Shown: positions 1 to 64,000 of the stretch, piece by piece
Numbering within the stretch: position 1 is the stretch's first letter
Layout of the letters: each line of letters opens with the position of its first letter
From: Macrostomum lignano
Taxonomy: Eukaryota
Direction: 5' to 3'
Assembly: GCA_002269645.1 (NCBI GenBank)
Contig: NIVC01001814.1
Location: 1-64,000 of the forward strand
Length of the DNA: 64,000 bases
Program-made: the position numbers and the translations under genes
Notes under the pieces: model-generated
The model's input: the letters and a program-made list of their open reading frames with translations, nothing else
Told to the model about the DNA's origin: nothing
Databases searched by the model: none

Positions 1-1168
1 TGATCAGTATTTGATAGTGGCACTTTTCTGTGATCAGTGATTTGATAGTGGCACTTTCTGTGATCAGTGATTTGATAGTGGCACTTTTCTGTGATCAGTG
101 ATTTGATAGTGGCACTTTCCTGTGATCAGTCATTCAAAAGTGGCACTTTTCTGTGATCAGTAGTTTGATAGTGGCACTTTTCTGTGATCAGTGATTTGAT
201 AGTGGCCACTTTTCTGTGATCAGTAATTTGATAGTGCACTTTTCTGTGACAGTGATTGATAGTGCACTTTTTCTGTGATCAGTAATTTGATAGTGGCACT
301 TTTCTGTGATCAGTAATTTGATAGTGGCACTTTTCTGTGATCAGTGATTTGATAGTGGCACTTTTCTGTGATCAGTATTTGATCGTGGACACTTTTCTGT
401 GATCAGTGATTTGATAGTGGCACTTTTCTGTGATCAGTCATTCGAAAGTGGCACTTTTCTGTGATCAGTAATTTGGTAGTGGCACTTTTCTGTAATCAGT
501 GATTTTATAGTGCACTTTTCTGTGATCAGTAATTTGATAGTGGCACTTTTCTGTGATCAGTGATTTTGATAGTGGCACTTTTCTGTAATCAGTTGATTTG
601 ATAGTGGCACTTTTCTGTGATCAGTCATTCGATAGTGGCACTTTTCTGTGATCAGTAATTTGATAGTGGCACTTTTCTGTGATCAGTAATTTGATAGTGG
701 CACTTTCTGTGATCAGTGATTTGATAGTGGCACTTTTCTGTAATCAGTCATTTGATAGTGGCACTTTTCTGTGATCAGTGATTTGAAAGTGGCACTTTTC
801 TGTGATCAGTCATTCGATAGTGGCACTTTTCTGTGATCAGTAATTTGATATGGCACTTTTCTGTGATCAGTAATTTGATAGTGGCACTTTTCTGTGATCA
901 GTAATTTTGATAGTGGCACTTTTCTGTGATCAGTGATTTGATAGTGGCATTTCTGTGATCAGTGATTTGATAGTGGCACTTTTCTGTGATCAGTGATTTG
1001 ATAGTGGCACTTTTCTGTGATCAGTAATTTGATAGTGGCACTTTTCTGTGATCAGTAATTTGATAGTGGCACTTTTCTGTGATCAGTGATTTGATAGTGG
1101 CACTTTTCTGTGATCAGTAATTTGATAGTGGCACTTTTCTGTGATCAGTCATTCGATAGTGGCACTAT
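1..1168. repeat. ~31-bp tandem minisatellite (TGATCAGTAATTTGATAGTGGCACTTTTCTG)n, truncated by window start
   Basis: About 37 visible copies with small indels and substitutions. Confidence 0.95.
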
Positions 1169-1347
1169 CGAATTAGGTTTTTTGAGTCATTTGTAGCCTT
1201 CAGAAACGATATAAAATTCTAAAAGCAATCTAAAGTTTTATTGGAGCATTTTTTGTCTTCGTCCCCAAAAGCCAACAGAAAGTACAAGAGACAGAAATCC
1301 ACCAAGATCGCCTTAGAAGGCAGTTTTTACCAAAGGATATTGGATTT

Positions 1348-1350
1348 CTC

Positions 1351-1387
<37 letters not shown>

Positions 1388-1402
1388 ATCTCTCTCTCTC
1401 TC
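1348..1402. repeat. (CT)n microsatellite
   Basis: Direct reading. Confidence 0.9.
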
Positions 1403-1529
1403 TGTAAAATCACATTGCAACTTTGCCCAGATCTTCACCTCTGCACCGGATGTCTTGTGCTGAGTTAATCTGTGAGCTCCAGGTGACCCCAGTTGCTGCA
1501 AACTGATTGAACTCACCGCTATGTATTTC

Positions 1530-1830
1530 TCATTCCTAATCTCACTCCCAATCTCACTCCCATTTTCACTCCCATTCTCACTCCCATTCTCATTCTCAAT
1601 TTCACTCCCAATCTCACTCCCATTCTCACTCCCAATCTCACTCCTCAATCTCACTCCCATTCTCACTCCCATTCTCATTCTCAATTTCACTCCCAATCTC
1701 ACTCCCAATCTCACTCCCAATCTCACTCCCATTCTCACTCCCATTCTCACTCCCAATTTCACTCCCATTCTCACTCCCATTATCACTCCCATTCTCACTC
1801 CCGTCACTCCCATTCTCACTCCATTCTCTT
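1530..1830. repeat. 12-bp degenerate tandem repeat (TCTCACTCCCAT/CAAT)
   Basis: Direct reading; it produces the low-complexity ORFs on both strands. Confidence 0.9.
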
Positions 1831-2229
1831 AATTTCACTCTCACCTATAATCCATTCACTCTCGTTCTCCACTTAATTCTCTCTGTTTTTAAGCGGCCCG
1901 CCAGCCCGAAGCAATAAACGAATGACTCCCAATCTCACTGCTGGCAAGAGGGTGTGTACCCAGCAATTACACTGCGGACTATTTGCACTGCAATTCCATC
2001 TCAATATTGGACTGACCCAATTGTCGGCCATTGACTGGTAGAAAATATTTAGGGTAAAGCGGTACTCACTTTCAGGACACCCAGTTTGCACAACTAATAT
2101 TTAAGTAATTGTATTGGACACTTGGAGCCGGGTTCCGCGCACTTCTGTGTCATCAGCTTTTCTCAATTTATTGTTTTTTACCACCTTATTTTCTGTGATC
2201 TCAGTGCCGTATTCTTTATTTCAGTCTCA

Positions 2230-2510
2230 TTTCCCCATCTCAATCCCATCTCAATCCCATTCTCAATCCAATCTCAAGCCAATCTCAATCCAATCTCAAT
2301 CCCATCTCAATCCAATCTCAAGCCAATCTCAATCCCATCTCAGTCCCATCTCAACCAGGTCTCAACCCCATCTCAACCAGGTCTCAACCCCATCTCAACC
2401 GAGTCTCAACCCCATCTCAACCCAGTCTCAACCCAGTCTCAACCCAATCTTAACCCCATCTCAACCCAGTCTCAACCCAGTCTCAACCAGTCTCAACCCC
2501 ATCTCAAAAT
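2230..2510. repeat. ~11-bp degenerate repeat (TCTCAATCCCA / TCTCAACCCCA)
   Basis: Direct reading. Confidence 0.8.
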
Positions 2511-3164
2511 CTTATTTCAATCAAATCCCATCTATTTCTCAGTCCCATCTCAAATTCAATCCTTTTGGTGGTATTTTTTCGAGCTGTCCATCTTTCCAAC
2601 TCATGTTATATCCATTGTAAGAGTTGAGTCTTGGGTTTATGAATAAAACTGTACTCAATAATCCGCGTAATACACTACTGTCATCAGAGAGTTTGGATAT
2701 CCAGCCTCACCGCTAACAAGTCTGCGTTTCGTATAACTGCACTATGAATCTGCTTACAGCCCCATTACAAAAGGGGAAGAATTTCCCCATTAGGAAACAT
2801 CTGCACACGAGCAGCATTATAGGCATGCGCGACCATGTGAGATCTATTAAAATTCCAACAATGATGGGAGAATTGACCAGATGCGCGCATATGATGCAGG
2901 ATCCAGATGGAAAGGAGCTGGGGCTGGTCGGGATTGGCACCCATTGACAATGGGTTCCAATTTGGGCACTTGAGAATTGAAGCTGAAACAGACAGATGGA
3001 GAGGGAATTGAAACAGGATCTTATCAAGGGGATATTTGCTCCCGGGTTCACCTGCAAATCGGTTTTTTTCACCGATTGTTATTCGCGGAGGCTGGCTTGT
3101 ATGGACAGATGTGGAGCTGCGGAAGTATTGAGGAGATGGCCAGGGTGAGCTTAAGATGGAGAGT

Positions 3165-3625
3165 GAAAGTGAGAGAGAGAGTGGCGGAGAGAATCAGAGA
3201 GAGAGTGAAAGTGACAGAGAGTGAGGGTGAGGGAGAGAGTGAGGGTGAGGGAGAGAGTGAGGGTGAGGGAGAGAGTGAGGGTGAGGGAGAGATGAGGGTG
3301 AGGGAGAGAGTGACGGTGAGGGAGAGAGTGAGGGTGAGGGAGAGAATGAGGGTGAGGGAGAGAGTGACGGTGAGGGAGAGAATGAGGGTGAGGGAGAGAG
3401 TGAGGGTGAGGGAGAGAGTGAGGGTGAGGGAGAGGGAGAGAGTGAGGGTGAGGGAGAGAATGAGGGTGAGGAGAGAGTGAGGGTGAGGGAGAGAGTGAGG
3501 GTGAGGGAGAGAGTGAGGGTGAGGGAGAGAGTGACGGTGAGGGAGAGAGTGAGGGTGAGGGAGAGAGTGAGGGTGAGGGAGAGAGTGACGGTGAGGGAGA
3601 GAGTGAGGGTGAGGGAGAGAGTGAG
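3165..3625. repeat. 18-bp purine-rich tandem repeat (GAGGGTGAGGGAGAGAGT)n
   Basis: Direct reading. Confidence 0.92.
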
Positions 3626-4631
3626 GGCAAGGCAGAGAGGAGGGCGCAGAGCTGCAGAGGCCCGCCAGTCCGGAAGCGAGCGGGGCAGAGGACAGAATAG
3701 AAAAAGCGCTACAGAAGAGAGCCGTGCTGCCAATTCAGCCGGAGAGACAATGCAAACCTCAGAAAAATGAGAAGTGAAAACCTGTATGCGATGGCGGAGA
3801 GAGCGAACGCGTGCCGATTATAATGCATTTTTGGCTTTGGGAAATTTTAGAATGAAGCTGATGATTTCTCCCTTCGCTGCAGTATGAATGGGAATTTGCG
3901 GCTGCTTGAGCAGGAGCAGAAAAAAGCTCGCAGTCATTCGCGTCACGGCGCAGCGGGGGTGGTCGGTTTCGCAAAAAAGCGGTCCCTGCGCCACCCCGGA
4001 CAGACGGGTCGACAGGCAAATAGAAGCATCGGATCCATCCTGCGTCTGCAGGATTTCTCTCCTCAGGCTTCCCCTTTTCCCACCCCGCAGGGAGGGGCCA
4101 TGCCGAGATGTTTGCCAGCTCGAAATGCAGGGGGTTTCGGGAGTCTGGGGGATGCCTAGGCTGCCTCCATCAGCTCCGTCTCGGGTCGGCTTGAGTCACG
4201 CTCCCGCTCACACAGGAGAGGTCTGGAGCAAACAGAAATGCCGGGACAGGTTCGACAGGCTGAGCGGGGGCTGGGGTGATTTGCTGGCTTCCCGTGTCAT
4301 CCCCGATTTCTCTCTGAAAGTCTCTTCTCTGTCTGGCTGACAGATGAGACAGCAAAGTAAGCCACAGCCACACCGGCTGAGTACTTATATTGCTTTTCTT
4401 CTCTACAGCAGAACCAGCAAGCTGCCCCTCAGCTGGTATACTAAACTGAAATTCTTGCTGACAACCGAGACGTCACACTGACAGAGTCGAGAGAGTGGTG
4501 CCCGAGGCTTCAATCAAGGAGCTGGATTTCATTCAGCTGTGGGACATGTCAATATAAACAGAGAGACTGGCTGGCTGCTTTCTCGGTTCATGGTTTTAGC
4601 GGCTGTTGCTGGGGTGCAAAGTCTAAGAATT

Positions 4632-7122
4632 CTACCGATGATTGTGACCCTTGCACATTGCAGAGAGTGCTCCTACCGATGTTTGTGACCCTTGCACATT
4701 GCAGAGAGTGGTCCTACCGATGATTGTGACCCTTGCACATTGCAGAGAGTGCTCCTACCGATGATTGTGACCCTTGCACATTGCAGAGAGTGCTCCTACC
4801 GATGATTGTGACCCTTGCACATTGCAGAGAGTGCTCCTACCGATGATTGTGACCGTTGCACATTACGGAGAGTGCTCCTACCGATGATTGTGACCCTTGC
4901 ACATTGCAGAGAGTGCTCCTACCGATGATTGTGACCCTTGCACATTGCAGAGAGTGCTCCTACCGATGATTGTGACCCTTGTACATTGCAGAGAGTGCCC
5001 TTCCGATGGAGTGTGACCCTTACACATTGCAGAGAGTGCTCCTACCGATGGAGTGTGACCCTTGCACATTGCAGAGAGTGCTCCTACCGATGATTGTGAC
5101 CCTTGCACATTGCAGAGAGTGCTCCTACCGATGATTGTGACCTTTGCACATTGCAGAGAGTGCTCCTACCGATGATTGTGACCCTTGCACATTGCAGAGA
5201 GTGCTCCTACCGATGATTGTGACCCTTGCACATTGCAGAGAGTGCTCCTACCGATGATTGTGACCCTTGCACATTGCAGAGAGTGCTCCTACCGATGATT
5301 GTGACCCTTGCACATTGCAGAGAGTGCTCCTACCGATGATTGTGACCCTTGCACATTGCAGAGAGTGCTCCTACCGATGATTGTGACCCTTGCACATTGC
5401 AGAGAGTGCTCCTACCGATGATTGTGACCCTTGCACATTGCAGAGAGTGCTCCTACCGATGATTGTGACCCTTGCACATTGCAGAGAGTGCTCCTACCGA
5501 TGTTTGTGACCCTTGCACATTGCAGAGAGTGCTCCTACGATGATTGTGACCCTTGCACATTGCAGAGAGTGCTCCTACCGATGATTGTGACCCTTGCACA
5601 TTGCAGAGAGTGCTCCTACCGATGATTGTGACCCTTGCACATTGCAGAGAGTGCTCCTACCGATGATTGTGACCCTTGCACATTGCAGAGAGTGCTCCTA
5701 CCGATGATTGTGACCCTTGCACATTGCAGAGAGTGCTCCTACCGATGATTGTGACCCTTGCACATTGCAGAGAGTGCTCCTACCGATGATTGTGACCCTT
5801 GCACATTGCAGAGAGTGCTCCTACCGATGATTGTGACCCTTGCACATTGCAGAGAGTGCTCCTACCGATGATTGTGACCCTTGCACATTGCAGAGAGTGC
5901 TCCTACCGATGATTGTGACCCTTGCACATTGCAGAGAGTGCTCCTACCGATGATTGTGACCCTTGCACATTGCAGAGAGTGCTCCTACCGATGATTGTGA
6001 CCCTTGCACATTGCAGAGAGTGCTCCTACCGATGATTGTGACCCTTGCACATTGCAGAGAGTGCTCCTACCGATGATTGTGACCCTTGCACATTACGGAG
6101 AGTGCTCCTACCGATGATTGTGACCGTTGCACATTGCAGAGAGTGCTCCTACCGATGATTGTGACCCTTGCACATTGCAGAGAGTGCTCCTACCGATGAT
6201 TGTGACCCTTGCACATTGCAGAGAGTGCTCCTACCGATGATTGTGACCCTTGCACATTGCAGAGAGTGCTCCTACCGATGATTGTGACCCTTGCACATTG
6301 CAGAGAGTGCTCCTACCGATGATTGTGACCCTTGCACATTGCAGAGAGTGGTCCTACCGATGATTGTGACCCTTGCACATTGCAGAGAGTGCTCCTACCG
6401 ATGTTTGTGACCCTTGCACATTGCAGAGAGTGCTCCTACGATGATTGTGACCCTTGCACATTGCAGAGAGTGCTCCTACCGATGATTGTGACCCTTGCAC
6501 ATTGCAGAGAGTGCTCCTACCGATGATTGTGACCCTTGCACATTGCAGAGAGTGCTCCTACCGATGGAGTGTGACCCTTGCACATTACAGAGAGTGCTCC
6601 TACCGATGATTGTGACCCTTGCACATTGCAGAGAGTGCTCCTACCGATGATTGTGACCCTTGCACATTGCAGAGAGTGCTCCTACCGATGATTGTGACCT
6701 TTGCACATTGCAGAGAGTGCTCCTACCGATGATTGTGACCCTTGCACATTGCAGAGAGTGCTCCTACCGATGATTGTGACCCTTGCACATTGCAGAGAGT
6801 GCTCCTACCGATGATTGTGACCCTTGTACATTGCAGAGAGTGCCCTTCCGATGGAGTGTGACCCTTACACATTGCAGAGAGTGCTCCTACCGATGGAGTG
6901 TGACCCTTGCACATTGCAGAGAGTGCTCCTACCGATGATTGTGACCCTTGCACATTGCAGAGAGTGCTCCTACCGATGATTGTGACCTTTGCACATTGCA
7001 GAGAGTGCTCCTACCGATGATTGTGACCCTTGCACATTGCAGAGAGTGCTCCTACCGATGATTGTGACCCTTGCACATTGCAGAGAGTGCTCCTACCGAT
7101 GATTGTGACCCTTGCACATTAC
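4632..7122. repeat. 41-bp tandem satellite (TACCGATGATTGTGACCCTTGCACATTGCAGAGAGTGCTCC)n, ~60 copies
   Basis: Period measured from 4633 to 4674 is 41 bp; the array is highly homogeneous. Confidence 0.97.
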
Positions 7123-7744
7123 GAGCTACGATATTCGACCTTCGACTCAACTCTTCGTTAAATGAATCATTACTCAAGTTGCAGGAGCATTTCTACGGTC
7201 ACACTGCTTACCAATGGGCCAAGCAATTTCAGTAAAGGTCACCGAACTCTCATTCTCGCTGACTATATAGCAGCAGTGATGAATGGCCGCGGTCGGGGCT
7301 GAGTTCTCAGCTCCTCTTTGCTGTCGAATTGTCGATCAATCACTGGCCGAATTATTGCTTCCACTGGCTCCACTCTGCATGAGGCCTTTTAGCTCGGCTC
7401 GCTTCCCTACCGCACACTCGCAGTTTCACACACAGTCAGCTCAGGGCCTCATTTTTTTCATTCTTGCCTTTGACCCGCCACAGCTCGCAGTCACCAGCGA
7501 CTCTATCCTCCTGCTTCTCAACAAGTGACGTTTCTGCTTGCATGTACTGCTGTTCTTGTCATGCTCCTAGATGTCTGCTTGACACCTCCGAATTTCATGG
7601 AATCTCATGGAATGACGTTGGAGAATCTCATACAGCTTCGGGGGAATCTCATTAAATGTTGTTAGAAAATCTCATAGAATGATTTTTGGGAAATCTCGTG
7701 GCGGTTATTTGGGGAATTCCATAAAATGCTTTTGGAAAACTCCC

Positions 7745-9975
7745 ATGTTGGGGAATCTCATGGGGTTGTGTTGGGGGAATCTCATGGGGTTGTGTTGGGG
7801 AATCTATCTCATGGGGTTGTGTGAGGGAATCTCAAGGAATGATGTTGGGGAATCTCATGGGGTTGTGTTGGGGAATCTCAAGGAATGATGTTGGGGAATC
7901 TCATGGGGTTGTGTTGGGGAATCTCATGGGGTTGTGTTGGGGAATCTCATGGGGTTGTGTTGGGAAATCTCATGGGGTTGTGTTGGGGAATCTCATGGGG
8001 TTGTGTTGGGGAATCTCAAGGAATGATGTCGGGGAATCTCATCGAATGATGTCGGGCAATCTCATGGAATGATGTCGGGGAATCTCATGGAATGATGTCG
8101 GGGAATCTCATGGAATGATGTCGGGGAATCTCATGGAATGATGTCGGGGAATCTCATGGAATGATGTCGGGGAATCTCATGGAATGATGTGGGGGAATCT
8201 CATGGGGTTGTGTTGGGGAAATCTCATGGGGTTGTGTTGGGGAATCTCATGGGGTTGTGTTGGGGAATCTCAAGGAATGATGTTGGGGAATCTCATGGGG
8301 TTGTGTTGGGGAATCTCAAGGAATGATGTTGGGGAATCTCATGGGGTTGTGTTGGGGAATCTCATGGGGTTGTGTTGGGGAATCTCATGGGGTTGTGTTG
8401 GGGAATCTCAAGGAATGATGTTGGGGAATCTCATGGGGTTGTGTTGGGGAATCTCAAGGAATGATGTTGGGGAATCTCATGGGGTTGTGTTGGGGAATCT
8501 CATGGGGTTGTGTTGGGGAATCTCAAGGAATGATGTCGGGGAATCTCATGGAATGATGTCGGGGAATCTCATGGAATGATGTTGGGGAATCTCATGGGGT
8601 TGTGTTGGGGAATCTCATGGAATGATGTCGGGGAATCTCATGGAATGATGTCGGGGAATCTCATGGAATGATGTCGGGGAATCTCATGGAATGATGTGGG
8701 GGAATCTCATGGGGTTGTGTTGGGGGAATCTCATGGGGTTGTGTTGGGGAATCTCATGGGGTTGTGTTGGGGAATCTCAAGGAATGATGTTGGGGAATCT
8801 CATGGGGTTGTGTTGGGGAATCTCAAGGAATGATGTTGGGGAATCTCATGGGGTTGTGTTGGGGAATCTCATGGGGTTGTGTTGGGGAATCTCATGGGGT
8901 TGTGTTGGGGAATCTCAAGGAATGATGTTGGGGAATCTCATGGGGTTGTGTTGGGGAATCTCAAGGAATGATGTTGGGGAATCTCATGGGGTTGTGTTGG
9001 GGAATCTCATGGGGTTGTGTTGGGGAATCTCAAGGAATGATGTCGGGGAATCTCATGGAATGATGTCGGGGAATCTCATGGAATGATGTTGGGAATCTCA
9101 TGGGGTTGTGTTGGGAATCTCAAGGAATGATGTTGGGGAATCTCATGGGGTTGTGTTGGGGAATCTCATGGGGTTGTGTTGGGGAATCTCAAGGAATGAT
9201 GTCGGGGAATCTCATGGAATGATGTCGGGCAATCTCATGGAATGATGTCGGGGAATCTCATGGAATGATGTCGGGGAATCTCATGGAATGATGTCGGGGA
9301 ATCTCATGGAATGATGTCGGGGAATCTCATGGAATGATGTGGGGGAATCTCATGGGGTTGTGTTGGGGAATCTCATGGGGTTGTGTTGGGGAATCTCATG
9401 GGGTTGTGTTGGGGAATCTCAGGGAATGATGTTGGGGAATCTCATGGGGTTGTGTTGGGGAATCTCAAGGAATGATGTTGGGGAATCTCATGGGTTGTGT
9501 TGGGGAATCTCATGGGGTTGTGTTGGGGAATCTCAAGGAATGATGTCGGGGAATCTCATGGAATGATGTCGGGGAATCTCATGGAATGATGTCGGGGAAT
9601 CTCATGGAATGATGTCGGGGAATCTCATGGAATGATGTCGGGGAATCTCATGGAATGATGTCGGGGAATCTCATGGAATGATGTGGGGGAATCTCATGGG
9701 GTTGTGTTGGGGGAATCTCATGGGGTTGTGTTGGGGAATCTCATGGGGTTGTGTTGGGGAATCTCAGGGAATGATGTTGGGGAATCTCATGGGGTTGTGT
9801 TGGGGAATCTCAAGGAATGATGTTGGGGAATCTCATGGGGTTGTGTTGGGGAATCTCATGGGGTTGTGTTGGGGAATCTCAAGGAATGATGTCGGGGAAT
9901 CTCATGGAATGATGTCGGGGAATCTCATGGAATGATGTCGGGGAATCTCATGGAATGATGTCGGGGAATCTCATA
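7745..9975. repeat. 23-bp satellite with interleaved variants (GGGGAATCTCATGGGGTTGTGTT / GGGGAATCTCA[T/A]GGAATGATGT[C/T])
   Basis: Direct reading; identical ORFs at 8184 and 8691 show a 507-bp higher-order duplication. Confidence 0.95.
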
Positions 9976-10052
9976 GTTTCTCATGGTCTTTCAAAAAGGG
10001 TCCCTCAGAGTTGCAGGCAGACTCCAGGGTCCAGGGCCCGCTCCGCTCTCAC

Positions 10053-10101
10053 CTGATCTGCTATCGCAGTCGGCCGGCTTCACCTGCATCGGGCGGGTCA
10101 T
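10053..10101 (-). CDS. CELF: CELF/Bruno-like gene, exon 3 (MTRPMQVKPADCDSRS; end of RRM1)
   Basis: TTTTCAG acceptor, G|GTGAG donor, 49 bp. Matches the CELF3-6 motif MNRPIQVKPADSESR and is in phase with exon 2. Downstream RRM2/RRM3 exons were not found in the window. Confidence 0.88.
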
Positions 10102-10139
10102 CTGAAAATCGGGTTGAGTCGGGTGGGGAAGGAGCTGCA

Positions 10140-10735
10140 ATGTGAATCGTGGGAAATGTGAATCATGGGGAATGTGAATCATGGGGAATATGAATCATGG
10201 GGAATGTGAATCATGGGAATGTGAATCATGGGGAATGTGAATCATGGCGAATGTGAATCATGGGGAATGTGAATCATGGGGAATGTGAATCATGGCGAAT
10301 GTGAATCATGGGGAATGTGAATCATGGGGAATGTGAATCATGGCGAATGTGAATCATGGGGAATGTGAATCATGGGGAATATGAATCATGGGGAACGTGA
10401 ATCATGGGAATGTGAATAATGGGGAATGTGAATAATGGGGAACGTGAATCATGGGGAATGTGAATCATGGCGAATGTGAATCATGGGGAATGTGAATAAT
10501 GGGGAATGTGAATAATGGGGAATAGGAATCATGGGGAATGTGAATCATGGGGAATGTGAATCATGGGGAATGTGAATCATGGGAATGTGAATCATGGGAA
10601 TGTGAATCATGGGAATGTGAATCATGGGGAATGTGAATCATGGAGAATGTGAAGCTTGGGGAATGTGAATCATGGGGAATGTGAATCACGGGGAATGAGA
10701 ATCTTGGAGAAATGGGAAGCTTGGAGAATGAGAAG
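10140..10735. repeat. 16-bp tandem repeat (GGGGAATGTGAATCAT)n
   Basis: Direct reading. Confidence 0.93.
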
Positions 10736-11399
10736 CTTCAGAATTTGACATTTTGCGTTAGTGCCAAATAGTACAGCGTAAGATTATGGGCAGCCGCCGT
10801 AGCAACTCACGCCGAGCAGCATCTCCGGAATCTGCGCTGGGCCTCTGCTGCGGTCTAAGTGAAACTGATATATTTTTGTCTCTGGCCTCTTCCGAATCAG
10901 CGAGAATGGAGAGGGGAGCTGAGGAGCTGCCGTCGGGTTGGAGGCCGAGTCTCGAATTATTTTTGAGATTGCAGCCGAGCGAGGGGGCGGTGGTTTTCAC
11001 TGGTTGAGGGTGGAGGAGGATTAATTTTGTTCCCGGGATGCGCGGCAGGCGATACGAGCGACTCGAGCCCTGCCCTGAGGGGCGGAGGGGAAGGAGAAGT
11101 CAGGATGGGGATGGGGAGTGACGACAGAAGCCGAGGGATCTTGGGCCAGCGCTGATGATGTAGAGAGTGAGGGAGAAATCGGGGAAGGAAGAGATGAAGG
11201 GGAAAGCCGTGATGAGGAGGTGGGTGAGCAGAGGGATAGATTCCCCTTGCCCTTGCAGAGATATTGCAAGAGCCTCTCTATCAGCGCCCGCCTCGTATCG
11301 CCACCCCCGCCATCGCACCTGCGCCCTCGTCGGATTCGTCAGCAAAATCCACAGGATGAATCTGCGTTGCATCTTCAGTTGCTCTATTCTCCATCAGTT

Positions 11400-12715
11400 T
11401 CCTCAGCCTCTCATCTCTGCTCTATCAGCTCTTTCAGTCTCCCATCTCTGCTCCATCAGCTACTCTCTCCCAGTCTCCCATCTCTCCTCCATCGGCTTTT
11501 TCAGTCTCCCATCTCTGCTCCATCAGCTCTTCTAGTCTCCTATCTCTGCTCCATCAGCTACTCTCACCCAGTCTCCCATCTCTGCTCCATCAGCTCTTCT
11601 AGTCTCCTATCTCTGCTCCATCAGCTACTCTCACCCAGTCTCCCATCTCTGCTCCATCAGCTACACCCAGTTTCCCATCTCTGCTCCATCAGCTACACCC
11701 ATTCTCCCATCTCTGCTCCATCAGCTACTCTCTCCCAGTCTCCCATCTCTCCTCCATCGGCTTTTTCAGTCTCCCATCTCTGCTCCATCAGCTCTTCTAG
11801 TCTCCTATCTCTGCTCCATTAGCTACTCTCTCCCAGTCTCCCATCTCTGCCCCATCAGCTACTCTCACCCAGTCTCCCATCTCTGCTCCATCAGCTTTTC
11901 CAGTCTCTCATCTCTGCTCCATCAGCTACTCTCTCCCAGTCTCCCATCTCTGCTCCATCAGCTACTCTCACCCAGTCTCCCATCTCTGCTCCATCAGCTA
12001 CTCTCTCCCAGTCTCCCATCTCTGCTCCATCAGCTACTCTCTCCCAGTCTCCCATCTCTGCTCCATCAGCTACTCTCTCCCAGTCTCCCATCTCTGCTCC
12101 ATCAGCTACTCTCTCCCAGTCTCCCATCTCTGCTCCATCAGCTACTCTCTCCCAGTCTCCCATCTCTGCTCCATCAGCTACTCTCTCCCAGTCTCCCATC
12201 TCTGCTCCATCAGCTACTCTCTCCCAGTCTCCCATCTCTGCTCCATCAGCTACTCTCTCCCAGTCTCCCATCTCTGCTCCATCAGCTACTCTCTCCCAGT
12301 CTCCCATCTCTGCTCCATCAGCTACTCTCTCCCAGTCTCCCATCTCTGCTCCATCAGCTACTCTCTCCCAGTCTCCCATCTCTGCTCCATCAGCTACTCT
12401 CACCCAGTCTCCCATCTCTGCTCCATCAGCTTCTCCAGTCTCCCATCTCTACTCCATCAGCTACACCCATTCTCCCATCTCTGCTCCATCAGCTACTCTC
12501 ACCCAGTCTCCCATCTCTGCTCCATCAGCTTTTCCAGTCTCCCATCTCTGCTCCATCAGCTACACCCATTCTCCCATCTCTGCTCCATCAGCTACTCTCA
12601 CCCAGTCTCCCATCTCTGCTCCATCAGCTTTTCCAGTCTCCCATCTCTGCTCCATCAGCTACTCTCACCCAGTCTCCCATCTCTGCTCCATCAGCTACTC
12701 TCACCCAGTCTCCCA
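11400..12715. repeat. 36-bp pyrimidine-rich tandem repeat (CCCAGTCTCCCATCTCTGCTCCATCAGCTACTCTCT)n
   Basis: 12-aa periodic ORF (MGDWERVADGAE) gives a 36-bp unit; flanks are degenerate. Confidence 0.93.
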
Positions 12716-13864
12716 TATCTGCTTTGCTCTTGACTCACCTCCATCCATTGCAATATTACAATATTATTGCAATTCCTCTGGATAAATGAACTCACCGCAA
12801 CCATCATCCATCTGATCCCAAGCTGCATTACCAATCTCACCTCATATTTTCACAGCCTAATATTTTTTCTCTGCCCTCTTCCTGCCTCTCGAACTCGGCC
12901 TCTCCCCAGCTCAAGCCACTCGAGCTGGTTGCCCAGCGACTGGCCAATGCGTTTTAGCGAAATGTAATAAAGGAAGGAGAAGGGGAGAGCTGAGTGGATG
13001 CATGACTGACTGATTTCTGAGCCACCTTCCTCTCTCGTTCTCTCACCCCATCTGCAGGTTGTTGCCCTCTTTCCTCTCCTTACCGCGGCTGAAACCTTCC
13101 TGAAGCCAGCTGTACACAAAGACCAGATTTTCTGACTCAGACATGCAGCAGATTGACACATATTGTTAAGTCGAATCGAGTTTTGCGAATTTGGTCGCAC
13201 CAAGAACCTGGGCTGCAATATTTAAAAAACCCTTACTTAAACAGTTCCTCTTTAAGCTATAACAAAAAATAATCTACAAATAATTTTGCAGTTCCTCCGA
13301 GCTATGAACAAAATATTCAGATCTATGAAAGCAGCTCTGCTGCCTCTCCAGGATCTCCCTGTCTGAGAACTCGCTGTCCTCACAATTTCCAGCTGCTCCC
13401 CGCTCCATCTCATCCCCTAACCTCCCCTTTTCTCCCTCGGCAAGGCGCAACACGGGTGAGGCGCTCCTAAAATCCCCCCTCCCGTGGCGCGGCTGTAGCG
13501 AAAGAGCTCGCAGGAAAAATGGAAATCTGAGTGGGAGAGCGAGGCGAAGGAGTGAAGAGTGAAGCAGAGAGGGAGAGGGGATCGAGGCGGGATTTGACTT
13601 GAAGAAGGGGAAGCAAGCTGCGTCATCGTTTGCGAGAGAGGGAGAGACGAGAGTGCAGATGTTTAGAGAAAATGAATTTCAGCTGCGCAGTGGCTTCATC
13701 ATGTTTCACTCAGCATTGGGGCTTTGATGGGGCGGAGAAGCTGAGGCGCGTGCTGATCCGGTGGCACTCGGAAAAATTAATAACCAACTGTGTGCGGATA
13801 GAGCACTAATTATTCCCCTGCGATGCTCCGGACTCAACAGGAAGAGGGGGGAGCTGAACCAATC

Positions 13865-14431
<567 letters not shown>

Positions 14432-14755
14432 TACTAGTGTATGTGTGGTTACATAGACCGTTGTTCTGACAATGCGTTAGGTGGACCAATTAGTTATGGT
14501 TAGAAAATCGGGGAACCAGCTTAATTTGAGACGCTTGGAAAATACTGTTGCCTTTTTAATTTCAAAAGGTCTTCAATTCGAGTAAATTAAACTATTCGAA
14601 CTATGTTGTTAGGTAGACCAGGTTTAAACGGACCTTTAGAACATGATGGTGTACGTGGACCAATATACTGTGGACCAATATAAAAATCTAGAGCAACGAA
14701 GATTTTTAACAGTTTTAACAGTTAGATCTAAATTTGCAGCGGTCTCAGTGGCGAC

Positions 14756-14943
14756 TTATTTCACGTCCGTAAAAAATCCAAAGCAGTGAACACAAGGAAG
14801 ATAGGTGTGTACTTCCGTAGACTCCATGGTCACGCTTTTCTCCCGACAGACAATAATTTTACCGTCCTTTTCATCCTTCAGTACAGCAATATTGTGATGA
14901 AAATCGCCTAGAAGTCGCAGTCTGTCCATCTCCCGATTGTAAC
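14756..14943 (-). CDS. Element gene, last visible exon (GYNREMDRLRLLGDFHHNIAVLKDEKDGKIIVCREK...YLPCVHCFGFFTDVK*)
   Basis: CTGTTAG acceptor is in phase 1 with the G|GTAAG donor at 15242/15241 (298-bp intron). Motifs LRxxGxFxHN and YLPCxxCxGFF. Ends in a premature-looking stop. Confidence 0.7.
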
Positions 14944-15241
14944 CTAACAGAGAAATTAAAAAAGGCAGCCAATTAAATATAAATCTTTACGATCACAACA
15001 AAAAAGAATCAATCGATCTGACAGTTTAAATCATGCATATAGAGGCGTTCAAATAAAACTATTGTGCCAAACTGAAGCACGAGTAAATTCTGACTTGCTT
15101 CAGACAAAATTTGAAAGAATTAGTTTTCATTTTAAAAAACTAAAACCTAACCATTTAGATCAAACTATAAATATCCAAATACTAAAACCAGTGGACTATT
15201 TATTCAGTTTTGATGTAAGAAGCATATTCACTTAGGCTTAC

Positions 15242-16059
15242 CATTAGAATTAGAACCATAAGATAGCGCGCGCTGCACGTCCACTTGATCACTATGACAA
15301 CGAATAATATGCCGGCGTATTTTAGAAAACAGCTCATTACAGAAAACGCAATTATGACGCTTATTCTCAAATGATCGGCCCTTCATCTTCTTCTGTGCAT
15401 TCGACTCCAATTTTTCATTTTCGTCAGCAATCATTTGAAGAGCTGGATGTAGATCCGACGACAGCTCCTCGAGCTCGACGTCACCAAAGTCGAATTCAGG
15501 CACATCATCTACATTGCCAGAGGCAGCACTTTCTTCCACACAGGAATTCATCACCTTCTCAAACTCTACTTCGTCATCGAAATCACTCTCTTCGCTTTCG
15601 TTGCTGTCATCTAAGTCAACTTTTAATTTTTTTAATCGACAACCACCAAATCGCAACTTATTCATAACACGACTTCTAAGAGCAGACAGCCTTGAATTCG
15701 AAACTTCATTCGTCAACGGAACATTCGTCGTCGTAGACTGCTTTAAGGGAGAACGTCCAGATGAAGAATTCGGGAGCGCCAAGACACCAGGACTGCTCTT
15801 CTTGTCTCCAGGATGATTTTTCCGGGTTTGTCCAGCAGCCGCTGCCTCTTGAGTAGCTCTCGTCACCCTGGCCGATGCTGAGAGCTGTTCACGCGACTTA
15901 TGAACGGAAGTCGTCTTCTTCGTAGCCGCCTTCTCTACACTCGACTCATCGCGAGATGCACACGGTTCGCTGTCGCCAGCGTCAGCATCAGCAGAAGATC
16001 CCTCTGCTTGTGGGATGGTCACGTCGCTGCCCATCTGCACAATGATTGATTTTGATGAA
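15242..16059 (-). CDS. Element gene exon: Ser/acidic low-complexity region plus C2H2-like motif (CVFCNELFSKIRRHIIRCHSDQVDVQRAL)
   Basis: Open frame of ~270 aa bounded by an AG acceptor and a GTAAG donor; CxxC-x8-RH-x4-H motif. Confidence 0.7.
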
Positions 16060-16079
16060 CTAATGTAAACATATTATGA

Positions 16080-16525
16080 CTCAATGAGGGTTTAGCTGGA
16101 CCCCATGTCTGAAAGTATGTTTGGCAGTCGATGCTTCAAGCACCCACAGTCAATGTGAACGACATTTAATGAGGGTTTAGCTGGACCCCATGTCTGAAAG
16201 TATGTTTGGCAGTCGGTGCTTGAAGCACCCACAGTCAATGTGAAACATTCAATGAGGGTTTAGCTGGACCCCATGTCTGAAAGTATGTTTGGCAGTCGAT
16301 GCTTGAAGCACCCACAGTCAATGTGAACGACATTCAATGAGGGTTTAGCTGGACCCCATGTCTGAAAGTATGTTTGGCAGTCGGTGCTTGAAGCATCCAC
16401 ACTCAATGTGAACGACAATCAATGAGGGTTTAGCTGGACCCCATGTCTGAAAGTATGTTTGGCAGTCGGTGCTTGAAGCATCCACACTCAATGTGAAACA
16501 TTCAATGAGGGTTTAGCTGGACCCG
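16080..16525. repeat. 83/85-bp tandem repeat, block 1, inside the element
   Basis: Unit CAATGAGGGTTTAGCTGGACCCCATGTCTGAAAGTATGTTTGGCAGTCG[G/A]TGCTTGAAGCACCCACAGTCAATGTGAA(CG)ACATT. Confidence 0.93.
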
Positions 16526-16526
16526 C

Positions 16527-17135
16527 GACAAATATGCTGAAATTTGATTGACTGTGCTGACTTGGCATACGTCATGATAAAGTTTGCTTTTTTACAATCG
16601 AAACTAAGACATTGAAAGCTGCAGCATTTTTTGGCCCAATAAAAATGATATTCATTAAGTAAAGCGAATGCACTCTTCCAGCGTTAGTGTAACTCAACTC
16701 AGCAATGCTCACCGATTCAAAATGCTGACGCTGTGGTGACGGTTTCCGGTCTTGTATTTTGTTAGCAGATGACGTGATCATGAGATCAGCAGCACTTGAG
16801 TCGGATTCCTCAACCATAGCATTCTCCTTCGATGACTGGAGCGCCAAGGTACTAGGAGAGCTCTTCTTGTCTCCAGGATGGTTTTTCCGGGTTTGTCCAG
16901 CAGCCGCTGCCTCTTGAGTAGCTCTCGTCACCCTGGCCGATGCTGAGAGCTGTTCACGCGACTTATGAACGGAAGTCGTCTTCTTCGTAGCCGCCTTCTC
17001 TACACTCGACTCATCGCGAGATGCACACGGTTCGCTGTCGCCAGCGTCAGCATCAGCAGAAGATCCCTCTGCTTGTGGGATGGTCACGTCGCTGCCCATC
17101 TGCACAATGATTGATTTTGATGAACTAATGTAAAC
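16527..17135 (-). pseudogene. Duplicated element exon block, copy B (QMGSDVTIPQAE...KQTLS)
   Basis: First ~85 codons are near-identical to the 16059 exon; near-identical to copy C. Confidence 0.75.
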
Positions 17136-17144
17136 ATATTATGA

Positions 17145-18008
17145 CTCAATGAGGATTCAGCTGGACCCCATGTCTGAAAGTATGTTTGGCAGTCGGTGCT
17201 TGAAGCACCCACACTCAATGTGAACGACATTCAATGAGGGTTTAGCTGGACCCCATGTCTGAAAGTATGTTTGGCAGTCGATGCTTGAAGCACCCACAGT
17301 CAATGTGAAACATTCAATGAGGGTTTAGCTGGACCCCATGTCTGAAAGTATGTTTGGCAGTCGGTGCTTGAAGCATCCACACTCAATGTGAACGACAATC
17401 AATGAGGGTTTAGCTGGACCCCATGTCTGAAAGTATGTTTGGCAGTCGGTGCTTGAAGCATCCACACTCAATGTGAACGACAATCAATGAGGGTTTAGCT
17501 GGACCCCATGTCTGAAAGTATGTTTGGCAGTCGGTGCTTGAAGCACCCACAGTCAATGTGAACGACATTCAATGAGGGTTTAGCTGGACCCCATGTCTGA
17601 AAGTATATTTGGCAGTCGGTGCTTGAAGCACCCACAGTCAATGTGAACGACATTCAATGAGGGTTTAGCTGGACCCCATGTCTGAAAGTATGTTTGGCAG
17701 TCGGTGCTTGAAGCACCCACAGTCAATGTGAAACATTCAATGAGGGTTTAGCTGGACCCCATGTCTGAAAGTATGTTTGGCAGTCGATGCTTGAAGCACC
17801 CACAGTCAATGTGAAACATTCAATGAGGGTTTAGCTGGACCCCATGTCTGAAAGTATGTTTGGCAGTCGATGCTTGAAGCACCCACAGTCAATGTGAAAC
17901 ATTCAATGAGGGTTTAGCTGGACCCCATGTCTGAAAGTATGTTTGGTAGTCGATGCTTGAAGCACCCACAGTCAATGTGAAACATTCAATGAGGGTTTAG
18001 CTGGACCC
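17145..18008. repeat. 83/85-bp tandem repeat, block 2
   Basis: Same unit as block 1, ~10 copies. Confidence 0.93.
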
Positions 18009-18009
18009 G

Positions 18010-18612
18010 CGACAAATATGCTGAAATTTGATTGACTGTGCTGACTTGGCATACGTCATGATAAAGTTTGTTTTTTTACAATCGAAACTAAGACATTGAA
18101 AGCTGCAGCATTTTTTGGCCCAATAAAAATGATATTCATTAAGTAAAGCGAATGCACTCTTCCAGCGTTAGTGTAACTCAACTCAGCAATGCTCACCGAT
18201 TCAAAATGCTGACGCTGTGGTGACGGTTTCCGGTCTTGTATTTTGTTAGCAGATGACGTGATCATGAGATCAGCAGCACTTGAGTCGGATTCCTCAACCA
18301 TAGCATTCTCCTTCGATGACTGGAGCGCCAAGGTACTAGGAGAGCTCTTCTTGTCTCCAGGATGGTTTTTCCGGGTTTGTCCAGCAGCCGCTGCCTCTTG
18401 AGTAGCTCTCGTCACCCTGGCCGATGCTGAGAGCTGTTCACGCGACTTATGAACGGAAGTCGTCTTCTTCGTAGCCGCCTTCTCTACACTCGACTCATCG
18501 CGAGATGCACACGGTTCGCTGTCGCCAGCGTCAGCATCAGCAGAAGATCCCTCTGCTTGTGGGATGGTCACGTCGCTGCCCATCTGCACAATGATTGATT
18601 TTGATGAACTAC
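18010..18612 (-). pseudogene. Duplicated element exon block, copy C
   Basis: Translation identical to copy B over the shared span. Confidence 0.75.
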
Positions 18613-18661
18613 TCAATGTACTCATATGTACTCATTGATACTCAATGTAAACATATTATGA

Positions 18662-19698
18662 CTCAATGAGGATTCAGCTGGACCCCATGTCTGAAAGTAT
18701 GTTTGGCAGTCGGTGCTTGAAGCATCCACACTCAATGTGAACGACATTCAATGAGGGTTTAGCTGGACCCCATGTCTGAAAGTATGTTTGGCAGTCGATG
18801 CTTGAAGCACCCACAGTCAATGTGAAACATTCAATGAGGGTTTAGCTGGACCCCATGTCTGAAAGTATGTTTGGCAGTCGGTGCTTGAAGTATCCACACT
18901 CAATGTAAAACATTCAATGAGGGTTTAGCTGGACCCCATGTCTGAAAGTATGTTTGGCAGTCGGTGCTTGAAGCATCCACACTCAATGTGAACGACATTC
19001 AATGAGGGTTTAGCTGGACCCCATGTCTGAAAGTATGTTTGGCAGTCGATGCTTGAAGCACCCACAGTCAATGTGAAACATTCAATGAGGGTTTAGCTGG
19101 ACCCCATGTCTGAAAGTATGTTTGGCAGTCGGTGCTTGAAGCATCCACACTCAATGTGAACGACAATCAATGAGGGTTTAGCTGGACCCCATGTCTGAAA
19201 GTATGTTTGGCAGTCGGTGCTTGAAGCATCCACACTCAATGTGAACGACAATCAATGAGGGTTTAGCTGGACCCCATGTCTGAAAGTATGTTTGGCAGTC
19301 GGTGCTTGAAGCACCCACAGTCAATGTGAACGACAATCAATGAGGGTTTAGCTGGACCCCATGTCTGAAAGTATGTTTGGCAGTCGATGCTTGAAGCACC
19401 CACAGTCAATGTGAACGACATTTAATGAGGGTTTAGCTGGACCCCATGTCTGAAAGTATGTTTGGCAGTCGGTGCTTGAAGCACCCACAGTCAATGTGAA
19501 ACATTCAATGAGGGTTTAGCTGGACCCCATGTCTGAAAGTATGTTTGGCAGTCGATGCTTGAAGCACCCACAGTCAATGTGAACGACATTCAATGAGGGT
19601 TTAGCTGGACCCCATGTCTGAAAGTCTGTTTGGCAGTCGATGCTTGAAGCACCCACAGTCAATGTGAACGACATTCAATGAAGGTTTAGCTGGACCCC
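18662..19698. repeat. 83/85-bp tandem repeat, block 3
   Basis: Same unit, ~12 copies. Confidence 0.93.
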
Positions 19699-19962
19699 AC
19701 CTCTCAGATTGGAATGCTTTCGAATGAAATCGTGCCTTAAGATTCGATTGCGGAATGAAGTGGCATACATCTAAGTAACAGTTAAGTCAGGAGTTCCTAC
19801 CGTCATCGTTTTCTGCTGCTCGTTCGGCGGGAAGCATTTTTCTGGAATGTTTTGAGTTTGGTAGATTTTGAAAGAGAGTTAGATTGTCATTTTTTATCTG
19901 ACACAAGTTAGACGGTCAATTATTTAATAAGATTATTACACGTGATGACTAAAAATTCTTAC

Positions 19963-20293
19963 CGCAAGATGAATGCAGACTTTGAATCACACTTGTTGGT
20001 ATGTTGCTTCGTGGCTCCCAAGACTTTTGATTGCTAAAATATGAAAGCACTGTTTATTAGCCGAACCGATATGGCCGTATGGAAACAACTCTTAGTATAT
20101 ATAATAAATAGAGTGCAGTGGTGAATAAGTCTTTTGAAACTCACCTTGAATATCCTTTCCACTTTATGTAGAGCTTCCTTTTCGTGCACTTGATAATCCT
20201 TTCAACGTAGAAACGCCTACTAGCTTGGGGCTTTTTTTCTGCATGCTGGCGTGTTAAGGACAACCAGTTGGCAGAACCAACTTGTGAGGCCAA
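19963..20293 (-). CDS. Two exons (20293-20145, 20033-19963) encoding a chromodomain: RFYVERIIKCTKRKLYIKWKGYSSNQKSWEPRSNIPTSVIQ
   Basis: Canonical AG|GTGAGT donor and TTTTAG acceptor in matching phase 2. Chromodomain consensus F/YxVExI...YxxKWKGY....SWEPxxN. Not in the ORF track because it is spliced. Confidence 0.8.
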
Positions 20294-21387
20294 CTAATTC
20301 AAGTTAAAGTCTTGTTTGAGGTTGGGAATTGGTGTCTGTTTTTGTGATTAGGAAGATGTTTACGTTGACCCTCTATTTCAGACCCTCGACCTTGATGATT
20401 AAGCCAGCTACAGACCAATAAGAGCCCTTCGGAGGGAGAGAGGGAAATGACCAACGTTCAAACGGACGGACAGTAAGGAATGAAAGTTAAACCACCCCAT
20501 TCTTGACTGTCCGTTTAAGCACAGGATTGGCTGATGAGCTTTGGGGTTTGCTTGGACCTCAGTCAGGATGGTTCGGCTTTTAAGTTTCATTATCCAGCCC
20601 TATCCTATCGGTTGCCGAAGCTGTAAACGTTTGAATATAAAGCACACAAACTATTTTAGGAGTCCGTGCTGTAAGCAAGGCTCTTGTCTTTATGTCTCCT
20701 TAAATTAAGCAATGCTGCAAATGCAGCATGAGAAATTATGTAGTCATGCATAGCCTTCAATCTAGGTTCTCTAAAATCAACACTTGATGAAGCATTTATT
20801 CCAAGTATGATAGCGACAGGACTATTAGTGAACAGTTTTGTTTCAGAAACCACAAGTAATAAATAAAACCATCTCGTGAATTTTTAGTCATTATGGGCTA
20901 CATCGGAGCTTCGTTTGTAGCAGAAACTTCAATTTTACGAGCTATTTTACATTCCAATCACTTCGGCCTGTTTAGTAAGCTTGCTTCTGCAACTAAAAAA
21001 TGCCACAATGTGCTTAAACACGCATTTTAAAGAGCTATATCATAAAAAAATAAGTTTTCATACAAACAAAACATACACTATGTATGTGTGAAATTTGTCT
21101 GTTTTCGGGTTAGGTGGACCTCAGCGATGTGGTTTGGGTGGACTGTGTTAAAGGTCCTTGTAAACTAAAATACTCAATACTTAAAATCTAAACTACTTTA
21201 AGTAGAGGGACTTTGGCCACAGTAATGGCTGCCTTTCAGACTATGCAGTCAGTCAAGATAAACCCTCTCTGTACTTCCCATCGAGGAAATTTAAAGTGGT
21301 CCACTTAAAGGGTCCATGTAATCGAAAGGTCCCGCTAACGAGGCTTTTAAACCGACGGAGAGTCTACGCAAACACACATACACTAAC

Positions 21388-21764
<377 letters not shown>

Positions 21765-21876
21765 AATCCAGTAACCATCATCTACTACTGAAATTGTCAA
21801 TAGCATGGAGTCAGTAGTGCGTCAAGCTCTGGAGCTCTGGGCTTGTGGTTGAAGCCGGCTGGGAGGACTCACTCAC

Positions 21877-21959
21877 CCCTGGGAGGATGCGGCTACCGTG
21901 CAACAGGCTCTGGCACTGCTGGGCGCTCTCCGGCTGGCTGTAGGTGAGAAAGGCGCAGC
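21877..21959 (-). CDS. CELF: CELF/Bruno-like gene, exon 2 (GCAFLTYSQPESAQQCQSLLHGSRILPG)
   Basis: TTTCAG acceptor, GGG|GTGAGT donor, 83 bp. Contains RNP1 GCAFLTY and is in phase with exons 1 and 3. Confidence 0.92.
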
Positions 21960-22677
21960 CTGAAATTCCGGTGGTCAAAGAAAAATCTTCACAAAATTAT
22001 TTTGGGCGTAAGAAATATCGCTCGAGAGGGGGTTGGTGGAAGACCAGATTCTAGGGGGCGGAGGACCAGCAATGGAGGGCGGAAGACCAACATTGGAGGG
22101 CGGAAGACCGATTTCTCAGAACAATAGTGTTGCAGCCACAATAGCTTCGGACGTCATTGCTAAAATAGATCATTGAAAAATCGAACACTAATTTTAGCTA
22201 GCTGGCTTGCATAAAATTTTCTTCTAAAAGTGGAAAGCTGGATGGATTCGTACCCTAGCCTGAATTGTTTGACCCAGACATAGGAAAATTGCTTGAAAGG
22301 CTTGTAATAAAGTTTTTGGAGTAATGACGGCTATGACTTTGCGGCCGCAAAGGGTTCATCATGCGGTACGATTGTCATGGGTTAGAATTTTATCTACACA
22401 CACTGGTACAGATCGCGGACAATGAAACCAGACACAGTTCTGTACAGCGCTGCTAGGGCCCGCAGTTGCACAGACTGCAATAATAGGACGTATCGATCAT
22501 GTCCTTGGCATCAAGTTTAAAGTGGAAGAGAACTGGTTATACGCGATGATTACTTTCCGCTGTGTCTGTCGCTCAGCCACTCTCTCTCTCCGCTCATTCG
22601 ATCCAATGTTGACACAACTCCATTCAGCCCCGTATCCTGCGTCTCGTGTTTGCCTGGGGTCTGCGACAGTTTCTGAA

Positions 22678-23408
22678 ACAGTCCCGTAGCCTGGCTGGGA
22701 CTGCTATGCCCTGCATCATGTCCAGACATGCAGTCAGCAACAGTCCCGTAGCCTGGTTGGGACTGCTATGCCCTGCATCATGTCCAGCCATGCAGTCAGC
22801 AACAGTCCCGTAGCCTGGTTGGGACTGCTATGCCCTGCATCATGTCCAGACATGCAGTCAGCAACAATCCCGTAGCCTGGCTGGGACTGCTATGCCCTGC
22901 ATCATGTCCAGACATGCAGTCAGCAACAGTCCCGTAGCCTGGTTGGGACTGCTATGTTCTGCATCAAGTCCAGCCATGCAGTCAGCAACAGTCCCGTAGC
23001 CTGGTTGGGACTGCTATGTTCTGCAGCAAGTCCAGACATGCAGTCAGCAACAGTCCCGTAGCCTGGTTGGGACTGCTATGCTCTGCAGCAAGTCCAGACA
23101 TGCAGTCAGCAACAGTCCCGTAGCCTGGCTGGGACTGCTATGTTCTGCATCATATCCAGCCATGCAGTCAGCAACAGTCCCGTAGCCTGGTTGGGACTGC
23201 TATGTTCTGCATCATGTCCAGCCATGCAGTCAGCAACAGTCCCGTAGCCTGGCTGGGACTGCTATGCTCTGCATCATGTCCAGCCATGCAGTCAGCAACA
23301 GTCCCGTAGCCTGACTGGGACTGCTATGTTCTGCATCATGTCCAGCCATGCAGTCAGCAACAGTCCCGTAGCCTGGCTGGGACTGCTATGTTCTGCAGCA
23401 AGTCCAGT
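22678..23408. repeat. 62-bp tandem repeat with internal inverted repeats, ~12 copies
   Basis: Period measured from 22681 to 22743. Confidence 0.93.
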
Positions 23409-24199
23409 CTGCTCGAATATCCCATGCATTGACAGCTCTTCATTAGTCATTTGCGGATTCATTATCAGTCATTTTTTTCAAACATTTGTTTCATTAAGCG
23501 CCTCTTGTCAGGAATCTGGGAATGAATTTGAACGGATTCAGTAATTCGAAGATTCTATATTTAAGCATAAACGGAGGCATATACGAGCTATGTAGATAGC
23601 AGCTGTTCAAAAACACTCTCCAGATGTCGCTGTAAGCCTCTCAGCTCTGAGTGTCCATTATAGTAACTCAACAGATGACATCTGCGATTATCGAAGCCCC
23701 CCACCCACAGAGGAAGAAGTGTGAAGGTAAGGGGTAAAAGGAAGGGCAAGAAGGATGGGGACTTGACCCCTAGGGGGAGTGGGAAGCGGGCACGCAGCGG
23801 TGTGTGCTGATATTGAATATTCATGAGCTGGGCAGCGGGCAGCGGACATAGAAAGAGATCAGCGCGCCTGCAGGGAAAGCGTCTAATATGGGCGCGCAAG
23901 CATTATCACCTCGCTCACGAAACCGTAAGTCCACCATGCATAGCCAAATACAGCTCTGGAACTCCCACGGGCATTTCTGTCTATATAGGCGAGTGTGGAA
24001 TTGAGCTATAAAAGGCTTTTCGAGCTTGTGAAACACCCCTCGTCGTCCCTCAAGCAGGCAGTCTGGAAAGCAGCACAGATCAAGGATGCAAAATAAACTG
24101 AGCAGGGTTAAATTGGCTTCGAGGTCTGTTGCAACTATTCCAGCCCCCAAAAAATCGATGACAAGCCCGAATGGTGCATTTTTTGAAAACTGAATCAAT

Positions 24200-24495
24200 T
24201 TAATAACAATAACAACAACAAAAATATGCTGTCAAGGTCTTTAGAAAGCAACGTGACAAGGCGCGTCTCTGGGCCAAGTCGAGAGTAAAAGCCACGCCGC
24301 CGACTGAATCCGGGGCGCCGACGTCAGCCAGCAGGCAGTCGACGAAACGCCGAGTGCACGCCTGTCCCCGATGGTAGGGTGCTTGCAGCGTCAGCAGCAG
24401 CACCTCCTGCACCGTCTGTGGGCAGTACGACTCGGCGGGAATGATGTGGCCTGCCAGCTGGAGTCGCCGACAGCGCAACAGGTGGCTTAGCCGGA
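24200..24495 (-). mobile_element. 5'-truncated RTE-like LINE 3' end
   Basis: RRLQLAGHII...RRFVDCLLADVG resembles the RTE-clade ORF C-terminus; (TTG/TTA)n tail; homologous copy at 52349-52490. Confidence 0.65.
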
Positions 24496-25161
24496 CCAGG
24501 CCGGCGCGGTATTCGTATATTATATGGTGTTCATGAACTCAGTTACTAAGACTACTGCTGAGCTTAGCTATTTATCTATCAATTGCAACGCGATCTGAAA
24601 ATCTGCAAATTTAAAGAACATATATTTATAGGCTACAATTCATCTCCGCCGATGTCTGTAGACGTACCGGTCGTCGATGGACCTTTCTGGCAAATGGGTA
24701 TTTTTACACTACGCTGATAGATGATGACGTTATTCTTGACGTCGGATTGCTGCACAGTCAAGAAATAGAGGGTCTGATTAAAAGCCACGATGGGCAAGAG
24801 AAGCAAAACGATTCTAAAAACAAAAATAGACTTGGGCAGATTGGTCAACCATTCTGTTCCTTCATCCATCGATTCCGGTCGACGCTCCATCGAAGGACTG
24901 AACCTCCAAAAACGGGGGTCTTTTAGGATATACTGGGTAGTTACTGACAGCTTATTGAAATACGTTTCTAACCCCAATTGAATCGCCGTGAGTCCGTCAG
25001 TTGGTATTACAGGATAAAATTGTATTGAGCACTGTTGTACGAGCGTAGCTTTGCTCGACATAGACAGAGACTCGACAGAAACACAAATTAAATATCGTTA
25101 CAAATCCCATAAAAAGTACACGCTCGTACATTACTTTGATACCTTATATGCAGGTTCTCAC

Positions 25162-25375
25162 CTCTGTGCAGACCACTGCGTCGGTCCTTCAGAACAGTCA
25201 GCTCCACTATGTGGCCAAACTCTTCAAACATCGGCAGTAAATCCGACTCGGTCATCGTCCTAGGAATCTGCCCGATGAACAGCTTCAGTTGCTGTTGCTG
25301 TTGTTGCTGCTTCCCAGTCGCCTGGCAAGAGACAACTGGCTCCTGTTGCTGCTGTTGACTAAGACCGGCAACCAT
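25162..25375 (-). CDS. CELF: CELF/Bruno-like gene, exon 1 (polyQ leader plus start of RRM1)
   Basis: ATG at 25375; [42 protein letters not shown] is CELF3-6-like; G|GTGAG donor. Confidence 0.92.
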
Positions 25376-25384
25376 TGCTGGAGA

Positions 25385-25690
25385 GTAGCTAGCTGCTCTT
25401 CCAGGGACTGAGTCTAGACCGATGTGTCTCCAAGCTGCTCTGCCAGGGACTGAGTCTAGACCGATGTGTCTCCAAGCTGCTCTGCCAGGGACTGAGTCTA
25501 GACCGATGTGTCTCCAAGCTGCTCTGCCAGGGACTGAGTCTAGACCGATGTGTCACCAAGCTGCTCTGCCAGGGACTGAGTCTAGACCGATGTGCCTCCA
25601 AGCTGCTCTGCCAGGGACTGAGTCTAGACCGATGTGCCTCCAAGCTGCTCTGCCAGGGACTGAGTCTAGACCGATGTGCCTCCAAAGCTG
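25385..25690. repeat. 42-bp tandem repeat (~7 copies) immediately 5' of the CELF start codon
   Basis: 14-aa periodic ORFs ([14 protein letters not shown]). Confidence 0.9.
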
Positions 25691-26600
25691 CTCTCAGCTC
25701 CGATGGGAGGCTGCAGAAAAGAATCGCGCCTAGCCGGCTTCCAACAGGTTTAGCCAGCCCCAGCTCTGTAGTAAGGATTGGAGAGGATTGGTTCCGAGGG
25801 TTTAGCACTCAAGAGGGTCTAGGCAGTGCAGCAGAGCCATACAGTGTAAAGCACAAAGTAATATAATAATTCTCCTCAAAGCAGTCGGCACCAATTCAAC
25901 TTTAGTGCTCAAGTCATCAAGCTATTACATGTACAAACTCAAGGAAATATGATCAAATAGGATTTTAGATTTAGCTAGCAATCAGCGCCCTCCACGTCTG
26001 GGATAATTTTTCTTGAATAAACTACATGTAGCTTCTGACGTCTTAGCCTTGACATCTCAGCAATTACCCCCGTAAGCAGGAATGTTTTTGAATAAACTAC
26101 ATGTATCTTCCCTATTGCTAGTGTTTCAAGGAATTTTTATGTTTAAAGCACAAATAAAGCGTCAGCCCTGCAAGCCAGCATAACCCCAAAATGGACTACT
26201 TAAGTAGACGACGCTTATAAAAGACACTTTAGTAGTCCGTGAACTCTAATTATTACTCTCCTTTTGATGCTCACAGACAATTTCTATAAAAGCATAGATT
26301 ATTACACTGGAAAAAATCGAGATAGAGTCAGTTATTTCTTCTGCAAGTTTACAACACTAATGCATTACATTTTTAGCGACAGAACTTTTTTAGCGAAGCA
26401 CGCTACTGGTAGTAGTATATGCAGGAAAGTGCAGCTATTTAAGTTATTTAAATACCAAAGTACCGGTCCTTAATTTCACATTTTGTTTTTTGTTTGCTAA
26501 ATTGTTACTCCTAGCACTAATTGGTAAATTTTTGAACAGCACTTTATAAAATAAATCAATAAAATAAGAAAAATATTTAATTTAAGCAGCATACACATAT

Positions 26601-26606
26601 TTTATT
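26601..26606 (-). terminator. Candidate polyadenylation signal AATAAA for the Gly/Tyr protein gene
   Basis: About 125 nt after the stop codon, in an AT-rich 3' UTR. Confidence 0.45.
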
Positions 26607-26729
26607 TAGATATAGTTGTACTAACAAAACAAACTTCAAACTACACTCTCCCAACAAAATGCTCACTCCAGAGTTACAACACGGTGGTGAATTTCTTAGA
26701 AAAAAGAAGCCAGATGAGAACAGCCTTCC

Positions 26730-27137
26730 TCAGTACTTGGCCTGATTGCCGTAGCCGTAGTTGTAGTACCGATCGACCACCTGCGGCTTGCCGTGTTTGT
26801 CGTATTCCTCGACCTTGACCTCCTGGTAAGATATTTTGGCCGGCACCTTCTTGATCTTATAGCCGTTTCCATAGCCGTTGCCATATCCGTTGCCATAGCC
26901 GTTGCCATAGCCGCCGTTGCCATAGCCGTTGCCATATCCGTTGCCATAGCCGTTGCCATAGCCGTTGCCATAGCCAGTGCCATAGCCATTGCCATTGCCG
27001 TTTCCATAATCGTTGCCATAGTCGTTGTCATAGTTGCCATACTGACTTCCTCCCTTGTAATCGTCATAATTAACAGGCGCCGCATTCACCAGCCCGAGGC
27101 ACAAGGCCAAGCAGATTGCTACCCGAGCGGTCAACAT
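26730..27137 (-). CDS. Secreted Gly/Tyr/Asn-rich (GYGN)n protein, 135 aa; possible eggshell or structural protein
   Basis: Real ATG, hydrophobic signal peptide ([19 protein letters not shown]), synonymous variation among the GYGN repeats, Lys/Tyr-rich unique C-terminus, upstream TATA and downstream AATAAA. Confidence 0.8.
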
Positions 27138-27229
27138 TCTAAACGCAATGTAACGTAAAGATGAAAGGTCTGGCCGTTATGCTGAATACTGAATGTCTAG
27201 TACAGAAAAATTCCAGCAAGATGGGCTCA

Positions 27230-27237
27230 TTTTTATA
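27230..27237 (-). promoter_or_regulatory. TATA box (TATAAAAA) upstream of the Gly/Tyr protein gene
   Basis: About 93 nt upstream of the ATG. Confidence 0.5.
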
Positions 27238-28924
27238 CGTTTTCACTAGCCTAGGCCTTTCAGGCTGAGCAAAACGCGATGACTCACCCAATCCTGCAAA
27301 TTTAATTTGATTTGACTAACTTGGCGCCTAGTACTATAATTAACAAGTGGGGTTGGTTTCGTTAGTTTGAGGCTGTTTAAAAACCTTTCAGCCAATCAGG
27401 GAGTAGGTTTGGCGCAGGGCTAGGGCAGAAGGGGTAAAGGGGGTTAGAAAATGTGTTCAAAACCCCAGACCCTGACCTAGCGCACACCCCATTTTCTCTC
27501 GCCCTTCCAGCCAATCTGGCACTATCTGGTTTAGCCTGGATCGGCTAGAGGTCACTTAGAAGAGGTTAGACCAAGGCTTTTGCAGTATGTCACACTGTTT
27601 AAAATGAAAAAATAAATACTCGTAAATTAGTATATAATTTTGTCCGTAATTGTATAAGAAAAATAGGTAGAACCAGTGCACCTTAACGAGACGATTAAAC
27701 CATACAGTATAGTGAGTTTTAGTCAACCTTTTCCCGTCCCAGAGCTCTCAAGGTTTTTTATTTTGCCAAGTCTGGGTGTGAACCCATCTTTTTAAGATGC
27801 AACTAGCAGGGAAACTGTCTGTCAGCATCCAAAAAGTTAATTATTTCTCGCCTTTTGTATGGTTAGGCAATTTAAATCAAGTAATTATCTCGCCAGTGGA
27901 GGCGCACAGGCTATGTACCTCTTGATCTCTTATCAGATTATAGGCTCTGATGCAATCATTAAAATTGGTTGTGGAGTCTCTCGCTGCGCGCACGTATAAA
28001 CAAATCTGGCTCGGATTAAAACAGTTTTTCGAATAGGTAATCCCTTCAGCAATGAGTCGGAGCTTATTAAAAATATATGTATCGATTCAGGCACATTTGA
28101 CATCTTTTGGTGAAGAAACGGTGAAAATCGGTTGAGCCATTCAGGAGATAATCTGTTACAAACATACAAGATTGTCAAAGAGAATGCCAACTTCAACAGT
28201 TCCCTTCCTCGTTAGCCCAAAGGAAGAGACCTGGAGGGGACGTCTCAACGTTTCTATTCGACTGATCAGACAAGTAATGGATTGCAGTCAGTTTTAACAG
28301 GGCTTAACACCCGGCTTTACAATCGGGTAGCAATTACTGGCCTAATTAGCATTCTCTTCAACGCATTACAGCCTGTCTATATCATAGTCGAAGTGCTGCC
28401 TGACAGCTGCTTAAAATTGCATAGCAAACTCTCAGCAAACAGCGCGGCTACTATTTAGTGAGCGTCTCGGAGCACTCTGTCCAACTCGAGCTTTGATGCT
28501 CGCTCGATCAATAATTAAAAGCACAAACCAAGCGCGCGGCACTCTGATTCTGTCGATAAGAAACGAAGAAAACAAGCTTTTCTCTGTTCGTTTCTTCTTC
28601 AAGTGCGCAACAACAGGGCGTGGGGGTTCATTAACACAGCGGAGTCTCTTTGGCAGCTGCTGCATTTTCAAGCAACCCCTGAAAGAGGGACTAAATGAAG
28701 AACCGGAAAAACTGGAGGGACTGCGCTCATCTGCTTTGAGCGAGCGATCATTGAGCAGACCAATAGTAGTGGGGGCTTATCTTTGTAAGCCCAGTCTTGC
28801 GGACTGTGTAATGTATATAATATCTGGTGCATGTTGCCGGATTTTAAGGTAGTACGAGCTAAAACACATCATTGCCTTTCTTGTGTAAAATGAGAAATCT
28901 GCACTCGGTAAGTTTGAGAAGGGC

Positions 28925-30249
28925 GTAGCGACTGAAGCATCAGAGAGTAGCGACTGAAGCATCAGAGGGTAGCGACTGAAGCATCAGAGAGTAGCGACTG
29001 AAGCATCAGAGAGTAGCGACTGAAGCATCAGAGGGTAGCGACTGAAGCATCAGAGAGTAGCGACTGAAGCATCAGAGAGTAGCGACTGAAGCATCAGAGA
29101 GTAGCGACTGAAGCATCAGAGAGTAGCGACTGAAGCATCAGAGAGTAGCGACTGAAGCATCAGAGAGTAGCGACTGAAGCATCAGAGAGTAGCGACTGAA
29201 GCATCAGAGAGTAGCGACTGAAGCATCAGAGAGTAGCGACTGAAGCATCAGAGAGTAGCGACTGAAGCATCAGAGAGTAGCGACTGAAGCATCAGAGAGT
29301 AGCAACTGAAGCATTAGAGAGTAGCGACTGAAGCATCAGAGAGTAGCGACTGAAGCATCAGAGAGTAGCGACTGAAGCATCAGAGAGTAGCGACTGAAGC
29401 ATCAGAGAGTAGCGACTGAAGCACCAGAGAGTAGCGACTGAAGCATCAGAGAGTAGCGACTGAAGCATCAGAGAGTAGCGACTGAAGCATCAGAGAGTAG
29501 CGACTGAAGCATCAGAGAGTAGCGACTGAAGCATCAGAGAGTAGCGACTGAAGCATCAGAGGGTAGCAACTGAAGCATCAGAGGGTAACAACTGAAGCAT
29601 CAGAGGGTAGCGACTGAAGCATCAGAGAGTAGCGACTGAAGCATCAGAGAGTAGCGACTGAAGCATCAGAGAGTAGCGACTGAAGCATCAGAGAGTAGCA
29701 ACTGAAGCATCAGAGGGTAACAACTGAAGCATCAGAGGGTAGCGACTGAAGCATCAGAGAGTAGCGACTGAAGCATCAGAGAGTAGCGACTGAAGCATCA
29801 GAGAGTAGCGACTGAAGCATCAGAGAGTAGCGACTGAAGCATCAGAGAGTAGCAACTGAAGCATCAGAGGGTAACAACTGAAGCATCAGAGGGTAGCGAC
29901 TGAAGCATCAGAGGGTAGCGACTGAAGCATCAGAGGGTAGCGACTGAAGCATCAGAGGGTAGCGACTGAAGCATCAGAGTAGCGACTGAAGCACCAGAGG
30001 GTAGCAACTGAAGCATCAGAGTAGCAACTGAAGCATCAGAGTAGCAACTGAAGCATCAGAGGGTAGCGACTGAAGAATCAGAGGGTAGCAACTGAAGCAT
30101 CAGAGGGTAGTGACTGAAGCACCAGAGAGTAGCGACTGAAGCATCAGAGATTAGCAACTGAAGCATCAGAGTAGCGACTGAAGCACCAGAGGGTAGCAAC
30201 TGAAGCATCAGAGTAGCGACTGAAGCATCAGAGGGTGGCGACTGAAGAA
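28925..30249. repeat. 22-bp tandem satellite (GTAGCGACTGAAGCATCAGAGA)n, ~60 copies
   Basis: Period measured from 28925 to 28947. Confidence 0.97.
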
Positions 30250-30823
30250 CCGGTAGGGGAGAGTAGAACCCACTAACTAACCACAAGCTCTGTTGATCAA
30301 TCATAATTTTTCATTGCTAAAAAATCAAAAAGGGCTTTTGGCATCATGCACTGTCCCAAGGTTTCTATAGAACATAATTCAATATTCATTTCCATATAGG
30401 CTATTGAGCGGTCTCAATGATAATGCAAAGCAGTAAGCTTTTCTACCGGGCCGTCAGCTCTATAACTTTATTTATGATTGGCATTAAATCCACCATATAT
30501 AGTTCGCTCGTAACCCGCCGCTCTTAGTGGTACTTTATGTTATTGAGCTCCATCTGGGAAAACGAGGTGCATAGAGTGGCATGGATGCCAGCCAGGGCTT
30601 GAAGCGCTTGTGCATTAATTCTACGTGGAAATTTGTTTGCACAACTAAAACGAAATATTTTGAATTGAGTTTGCATTTGCTCAGAAATTCTCTGATAGAA
30701 ATACGAGTACTACCCAATGCAACACTTGCAGGCATCGTTCGCTTGACTTAAGCTTAATTCATCTTTTTGGGAAGCATATGTATTGTAGAAATGGGATTTC
30801 TGGTCTCGTAGGAGGACCTTACA

Positions 30824-31083
30824 GAGGTGGTAGCGGTAGCTGTCACTGCAAGACCGGAGGTGGTAGCGGTAGCTGTCACTGCAAGACCGGAGGTGGTAGC
30901 GGTAGCTGTCACTGCAGGACCGGAGGTGGTAGCGGTAGCTGTCACTGCAGGACCGGAGGTGGTAGCGGTAGCTGTCACTGCAGGACCGGAGGTGGTAGCG
31001 GTAGCTGTCACTGCAGAACCAGAGGTGGTAGCGGTAGCTGTCACTGCAGAACCAGAGGTGGTAGCGGTAGCTGTCACTGCAGT
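30824..31083. repeat. 33-bp tandem repeat, ~8 copies, just upstream of the receptor ATG
   Basis: 11-aa periodic ORFs. Confidence 0.92.
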
Positions 31084-31136
31084 AGGTAAAGAAGTCCGTA
31101 AAAGGCAATCCATCCTTTCTGGACCCTCCACAGAGC

Positions 31137-33369
31137 ATGTTCCCAGCAGTGCTCCTCCAGGTGCTCCTAACGGTTGCTCCGGTGGCAGCCAACCTGACGC
31201 ACGTCTCAAACATTCTTGACGGCCTTCTGAGCAACTACGACAGGCGCGCCAGGCCTCTGTTGGACTCCGACCAGCCGCTGGAGATCCGCATCAGCGTCAA
31301 CATCCGCAGCATGGGCCCGGTGTCCGACAAGGATATGGCCATCTCGCTGGACTGCTACTTCCGCCAGCTGTGGACAGACAAGCGACTCGCCTTCAGCTTG
31401 AACGACACCGGCTTTGAGTCGTTTCAATTGAACGAGAAATTTCTGAACGAAATCTGGCGACCGGACACATTCTTTCTCAATGGGCATGCGTCCTACCTGC
31501 ACAACATCACTTCGCCAAACGTTCTGATTCGGATCAAGCACACCGGGGAGATTCTGTACTCAATGCGGCTGACAATAAAGGTGACAATTTTCTCGAAAAT
31601 CTTTATCTCTTTAATAGTACGTAATAATTTAATCATAGTTGATTACACCTGCCCCAATAGAGCCAGGTGTGCAACCGATAGCTCAGCTGCAGCGATTGCG
31701 CGGCGCTGCGTACGGCTGTTTGGAGTCCAAGGACTGTTGGGGGTCGCCACACACATCTTCAATTAGCCATTTTACACTCTTGGTGAACTGAAGCAATGCA
31801 GAGTGAAGTGTCTTGCTCAAGGACACAAGTTGTTCCAGTGGGATCGGGAAACGAACCCCCGACCTTAAAGTCGTGAGTCCGACGCTCTAACCACTAGGCT
31901 AGAACCCTCTCCTTATAGAACAAGCGGTTTATCAATCAAGTGGAAGCTTCTCATGATCCATCAGGGTTGGTAAACTTTTGAGAATTTTGTGTTTTGCTTT
32001 CTGCACGTAACAGTTGCCCCCCCACCCGAATGTGTCCGGAACAACCGAAACCGAAACAGGCCCGTTGTCCAATGGACTTCAGCAACTACCCCATGGACAG
32101 GCAGCGCTGCCCGTTGCGCATCGGCAGCCACGGCTACCCGCTGACAGAGATTCGCTACGCCTGGCGACCCGGCCAGAGCCGCATCGAGACCGCGGCCAGC
32201 CTCATGATGGCCCAGTTCGACTTGGTGGCCTCGCCGGCCGGGTCCGGGCAGCAGCGGCTGGCCCGCCGAGGCATTCACTCCGTGCTAGCCGTTGACTTTG
32301 TGCTGAAAAGGCACATCGGTTTCTTTCTAATTCAGCTGTACTTTCCCTGCGCTCTGCTGGTGGTGCTGTCCTGGTAAGACCCGTTAGATACTGCTGGATA
32401 CTGTTGAATACTGTTGGATACTGTTGAATGCTGTTGGATACTGTTGGATGCTGTTAGATACTGTTGGATACTGTTGGATACTGTTGGATACTGTTGGATG
32501 CTGTTGGATGCTGTTGGATACTGCTGGATGCTGTTAGATACTGTTGGATACTGTTGGATACTGTTGGATGCTGTTGGATGCTGTTGGATACTGTTGGATA
32601 CTGTTGGATACTGTTGGATGCTGTTGGATGCTGTTGGATACTGTTGGATGCTGTTGGATACCGTTGGATAATGTTGGATGCTGTTGGATACTGTTGGATG
32701 CTGTTGGATACTGTTCGATACTGTTGGATACCGTTTTTGCTGTTAGTTTAGCGCATCAGCCCTCTTAATTCAATCTGATCTCATTCAAACTCCACCAGGG
32801 TGAGCTTCTGGCTGAACCGGGAGGCCACTGCGGACCGGGTGGCTCTCTGCATCATGACGGTGCTGAGCATGGCCTTCCTGTTCATGGACTGCCGCTCCGA
32901 CCTGCCCCGCGTGGGCTACTCCACGGCGCTGGATTGGTACGTAGCGCTCTGCTTCACCTTCGTGCTGAGCACACTGCTCCAGTTCGCTGTGGTGCACCAC
33001 TTCACCAAGCACGGCACTGGTGAAGTCTACCTGAGCATGGACTCCGACGCTTCCAGTAGCGACAGCGGCAGCGTCGACGAAGTCGGCCAAGTTAGTAGCG
33101 CCGCGATGTCGACTGAGCCGCGGGAGCTTCGACGGCGACGCCTCGGCCGATGCTTGCGCGATGCGGCGAGCTGCTTGCGCGGCAGTCGGCGCTGGCGCCA
33201 TTCCGGCCGGCGCCCGGCGGCCTGGCGCAACTCCGTCAGCGAAGTGGACCGGGCCGCCCGTCTGCTATTCCCGCTGGCCTTCGGGCTGCTCAACTGCGCC
33301 TACTGGGCCATCTACCTGCGAGGCTACTGGGCGGATGCGGGTGCTGGGGTCCTGCCCGGAGACTTTTGA
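31137..33369 (+). CDS. Cys-loop ligand-gated ion channel subunit, GABA-A alpha/GRD-like; join(31137..31580,32060..32373,32799..33369), ~442 aa
   Basis: Signal peptide, YDRRARP, IWRPDTFF, Cys-loop CPMDFSNYPMDRQRC, TM1-TM4. GT-AG introns with consistent phases (0, 2). TM2 region NREATADRVAL resembles insect GRD. Confidence 0.93.
31767..31901 (-). mobile_element. tRNA-derived SINE with CORE-like body, in receptor intron 1
   Basis: Minus strand shows A box TAGCCTAGTGG and B box GGTTCGTTTCC, then GTGTCCTTGAGCAAGACACTTCACTCT resembling the CORE domain. No tRNA 3' acceptor stem. Confidence 0.75.
32383..32730. repeat. 10-bp repeat (CTGTTGGAT[A/G])n in receptor intron 2
   Basis: Direct reading. Confidence 0.92.
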
Positions 33370-33382
33370 CACGGTTGAGCTC

Positions 33383-33575
33383 AGATGCAGGGAGGTGTCC
33401 GGTTTCCGTGAGATGCAGGGAGGTGTCCGGTTTCCGTGAGATGCAGGGAGGTGTCCGGTTTCCGTGAGATGCAGTGAGGTGTCCGGTTTCCGTGAGATGC
33501 AGGGAGGTGTCCAGTTTCCGTGAGATGCAGTGAGGTGTCCGGTTTCCGTGAGATGCAGTGAGGTGTCTGGTTTCC
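33383..33575. repeat. 28-bp tandem repeat (AGATGCAGGGAGGTGTCCGGTTTCCGTG)n
   Basis: Period measured from 33383 to 33411. Confidence 0.9.
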
Positions 33576-33584
33576 CTGATTTGC

Positions 33585-35460
33585 AGGGATCTATCAGACT
33601 GAGATGCAGGGATCTATCAGATTAAGATGCAGGGATCTATCAGATTGAGATGCAGGGATCTATCAGATTGAGATGCAGGGATCTATCAGACTGAGATGCA
33701 GGGATCTATCAGACTGAGATGCAGGGATCTATCAGACTGAGATGCAGGGATCTATTGATATCAGATTGGGATGCAGGGATTTATTGCATCAGATTGAGAT
33801 GCAGTGATGTGTTCCTTATTACCAGACCTTTTCTGTAATCAAGGAACAATCACTTCTAGCTCTTTAGCTAGGCAACCCAGTAATCAAATGAAGGTATCTT
33901 TTACCTTGTGTCCGGTTGAGTCGATCTCTTCCTTGCGTAGTTCTCGCGAGTGGTCCTTTGAAGTTTGCCGATTAACTTCGCTTCGCTCCAGGAGCCTGGT
34001 CAGGTAAGTCTTCTTCGTTTCTCGCCGGCCGGTATCTGTCACGTAGACCAATGGGAAGCTTCCAATTAACAATGGGATCCCTGCGCCGAACTGCGGTATC
34101 GTATAAGCCTACTCCTTCTAGCAGTGCCTTAACGCACTTTAGGTATAGCTCCGCAAACCACTGTCTTCTAAGATCTATCAGGGGCAGTCCTTCTGGAGAC
34201 TGCAACCAATGGAGTCTCAATAGACTCAAGAGTCTCAACAGACTCAAACTAAACACAAATGAGACGTCTCAAACACAGGCGCAAATGAGTAAGGCTTACC
34301 GCAAGAACACGACGAGTCTTCTGTAGGAAGTCCTGTAGTGGCTTCCTCTTCGGAGCTCTTCTCCTTCCGGAGGATTTCTTGGCTCCGGGTCCGCTTCGGA
34401 CCACTTGTATTTATAGGCAAATGAACCTCTCTCGAGGTCGTCCATCACTTTTTCGTAAATGTCAAAGGGTCACGATTCGGTGGCTGTCAAGCATGACAGG
34501 GTAGAAAGTTGCGCAACTAGTCTACTGTAAAAGCGCATGATTGGTTACCGTAGCTGGTAGACTTTGATTGGTTCATCCGGGTGCAACCCGGGTGCAAACC
34601 AAATGATGACTTGAAGGTGGGGTTTGAATTGACAGTTGTGGGTCGCACGTGATTGGGTGATTTCTAAAATTAGCATGCTCGAGATTTCTCTCTTCTTATT
34701 GGTTGATCAAATTATATGTATGGTTTAGTGCATATCTTTATACATGCTACTTGTCTTACTACTACATAAGTAGTACGTTAACAATTTCATGGATTTTTTG
34801 TAAGAGAGGCTGAATAGAGGCTGAATAGAGGCTGAATAGAGGCTGAATAGAGGCTGAATAGAGGCTGAATAGAGGCTGAATAGAGGCTGAAGACTCTACA
34901 GCAGGGATCTATCAGACTGAGATAGAGGGATTTATTGTATCAGACTGAGATGCAGGGATCTATTAGACTGAGATGTAGGGATCTATTAGACTGAGATTCA
35001 GGGATCTATCCGACTGAGATGCAATGATCTATCAGATGGAAATGCAGGGATCTATTAGACTGAGATGTAGGGATCTATTAGACTGAGATTCAGGGATCTA
35101 TTAGACTGAGATGTAGGGGTCTATTAGACTGAGATTCAGGGATCTATCAGACTGAGATGCAATGATCTGTCAGATTGAAATGCAGGGATCTATCAGACTG
35201 AGATGCAGGGATCTGTCAGATTGAAATGCAGGGATCTATCAGACTGAGATGCAGGGATCTATCAGACTGAGATGCAGGGATCTATCAGACTGAGATGCAG
35301 GGATCTATCAGACAGAGATGCAGGGATCTATCAGACTGAGATGCAGGGATCTATTAGACTGAGATGTAGGGATCTATCAGACTGAGATGCAGGGATCTAT
35401 CAGACTGAGATGTAGGGATCTATCAGACTGAGATGCAGGGATCTATCAGATTGAGATGTA
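33585..35460. repeat. 23-bp satellite (GAGATGCAGGGATCTATCAGACT)n in two blocks (33585-33805, 34900-35460), interrupted by ~1.1 kb of unique DNA and an 11-bp repeat (GAGGCTGAATA)n at 34806-34890
   Basis: The same unit lies on both sides of the interruption. Confidence 0.85.
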
Positions 35461-35909
35461 GGTTTTGCGGCCCCAATGGTTCAAAATCCCTTATGCACTC
35501 GCGAGAGCAACATACTGATTGGTACGCAGCAGTTCAAAAATATGCCACATGCCTACTGAGAAACACTGCGCATGCCATCTGGTAAAAATTTAATCTAATA
35601 GCTTTAATCTACTCTGTTTTTGAGAGCCCCCATCCCCAACGACGCCTCTCTGCCTCTCTTACCTGTATCCCCTTGTGCCCCCAGTGCATCAAATATATTA
35701 AAATCGGCAATACTGCCTTGCTTTCACGCTCTTATTGTTCGGATGAAAATCACTACCCAACCATTGTCTCGCTGCTCTTGAAAATCGGATTATTCATTTT
35801 TCTTCTTACGTTGTTCTGACTGCCAATTTATTTACTGATAAAAGCGGAATAAAATCCGGGAATTGAGCAGCTCGATTGTTTTAATTTTCTTTTTGCCAAC
35901 TCGCGAAGA

Positions 35910-38476
<2,567 letters not shown>

Positions 38477-38477
38477 T

Positions 38478-39110
38478 GGGGGGTCAGCTGGGGCTGGGGA
38501 TTTGGGGTCAGATGGGGCTGGGGATTTGGGGTCAGCTGGGGCTGGGGATTTGGGGTCAGATGGGGCTGGGGATTTGGGGTCAGATGGGGCTGGGGATTTG
38601 GGGTCAGCTGGGGCTGGGGATTTGGGGTCAGATGGGGCTGGGGATTTGGGGTCAGATGGGGCTGGGGATTTGGGGTCAGCTGGGGCTGGGGATTTGGGGT
38701 CAGCCGGGGCTGGGGAAGGGGTCAGCTGGGGCTGGGGATTTGGGGTCAGCTGGGGCTGGGGATTTGGGGTCAGCTGGGGCTGGGGATTTGGGGTCAGCTG
38801 GGGCTGGGGATTTGGGGTCAGCTGGGGCTGGGGATTTGGGGTCAGCTGGGGCTGGGGAGGGGGGTCAGCTGGGGCTGGGGATTTGGGGTCAGCTGGGGCT
38901 GGGGAGGGGGGTCAGCTGAGGTGGGGATGGGGGATCAGCTGGGGCAGGGAAGGGGGGTCAGCTGAGGTGGGGATGGGGGATCAGCTGGTGCTGGGATGGG
39001 GGTCAGCTGGGGCTGGGGTGGGGGTCAGCTGGAGCTGGGGATGGGGGTCAGCTGTGGCTCAGCTGGGGCTGGAGGTGGGGGTCAGTTGGGGCTGGGGATG
39101 GGTCAGCTGT
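38478..39110. repeat. 24-bp G-rich tandem repeat (GGGGTCAG[A/C]TGGGGCTGGGGATTT)n, degenerating 3'
   Basis: 8-aa periodic ORFs. Confidence 0.92.
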
Positions 39111-40394
39111 GAATATCATTCTTTCTATAACCAATAAAACTCAACGAACCTGCATTCTATGCATTGATTGTTTGATGTTTGTTTTTCTTATTGCTTTTCT
39201 ACAAATTAAACGGATAATATTTTTGGAACCGTGTATTCCTACTGTTTGAGAGTAGTGGCTTTTTTAGTAGTGCGTTTTTCGAAGTTTAGTGTCTTTGGAT
39301 TTTATGTAGTTAAACAAATAAATAATCTCGGCAGAGCAAGGGAAGGCAAAGAGAGTAGATGCAGAGGTGCCTCACTGGAGAGGCTGAAGCCAATCCTCAT
39401 TCGAGTTTCATTTGAGTGCGTTTGTTGTCCAGCCTTTCGCTTATCTATCGGATCCCTGGGGAGAGCTGATGAGAAGGCGGCTGCCTCCCAGTCAAGTAAA
39501 TTGAATTGCTGCTATTTTGGATCTGAGGCCGCAACATCATCAACACGAAAGCCTTATTTCTATTATATCAGATCACGATACCGAGGCTGCAATCTTGTCT
39601 GGCATTGTTTTCTTTACCGGATATTGCTAACTTAGTACAAAAATCTATTGAATTTATTAGTCAGTCAGTTTGCAAAGGGACTGTGGGCGCTGCGGAAAGT
39701 CAAGGCAGGAGACAGACATCCCGAGAAGGCAATCAGTGATGCTCATCCCCCCGAGCATGCACAGAGGGATACGTACGCAGGCTCACGCTCACACAGGGTG
39801 TACACTGGCCCTGACTTTCCAATCGTCAGGCATGTACAGTCTCTGTGCCTTGGGGATTTCACTTCTAAAAGCCTAAAATAGCGCGAAGACCCCAAATTGC
39901 TCCACAGAACTCAAGAAATCGGGCCCGAGAGTCAGAAGCGCTTCCACTCTGCTTCCACTGAACTGATCAGGGGTTCCGTATACTGCAGTCAGCTACTTGA
40001 GCTCACAGTTTGACTGGCTTGACAGCTATGATAAGCGAAGGCTCAAACTGCCTGCTCGCACACTTCAGCTCGTCTCTGCGTAGAAAAATATTGATCGCTG
40101 AATAGCCATAGCAAGTTCCAAAGCTTTTCAACAGCTGATTTTGATCTGAGCTGTTTGACAGCTTCGCTCAGCACAACTTCTCTGATGGTCTCTGCTTTAC
40201 CGACAATGCCAACTCCTTCAATTGCTGGCTGTGCAACTCTGTACAGATCAGCTTTTCCGTGATTCGCTCGATGACAATACCGCGTGCCATTGGTCCTCTC
40301 AAGATGGGGAGGGGCTATTTGAAGGACGAAATTCCTCTCTCGTAAAACCAATTCCTTCTTCTCAGTTCCAATATCCAGTCTAAAAGTCCGACAT

Positions 40395-41540
40395 ATGATC
40401 CCGCTGCCGCTGCTGTACACTCGGGTCGAGTGCAACGCCTCTGCCGGTGGCAGAAATTTCACCTGGGCCGACTGTCCGAGCCCCCTGGACCTGGAGGCCC
40501 GCATCCTGCTACCGCTGACCCTGACGGCCCTGCTGCTGAACCTCTGGGCCCTGCTGGTGTTCGCTAGACAACGGGTGACGAGCATCCTGCTGTTCTGGAT
40601 CTGGTGCCTCTGCGGCAGCGAGGTCTGCATGAACCTCTGCCTGTTCTGCCAGTTCGCCTTCTTCATGGCCGCCAAACCCTGCGACCGCTTTCCCCAATTC
40701 GACTCCGGAGGCCTCACTCCGCTGGTCTACCATTCTGGTGCCGTGTTGCAGACTCTGTCGCTTGCCGCGCTCTGCTTTCGCAACTGGAGCTTCGCAGTGC
40801 TGGCCGCTGTCCGCCTTGAGGCGGTGGTTCGAGTCTCCGCTCAGCGGCTGGTCAGCCTCGGCAGGAGCCGGCGTCTAGCTGTTGCTATAGCAACCGTCAG
40901 CCTGGCTGTGAACCTTGTGCGCAGCCTTCGAGTGCGCGCCGTCTACTGCCTCGACACGGACGACCAAGAAGAGTCTGGCGAGGCCGTCGTGCTGCCGTTC
41001 CTGTACGACAGCGCCTGGTTCTTCTACTTTGAGGCTTACGTTGCCGCCCTCATCCAGACGGTGGTGCCCCTGCTGTGCACCACCGCCATGTCCGGCGTCA
41101 CCGTTGCTAAGCTGGTTGCCAGGCGCCGCAGGAACCAGCAGTTGGGCTTGCGGAGACAGCAGGGCGGGGAAGGCGCCAGCGCCGAGGCCAGAGCGACTGA
41201 CGAGCAGCGCATCCAGACCATGGTGATGTACCTCTGCCTGACCTTCCTGCTGTTCGAGACGCCCGTGTTTGTGCTGTACAACCTGGAGCACTTCTTTGGC
41301 ATGTACTCGCTATTCTGGATCAGCAACACCTGCATTGTGCTGGACTCCATCAGCAACTTCTTCAGCTACATTCTCACCAACAGCCGCTTTCGGCGTAGTG
41401 TTTTCCGTTGCCAGCGGCCTGAAGATGAACGCAGGGGCCGCTCGACACTTCCAACAGAGAGGCTTGCGTTGAAGCAGCGCTCCTCAGGCAGGCAGGGACT
41501 CGGCCAGGTGCCTCCCACTGCTGACAGACCTGGCAGATAG
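40395..41540 (+). CDS. Intronless rhodopsin-like (class A) orphan GPCR, 381 aa, FMRFamide-receptor/PROF-like
   Basis: Seven hydrophobic segments, N-glycosylation sites (NAS, NFT), TM3 RNWSF..LAAVRLEAV, TM6 FLLFETP, TM7 SISNFFSY, helix 8 RFRR. Confidence 0.88.
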   Translation: MIPLPLLYTRVECNASAGGRNFTWADCPSPLDLEARILLPLTLTALLLNLWALLVFARQRVTSILLFWIWCLCGSEVCMNLCLFCQFAFFMAAKPCDRFPQFDSGGLTPLVYHSGAVLQTLSLAALCFRNWSFAVLAAVRLEAVVRVSAQRLVSLGRSRRLAVAIATVSLAVNLVRSLRVRAVYCLDTDDQEESGEAVVLPFLYDSAWFFYFEAYVAALIQTVVPLLCTTAMSGVTVAKLVARRRRNQQLGLRRQQGGEGASAEARATDEQRIQTMVMYLCLTFLLFETPVFVLYNLEHFFGMYSLFWISNTCIVLDSISNFFSYILTNSRFRRSVFRCQRPEDERRGRSTLPTERLALKQRSSGRQGLGQVPPTADRPGR

Positions 41541-41556
41541 ACTTGTACTCGTTTTG

Positions 41557-41851
<295 letters not shown>

Positions 41852-42155
41852 GTAGAATCTTCTATCATCTCTTGTAAATTTGCTATTGTATTTAAATGCT
41901 AATTAATGCTTGCCATTCCAAGTAAAAGCACATGAAGCAGTGTTTACTGATCTCACTCAGTTTTCTTTATGCAAAAGATGACAGCTTGCAAAGGCATGAT
42001 TAGGCTTCGGATTCCGGCACAAACCTCGCAGTGAAATCATTGAGTCAGATTTTTTATGCATTCTGGACCGAAAATACTGTTGGGACTCGGGATAAGAGAA
42101 AGAATCCTTAGTAAAGGGATGTCAACTTACTCCCGGAATGGAAGCGATGTACCGA

Positions 42156-42935
42156 GGTATGGGATAGACTAGGGTATGGGATAGACTAGGGTATGGGATA
42201 GACTAAGGTATGGGATAGACTAGGGTATGGGATAGACTAGGGTATGGGATAGACTAGGGTATGGGATAGACTAGGGTATGGGATAGACTAGGGTATGGGA
42301 TAGACTAGGGTATGGGATAGACTAGGGTATGGGATAGACTAGGGTATGGGATAGACTAGGGTATGAGATAGGCTAGGGTATGGGATAGACTAGGGTATGG
42401 GATAGACTAGGGTATGAGATAGGCTAGGGTATGGGATAGACTAGGGTATGGGATAGACTAGGGTATGGGATAGACTAGGGTATGGGATAGACTAGGGTAT
42501 GGGATAGACTAGGGTATGGGATAGACTAGGGTATGGGATAGACTAGGGTATGGGATAGACTAGGGTATGGGATAGACTAGGGTATGGGATAGGCTAGGGT
42601 ATGGGATAGACTAGGGTATGGGATAGACTAGGGTATGGGATAGACTAGGGTATGGGATAGACTAGGGTATGAGATAGGCTAGGGTATGGGATAGACTAGG
42701 GTATGGGATAGACTAGGGTACGGGATAGACTAGGGTATGGGATAGACTAGGGTATGGGATAGACTAGGGTATGGGATAGACTAGGGTATGGGATAGACTA
42801 GGGTATGAGATAGGCTAGGGTATGGGATAGACTAGGGTATGGGATAGACTAGGGTACGGGATAGACTAGGGTATGGGATAGACTAGGGTATGGGATAGAC
42901 TAGGGTATGGGATAGACTAGGTTATGGGATAGACT
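42156..42935. repeat. 17-bp tandem repeat (GGGTATGGGATAGACTA)n, ~46 copies
   Basis: Period measured from 42164 to 42181. Confidence 0.96.
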
Positions 42936-43612
42936 TGGGATGAAACTTCTTCGGCAGCTCAACAACAGCTTAAAGTGCTTTTTACGAAAACGCAGGGAAA
43001 AATCGAGAGTTTTTAGCCTTCATTCCCACTCCCAGCTGATCGGCAGGGCCTTCTGAGAGAGCGAGTGCTCGAGGATAAACTGAAATTGGGATGCTCATCC
43101 TTAGTAGAATTTGAGAGGGCAAAAGGAAGCTCAGTTAGTCCCTGTGTCTTGAGAACTTCACCCTTCGAATGAGGAACCCGGCATTTTTCTATCTTGGTCG
43201 AAATTGAAGAGTAGAAGTGTGCAGTCGGGGCGCAAAATCCTCACTAATCGGATGGAGTTATCTTCCACTAATTGGCGATTTCTGTGAACAGCAATCCCTT
43301 CTATTGTATTGCATGTGGGCGTTGAGTTGTCTAGGGGAGGCTGCAGTAATAGAAGTACTAGAAGAAACAATATTAATACAGCAGCGGCGGCGGCGGCGGA
43401 GACTAGCGGTCGACCTCCACGTGATGCCCCTGGGTAACGAACCGCAACCTCCACCAAGCCTGGTGCGCGACTTCCTGGCGAGGCTCTTATACAGTGCCTC
43501 TCTCAGCAGCAGCTCCTTCGTGGACAGCAGCTTCCAGGTGCCTCTCCACAGACTTGGATGTCTGTGACGTCCCCGTTCCTTGCAGCAAGGCTGACATCGG
43601 GGCATGCGGTGA

Positions 43613-43614
<2 letters not shown>

Positions 43615-43675
<61 letters not shown>
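43615..43675. repeat. (GA)n microsatellite
   Basis: Direct reading. Confidence 0.93.
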
Positions 43676-43678
<3 letters not shown>

Positions 43679-45724
43679 TCTGCTAAAAAGGAGATTATTA
43701 CTCGAATTCGAATGCTTAGGCCTAGGCTGGAAGCGAGGCAGAAAAATCTCTTAATCCCCGAGTTTTCGGGTGAAATTTTCTAGGCGTTGGCTTAATTAAA
43801 CACGGCCTGATTAACAACAGTGGCTTTAATCAACGTGCGTCAGTTGAAATGCCGTCTATACAGTCCTAGTTGCGCTCTCTGGTTGCTTTAGATGGATTAA
43901 ATCAGGTTTTCCTGACGCAATGCATGCGGCCTTGCTGGTATAATTAAAACTAAAAGCTTGCTTTTCTCAGCGTCTGTCTGTACATCCGCGGCACTGGCTT
44001 TTAGGCATGCAGCACCGAGAGGCCCATTCCACTTATTTGCAAGCTTCGCAATTAAAGAAAAGCCGATATGTGCCTATTATGATCGATATACAAGCACTCA
44101 AGTCGTGTTCATAGAAAAGGACGACAACAGGTGCATCTCAGTCTTTGAAGCGGATACAATTAGTCAACTTGCGCTTCGAATTTCTTCTAGTAAAAAACCG
44201 TTGAGAAACTTTGACTATGGAAAATTTTATTTAAGAAAAGTCGAAAAATTTAGTTGCAAATGTTAAAACAGTGCCTAAAAAGTCTTCACTCTCATTAGTA
44301 AAAAACCCATATTATTTTAAAATTTTCTGATTGTGCTGTTTACGTACATGTACACATAAATGTTGTTCCAAATACATGTCATTTATTGTGCAATGAATCG
44401 ATGCGATTTTTTTTCTGTTTTATGTGCTTCACGTGCTTACATGGGCCTAGAATAATTAATCTTAAAATTTATATTTCTTTATAGCTGTGTAAATATTTTT
44501 TTATTTCTATATATGAGCTGAATATGAACTAACTGTAAGAGATTGACCGATTTCGTAAGTCTGCTGTTAGCTTGGAATAAAATTTGACTTTACTACTTCT
44601 GGGCTGGGAAGAAACCCGCGAAAAATCTAAATGTTTTGTATAATATCGGAACCAGGACCACTGTAGTATAAGTATAAGGTGACATTAAACTCAAAGATCA
44701 TGTGCCGTAATTTTTGGAGGCCAATTTCCTGGCCTTTATTCCAAAACTGAACCTTGTGCTTGTTTTTTTTCCGTAATCGTTTTTACTAAGATAATATTTA
44801 AACAAATTAAAAGTAAATCAGGGAGTAGATGCGCAAACAAATATCTGAAACACCGATTGCAAAGATAAATTTAAAACATTTATAGTTTTGTAAGAAAAAA
44901 AATCGTGTTCTGTAATTTAGTTGTCATGGTACTCGATAACTTTCAAATATTTTATCTCACTTTCGTTAACCAATTAACTTCATTGCATCAACAATCACAT
45001 ATTTTGGATTAAAACATATCTTGAGTCTTGTTCCTAAACAAGACTATAAAATATATAAAATATAAAATATTTTACGCCTTGATAGTTTTAATTGGATAAA
45101 TTTTTATATACGATAGAATTACACAGCAGCGCCAGCGGGTCGACTTCCATTTGTTGTATTAATATCAAATACTTTTTACATAGTATGATTGAAGGTTGTA
45201 ATATATTTAGTTGATGTGTGTCCTAAAATATTTATAGCATTCATCAATGTATTTCTTTACCTTTTTAGACACTCCTGATTCTGATTTTGATTTATGGTTT
45301 ACCTTAAATAAGATTTTTTCATTTTAATCTCGAAATTGAAATGGTCTTTTTAGATAAAAAATCGACTTATCTTTTGGGCGAACGTACTTGTTACAAATTA
45401 AGAAATTATTTCTCCGTGAAAGTAGAAAAATGTTTTTATTGTATAGAACTTTACCTATAAATATACCTTTATTTCTAGATCAACTCCAAAACAGTAAATT
45501 TGCATTTTCATTTAAATTTCAATGTTTATATGTTATGTGTATTTTCAGCTCAAAAAATTAATATAGCATTGTGTTCTAGTATGGATAAGTTGTGTCTGTA
45601 AATTGACTTTTAAAAAATTGCAAAAATAAAATTTGGAAGAAAGCGTCTGACGATGCTGAATACTAACCTATAAAAAGCGATTGATAACGTTTCAGCAAGA
45701 AGGTAGCCATCGACCAACGCAGCC

Positions 45725-47535
45725 ATGGTGTACAACTACACGAAGCCGCGCGGTCCCGTAGCCGCCATGTACAGCAGCCCGGGCCCCAAGTACGGCCTGC
45801 CCGGCTTGGTGGGCCAGCCGCACCACGACCCCCGCTCCGTGCACACCCGCGGCCCCGCCTACCCCTTCGGCATTCGACACGGAAAGTTCAGAGACGACTC
45901 GAGCCCGGGACCTTGCTATTTGCCCGGCGCTAGAATTTTCCGCGACGGCAAAGATGGCACGCCGCAGTACTCGCTGTACGGCCGCCCCAAGGACGGTACA
46001 ATGTTCTCAGCGCCCGGACCCGGCGCCTACAAGACCGACAACACCAACAAGGAGATCTACAGCAAGGCACCGGCCTACAGCTTCGGCGTCCGCCACATGG
46101 AATTCCGCACTGACAACACCCCCGGTGAGACTGCCTGCTTCGACTGGCCTTCGTCACTTGCAGCAGTGCTTCCCTACCGGTTGCTTCCCTACCGGTTGCT
46201 TCCCTACCGGTTGCTTCCCTACCGGTTGCTTCCCTACCGGTTGCTTCCCTACCGGTTGCTTCCCTACCGGTTGCTTCCCTACCGGTTGCTTCCCTACCGG
46301 TTGCTTCCCTACCGGTTGCTTCCCTACCGGTTGCTTCCCTACCGGTTGCTTCCCTACCGGTTGCTTCCCTACCGGTTGCTTCCCTACCGGTTGCTTCCCT
46401 ACCGTTTGCTTCCCTACCGGTTGCTTCCCTACCGGTTGCTTCCCTACCGGTTGCTTCCCTACCGGTTGCTTCCCTACTTGTTCATCATTGTTTCTTTAGC
46501 TCGTACCTACTTTTCCACATCCCTACCAATCCATCCACATCCCTGCCAATCTATCCACACCCCCTGCCAATCTATCCACATCCCTCCCAATCTATCCACA
46601 TCCCTGCCAAGCTCTCTACTGGTTGCTTACCTAACTGGTTAACAATATTCGCAACCCGCAGGACCCAACGCGTACACGCCGGACCCCATGCTGGGCAAGA
46701 CACTGCGCAGCGAGAAAAAAGCGGCGCCGAGCTACACTTTGGTTGGCCGGTCAAAAGTCGGCGGATTCCACGAGGACCTGCAAAGGGTGCGTATCGGTTG
46801 CATTGAAAACTCAGTAATACCATAAAACCATAGAGTAATTTAAAGCTACGTTAGCCTATCGTATCGCTCGAAAAACATTTCTCGCTCAGACACCGGGCCC
46901 AGGCGCCTACAGCGTGACATCGCCCGGCAAGTACAAGAGCACGCCGCCAGCCTACAGCATGACCAGCCGCAACCCCATGCCGGGTGACAGCACCACCAAG
47001 CCGGGGCCTGGAGCCCACTCGCCTGAGACAGTGAGTCTGTTTGATTAATGTTGCTAATCTGTTATGTTGCGAGCATGCACCCACCCCTCCTCCAGTGTAT
47101 TTCTATCATTAGCTCATCAAAACACCCACCCCTCCTCCACTGTGTCTATCATTGGCTCATCAAAAAACCCACCCCTCCTCCACTGTGTCTATCATTGGCT
47201 CATCAAAACACCCACCCTCCTCCGCTGTCTATCATTGGCTCATCAAAACACCCACCCCTCCTCCACTGTGTCTATCATTGGCTCATCAAAACACCCACCC
47301 CTCATCCGCTGTCTATCATTGGCTCATCAAAACACCCACCCTCCTCCGCTGTCTATCATTGGCTTATCAAAACACCCACCCCTCCTCCACCACGCGCACC
47401 CTAGCAAGCCAAACAAAACCAAACCCTCGATTGCAGGGCTATTACAAGACAAAGCGAGGCACACCAGCGTTCAGCTTCGGCATCCGGCACTCGCAGTACA
47501 AAGGCGAGTCCATCACGGACGCCGATCTGCAGTGA
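45725..47535 (+). CDS. ODF3: Outer dense fiber protein 3 / SHIPPO-repeat ciliary microtubule-associated protein; join(45725..46124,46662..46786,46890..47030,47437..47535), 254 aa
   Basis: Repeated SPGP/PGPGAY and PAYSFG motifs; all introns GT-AG with consistent phases; total 765 nt. Confidence 0.93.
46169..46478. repeat. 15-bp repeat (CCCTACCGGTTGCTT)n in ODF3 intron 1
   Basis: 5-aa periodic read-through ORF. Confidence 0.93.
47075..47395. repeat. ~43-bp repeat in ODF3 intron 3
   Basis: Period measured from 47104 to 47147. Confidence 0.88.
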
Positions 47536-49444
47536 GAGACGCATTGAAGGTTTTAAAACTGAAGCAATTCTTCATAGACGTCGTCTTAACAAATGCGTAT
47601 TTTGCGTCCTTTATAAATACCTTGACCTGTCAATCAAATAATTTTATAATTCCATGTCGCTATTAGTAGTATAAAGAGTTCCTGTTGGATATCAATGAGT
47701 TTTTTAGTTTGATAGCGAAATGGTTAACTTCTGTCAGAGCATCAGTTAACAAGGTTATTTTTCATATTACGTACGAATGATAATTAAGGCGATTTTTAGC
47801 ATATTTATTATACGTGCGCATTACTCTTATGGCAAGTAACTGACTTAAGTTTTTATATAATCGCTATTGTACTGCTGTATAACCTGGCCTCAGACTTCCT
47901 CAATAGGATCTTCCACAGCTGGCTCACTACTTGTATGCGCGTTGCCATAAAATTATTTTTGTTAGTTTCTATCGACCAAAAACTACCCTGATTTTTATTA
48001 ATAGTATAGAGAAATCGTTCTACAACTTTACAAGCTGCTTATGTAAGTATTGGTTTAAACTAATATATAATAAATACGAAACTTTTTTTTAATTAGACTA
48101 CTGTAGTAAGTAGTCTCGTCCGGACATAATTTGTTGAAAAAGGAAAAGGATCCTTAGTTAACAGATAAGGAAAGCAAAGCATATGATGTTGTTTATTTCT
48201 GGAAACTAATTTTGTCTTTTGGCGACATCGTCCCACGACCAGCGCTGACGGCAACTCTGCACATTCCGAGCTGAGTCCTGAGCACATGCACAAGCCCGCC
48301 AATACTGTACTCAGGCACGCATTCATACACACGCTCACACAAACTAAATATTTTAGCATTTTAATTGACCAACTTTGGCCATAGACAAGAGTTTCGGGCG
48401 GTCCGACAATTTACGATAGGCATCTATTTTTTCAGAGAGTCGACAGCATTTTCAGCCAATTGGAATTATTGACTTGTAGCTTATTTCAATCAGCCGATCA
48501 ATTTTGCCGTCGGGTAAGCCTGCATGACTTTGTTTGAGCTGCATAATAGCCAGCGTAGTTCATCCCACAGCATATTATCCCATAGTAGCAGTCTTGTAAA
48601 ATTGGTATCAGTTTGTTTTGTTATAAACAGAAATCAGCTGCTGCTGCTTGGAGCGGCAGGCCAATTCTGCCCTGTACAGAACTGCTTGTAGATGCAGTCT
48701 CCCATTCAATCCCTTTCCCTACATAGAATAGAGAGGAGCGCCTCTCCCCTTGATACTCTGCGCAGCCTTTTACTGACTGGCAGTGGATAGGAGGACTAAG
48801 AGAGCACTTGTGCGTGAGAGGCAGGCAGAGAGAGAGACACGGAGCGAGGGAGGTACGCCAGTTCGCATGAAAAAATCAATAATACGCATATATTGGCGGC
48901 TGTATGTGGCCTCCCGCCCTGCACAGCGGTCGTACTCAATGACAATGTACTCACTCACTCCTCAGTGTGCACTTTGCACTGCCCCACCTACTCCAGCCTG
49001 CCCGTGTCCCTTCCTCCTGCTCCCCAATCCCGCCACTGAGTCTCCAGTGCGTGGGGGGGGGGCGCCGCGGCTAGCCAAACTCAGATTTGCTGGGGTTAAC
49101 TTCACCTCCCCTATCTATAGCACTGCGCCCAGCATCCCTGCGCTAATCCTGATCTCGTTGCTGGACTGCCTAACCACCCAAAATCCCAGGTATTGAAGCG
49201 TTGAGGCTCTGGTCGACCCCATCATTACTATCTCTAAGCGTTGAACTCCTTCAAGCAGACCTGGATTCGATTCAGGGAGCAGCTGCTGCGGCAGCCAGGC
49301 GAATTGTGAGTTGCGCCGAAATCTTTTGTACTTTTTCAACAACGGTTTTAGTTCCGAGAAAGTCTGTAATTAAAATTAATTGATTGATACAGATGAAACT
49401 GTGTTTTAGCTTCTGAAAATTCCTACCAAACAACCCCCCTCTTA

Positions 49445-49690
49445 ATCCCCCGACTCTCCCTCCTTCTCCCTCTCCTATCTCCCCTCCCTCTACCCATCTC
49501 CCTCTCCTATCTCCCCTTCCTCTACCCATCTCCCTCTCCTATCTCCCCTCCCTCTACCCATCTCCCTCTCCTATCTCCCCTCCCTCTACCCATCTCCCTC
49601 TCCTATCTCCCCTCCCTCTACCCATCTCCCTCTCCTATCTCCCCTCCCTCTACCCATCTCCCTCTCCTATCTCCCCTCCCTCTACCCATC
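49445..49690. repeat. 32-bp polypyrimidine repeat followed by a CT-rich tract
   Basis: Period measured from 49504 to 49536. Confidence 0.88.
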
Positions 49691-50056
49691 TCCCTCTCCC
49701 TCCCTCTTTCTCCTCTCCCTCCCCCTCTCCCTTTCCTTCTCTCCCCTCCCTCTCCCTCTCTTTCCCCTCTCTCTCTGCCTCTCTCCCTCTCCCTTGCCCC
49801 TCTAACTCGTGCTCTTTTTCTCTTCTCCCCCTTCTGTCTCTCGCTCATTCTCTGTCTTTAGCAACGAAGGATCTCATGAGTTACTTTATTTATACCTGCT
49901 ACTCATATTCTTTTAATTTTCTGCTAAAATACAGTCACTCCATGTCATTCTGGCTCTACCACAGTCCATACTATCTTCATCCTATTGTGTTGATTTGATT
50001 GAATAACCATTGTCATCCACCTGTCTTTACTCTCAACCTCTCGATTTGGCATTCAG

Positions 50057-54784
<4,728 letters not shown>

Positions 54785-55654
54785 ACTTTGAGCCAAGGCG
54801 CACAAGCGGACAAGTGATTTCTGCTGTCCGCCAAATACCTTCCCATCTTTAACTTGAACTCGTCCAGCGTGAGCGGCCCGCTCACAGCCAAGTAAGCCCA
54901 TGGTTCCGACTCTACAGAGTTTAAGTCTGCTGATATTCTGGCTTGAAATGAATATTAGCTCGCTACTATTAGTAGAGCGAGTGCTTTTAAGCAGATTTTT
55001 CATTATTCACCGATAATATTAGAACTGAAGTGTTATTGCCAAGTTCAGCAGTTCATGTGGGTTGGGTTAAGATATTTCCTGCAAATTTCCTGCCTCAGCT
55101 TCTTTCTAGCTGCATTTTTTGTGCTCATTAGAAGAACAGACCACCGTGATTTTCTGAGATCTCTTGCTTGGCATCTCGTACTTCAAGTTTTTGATTGTGT
55201 ATTTACCTGGACTCAGCATGAGCCAGTTCTCTGCAAGGGTTATCAAGGATGTCCCTGAATTGCGTATTCACAGGGCTGGCACACTCTGACTTAATTACTG
55301 TCTGTCCAAATTGGATTTTTGCAATTGATTTTTTGACACCATGGCGGCCACCGCCTCAACTCAAAAGTCCTGATTTCTCATCGCCCCTCCCCCAACATTG
55401 CCGCTTTCCTTGTTTTCTCTGACCGGCTCTCGCACACGACCATTCATATTAATATGCATTACATTATCCAACCATATATTATTACTGGTATTGTCTTTAT
55501 TATTAAGAAATAAATGCTGATGATTTGCTCGAGAAGGTTTGAAGGGAAATTGCAAAAAATCAAAAGTTAACTATAAAATAAGTCTTTCTTTCATTCGAAT
55601 TCAATCAGTCTTCTTTGCTGGCGAGAGTTATTGCTTACAAATGATTACTGTGTC

Positions 55655-56335
55655 TGTCAGAGTGTCTTAAGAGTCTGTCCTAGTGTCTTTAGTGCCTGTC
55701 TGAGTGTCTTAGTGTCTGTCCTGGTGTCTTAAGGGCTGTCATAGTGTCTGTCCTGGTGTCTTAAGAGCTGTCTGAGTGTCTTTAGTACCTGTATGAATGT
55801 CTTTAGTGTCTGTCAGAGTGTCTTAGTGTCTGTCCTAGTGTCTTAAGGGCTGTCTGAGTGTCTTTAGTACCTGTATGAATGTCTTTAGTGTCTATCAGAG
55901 TGTCTTAGTGTCTGTCCTAGTGTCTTAAGGGCTGTCTGAGTGTCTTTAGTGCCTGTATGAATGTCTTTAGTGTCTATCAGAGTGTCTTAGTGTCTGTCCT
56001 AGTGTCTTAAGGGCTGTCTGAGTGTCTTTAGTGCCTGTATGATTGTCTTTAGTGTCTGTCAGAGTGTCTTAGTGTCTGTCCTAGTGTCTTAAGGGCTGTC
56101 TGAGTGTCTTTAGTGCCTGTATGAATGTCTTTAGTGTCTGTCAGAGTGTCTTAGTGTCTGTCCTAGTGTCTTAAGGGTGTCTGAGTGTCTTTAGTGCCTG
56201 TATGAATGTCTTTAGTGTCTGTCAGAGTGTCTCAGTGTCTGTCCTAGTGTCTTAAGAGCTGTCTGAGTGTCTTTAGTGCCTGTATGAATGTCTTTATTGC
56301 CTGTCTGAGTACCTTAGTTTCCTATAGTGTCAGTG
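55655..56335. repeat. 82-bp compound satellite built from TGTC/TTAGTGTC subunits, ~8 copies
   Basis: Period measured from 55801 to 55883. Confidence 0.9.
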
Positions 56336-57701
56336 TCTGTCTGCCCTGTCCATCTCATTACTCCTATTCTAGTGCATTCCGATGAAAGTGTCCCCACCTG
56401 TTGCTGCCCCCCCCCCAACTCTCTTCTTGTCCCGAGCAACCGAAGGCCGCTTTGATGGCCGCTTTCAGAGCCACAAAAGCAACAGCTTAAGAAAAAATGG
56501 AGGAAAATGTTAAAGAGGCTGGTTGGTAGGTTTCCTGGCCTATTGTGCAGCAGTAGTGTCTCAGTGGAAATATGTTTTCTGCATTTATATTAAAAGTGCT
56601 TTCTTGTCGCGGGCAGCCAGAAGCACCTGTCCCACATTTCCCCTTCTTCTTTCCCTAAATTTCTGCTTTGCTTGTCTTGTTGCCATGGAGCTCGGGTGCA
56701 GGCACAGGCAAGGCGTACCCCAAACAGTCCTTGCTCTCCCGTTCCCAAAATTCATAAGCCAGGCAAATTAAAAGGAACTTGAAAGAAATCAGTTAGTAGG
56801 AGCGTACAGTTGCACAACCATCTGTTGTAAAATTTAGTTTAATATAGGCGGATACACACAAGACTGAGAATTTTGATAACTTAGAAAAAATAGTACAATT
56901 CTTAGATGATGTACAAAACCGAAGCTTGCACTCGAGAGATCGTGAATAAAGAGAAAAAATAGTCCAATAATAGAAGCGCCAATTGTTTTAAAACGGACAA
57001 GTGAAAGATAACTTGTTCTGTTGCACAAAGAATAGCATAGAGAGGCGGAGCAGAGTGAATACTATCGTGGAACTGAGTCACCAAACCGTGATCTATGAGC
57101 ATTTTTTGCTCGTCAGGTGCGTAGCTTGGGTGCCCTCTTGGGGATAATTATGACGCATCTGTGCATGATAAGTCTTCTAGCTGTCTTCTAATGGCCGCGG
57201 CTGAAGAAGATAAACAAAACAGTTTTTTTCGAATCTGAGAAGGTGCTCTGAACTCGCAGAATTCGCAAATGGTCCAACAACGACACTGAAAATGTCAATC
57301 CGGTGCTAAAGCCAATGTAATCTCCCTAGTGGCCTCGTGGGTATCCAAAGCATCACCTGAGCCCGCCCACTTAGCCTCCCCTAATCTCAATGCAATGCGT
57401 GAGTTCAATGCACTTCTCCTATTTCGTGAACTTTTCAGCGACCTTTTTTTCCAAAGACTATCGTCATTGTTTACAGCTGCGATTTGGTGGGTGCACGGCC
57501 TGAATGTGACTGCAGGAATCAGGTTATCACTATTTATCAATAGAAATCAGAAGTGCTCAGCAAATTAGGCAAGTTCTAGTAAACGGATACTGAAATAGTC
57601 TTACAATTCGAAAAGTACCACGAATGGAGCATTGCTCAACAGTTATCTATGCAATGCCGGTGTTTACAGCTCAAGGCATCAAGCGAAACATGACGCTATT
57701 G

Positions 57702-59762
57702 TCAATCGCCACTCGGAATGTCGCTGCACTGAAACTCCACGATGCGAAATGCTTCTAGAAACTCGTTGAAGTCGATGTTGCCATCGCTATTGAGGTCCAT
57801 TGCCTTGGCCATGTCTGTCACTTCCGAGTCGGACAGATTGCGCTGCGTAGCCTGGCACAGGATGCGGCAGCACTCTTCGAATTCCTGCAGGCTGATCTGA
57901 CCGCTGCTGTCGCGGTCCATAATGCGAAAGATGGTCTCCAGCTCCTCCTTGTTCTTGTACACAGCTTCCGTCATAGAAGCATCCGGTTCGGCGGCTGAAC
58001 GTCCGCTTTGGTGCTGGACGGTGGCTCGCTGGAAGGTCGACATGTACAGTAGACGCCCGTCTGGCGCCAGCTGAGCAAGCTGAGGTCGCAGCGTTCGCCA
58101 CGGCAGATTGAGCTTCATCTCCGCTTCCATCACGGTGCACCACTGGGTGACGCTAACGCAGCCCGTCTTGTCGGGATCCAACTGATTGAAGGCCGCCACA
58201 AGCTGTGTCTTGGTCGCGGCAATCTTGGCTCGAAGGCTGCGCAAAGCGCCGTCCTCGACACTTGACAGTTGAAGACCCTGCGGCACTAAATTATTCTTGC
58301 TTGCTGAGAACTGGACGGTATGCAGCTGCCCGCTGTTGTCGAACTTGACGTAGGCACCCCGGTTGCTGCCCTCCGAGTAGTAGTTGGAGGCGGAGAAGAT
58401 CGTCAGCACGCTGTTGCCATGGTCAAACTCGTAGCCTTCGGGTTTGCATTCATGCGAACGAACTATCATAGTGAGCTTGTTTCGACGCAAGAAGCTCGCC
58501 GTGACATCAGGCCCGAAGTAGCAGCCTCCGCCGCGAAATGTATTTGGTCGGCAGCCTGAATGAGTCTTTGGATCGCTCCATAGCAGGTCGAGTACCTGGC
58601 GCCATTCCAGGTAGTCAACCTTTCCGCCCTCTGAATGAGGTGGTCGCAAAGCTGACAAATATTTGTGCCTGTCCAGACGACCGAGCTGTTCAAGGTCCAA
58701 CTTGTCCGAGATGCCGCCGTGAGCCACCAGGATGCGCTCGTCAATCACTGTTGCCAGGGGAAGCCAAGCGAATACGTCCGAGAACAGCTGCACAATCTTG
58801 TTGGCTGTTTGTCGATATTTTTTCTGCACCTCCTTAATGAACCCGTAGCGGCAGTTCATCACGTGATCTTCGTGGTTGCCGCGGTTGACGCAAACCGCGG
58901 TTGGCCACACGAGCTGGAAGGCGAACAAAAGCGCAGCGATTTCCACGGAATTCGGACCGCGGTCCACGAAGTCGCCGTTGAACACGTACGGGTTGGTGAC
59001 GTCCGGCAGGCCGTTCTTGTACAGCACGAGCAGCAAATCATCGAGCTTGCCGTGCAGGTCTCCAACCACCGTCATCTGCTTGGAGATGCTCGTGCTGGCC
59101 TGATAGATGTTGGGCCTTGCTTGTAAGGCTAGCCGAGTCTCATGCAGCAGTTGCAACAGGTAGCGCGCGTGCAGCTGTCCGCCCTGTCCGAATGAGTCGA
59201 TCATCATTTTTATGTGACTCGCGCTCAGAGGGAAGGTCAGGTGAGGACCTGAGTACGACTTCTCCACTTCGATGCTCTCAAAACCGGTCCGATCGAGGAG
59301 TTCGCGCTCGTCGTGGGCTCCACCGTCGCTCTGACGAAGCCGCTGAGCAAAGCCGCCTCCCCCGCCGCCGCCGCCGCCCTCGGCCTCCATGCCCAGGCGC
59401 AGCATGTCATTGAAGAAATTGTGCAGGTGTAGCTGACTTGACTCGCTGGAGTACTCGATGCTTTGGTAGACGACCCAGGCAGCTCGTCGTCTGGCCTCTA
59501 GGCGAGCCTTGTACCGACGGTACCATTTCTGGATTAGCACGGCTGACTTCAGGCTGACCTCGCTATTGCTGAGCGCCTTTTCTGTCTTCGCCTTCTGGCT
59601 GGACTTTGATACGGGGCTCGTTGCGCCCGTCTTCTTCCTGTTCGCGGTAGAGATTGGCACATCGCCAACGCTGACCGAATCGTCAGCTGCGCAGTTGCCG
59701 ACCGCTCCAACTCCGTTGCTGTCGCCAGTTTTCGGGCCAACAGCGCTTTGTCCGCAGCCCAT
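57702..59762 (-). CDS. PPEF: Serine/threonine protein phosphatase with EF-hands (PPEF/rdgC), intronless, 686 aa
   Basis: MGCGQS acylation-type N-terminus, IQ motif (IQKWYRRYKAR), PPP motifs GDLHG, GDFVDRG, RGNHE and SASNY, C-terminal EF-hands (DRDSSGQISLQE, DLNSDGNIDFNE). Confidence 0.96.
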   Translation of the reverse strand: MGCGQSAVGPKTGDSNGVGAVGNCAADDSVSVGDVPISTANRKKTGATSPVSKSSQKAKTEKALSNSEVSLKSAVLIQKWYRRYKARLEARRRAAWVVYQSIEYSSESSQLHLHNFFNDMLRLGMEAEGGGGGGGGGFAQRLRQSDGGAHDERELLDRTGFESIEVEKSYSGPHLTFPLSASHIKMMIDSFGQGGQLHARYLLQLLHETRLALQARPNIYQASTSISKQMTVVGDLHGKLDDLLLVLYKNGLPDVTNPYVFNGDFVDRGPNSVEIAALLFAFQLVWPTAVCVNRGNHEDHVMNCRYGFIKEVQKKYRQTANKIVQLFSDVFAWLPLATVIDERILVAHGGISDKLDLEQLGRLDRHKYLSALRPPHSEGGKVDYLEWRQVLDLLWSDPKTHSGCRPNTFRGGGCYFGPDVTASFLRRNKLTMIVRSHECKPEGYEFDHGNSVLTIFSASNYYSEGSNRGAYVKFDNSGQLHTVQFSASKNNLVPQGLQLSSVEDGALRSLRAKIAATKTQLVAAFNQLDPDKTGCVSVTQWCTVMEAEMKLNLPWRTLRPQLAQLAPDGRLLYMSTFQRATVQHQSGRSAAEPDASMTEAVYKNKEELETIFRIMDRDSSGQISLQEFEECCRILCQATQRNLSDSEVTDMAKAMDLNSDGNIDFNEFLEAFRIVEFQCSDIPSGD

Positions 59763-60840
59763 TCGTTTGTCTAGCTTTTTCTTTGAAGCTTTCCTGTTTA
59801 AAAATGGTTTAGAAAGTCGCGAACAGTTTAATTTACTGCTTAATTTATGGCTTAATGGACTAAGAATTCCGACGGAGAGGCATGCCGTGTCTGATGCACG
59901 GCAGCTCTTTTCTTTTGTTTCTCACCGACTTGCCTTTGCCTTTTCTGAAGCTCCAAGGCGTGGATTGGCGCCTTCCTGATGCAGCACTTTGACAGAGCTG
60001 CACCGGCTTCTCGGGAATCTCGGGGATTGGTGAGAACAGGATCTTGGGGAAGGAAGAAAGAAAGTTGACTGGCTTGCTTGCGAGATGCGCTCGCCGGAGG
60101 TTGTAACCCTAGGTGACCTAGGGGAGCTCTGCTCTGGGTCAGCGCTCTTCGTCTGCGGGTTGGACGATAGGGTGTGGCTTGAGCGGGACTGCCTGAGTGA
60201 AGGAATAGAGAGAACTACCCGGCCCTCCTGTTCACTGGAAACTCCCCAAACCTTTCTGTATTAATGCTCAAAAGCATGCCCACTGTACTCTATCTTCAGG
60301 AGGATAGGATGGGGTGGGTAGCTGCATTCTAGCTCTTGCCCATTTCCGTACCCTTAGCCAGCCGCATGCTTGCCTTCCCCTGCCTCTCTATCCCAGAAAC
60401 CATTGAGGCAATGGCCCGCATTGTAGTCCCTGGCCTCCGGTAGCATAGCTGAGAGAGATAGACAGATTTATCTGTGCTTGCATATTGAGTTGAATTGAGC
60501 GGTCTCTCACACTTAATTGCAGTGGTTCTTACTTATTTGTTTTGACTGACTCCCGCCCCGCTCCATTTAATTTAGCCCGCTAATTTGTGCAGACCTTGCT
60601 TTAGGTAAATATAGTTAATTATCTCTCAATTTCAGGGGCTCAAAACACTCACAATGCCGCCCAACGCTAAACCAACCTATGCAGTCGCGGGTTTCGGAAC
60701 ATGAGATGACGAAAAGTCATTAGAACATCCACTATGCTTTGAAAATGCGCTCGTTACTCTTCCTTGAGCCGGTGCTTTGGCTTAGCTGCAGGAGGCTCCG
60801 TGCGTCCGGAAACAGCGAGGAGGCGTTGCCGCCCATTTCG

Positions 60841-61374
<534 letters not shown>

Positions 61375-62474
61375 TTAAAAATGACATGCGTTGATATTGC
61401 AATTGGCTCACTTGTTTCAATATTCATTAATCCTTACATGGCAGTGGTTAGTTGTCTATATGGTTTCTGACTTTAGTCGCAATGATGATGACAACAACGT
61501 CATTGGAGTGAAGTGGAGTTACATCAAGCCTAGCCTTGTAAGCTTCTCTGTCTAGGAGCTACGCAGCAACAGCCAGTGAAAAAATGTATAAATAATTGCT
61601 AAGCCAAACTGCTTTTGGTGGATCAAGCAAGGGTGTTGAAGCAGGATTCAGGAAATCGGGCTGGGCAGCCATCAAGCACAGATCCCATCCCGCTGCTGCT
61701 CGTTCCAAACATTTCCTGTTGATGGAGGATCTCAGAATTCGAGGTTTCTCCCCATTTCCCCTCCCCAATGTCATATCCTTCTCCTGTCACAGAGTCGCTT
61801 CCTTCGTCTGAGAATGCATTTTCGAGTTAGTTGGCCATTGACCCCAATAAATCACAATTTTATGTACGAGTTTTTTGCGTCCTCGTATGATACCTTGGTG
61901 ATACATTCAGCTCAAATGCACCACTGTGCAGTCACACTGAGGCCCCCACTTTAGAGTAGGATGCCATTGCCAACACTCGTTGGCTCGTATATAAAAACTC
62001 ACCCATACTACTCAGAAACCAATTCAAAGGCAGTTTTCGATCTGTCTCTTGTCTCAACAAAATGATGAGAACTGTAGGATTTCAGTACTCAGGAAAACAG
62101 CGCATTCACTGCTAGTCCGCCGTCATCTCATTGGGTAAAACTGATTTTCCGAAAGCTTCCCAAATAAGGAAAGTATCAATTGAATAGGCCTAGCAAATTG
62201 ACGCACTTTGAACCTGTAAATATGAGTAGAGAGCTGAGCAGGATGAAAGGGAAAGAAGAGCTCGTACAGAAAAAAGCTCGAAAGCAAGGTCAAGAACTCA
62301 GTGGGATGAAAGCCTTCGGAATAGAGAAAATTGTACCTGGGTAAGTGCAGGCCATTAATTATCCCCTATCAGCCAGGAGCTATTCGAGCTGATTGCAAGC
62401 TAATCCGATCGGACTCATGGCTCCGATCTCCGGCTGTCAGCAGCGGTGACAGCTGATGTGAATTAATAGCGAAA

Positions 62475-63040
62475 CTGGAATCAAGAGCTCCTGATACTAG
62501 TATCTGGACTGGAATCAAGAGCTTCCAATACTAGTATCTGGACTGGAATCAAGAGCTCCCGATACTAGTATCTGGACTGGAATCATGAGCTCCCGACACT
62601 AGTATCTGGACTGGAATCATGAGCTTCCAATACTAGTACCTGGACTGGAATCAAGAGCTCTCGATACTAGTATCTGGACTGGAATCAAGAGCTTCCAATA
62701 CTAGTATCTGGACTGGAATCAAGAGCTCCCGATACTAGTATCTGAACTGGAATCATGAGCTCCCGACACTATAGTATCTGGACTGGAATCATGAGCTCCC
62801 AACACTAGTATCTGGACTGGAATCAAGAGCTCCCAACACTAGTACCTGGACTGGAATCAAGAGCTCCCGATACTAGTATCTGGACTGGAATCATGAGCTC
62901 CCGACACTAGTATCTGGACTGGAATCATGAGCTCCCAACACTAGTATCTGGACTGGAATCATGAGCTCCCAACACTAGTACCTGGACTGGAATCATAGAC
63001 TACCGACACTACATTTAGTATCTAGACTGGAACCCTGAGT
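62475..63040. repeat. 34-bp tandem repeat (CTGGAATCAAGAGCTCCCGATACTAGTATCTGGA)n, ~16 copies
   Basis: Period measured from 62475 to 62509. Confidence 0.93.
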
Positions 63041-63382
63041 TAAAGCATTTGTCATTCCGACATTCTTTTCCTGGTTCTTTTTGTTTTATTTTAATGCAAT
63101 GCTGTACTGACAACACCCCGGTAAGATGCCCCAAGTCAGATATCAAGAGCATTTCATCGGTCAACTGATTATCTTTATTTTACGAGAAAGCAATATTAAT
63201 GCAACTTTGAGCACGCCAAAAGAGATAATTCACCTCGATCTTTAGCACACTGGGAACTGGGCATCGAAGCCAGGAAAGCTTACAAGGTAGCTCTGTTGAC
63301 CTGACTCCTGTACTATAAATGCGCAGGCAATTTTCTGAATCAAATTAACATTGATTCTCCATCAGCCCCAACCTCTAGGCTT

Positions 63383-64000
63383 TCAGGCGCCGCTTTGAAA
63401 CTCGACAATGCGAAATGCTTCTAAGAACTCGTTGAAATCGATTTTTCCATCTTTATTGAGGTCCAAAGCCTTGGCCATGTCAACAATTTCATCTTCTGAT
63501 AAGTTCCTCTTGGTGACTCTGCCCAGAACTCGGCAGCACTCCTTGAACTCGTCCAGACTGATGTGGCCGCTATTGTCGCGGTCCATGATTCGGAAGATGT
63601 CTCCAGCTTCTCTCTGCTCTTGTAAACAGATTCCATCATTGAGGCATCCGGTGCAGAGGCGGATCGGCCACCCTGGTGCTGCACAGCCGTCCGCTGGAAG
63701 GTCGACATGTACATGACGCGTTTGTCCGGAGTCAGCTTAACCAGGCGAGGTCGGAGCCTTCGCCACGGCAGACTAAGCTGCAGCTCCGATTCCATTGCGC
63801 TGCACCACTGGGCGATGGTGACGCAGTCCGTCTTGCCGAAATCCAGTTCGCTGAAGGCCGCCACGAGCTGGACCCTGCTAGCGGCAATCTTGGCGCGGAG
63901 GCCGCGCAATGCAGCGTCCTCGAAGGTTGCAAGCCGACGACCTAGCGGGAGCTGCTTCGACTTGCTGGCGCAGAGCTGCATAACTCTAGGCTGCCCGCTG
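63383..64000 (-). CDS. PPEF: Second PPEF/rdgC paralog, 3' part (runs off the window), with a 1-bp frameshift at ~63599
   Basis: Aligns with copy 1 from the end of the catalytic domain to FLEAFRIVEFQ. Plus strand reads AAGATGTCTCC versus AAGATGGTCTCC in copy 1. Confidence 0.85.

Follow-up and report, generated by a model that had tools for sequence, protein, structure and literature searches.

The element and its gene in a CELF intron

The window analysed here, a 64,000-nt stretch of Macrostomum lignano contig NIVC01001814.1, contains a CELF gene whose RRM1 exons are found on the minus strand at about nt 25088–25300, 21811–21900 and 10080; when joined, these exons match Pfam RRM_1 (1.5e-15) and the CELF1 RRM1 in PDB (5.9e-37). 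An intron of this gene is interrupted by a 6.95-kb segment (nt 14435–21385) with a gene of its own, unrelated to CELF, and with 24-bp inverted ends at both limits (Table 1). The two ends are identical at 21 of 24 positions, the outer 13 nt being perfect, and admitting up to 3 mismatches the motif was retrieved only at these two sites in 64 kb, with 0.00 matches expected from shuffles. Copies of GGACC/GGTCC were counted 4 and 5 times in the terminal 300-bp stretches, against 0.27 expected from the remaining window (Poisson P ~1e-5), corresponding to a ≈15-fold enrichment at both ends, with one of the four copies at the 3' side deriving from a local 15-bp duplication. Another 30 copies, about one per unit, lie within the 85-bp arrays and none was found in the coding part of the element. 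The original prediction is in accordance with these results, having described imperfect TIRs (21/24) now seen to be unique in the window, (AGAC)n on both sides, here confirmed by TRF, a clustering of GGACC/GGTCC near both ends, and nesting in a CELF intron, on either side of which RRM1 exons are indeed present.

The two exons spliced by hand in that prediction (donor AATG/GTAAGC, nt 15242/15241; acceptor TTAG/GT, nt 14944/14943) yield an open frame, and the 326-aa product, MGSDV...FFTDVK, is identical to the M. lignano UniRef entry A0A1I8H179; the peptide is real. It is also 99% identical to residues 409–522 of the M. lignano protein PAA76011.1 (1184 aa). Further upstream on the minus strand, in a part missed at first, the gene continues as far as the chromodomain exons, passing three tandem arrays of 85-bp units and the first coding exon in three copies. 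In the opposite direction the last exon is a remnant, with 1 bp lost in a T run (nt 14771–14776, plus strand) and a TGG codon turned into the stop codon TGA at nt 14745–14747, and the ORF ends at aa 522 followed by a frameshifted TDVK and a stop.

Table 1. Positions of the element, its gene and its target in the window.
Feature	Position (nt)	Strand	Remarks
Target microsatellite, left half	13867–14431		(AGAC)141 (TRF); final unit before the element ATAC (unit parse)
Terminal inverted repeat, 3' end of the gene	14435–14458	+	TAGTGTATGTGTGGTTACATAGAC; identical to the matching end of 3 full-length copies
Subterminal region, 3' end of the gene	14435–14734		Four GGACC motifs; 99% identical to L001 17414–17647
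Deletion junction	14713–14720	-	8-bp filler or duplication TGTTAAAA at the joint
Last-exon remnant (aa 465–539 of PAA76011.1)	14721–14944	-	C2HC finger PCVHC...H...C
Main upstream coding exon (aa 201–465)	15240–16034	-	99% identical to PAA76011.1; closes with C2H2-like finger CVFC...H....H
85-bp tandem array, 5.3 units	16081–16524		Intronic; one GGACC and the palindrome GGTGCTTGAAGCACC per unit
Second copy of MGSDV exon	16710–17099	-	Matches aa 72–201
85-bp tandem array, 10.3 units	17146–18008		TRF
Third copy of MGSDV exon	18194–18583	-	Matches aa 72–201
85-bp tandem array, 12.3 units	18663–19699		TRF
5' exons of the gene	19777–20239	-	Include chromodomain (Pfam PF00385, 26.7 bits vs cut-off 25.1)
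Subterminal region, 5' end of the gene	21086–21385		Five GGACC/GGTCC motifs, mostly opposite in orientation to those of the other end
Terminal inverted repeat, 5' end of the gene	21362–21385	-	TAGTGTATGTGTGTTTGCGTAGAC
Target microsatellite, right half	21388–21762		(AGAC)n, TRF (ACAG)94; opening unit after the element ACAC

Full-length copies and the probable recombinase they encode

Besides the window copy, three full-length M. lignano copies of 8.8–38 kb were examined (L001, 8870–17647; L002, 8873–47284; L003, 1770–17655), having the same inverted ends and junctions identical to the letter. Intact copies are 97–99% identical to each other, this similarity ends exactly at the inverted repeats, and the unique 1.5-kb flanks share none. 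All eight ends of the four copies adjoin (GTCT)n in one orientation and one phase, the gene strand reading GTCT (the full-length loci sit in (TGTC)n), and every copy shows, on the gene strand, the same hybrid junctions GTCT-GTGT/TAGTG and CACTA/GTAT-GTCT. No target-site duplication was present in the four copies: one flanking unit is GTGT and the other GTAT, and this unequal pair is the same in every copy. The 8.8-kb copy has a single gene; no second ORF of at least 100 aa was detected in it outside this gene, and neither reverse transcriptase nor RNase H genes, as in DIRS/Ngaro/PAT elements, were found, Chromo being the sole Pfam match of the protein.

Compared with L001, to which it is otherwise 97–99% identical, the window copy lacks 2.73 kb (L001 14651–17382), comprising the rest of the last exon and with it both the core-binding domain and the catalytic one. 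This copy is a non-autonomous remnant. The protein entry P0154 has the same frameshifted tail with three substitutions, which suggests, from the protein sequence, that the deleted derivative exists in more than one copy.

The protein of the intact family, PAA76011.1 (P0002), consists of an N-terminal chromodomain, a disordered region made of the duplicated exon and a C2H2 plus C2HC double zinc-finger module; its C-terminal half comprises a helical, core-binding-like domain, then the predicted tyrosine-recombinase catalytic domain, and finishes in a basic tail. Invariant in 19 aligned homologues are R790 (in NRRRxxE), G838-K839, R911, G936-H937 and Y946 (P0002 numbering). The catalytic order R ... 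K (beta-hairpin) ... H-x-x-R ... H/W ... Y is present with one departure, the usual His of H-x-x-R being replaced by Thr (T908, conserved in at least 90%). No Pfam recombinase model matched P0002 itself in the Pfam scan, nor was a match to PDB sequences found. The homologue P0203, aligning with P0002 over 400 residues (E 2e-58), passes Pfam PF00589 (29.0 bits vs cut-off 27.1) across the region with K, R, H and Y, while P0242 and P0303 score just under the cut-off and several homologues are named 'Tyr recombinase domain-containing' in UniRef. When the catalytic part of the AlphaFold model was compared with PDB by Foldseek, the seven best matches were all tyrosine recombinases, the top ones being XerH (5jjv, E 7e-3, probability 1.00) and XerA (5hxy, 1.9e-2), with TM-scores not above 0.38 and a model of low confidence over the R911, H937 and Y946 stretch (pLDDT ~55 in the last third). 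In the viral library a phage integrase (7.9e-3) and a Tyr recombinase of a hytrosavirus (1.3e-2) came out best; no match in either Foldseek comparison reached E ≤1e-3. On the basis of the invariant residues, the Foldseek matches and PF00589 in a homologue, the full protein probably carries a C-terminal tyrosine-recombinase domain.

The original prediction had taken the peptide for the N-terminal part of a large tyrosine-recombinase protein, and PAA76011.1 is such a protein. It had also inferred an internal deletion, with no recombinase domain visible, in agreement with the 2.73 kb missing from the window copy, which include the whole recombinase part, and had called for a search for a full-length copy with that domain, of which three were retrieved. 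A transposon with inverted ends is borne out by four copies having identical ends in unrelated flanks, and microsatellite targeting by the eight (GTCT)n junctions and by a Diabrotica homologue lying between two (GT)n arrays (see below).

Proposed integration into (GTCT)n and alternative explanations

These data are best explained, with a probability we estimate at roughly 0.8, if nt 14435–21385 is an internally deleted, non-autonomous copy of a young M. lignano family of single-gene, recombinase-encoding DNA transposons that target (GTCT)n, whose intact copies are at least 8.8 kb long and encode one 1184-aa protein. In the mechanism we propose, the recombinase would join both ends of the element into a circle, having on the gene strand the junction CACTA-GTATGTGT-TAGTG, where 13-bp perfect inverted arms (CACACATACACTA and TAGTGTATGTGTG) would surround the 8-bp spacer GTATGTGT. 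Inverted arms flanking a spacer are the layout of a recombinase core site. This site would recombine conservatively with GTCTGTCT in a (GTCT)n microsatellite, strands being probably exchanged inside the common central TGT, and the predicted products are the two hybrid junctions of every copy. Conservative recombination of this kind would explain why no target-site duplication is seen and why orientation and repeat phase are constant. Both the subterminal GGACC motifs and those of the 85-bp arrays probably serve as accessory sites, bound by the zinc-finger or by some other DNA-binding part of the protein. Since its recombinase half is deleted and the remaining frame has a frameshift and a stop, the window copy would be mobile only if an intact copy supplied the enzyme.

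The 3-nt common core is shorter than the 6–8-nt overlap of well-studied tyrosine recombinases, which speaks against the mechanism. Neither a circle nor an excision product nor an empty allele was encountered among the four M. lignano copies examined. In favour of the mechanism, for Cryptons integration and clean excision at a short shared sequence have both a published model and direct observation (PMC9977147).

The same element and enzyme might also be delimited differently, as in the classical Crypton model (Goodwin et al.), by a short direct repeat, ATAC, found in all four copies to the left of the element (plus strand) and inside its right end (...CACATAC/ACTA). In that case the final ACTA, together with the ACAC unit, would belong to the target, a variant patch ATAC ACTA ACAC within the microsatellite and not the plain repeat, with CACACATAC-TAGTG as circle junction and ATAC-ACTA-ACAC as empty sites. 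Terminal direct repeats of 4–6 bp are borne by classical Cryptons (PMC3212892), and CryptonF-1_cRei uses a 5-bp shared motif (PMC9977147). Moreover, ACTA and ACAC units do occur as variants in (AGAC)n arrays, including an unoccupied one (nt 36073–36560), so that part of the junction here assigned to the element could be target variation. However, ACTA pairs with TAGT in the 13-bp perfect inverted repeat, thus being more simply a part of the element; the compound patch was absent from the unoccupied stretches of the arrays examined, and it would be required in four independent arrays. We consider these boundaries unlikely, yet they are the alternative to which we give most weight.

Far less probable is a cut-and-paste element whose movement depends on an unlinked DDE transposase, the zinc-finger/recombinase-like gene having been captured as cargo and the flanks reflecting the preference of the transposase. 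In its favour, the clear terminal inverted repeats and the repeated subterminal motifs are features that DDE elements typically show, and the internal deletion, with its short filler, looks like the outcome of abortive gap repair; an (AT)n-targeting DDE element is also known from endogenous nimaviruses (PMC10871703). Against this, the same two unequal flanking units, GTGT and GTAT, neither of them GTCT, recur in all four copies, leaving no target-site duplication, the orientation is fixed relative to an asymmetric repeat, the 8.8-kb copy has no transposase ORF nor any other outside its recombinase gene, and in a beetle the element that holds the homologous gene has other ends and another microsatellite, so that gene and targeting travel together. 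Finally, there might be no mobile element at all, but multi-copy chromodomain/zinc-finger host genes, spread by segmental or whole-genome duplication and lying beside microsatellites by chance. The M. lignano genome is recently duplicated, annotation treats the proteins as ordinary hypothetical or C2H2 ones, and around some homologues in other animals no limits of an element are obvious. This we regard as scarcely credible, given that copy similarity stops exactly at the inverted repeats, that all eight ends adjoin the same repeat in the same phase and that the intron interrupted by the window copy belongs to an unrelated gene.

Affinities with known elements and relatives in other animals

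The transposon fits the published account of CryptonV, beside which it is set by one published sentence and not by sequence: some CryptonV families are stated to insert specifically into microsatellites (PMC8869645, citing Kapitonov & Jurka 2012). As far as that account goes, the two share being DNA transposons with a single tyrosine-recombinase gene and no reverse transcriptase, as well as microsatellite-specific insertion (4/4 copies in (GTCT)n, the Diabrotica homologue in (GT)n), and differ in the flatworm host and the N-terminal chromodomain of our element. It would thereby add a new flatworm member to a kind of element that already has a name but has been little studied. With classical Cryptons (CryptonF/A/I/S; Goodwin et al. 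2003; Kojima & Jurka 2011, PMC3212892), including the active CryptonF-1_cRei of Chlamydomonas (PMC9977147), it shares the recombinase as only enzyme and, as proposed, a circle, conservative integration at a short shared sequence and no target-site duplication. Its 24-bp inverted ends set it apart from classical Cryptons, in which direct repeats form the borders and terminal inverted repeats are lacking (PMC3212892), and its target is a microsatellite instead of the 5-bp motif of CryptonF-1_cRei; neither DUF3504 nor GCR1_C was reported in Pfam scans of P0002 or its homologues. Membership in classical Cryptons (F/A/I/S) was rejected on the inverted ends and these two missing domains, in DDE cut-and-paste elements on the lack of target-site duplication and transposase ORF, and in DIRS/Ngaro/PAT on the lack of reverse transcriptase and RNase H genes.

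Endogenous nimavirus recombinases (Kawato et al. 2023, PMC10871703) are, by description only, comparable, being eukaryote-borne tyrosine recombinases described with a zinc-binding domain of the C2H2 type and linked to specific insertion in the short tandem (telomere) repeat (TAACC)n, but they belong to giant viral genomes, unlike the 9-kb one-gene element of M. lignano. Microsatellite-specific non-LTR retrotransposons, such as those of the R1 clade in the account of PMC8869645, occupy the same niche, inserting in simple repeats and avoiding gene damage; they move via RNA by an endonuclease and a reverse transcriptase, whereas our element has neither and has defined inverted ends.

An exhaustive HMMER search with the zinc-finger peptide retrieved 1359 representatives (at 50% identity) with E ≤1e-3, P0002 being the 99%-identical match. 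Proteins with zinc fingers and recombinase were found in flatworms, molluscs, beetles, echinoderms, a hemichordate, teleosts and a coral (Montipora, P0316), with domain annotation on almost none; the N-terminal chromodomain of the M. lignano protein was not seen in other scanned members. In Diabrotica, the element containing the homologue P0168 measures ≈6.9 kb, has inverted ends of 19 bp and is flanked by (GT)n on either side; inside it, a 118-bp array repeats its end motif. No flanking microsatellite was found within 10 kb of the homologous genes in Phaedon, Micropterus and Amphiura.

Tentatively, and with more doubt than belief, these proteins may together constitute a large superfamily of metazoan site-specific integrases, so far essentially undescribed, in which the ends of an element would mimic the simple repeat chosen; the M. 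lignano family would be currently active. A changed end, spacer and zinc-finger module would then retarget the element, as from (GTCT)n to (GT)n. Macrostomum lignano can be made transgenic and, if the above is true, the family would provide an animal integrase that is natural and testable, and whose landing site is repeated and harmless.

Ends, gene and copies of the element

The element in the window (14435-21385) lies within a CELF intron, its + strand junctions reading ...(AGAC)n ATAC|TAGTGTATGTGTGGTTACATAGAC... on the left at 14435 and ...GTCTACGCAAACACACATACACTA|ACAC (AGAC)n on the right at 21385. The two ends are inverted copies of each other at 21 of 24 positions, as originally observed, and perfectly so over the outer 13; with up to three mismatches allowed, the end motif was found at just two sites in the window and never in 100 shuffles. 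The proposed bounding of both sides by (AGAC)n was recovered by Tandem Repeats Finder as two long arrays (see table). The GGACC/GGTCC motif, said to recur near both ends, does so in 4 and 5 copies in the terminal 300-bp stretches (0.27 expected), and is found in 30 copies, about one per repeat unit, in the 85-bp internal arrays and in none in the element's coding part. Its orientation is mostly opposite between the two ends, as would be expected of putative protein-binding sites placed relative to the ends. A 15-bp local duplication (GTGGACCAATATAC...) at 14648-14685 gives the window copy one GGACC motif more than L001, a full-length copy from another M. lignano locus.

Searches with the 328-aa spliced peptide retrieved no match, either in Pfam or by word-indexed protein search. 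When the 118-aa zinc-finger region was used in an exhaustive HMMER search, 1359 representatives were retrieved at E<=1e-3, including a 99% identical match to the 1184-aa M. lignano protein PAA76011.1 (P0002, used here for residue numbering), in keeping with the proposal that the peptide is part of a larger recombinase protein. The truncated product of the window copy is found unchanged in UniRef as A0A1I8H179 (326 aa) and, since A0A1I8IDF7 shows the same frameshifted tail with three substitutions, the broken derivative seems to be present in more than one copy. Related copies with an intact recombinase gene, which had been sought elsewhere, were obtained from three GCA_002269645.1 loci coding for members of the P0002 cluster. 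The 8.8-kb copy L001 contains this gene alone, with no further ORF of 100 aa or more; the extra length of the other two corresponds to an expanded internal array/exon region, part of which could be an assembly artefact.

Features of the window copy and full-length copies in M. lignano
Feature	Position	Length	Strand	Remark
(AGAC)141	13867-14431			Tandem Repeats Finder
Deletion joint	14713-14720			last exon stops there
Start of last exon	14944-14721		-	with C2HC finger
Main exon	16034-15240		-	C2H2-like finger at its end; intron next
85-bp tandem array, then 'MGSDV...' exon copy	16081-16524
85-bp tandem array, then 'MGSDV...' exon copy	17146-18008
85-bp tandem array, then 'MGSDV...' exon copy	18663-19699
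Chromodomain exons	~20239-19777		-	Pfam Chromo 26.7 bits, cut-off 25.1
(ACAG)94	21388-21762			Tandem Repeats Finder
Full-length copy	L001 8870-17647	8778 bp		both inverted ends
Full-length copy	L002 8873-47284	38.4 kb		both inverted ends
Full-length copy	L003 1770-17655	15.9 kb		both inverted ends

The element's gene, on the minus strand, is longer than first seen, with one copy of the first coding exon type ('MGSDV...') after each of three 85-bp arrays. The two exons spliced by hand in the original prediction were found to be joined by a GT...AG intron with the frame open. Two lesions disrupt the last exon, a T run (14771-14776) that is one T short and a TGG>TGA change (14745-14747), and an 8-bp filler or duplication is present at the deletion joint. 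With respect to L001, to which it is 97-99% identical, the window copy lacks 2.73 kb (L001 14651-17382), comprising all coding sequence after residue 539; both the supposed internal deletion and the reported absence of a recombinase domain from this copy are accounted for by this loss. Intact in this copy are both ends and the terminal 234 bp on the 3' side of the gene, where identity to L001 is 99%. The window copy is a dead, non-autonomous derivative, which could in principle be mobilised by an intact copy.

Each 85-bp unit (16081-19699) contains the palindrome GGTGCTTGAAGCACC. The block formed by the 85-bp array and the first coding exon differs greatly in copy number among copies, elements ranging from 7 to 38 kb, and the repeated exon occurs once or twice in annotated proteins. 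Tandem repeats are also very abundant in the window as a whole (41 Tandem Repeats Finder rows scoring at least 200 in 1-64000), including long minisatellites of 11-90-bp units, (TAGA)75 at 41557-41856 and (AGTT)94 at 50726-51101. By inspection of translations, an uninterrupted 686-aa ORF at 57702-59762 (-) resembles a PPEF-type protein phosphatase that has an EF-hand region at its C-terminus; a partial second copy of the C-terminal part of this ORF lies 3.7 kb away at 63421-63981 (-). Several ORFs at 31137-33369 (+), judged in the same way, resemble exons for a GABA/glycine receptor-type subunit of a Cys-loop ligand-gated chloride channel.

Evidence for a tyrosine recombinase

When 19 homologues were aligned over their C-terminal 216 residues, R790 (NRRRxxE), G838-K839 (hairpin lysine), R911, G936-H937 and Y946 were invariant and in canonical order and spacing; the histidine of the H-x-x-R motif, replaced by a threonine (T908), departs from the canonical motif. 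A whole-length C-terminal AlphaFold model gave XerA first at E 0.26, after which the catalytic part was modelled alone (pLDDT 78). Its seven best PDB matches are all tyrosine recombinases, e.g. XerH (E 7e-3, probability 1.00) and XerA, the fold scores being weak and the catalytic tail poorly modelled. Phage integrase, a hytrosavirus Tyr recombinase and Vlf-1 came on top when the longer model was compared with a viral library.

P0002 itself had no direct recombinase match in Pfam. Its homologue P0203, to which it is 34% identical over 400 residues (E 2e-58), passed PF00589 over the K-R-H-Y region, and several homologues are named 'Tyr recombinase domain-containing' in UniRef. Searching PDB sequences with a profile of the C-terminal half returned weak zinc-finger matches only, P0203 had no match in PDB, and PHROGs yielded just three single-member matches, two of them integrases. 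The C-terminal tyrosine-recombinase domain originally postulated for this protein is well supported, though not proven.

Target junctions and proposed integration mechanism

On the gene strand, both junctions, ...GTCTGTCTGTGT|TAGTGTATGTGTG... and ...CACACATACACTA|GTATGTCTGTCT..., are identical in all four copies, including that of the window. No similarity was found among the four loci in unique DNA beyond the microsatellites and, because these unique flanks are dissimilar, we take the four copies to be independent insertions. They have in common one of eight orientation/phase combinations, the chance of three further copies matching the first being (1/8)^3, or ~0.002 by our own calculation. 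Microsatellite targeting, as predicted, is thus borne out by four of four copies residing in (GTCT)n, in the same orientation and phase. None of the four carries a target-site duplication, and the units adjoining the ends, GTGT and GTAT, are unlike each other and unlike GTCT, and constant across the copies.

If the ends were joined in a circle, the spacer GTATGTGT would come to lie between two perfect 13-bp arms, as in a recombinase core site, with a predicted circle junction CACTA-GTATGTGT-TAGTG. Between this spacer and the target GTCTGTCT there are just two differences, at positions 3 and 7. A conservative reciprocal exchange within the shared central TGT would yield GTCT-GTGT and GTAT-GTCT, the junctions observed on one side and the other, and would leave the repeat in phase on either side of the insertion; the element end in the microsatellite is then predicted in one orientation and without duplication as ...GTCTGTGT|TAGTG. 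The shared core of 3 nt is unusually short. Circle, crossover position and conservative exchange together make up a mechanism that we infer from sequence, and that follows the one proposed for Cryptons, supported by the active CryptonF-1 of Chlamydomonas, which integrates at, and cleanly excises from, a 5-bp shared motif (PMC9977147).

Alternatively, an ATAC direct repeat might be used, ACTA and ACAC being target variants, in which case the circle junction would read CACACATAC-TAGTG. In line with this, variant ACTA and ACAC units are present in arrays whether or not these carry an element; nevertheless, we regard this explanation as improbable and retain exchange within TGT as the main model. 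When tested as excision footprints, GTGT (ACAC) and TAGT (ACTA) units proved common, also in the unoccupied array at 36 kb, and these variants could represent either excision footprints or the raw material of the element ends. In the repeat frame the inverted end reads AAAC ACAC ATAC ACTA, and to judge from these letters it resembles the target repeat in degenerate form.

The unoccupied array is a (GACA)n tract of ~490 bp (36073-36560). Single-unit variants ACTA, the last four bases of the inverted end, and ACAC, the unit abutting the end, are present in this array and in both arrays flanking the element.

Relation to other elements and significance

In its behaviour the M. lignano element matches what is published of CryptonV, a lineage of recombinase-encoding DNA transposons in which some families insert specifically in microsatellites, according to a statement in PMC8869645 that refers to a note of 2012 in Repbase Reports on elements of cnidarians. 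Classical Cryptons are defined by the lack of inverted ends and by 4-6-bp direct repeats (PMC3212892), whereas the M. lignano element has inverted ends and no DUF3504, and falls outside that definition. The C2H2-bearing tyrosine recombinases of endogenous nimaviruses, which insert into (TAACC)n (PMC10871703), may be considered a functional analogue. A literature search for Cryptons in Macrostomum found no paper.

Profile searches extended the family to teleosts, beetles, molluscs, echinoderms, a hemichordate and a coral. In Diabrotica virgifera, the homologue P0168 lies in a ~6.9-kb element (L004 5799-12683, OU830633.1) with 19-bp inverted ends (ATATTTATGGCAACTTGTG), placed between a 1.2-kb and a 2.0-kb (GT)n array and containing a 118-bp tandem array (6785-7463) that repeats the end motif GTTGCCAT; the architecture is shared with the M. 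lignano element, but the microsatellite is different. Large 5' tandem arrays accompany the Amphiura homologue as well. Among single copies, no flanking microsatellite was found within 10 kb of the Amphiura, Phaedon and Micropterus homologues, no clear flanking pattern at the Engraulis locus, and no clear element borders at any of these four loci; such copies may be old, domesticated or directed to other targets. A single predicted protein contains the double zinc-finger module several times in tandem in many animals (P0001, P0003 and others): a 4571-aa protein of Elysia has nine matched stretches, and one of Umbra has three near-identical repeats. This suggests element copies that are tandemly nested or concatenated, or else exons repeated as in the M. 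lignano element.

To our knowledge, tyrosine-recombinase DNA transposons of animals are known almost solely through database entries, and their chemistry, end structure and target choice are unstudied in animals. The M. lignano family is young and intact, with precisely defined junctions; the original observation is confirmed and its interpretation supported. Current M. lignano gene sets treat the transposon proteins PAA76011.1 and A0A1I8H179 as ordinary host genes. The window copy shows that an insertion of 7 kb, on the same strand, is tolerated in a long (AGAC)n tract within an intron of a conserved splicing regulator. In M. lignano, which is routinely used for transgenesis and for comparison of lines, deleted and intact copies occur together, and the letter-identical junctions allow a specific core site and a crossover to be predicted.
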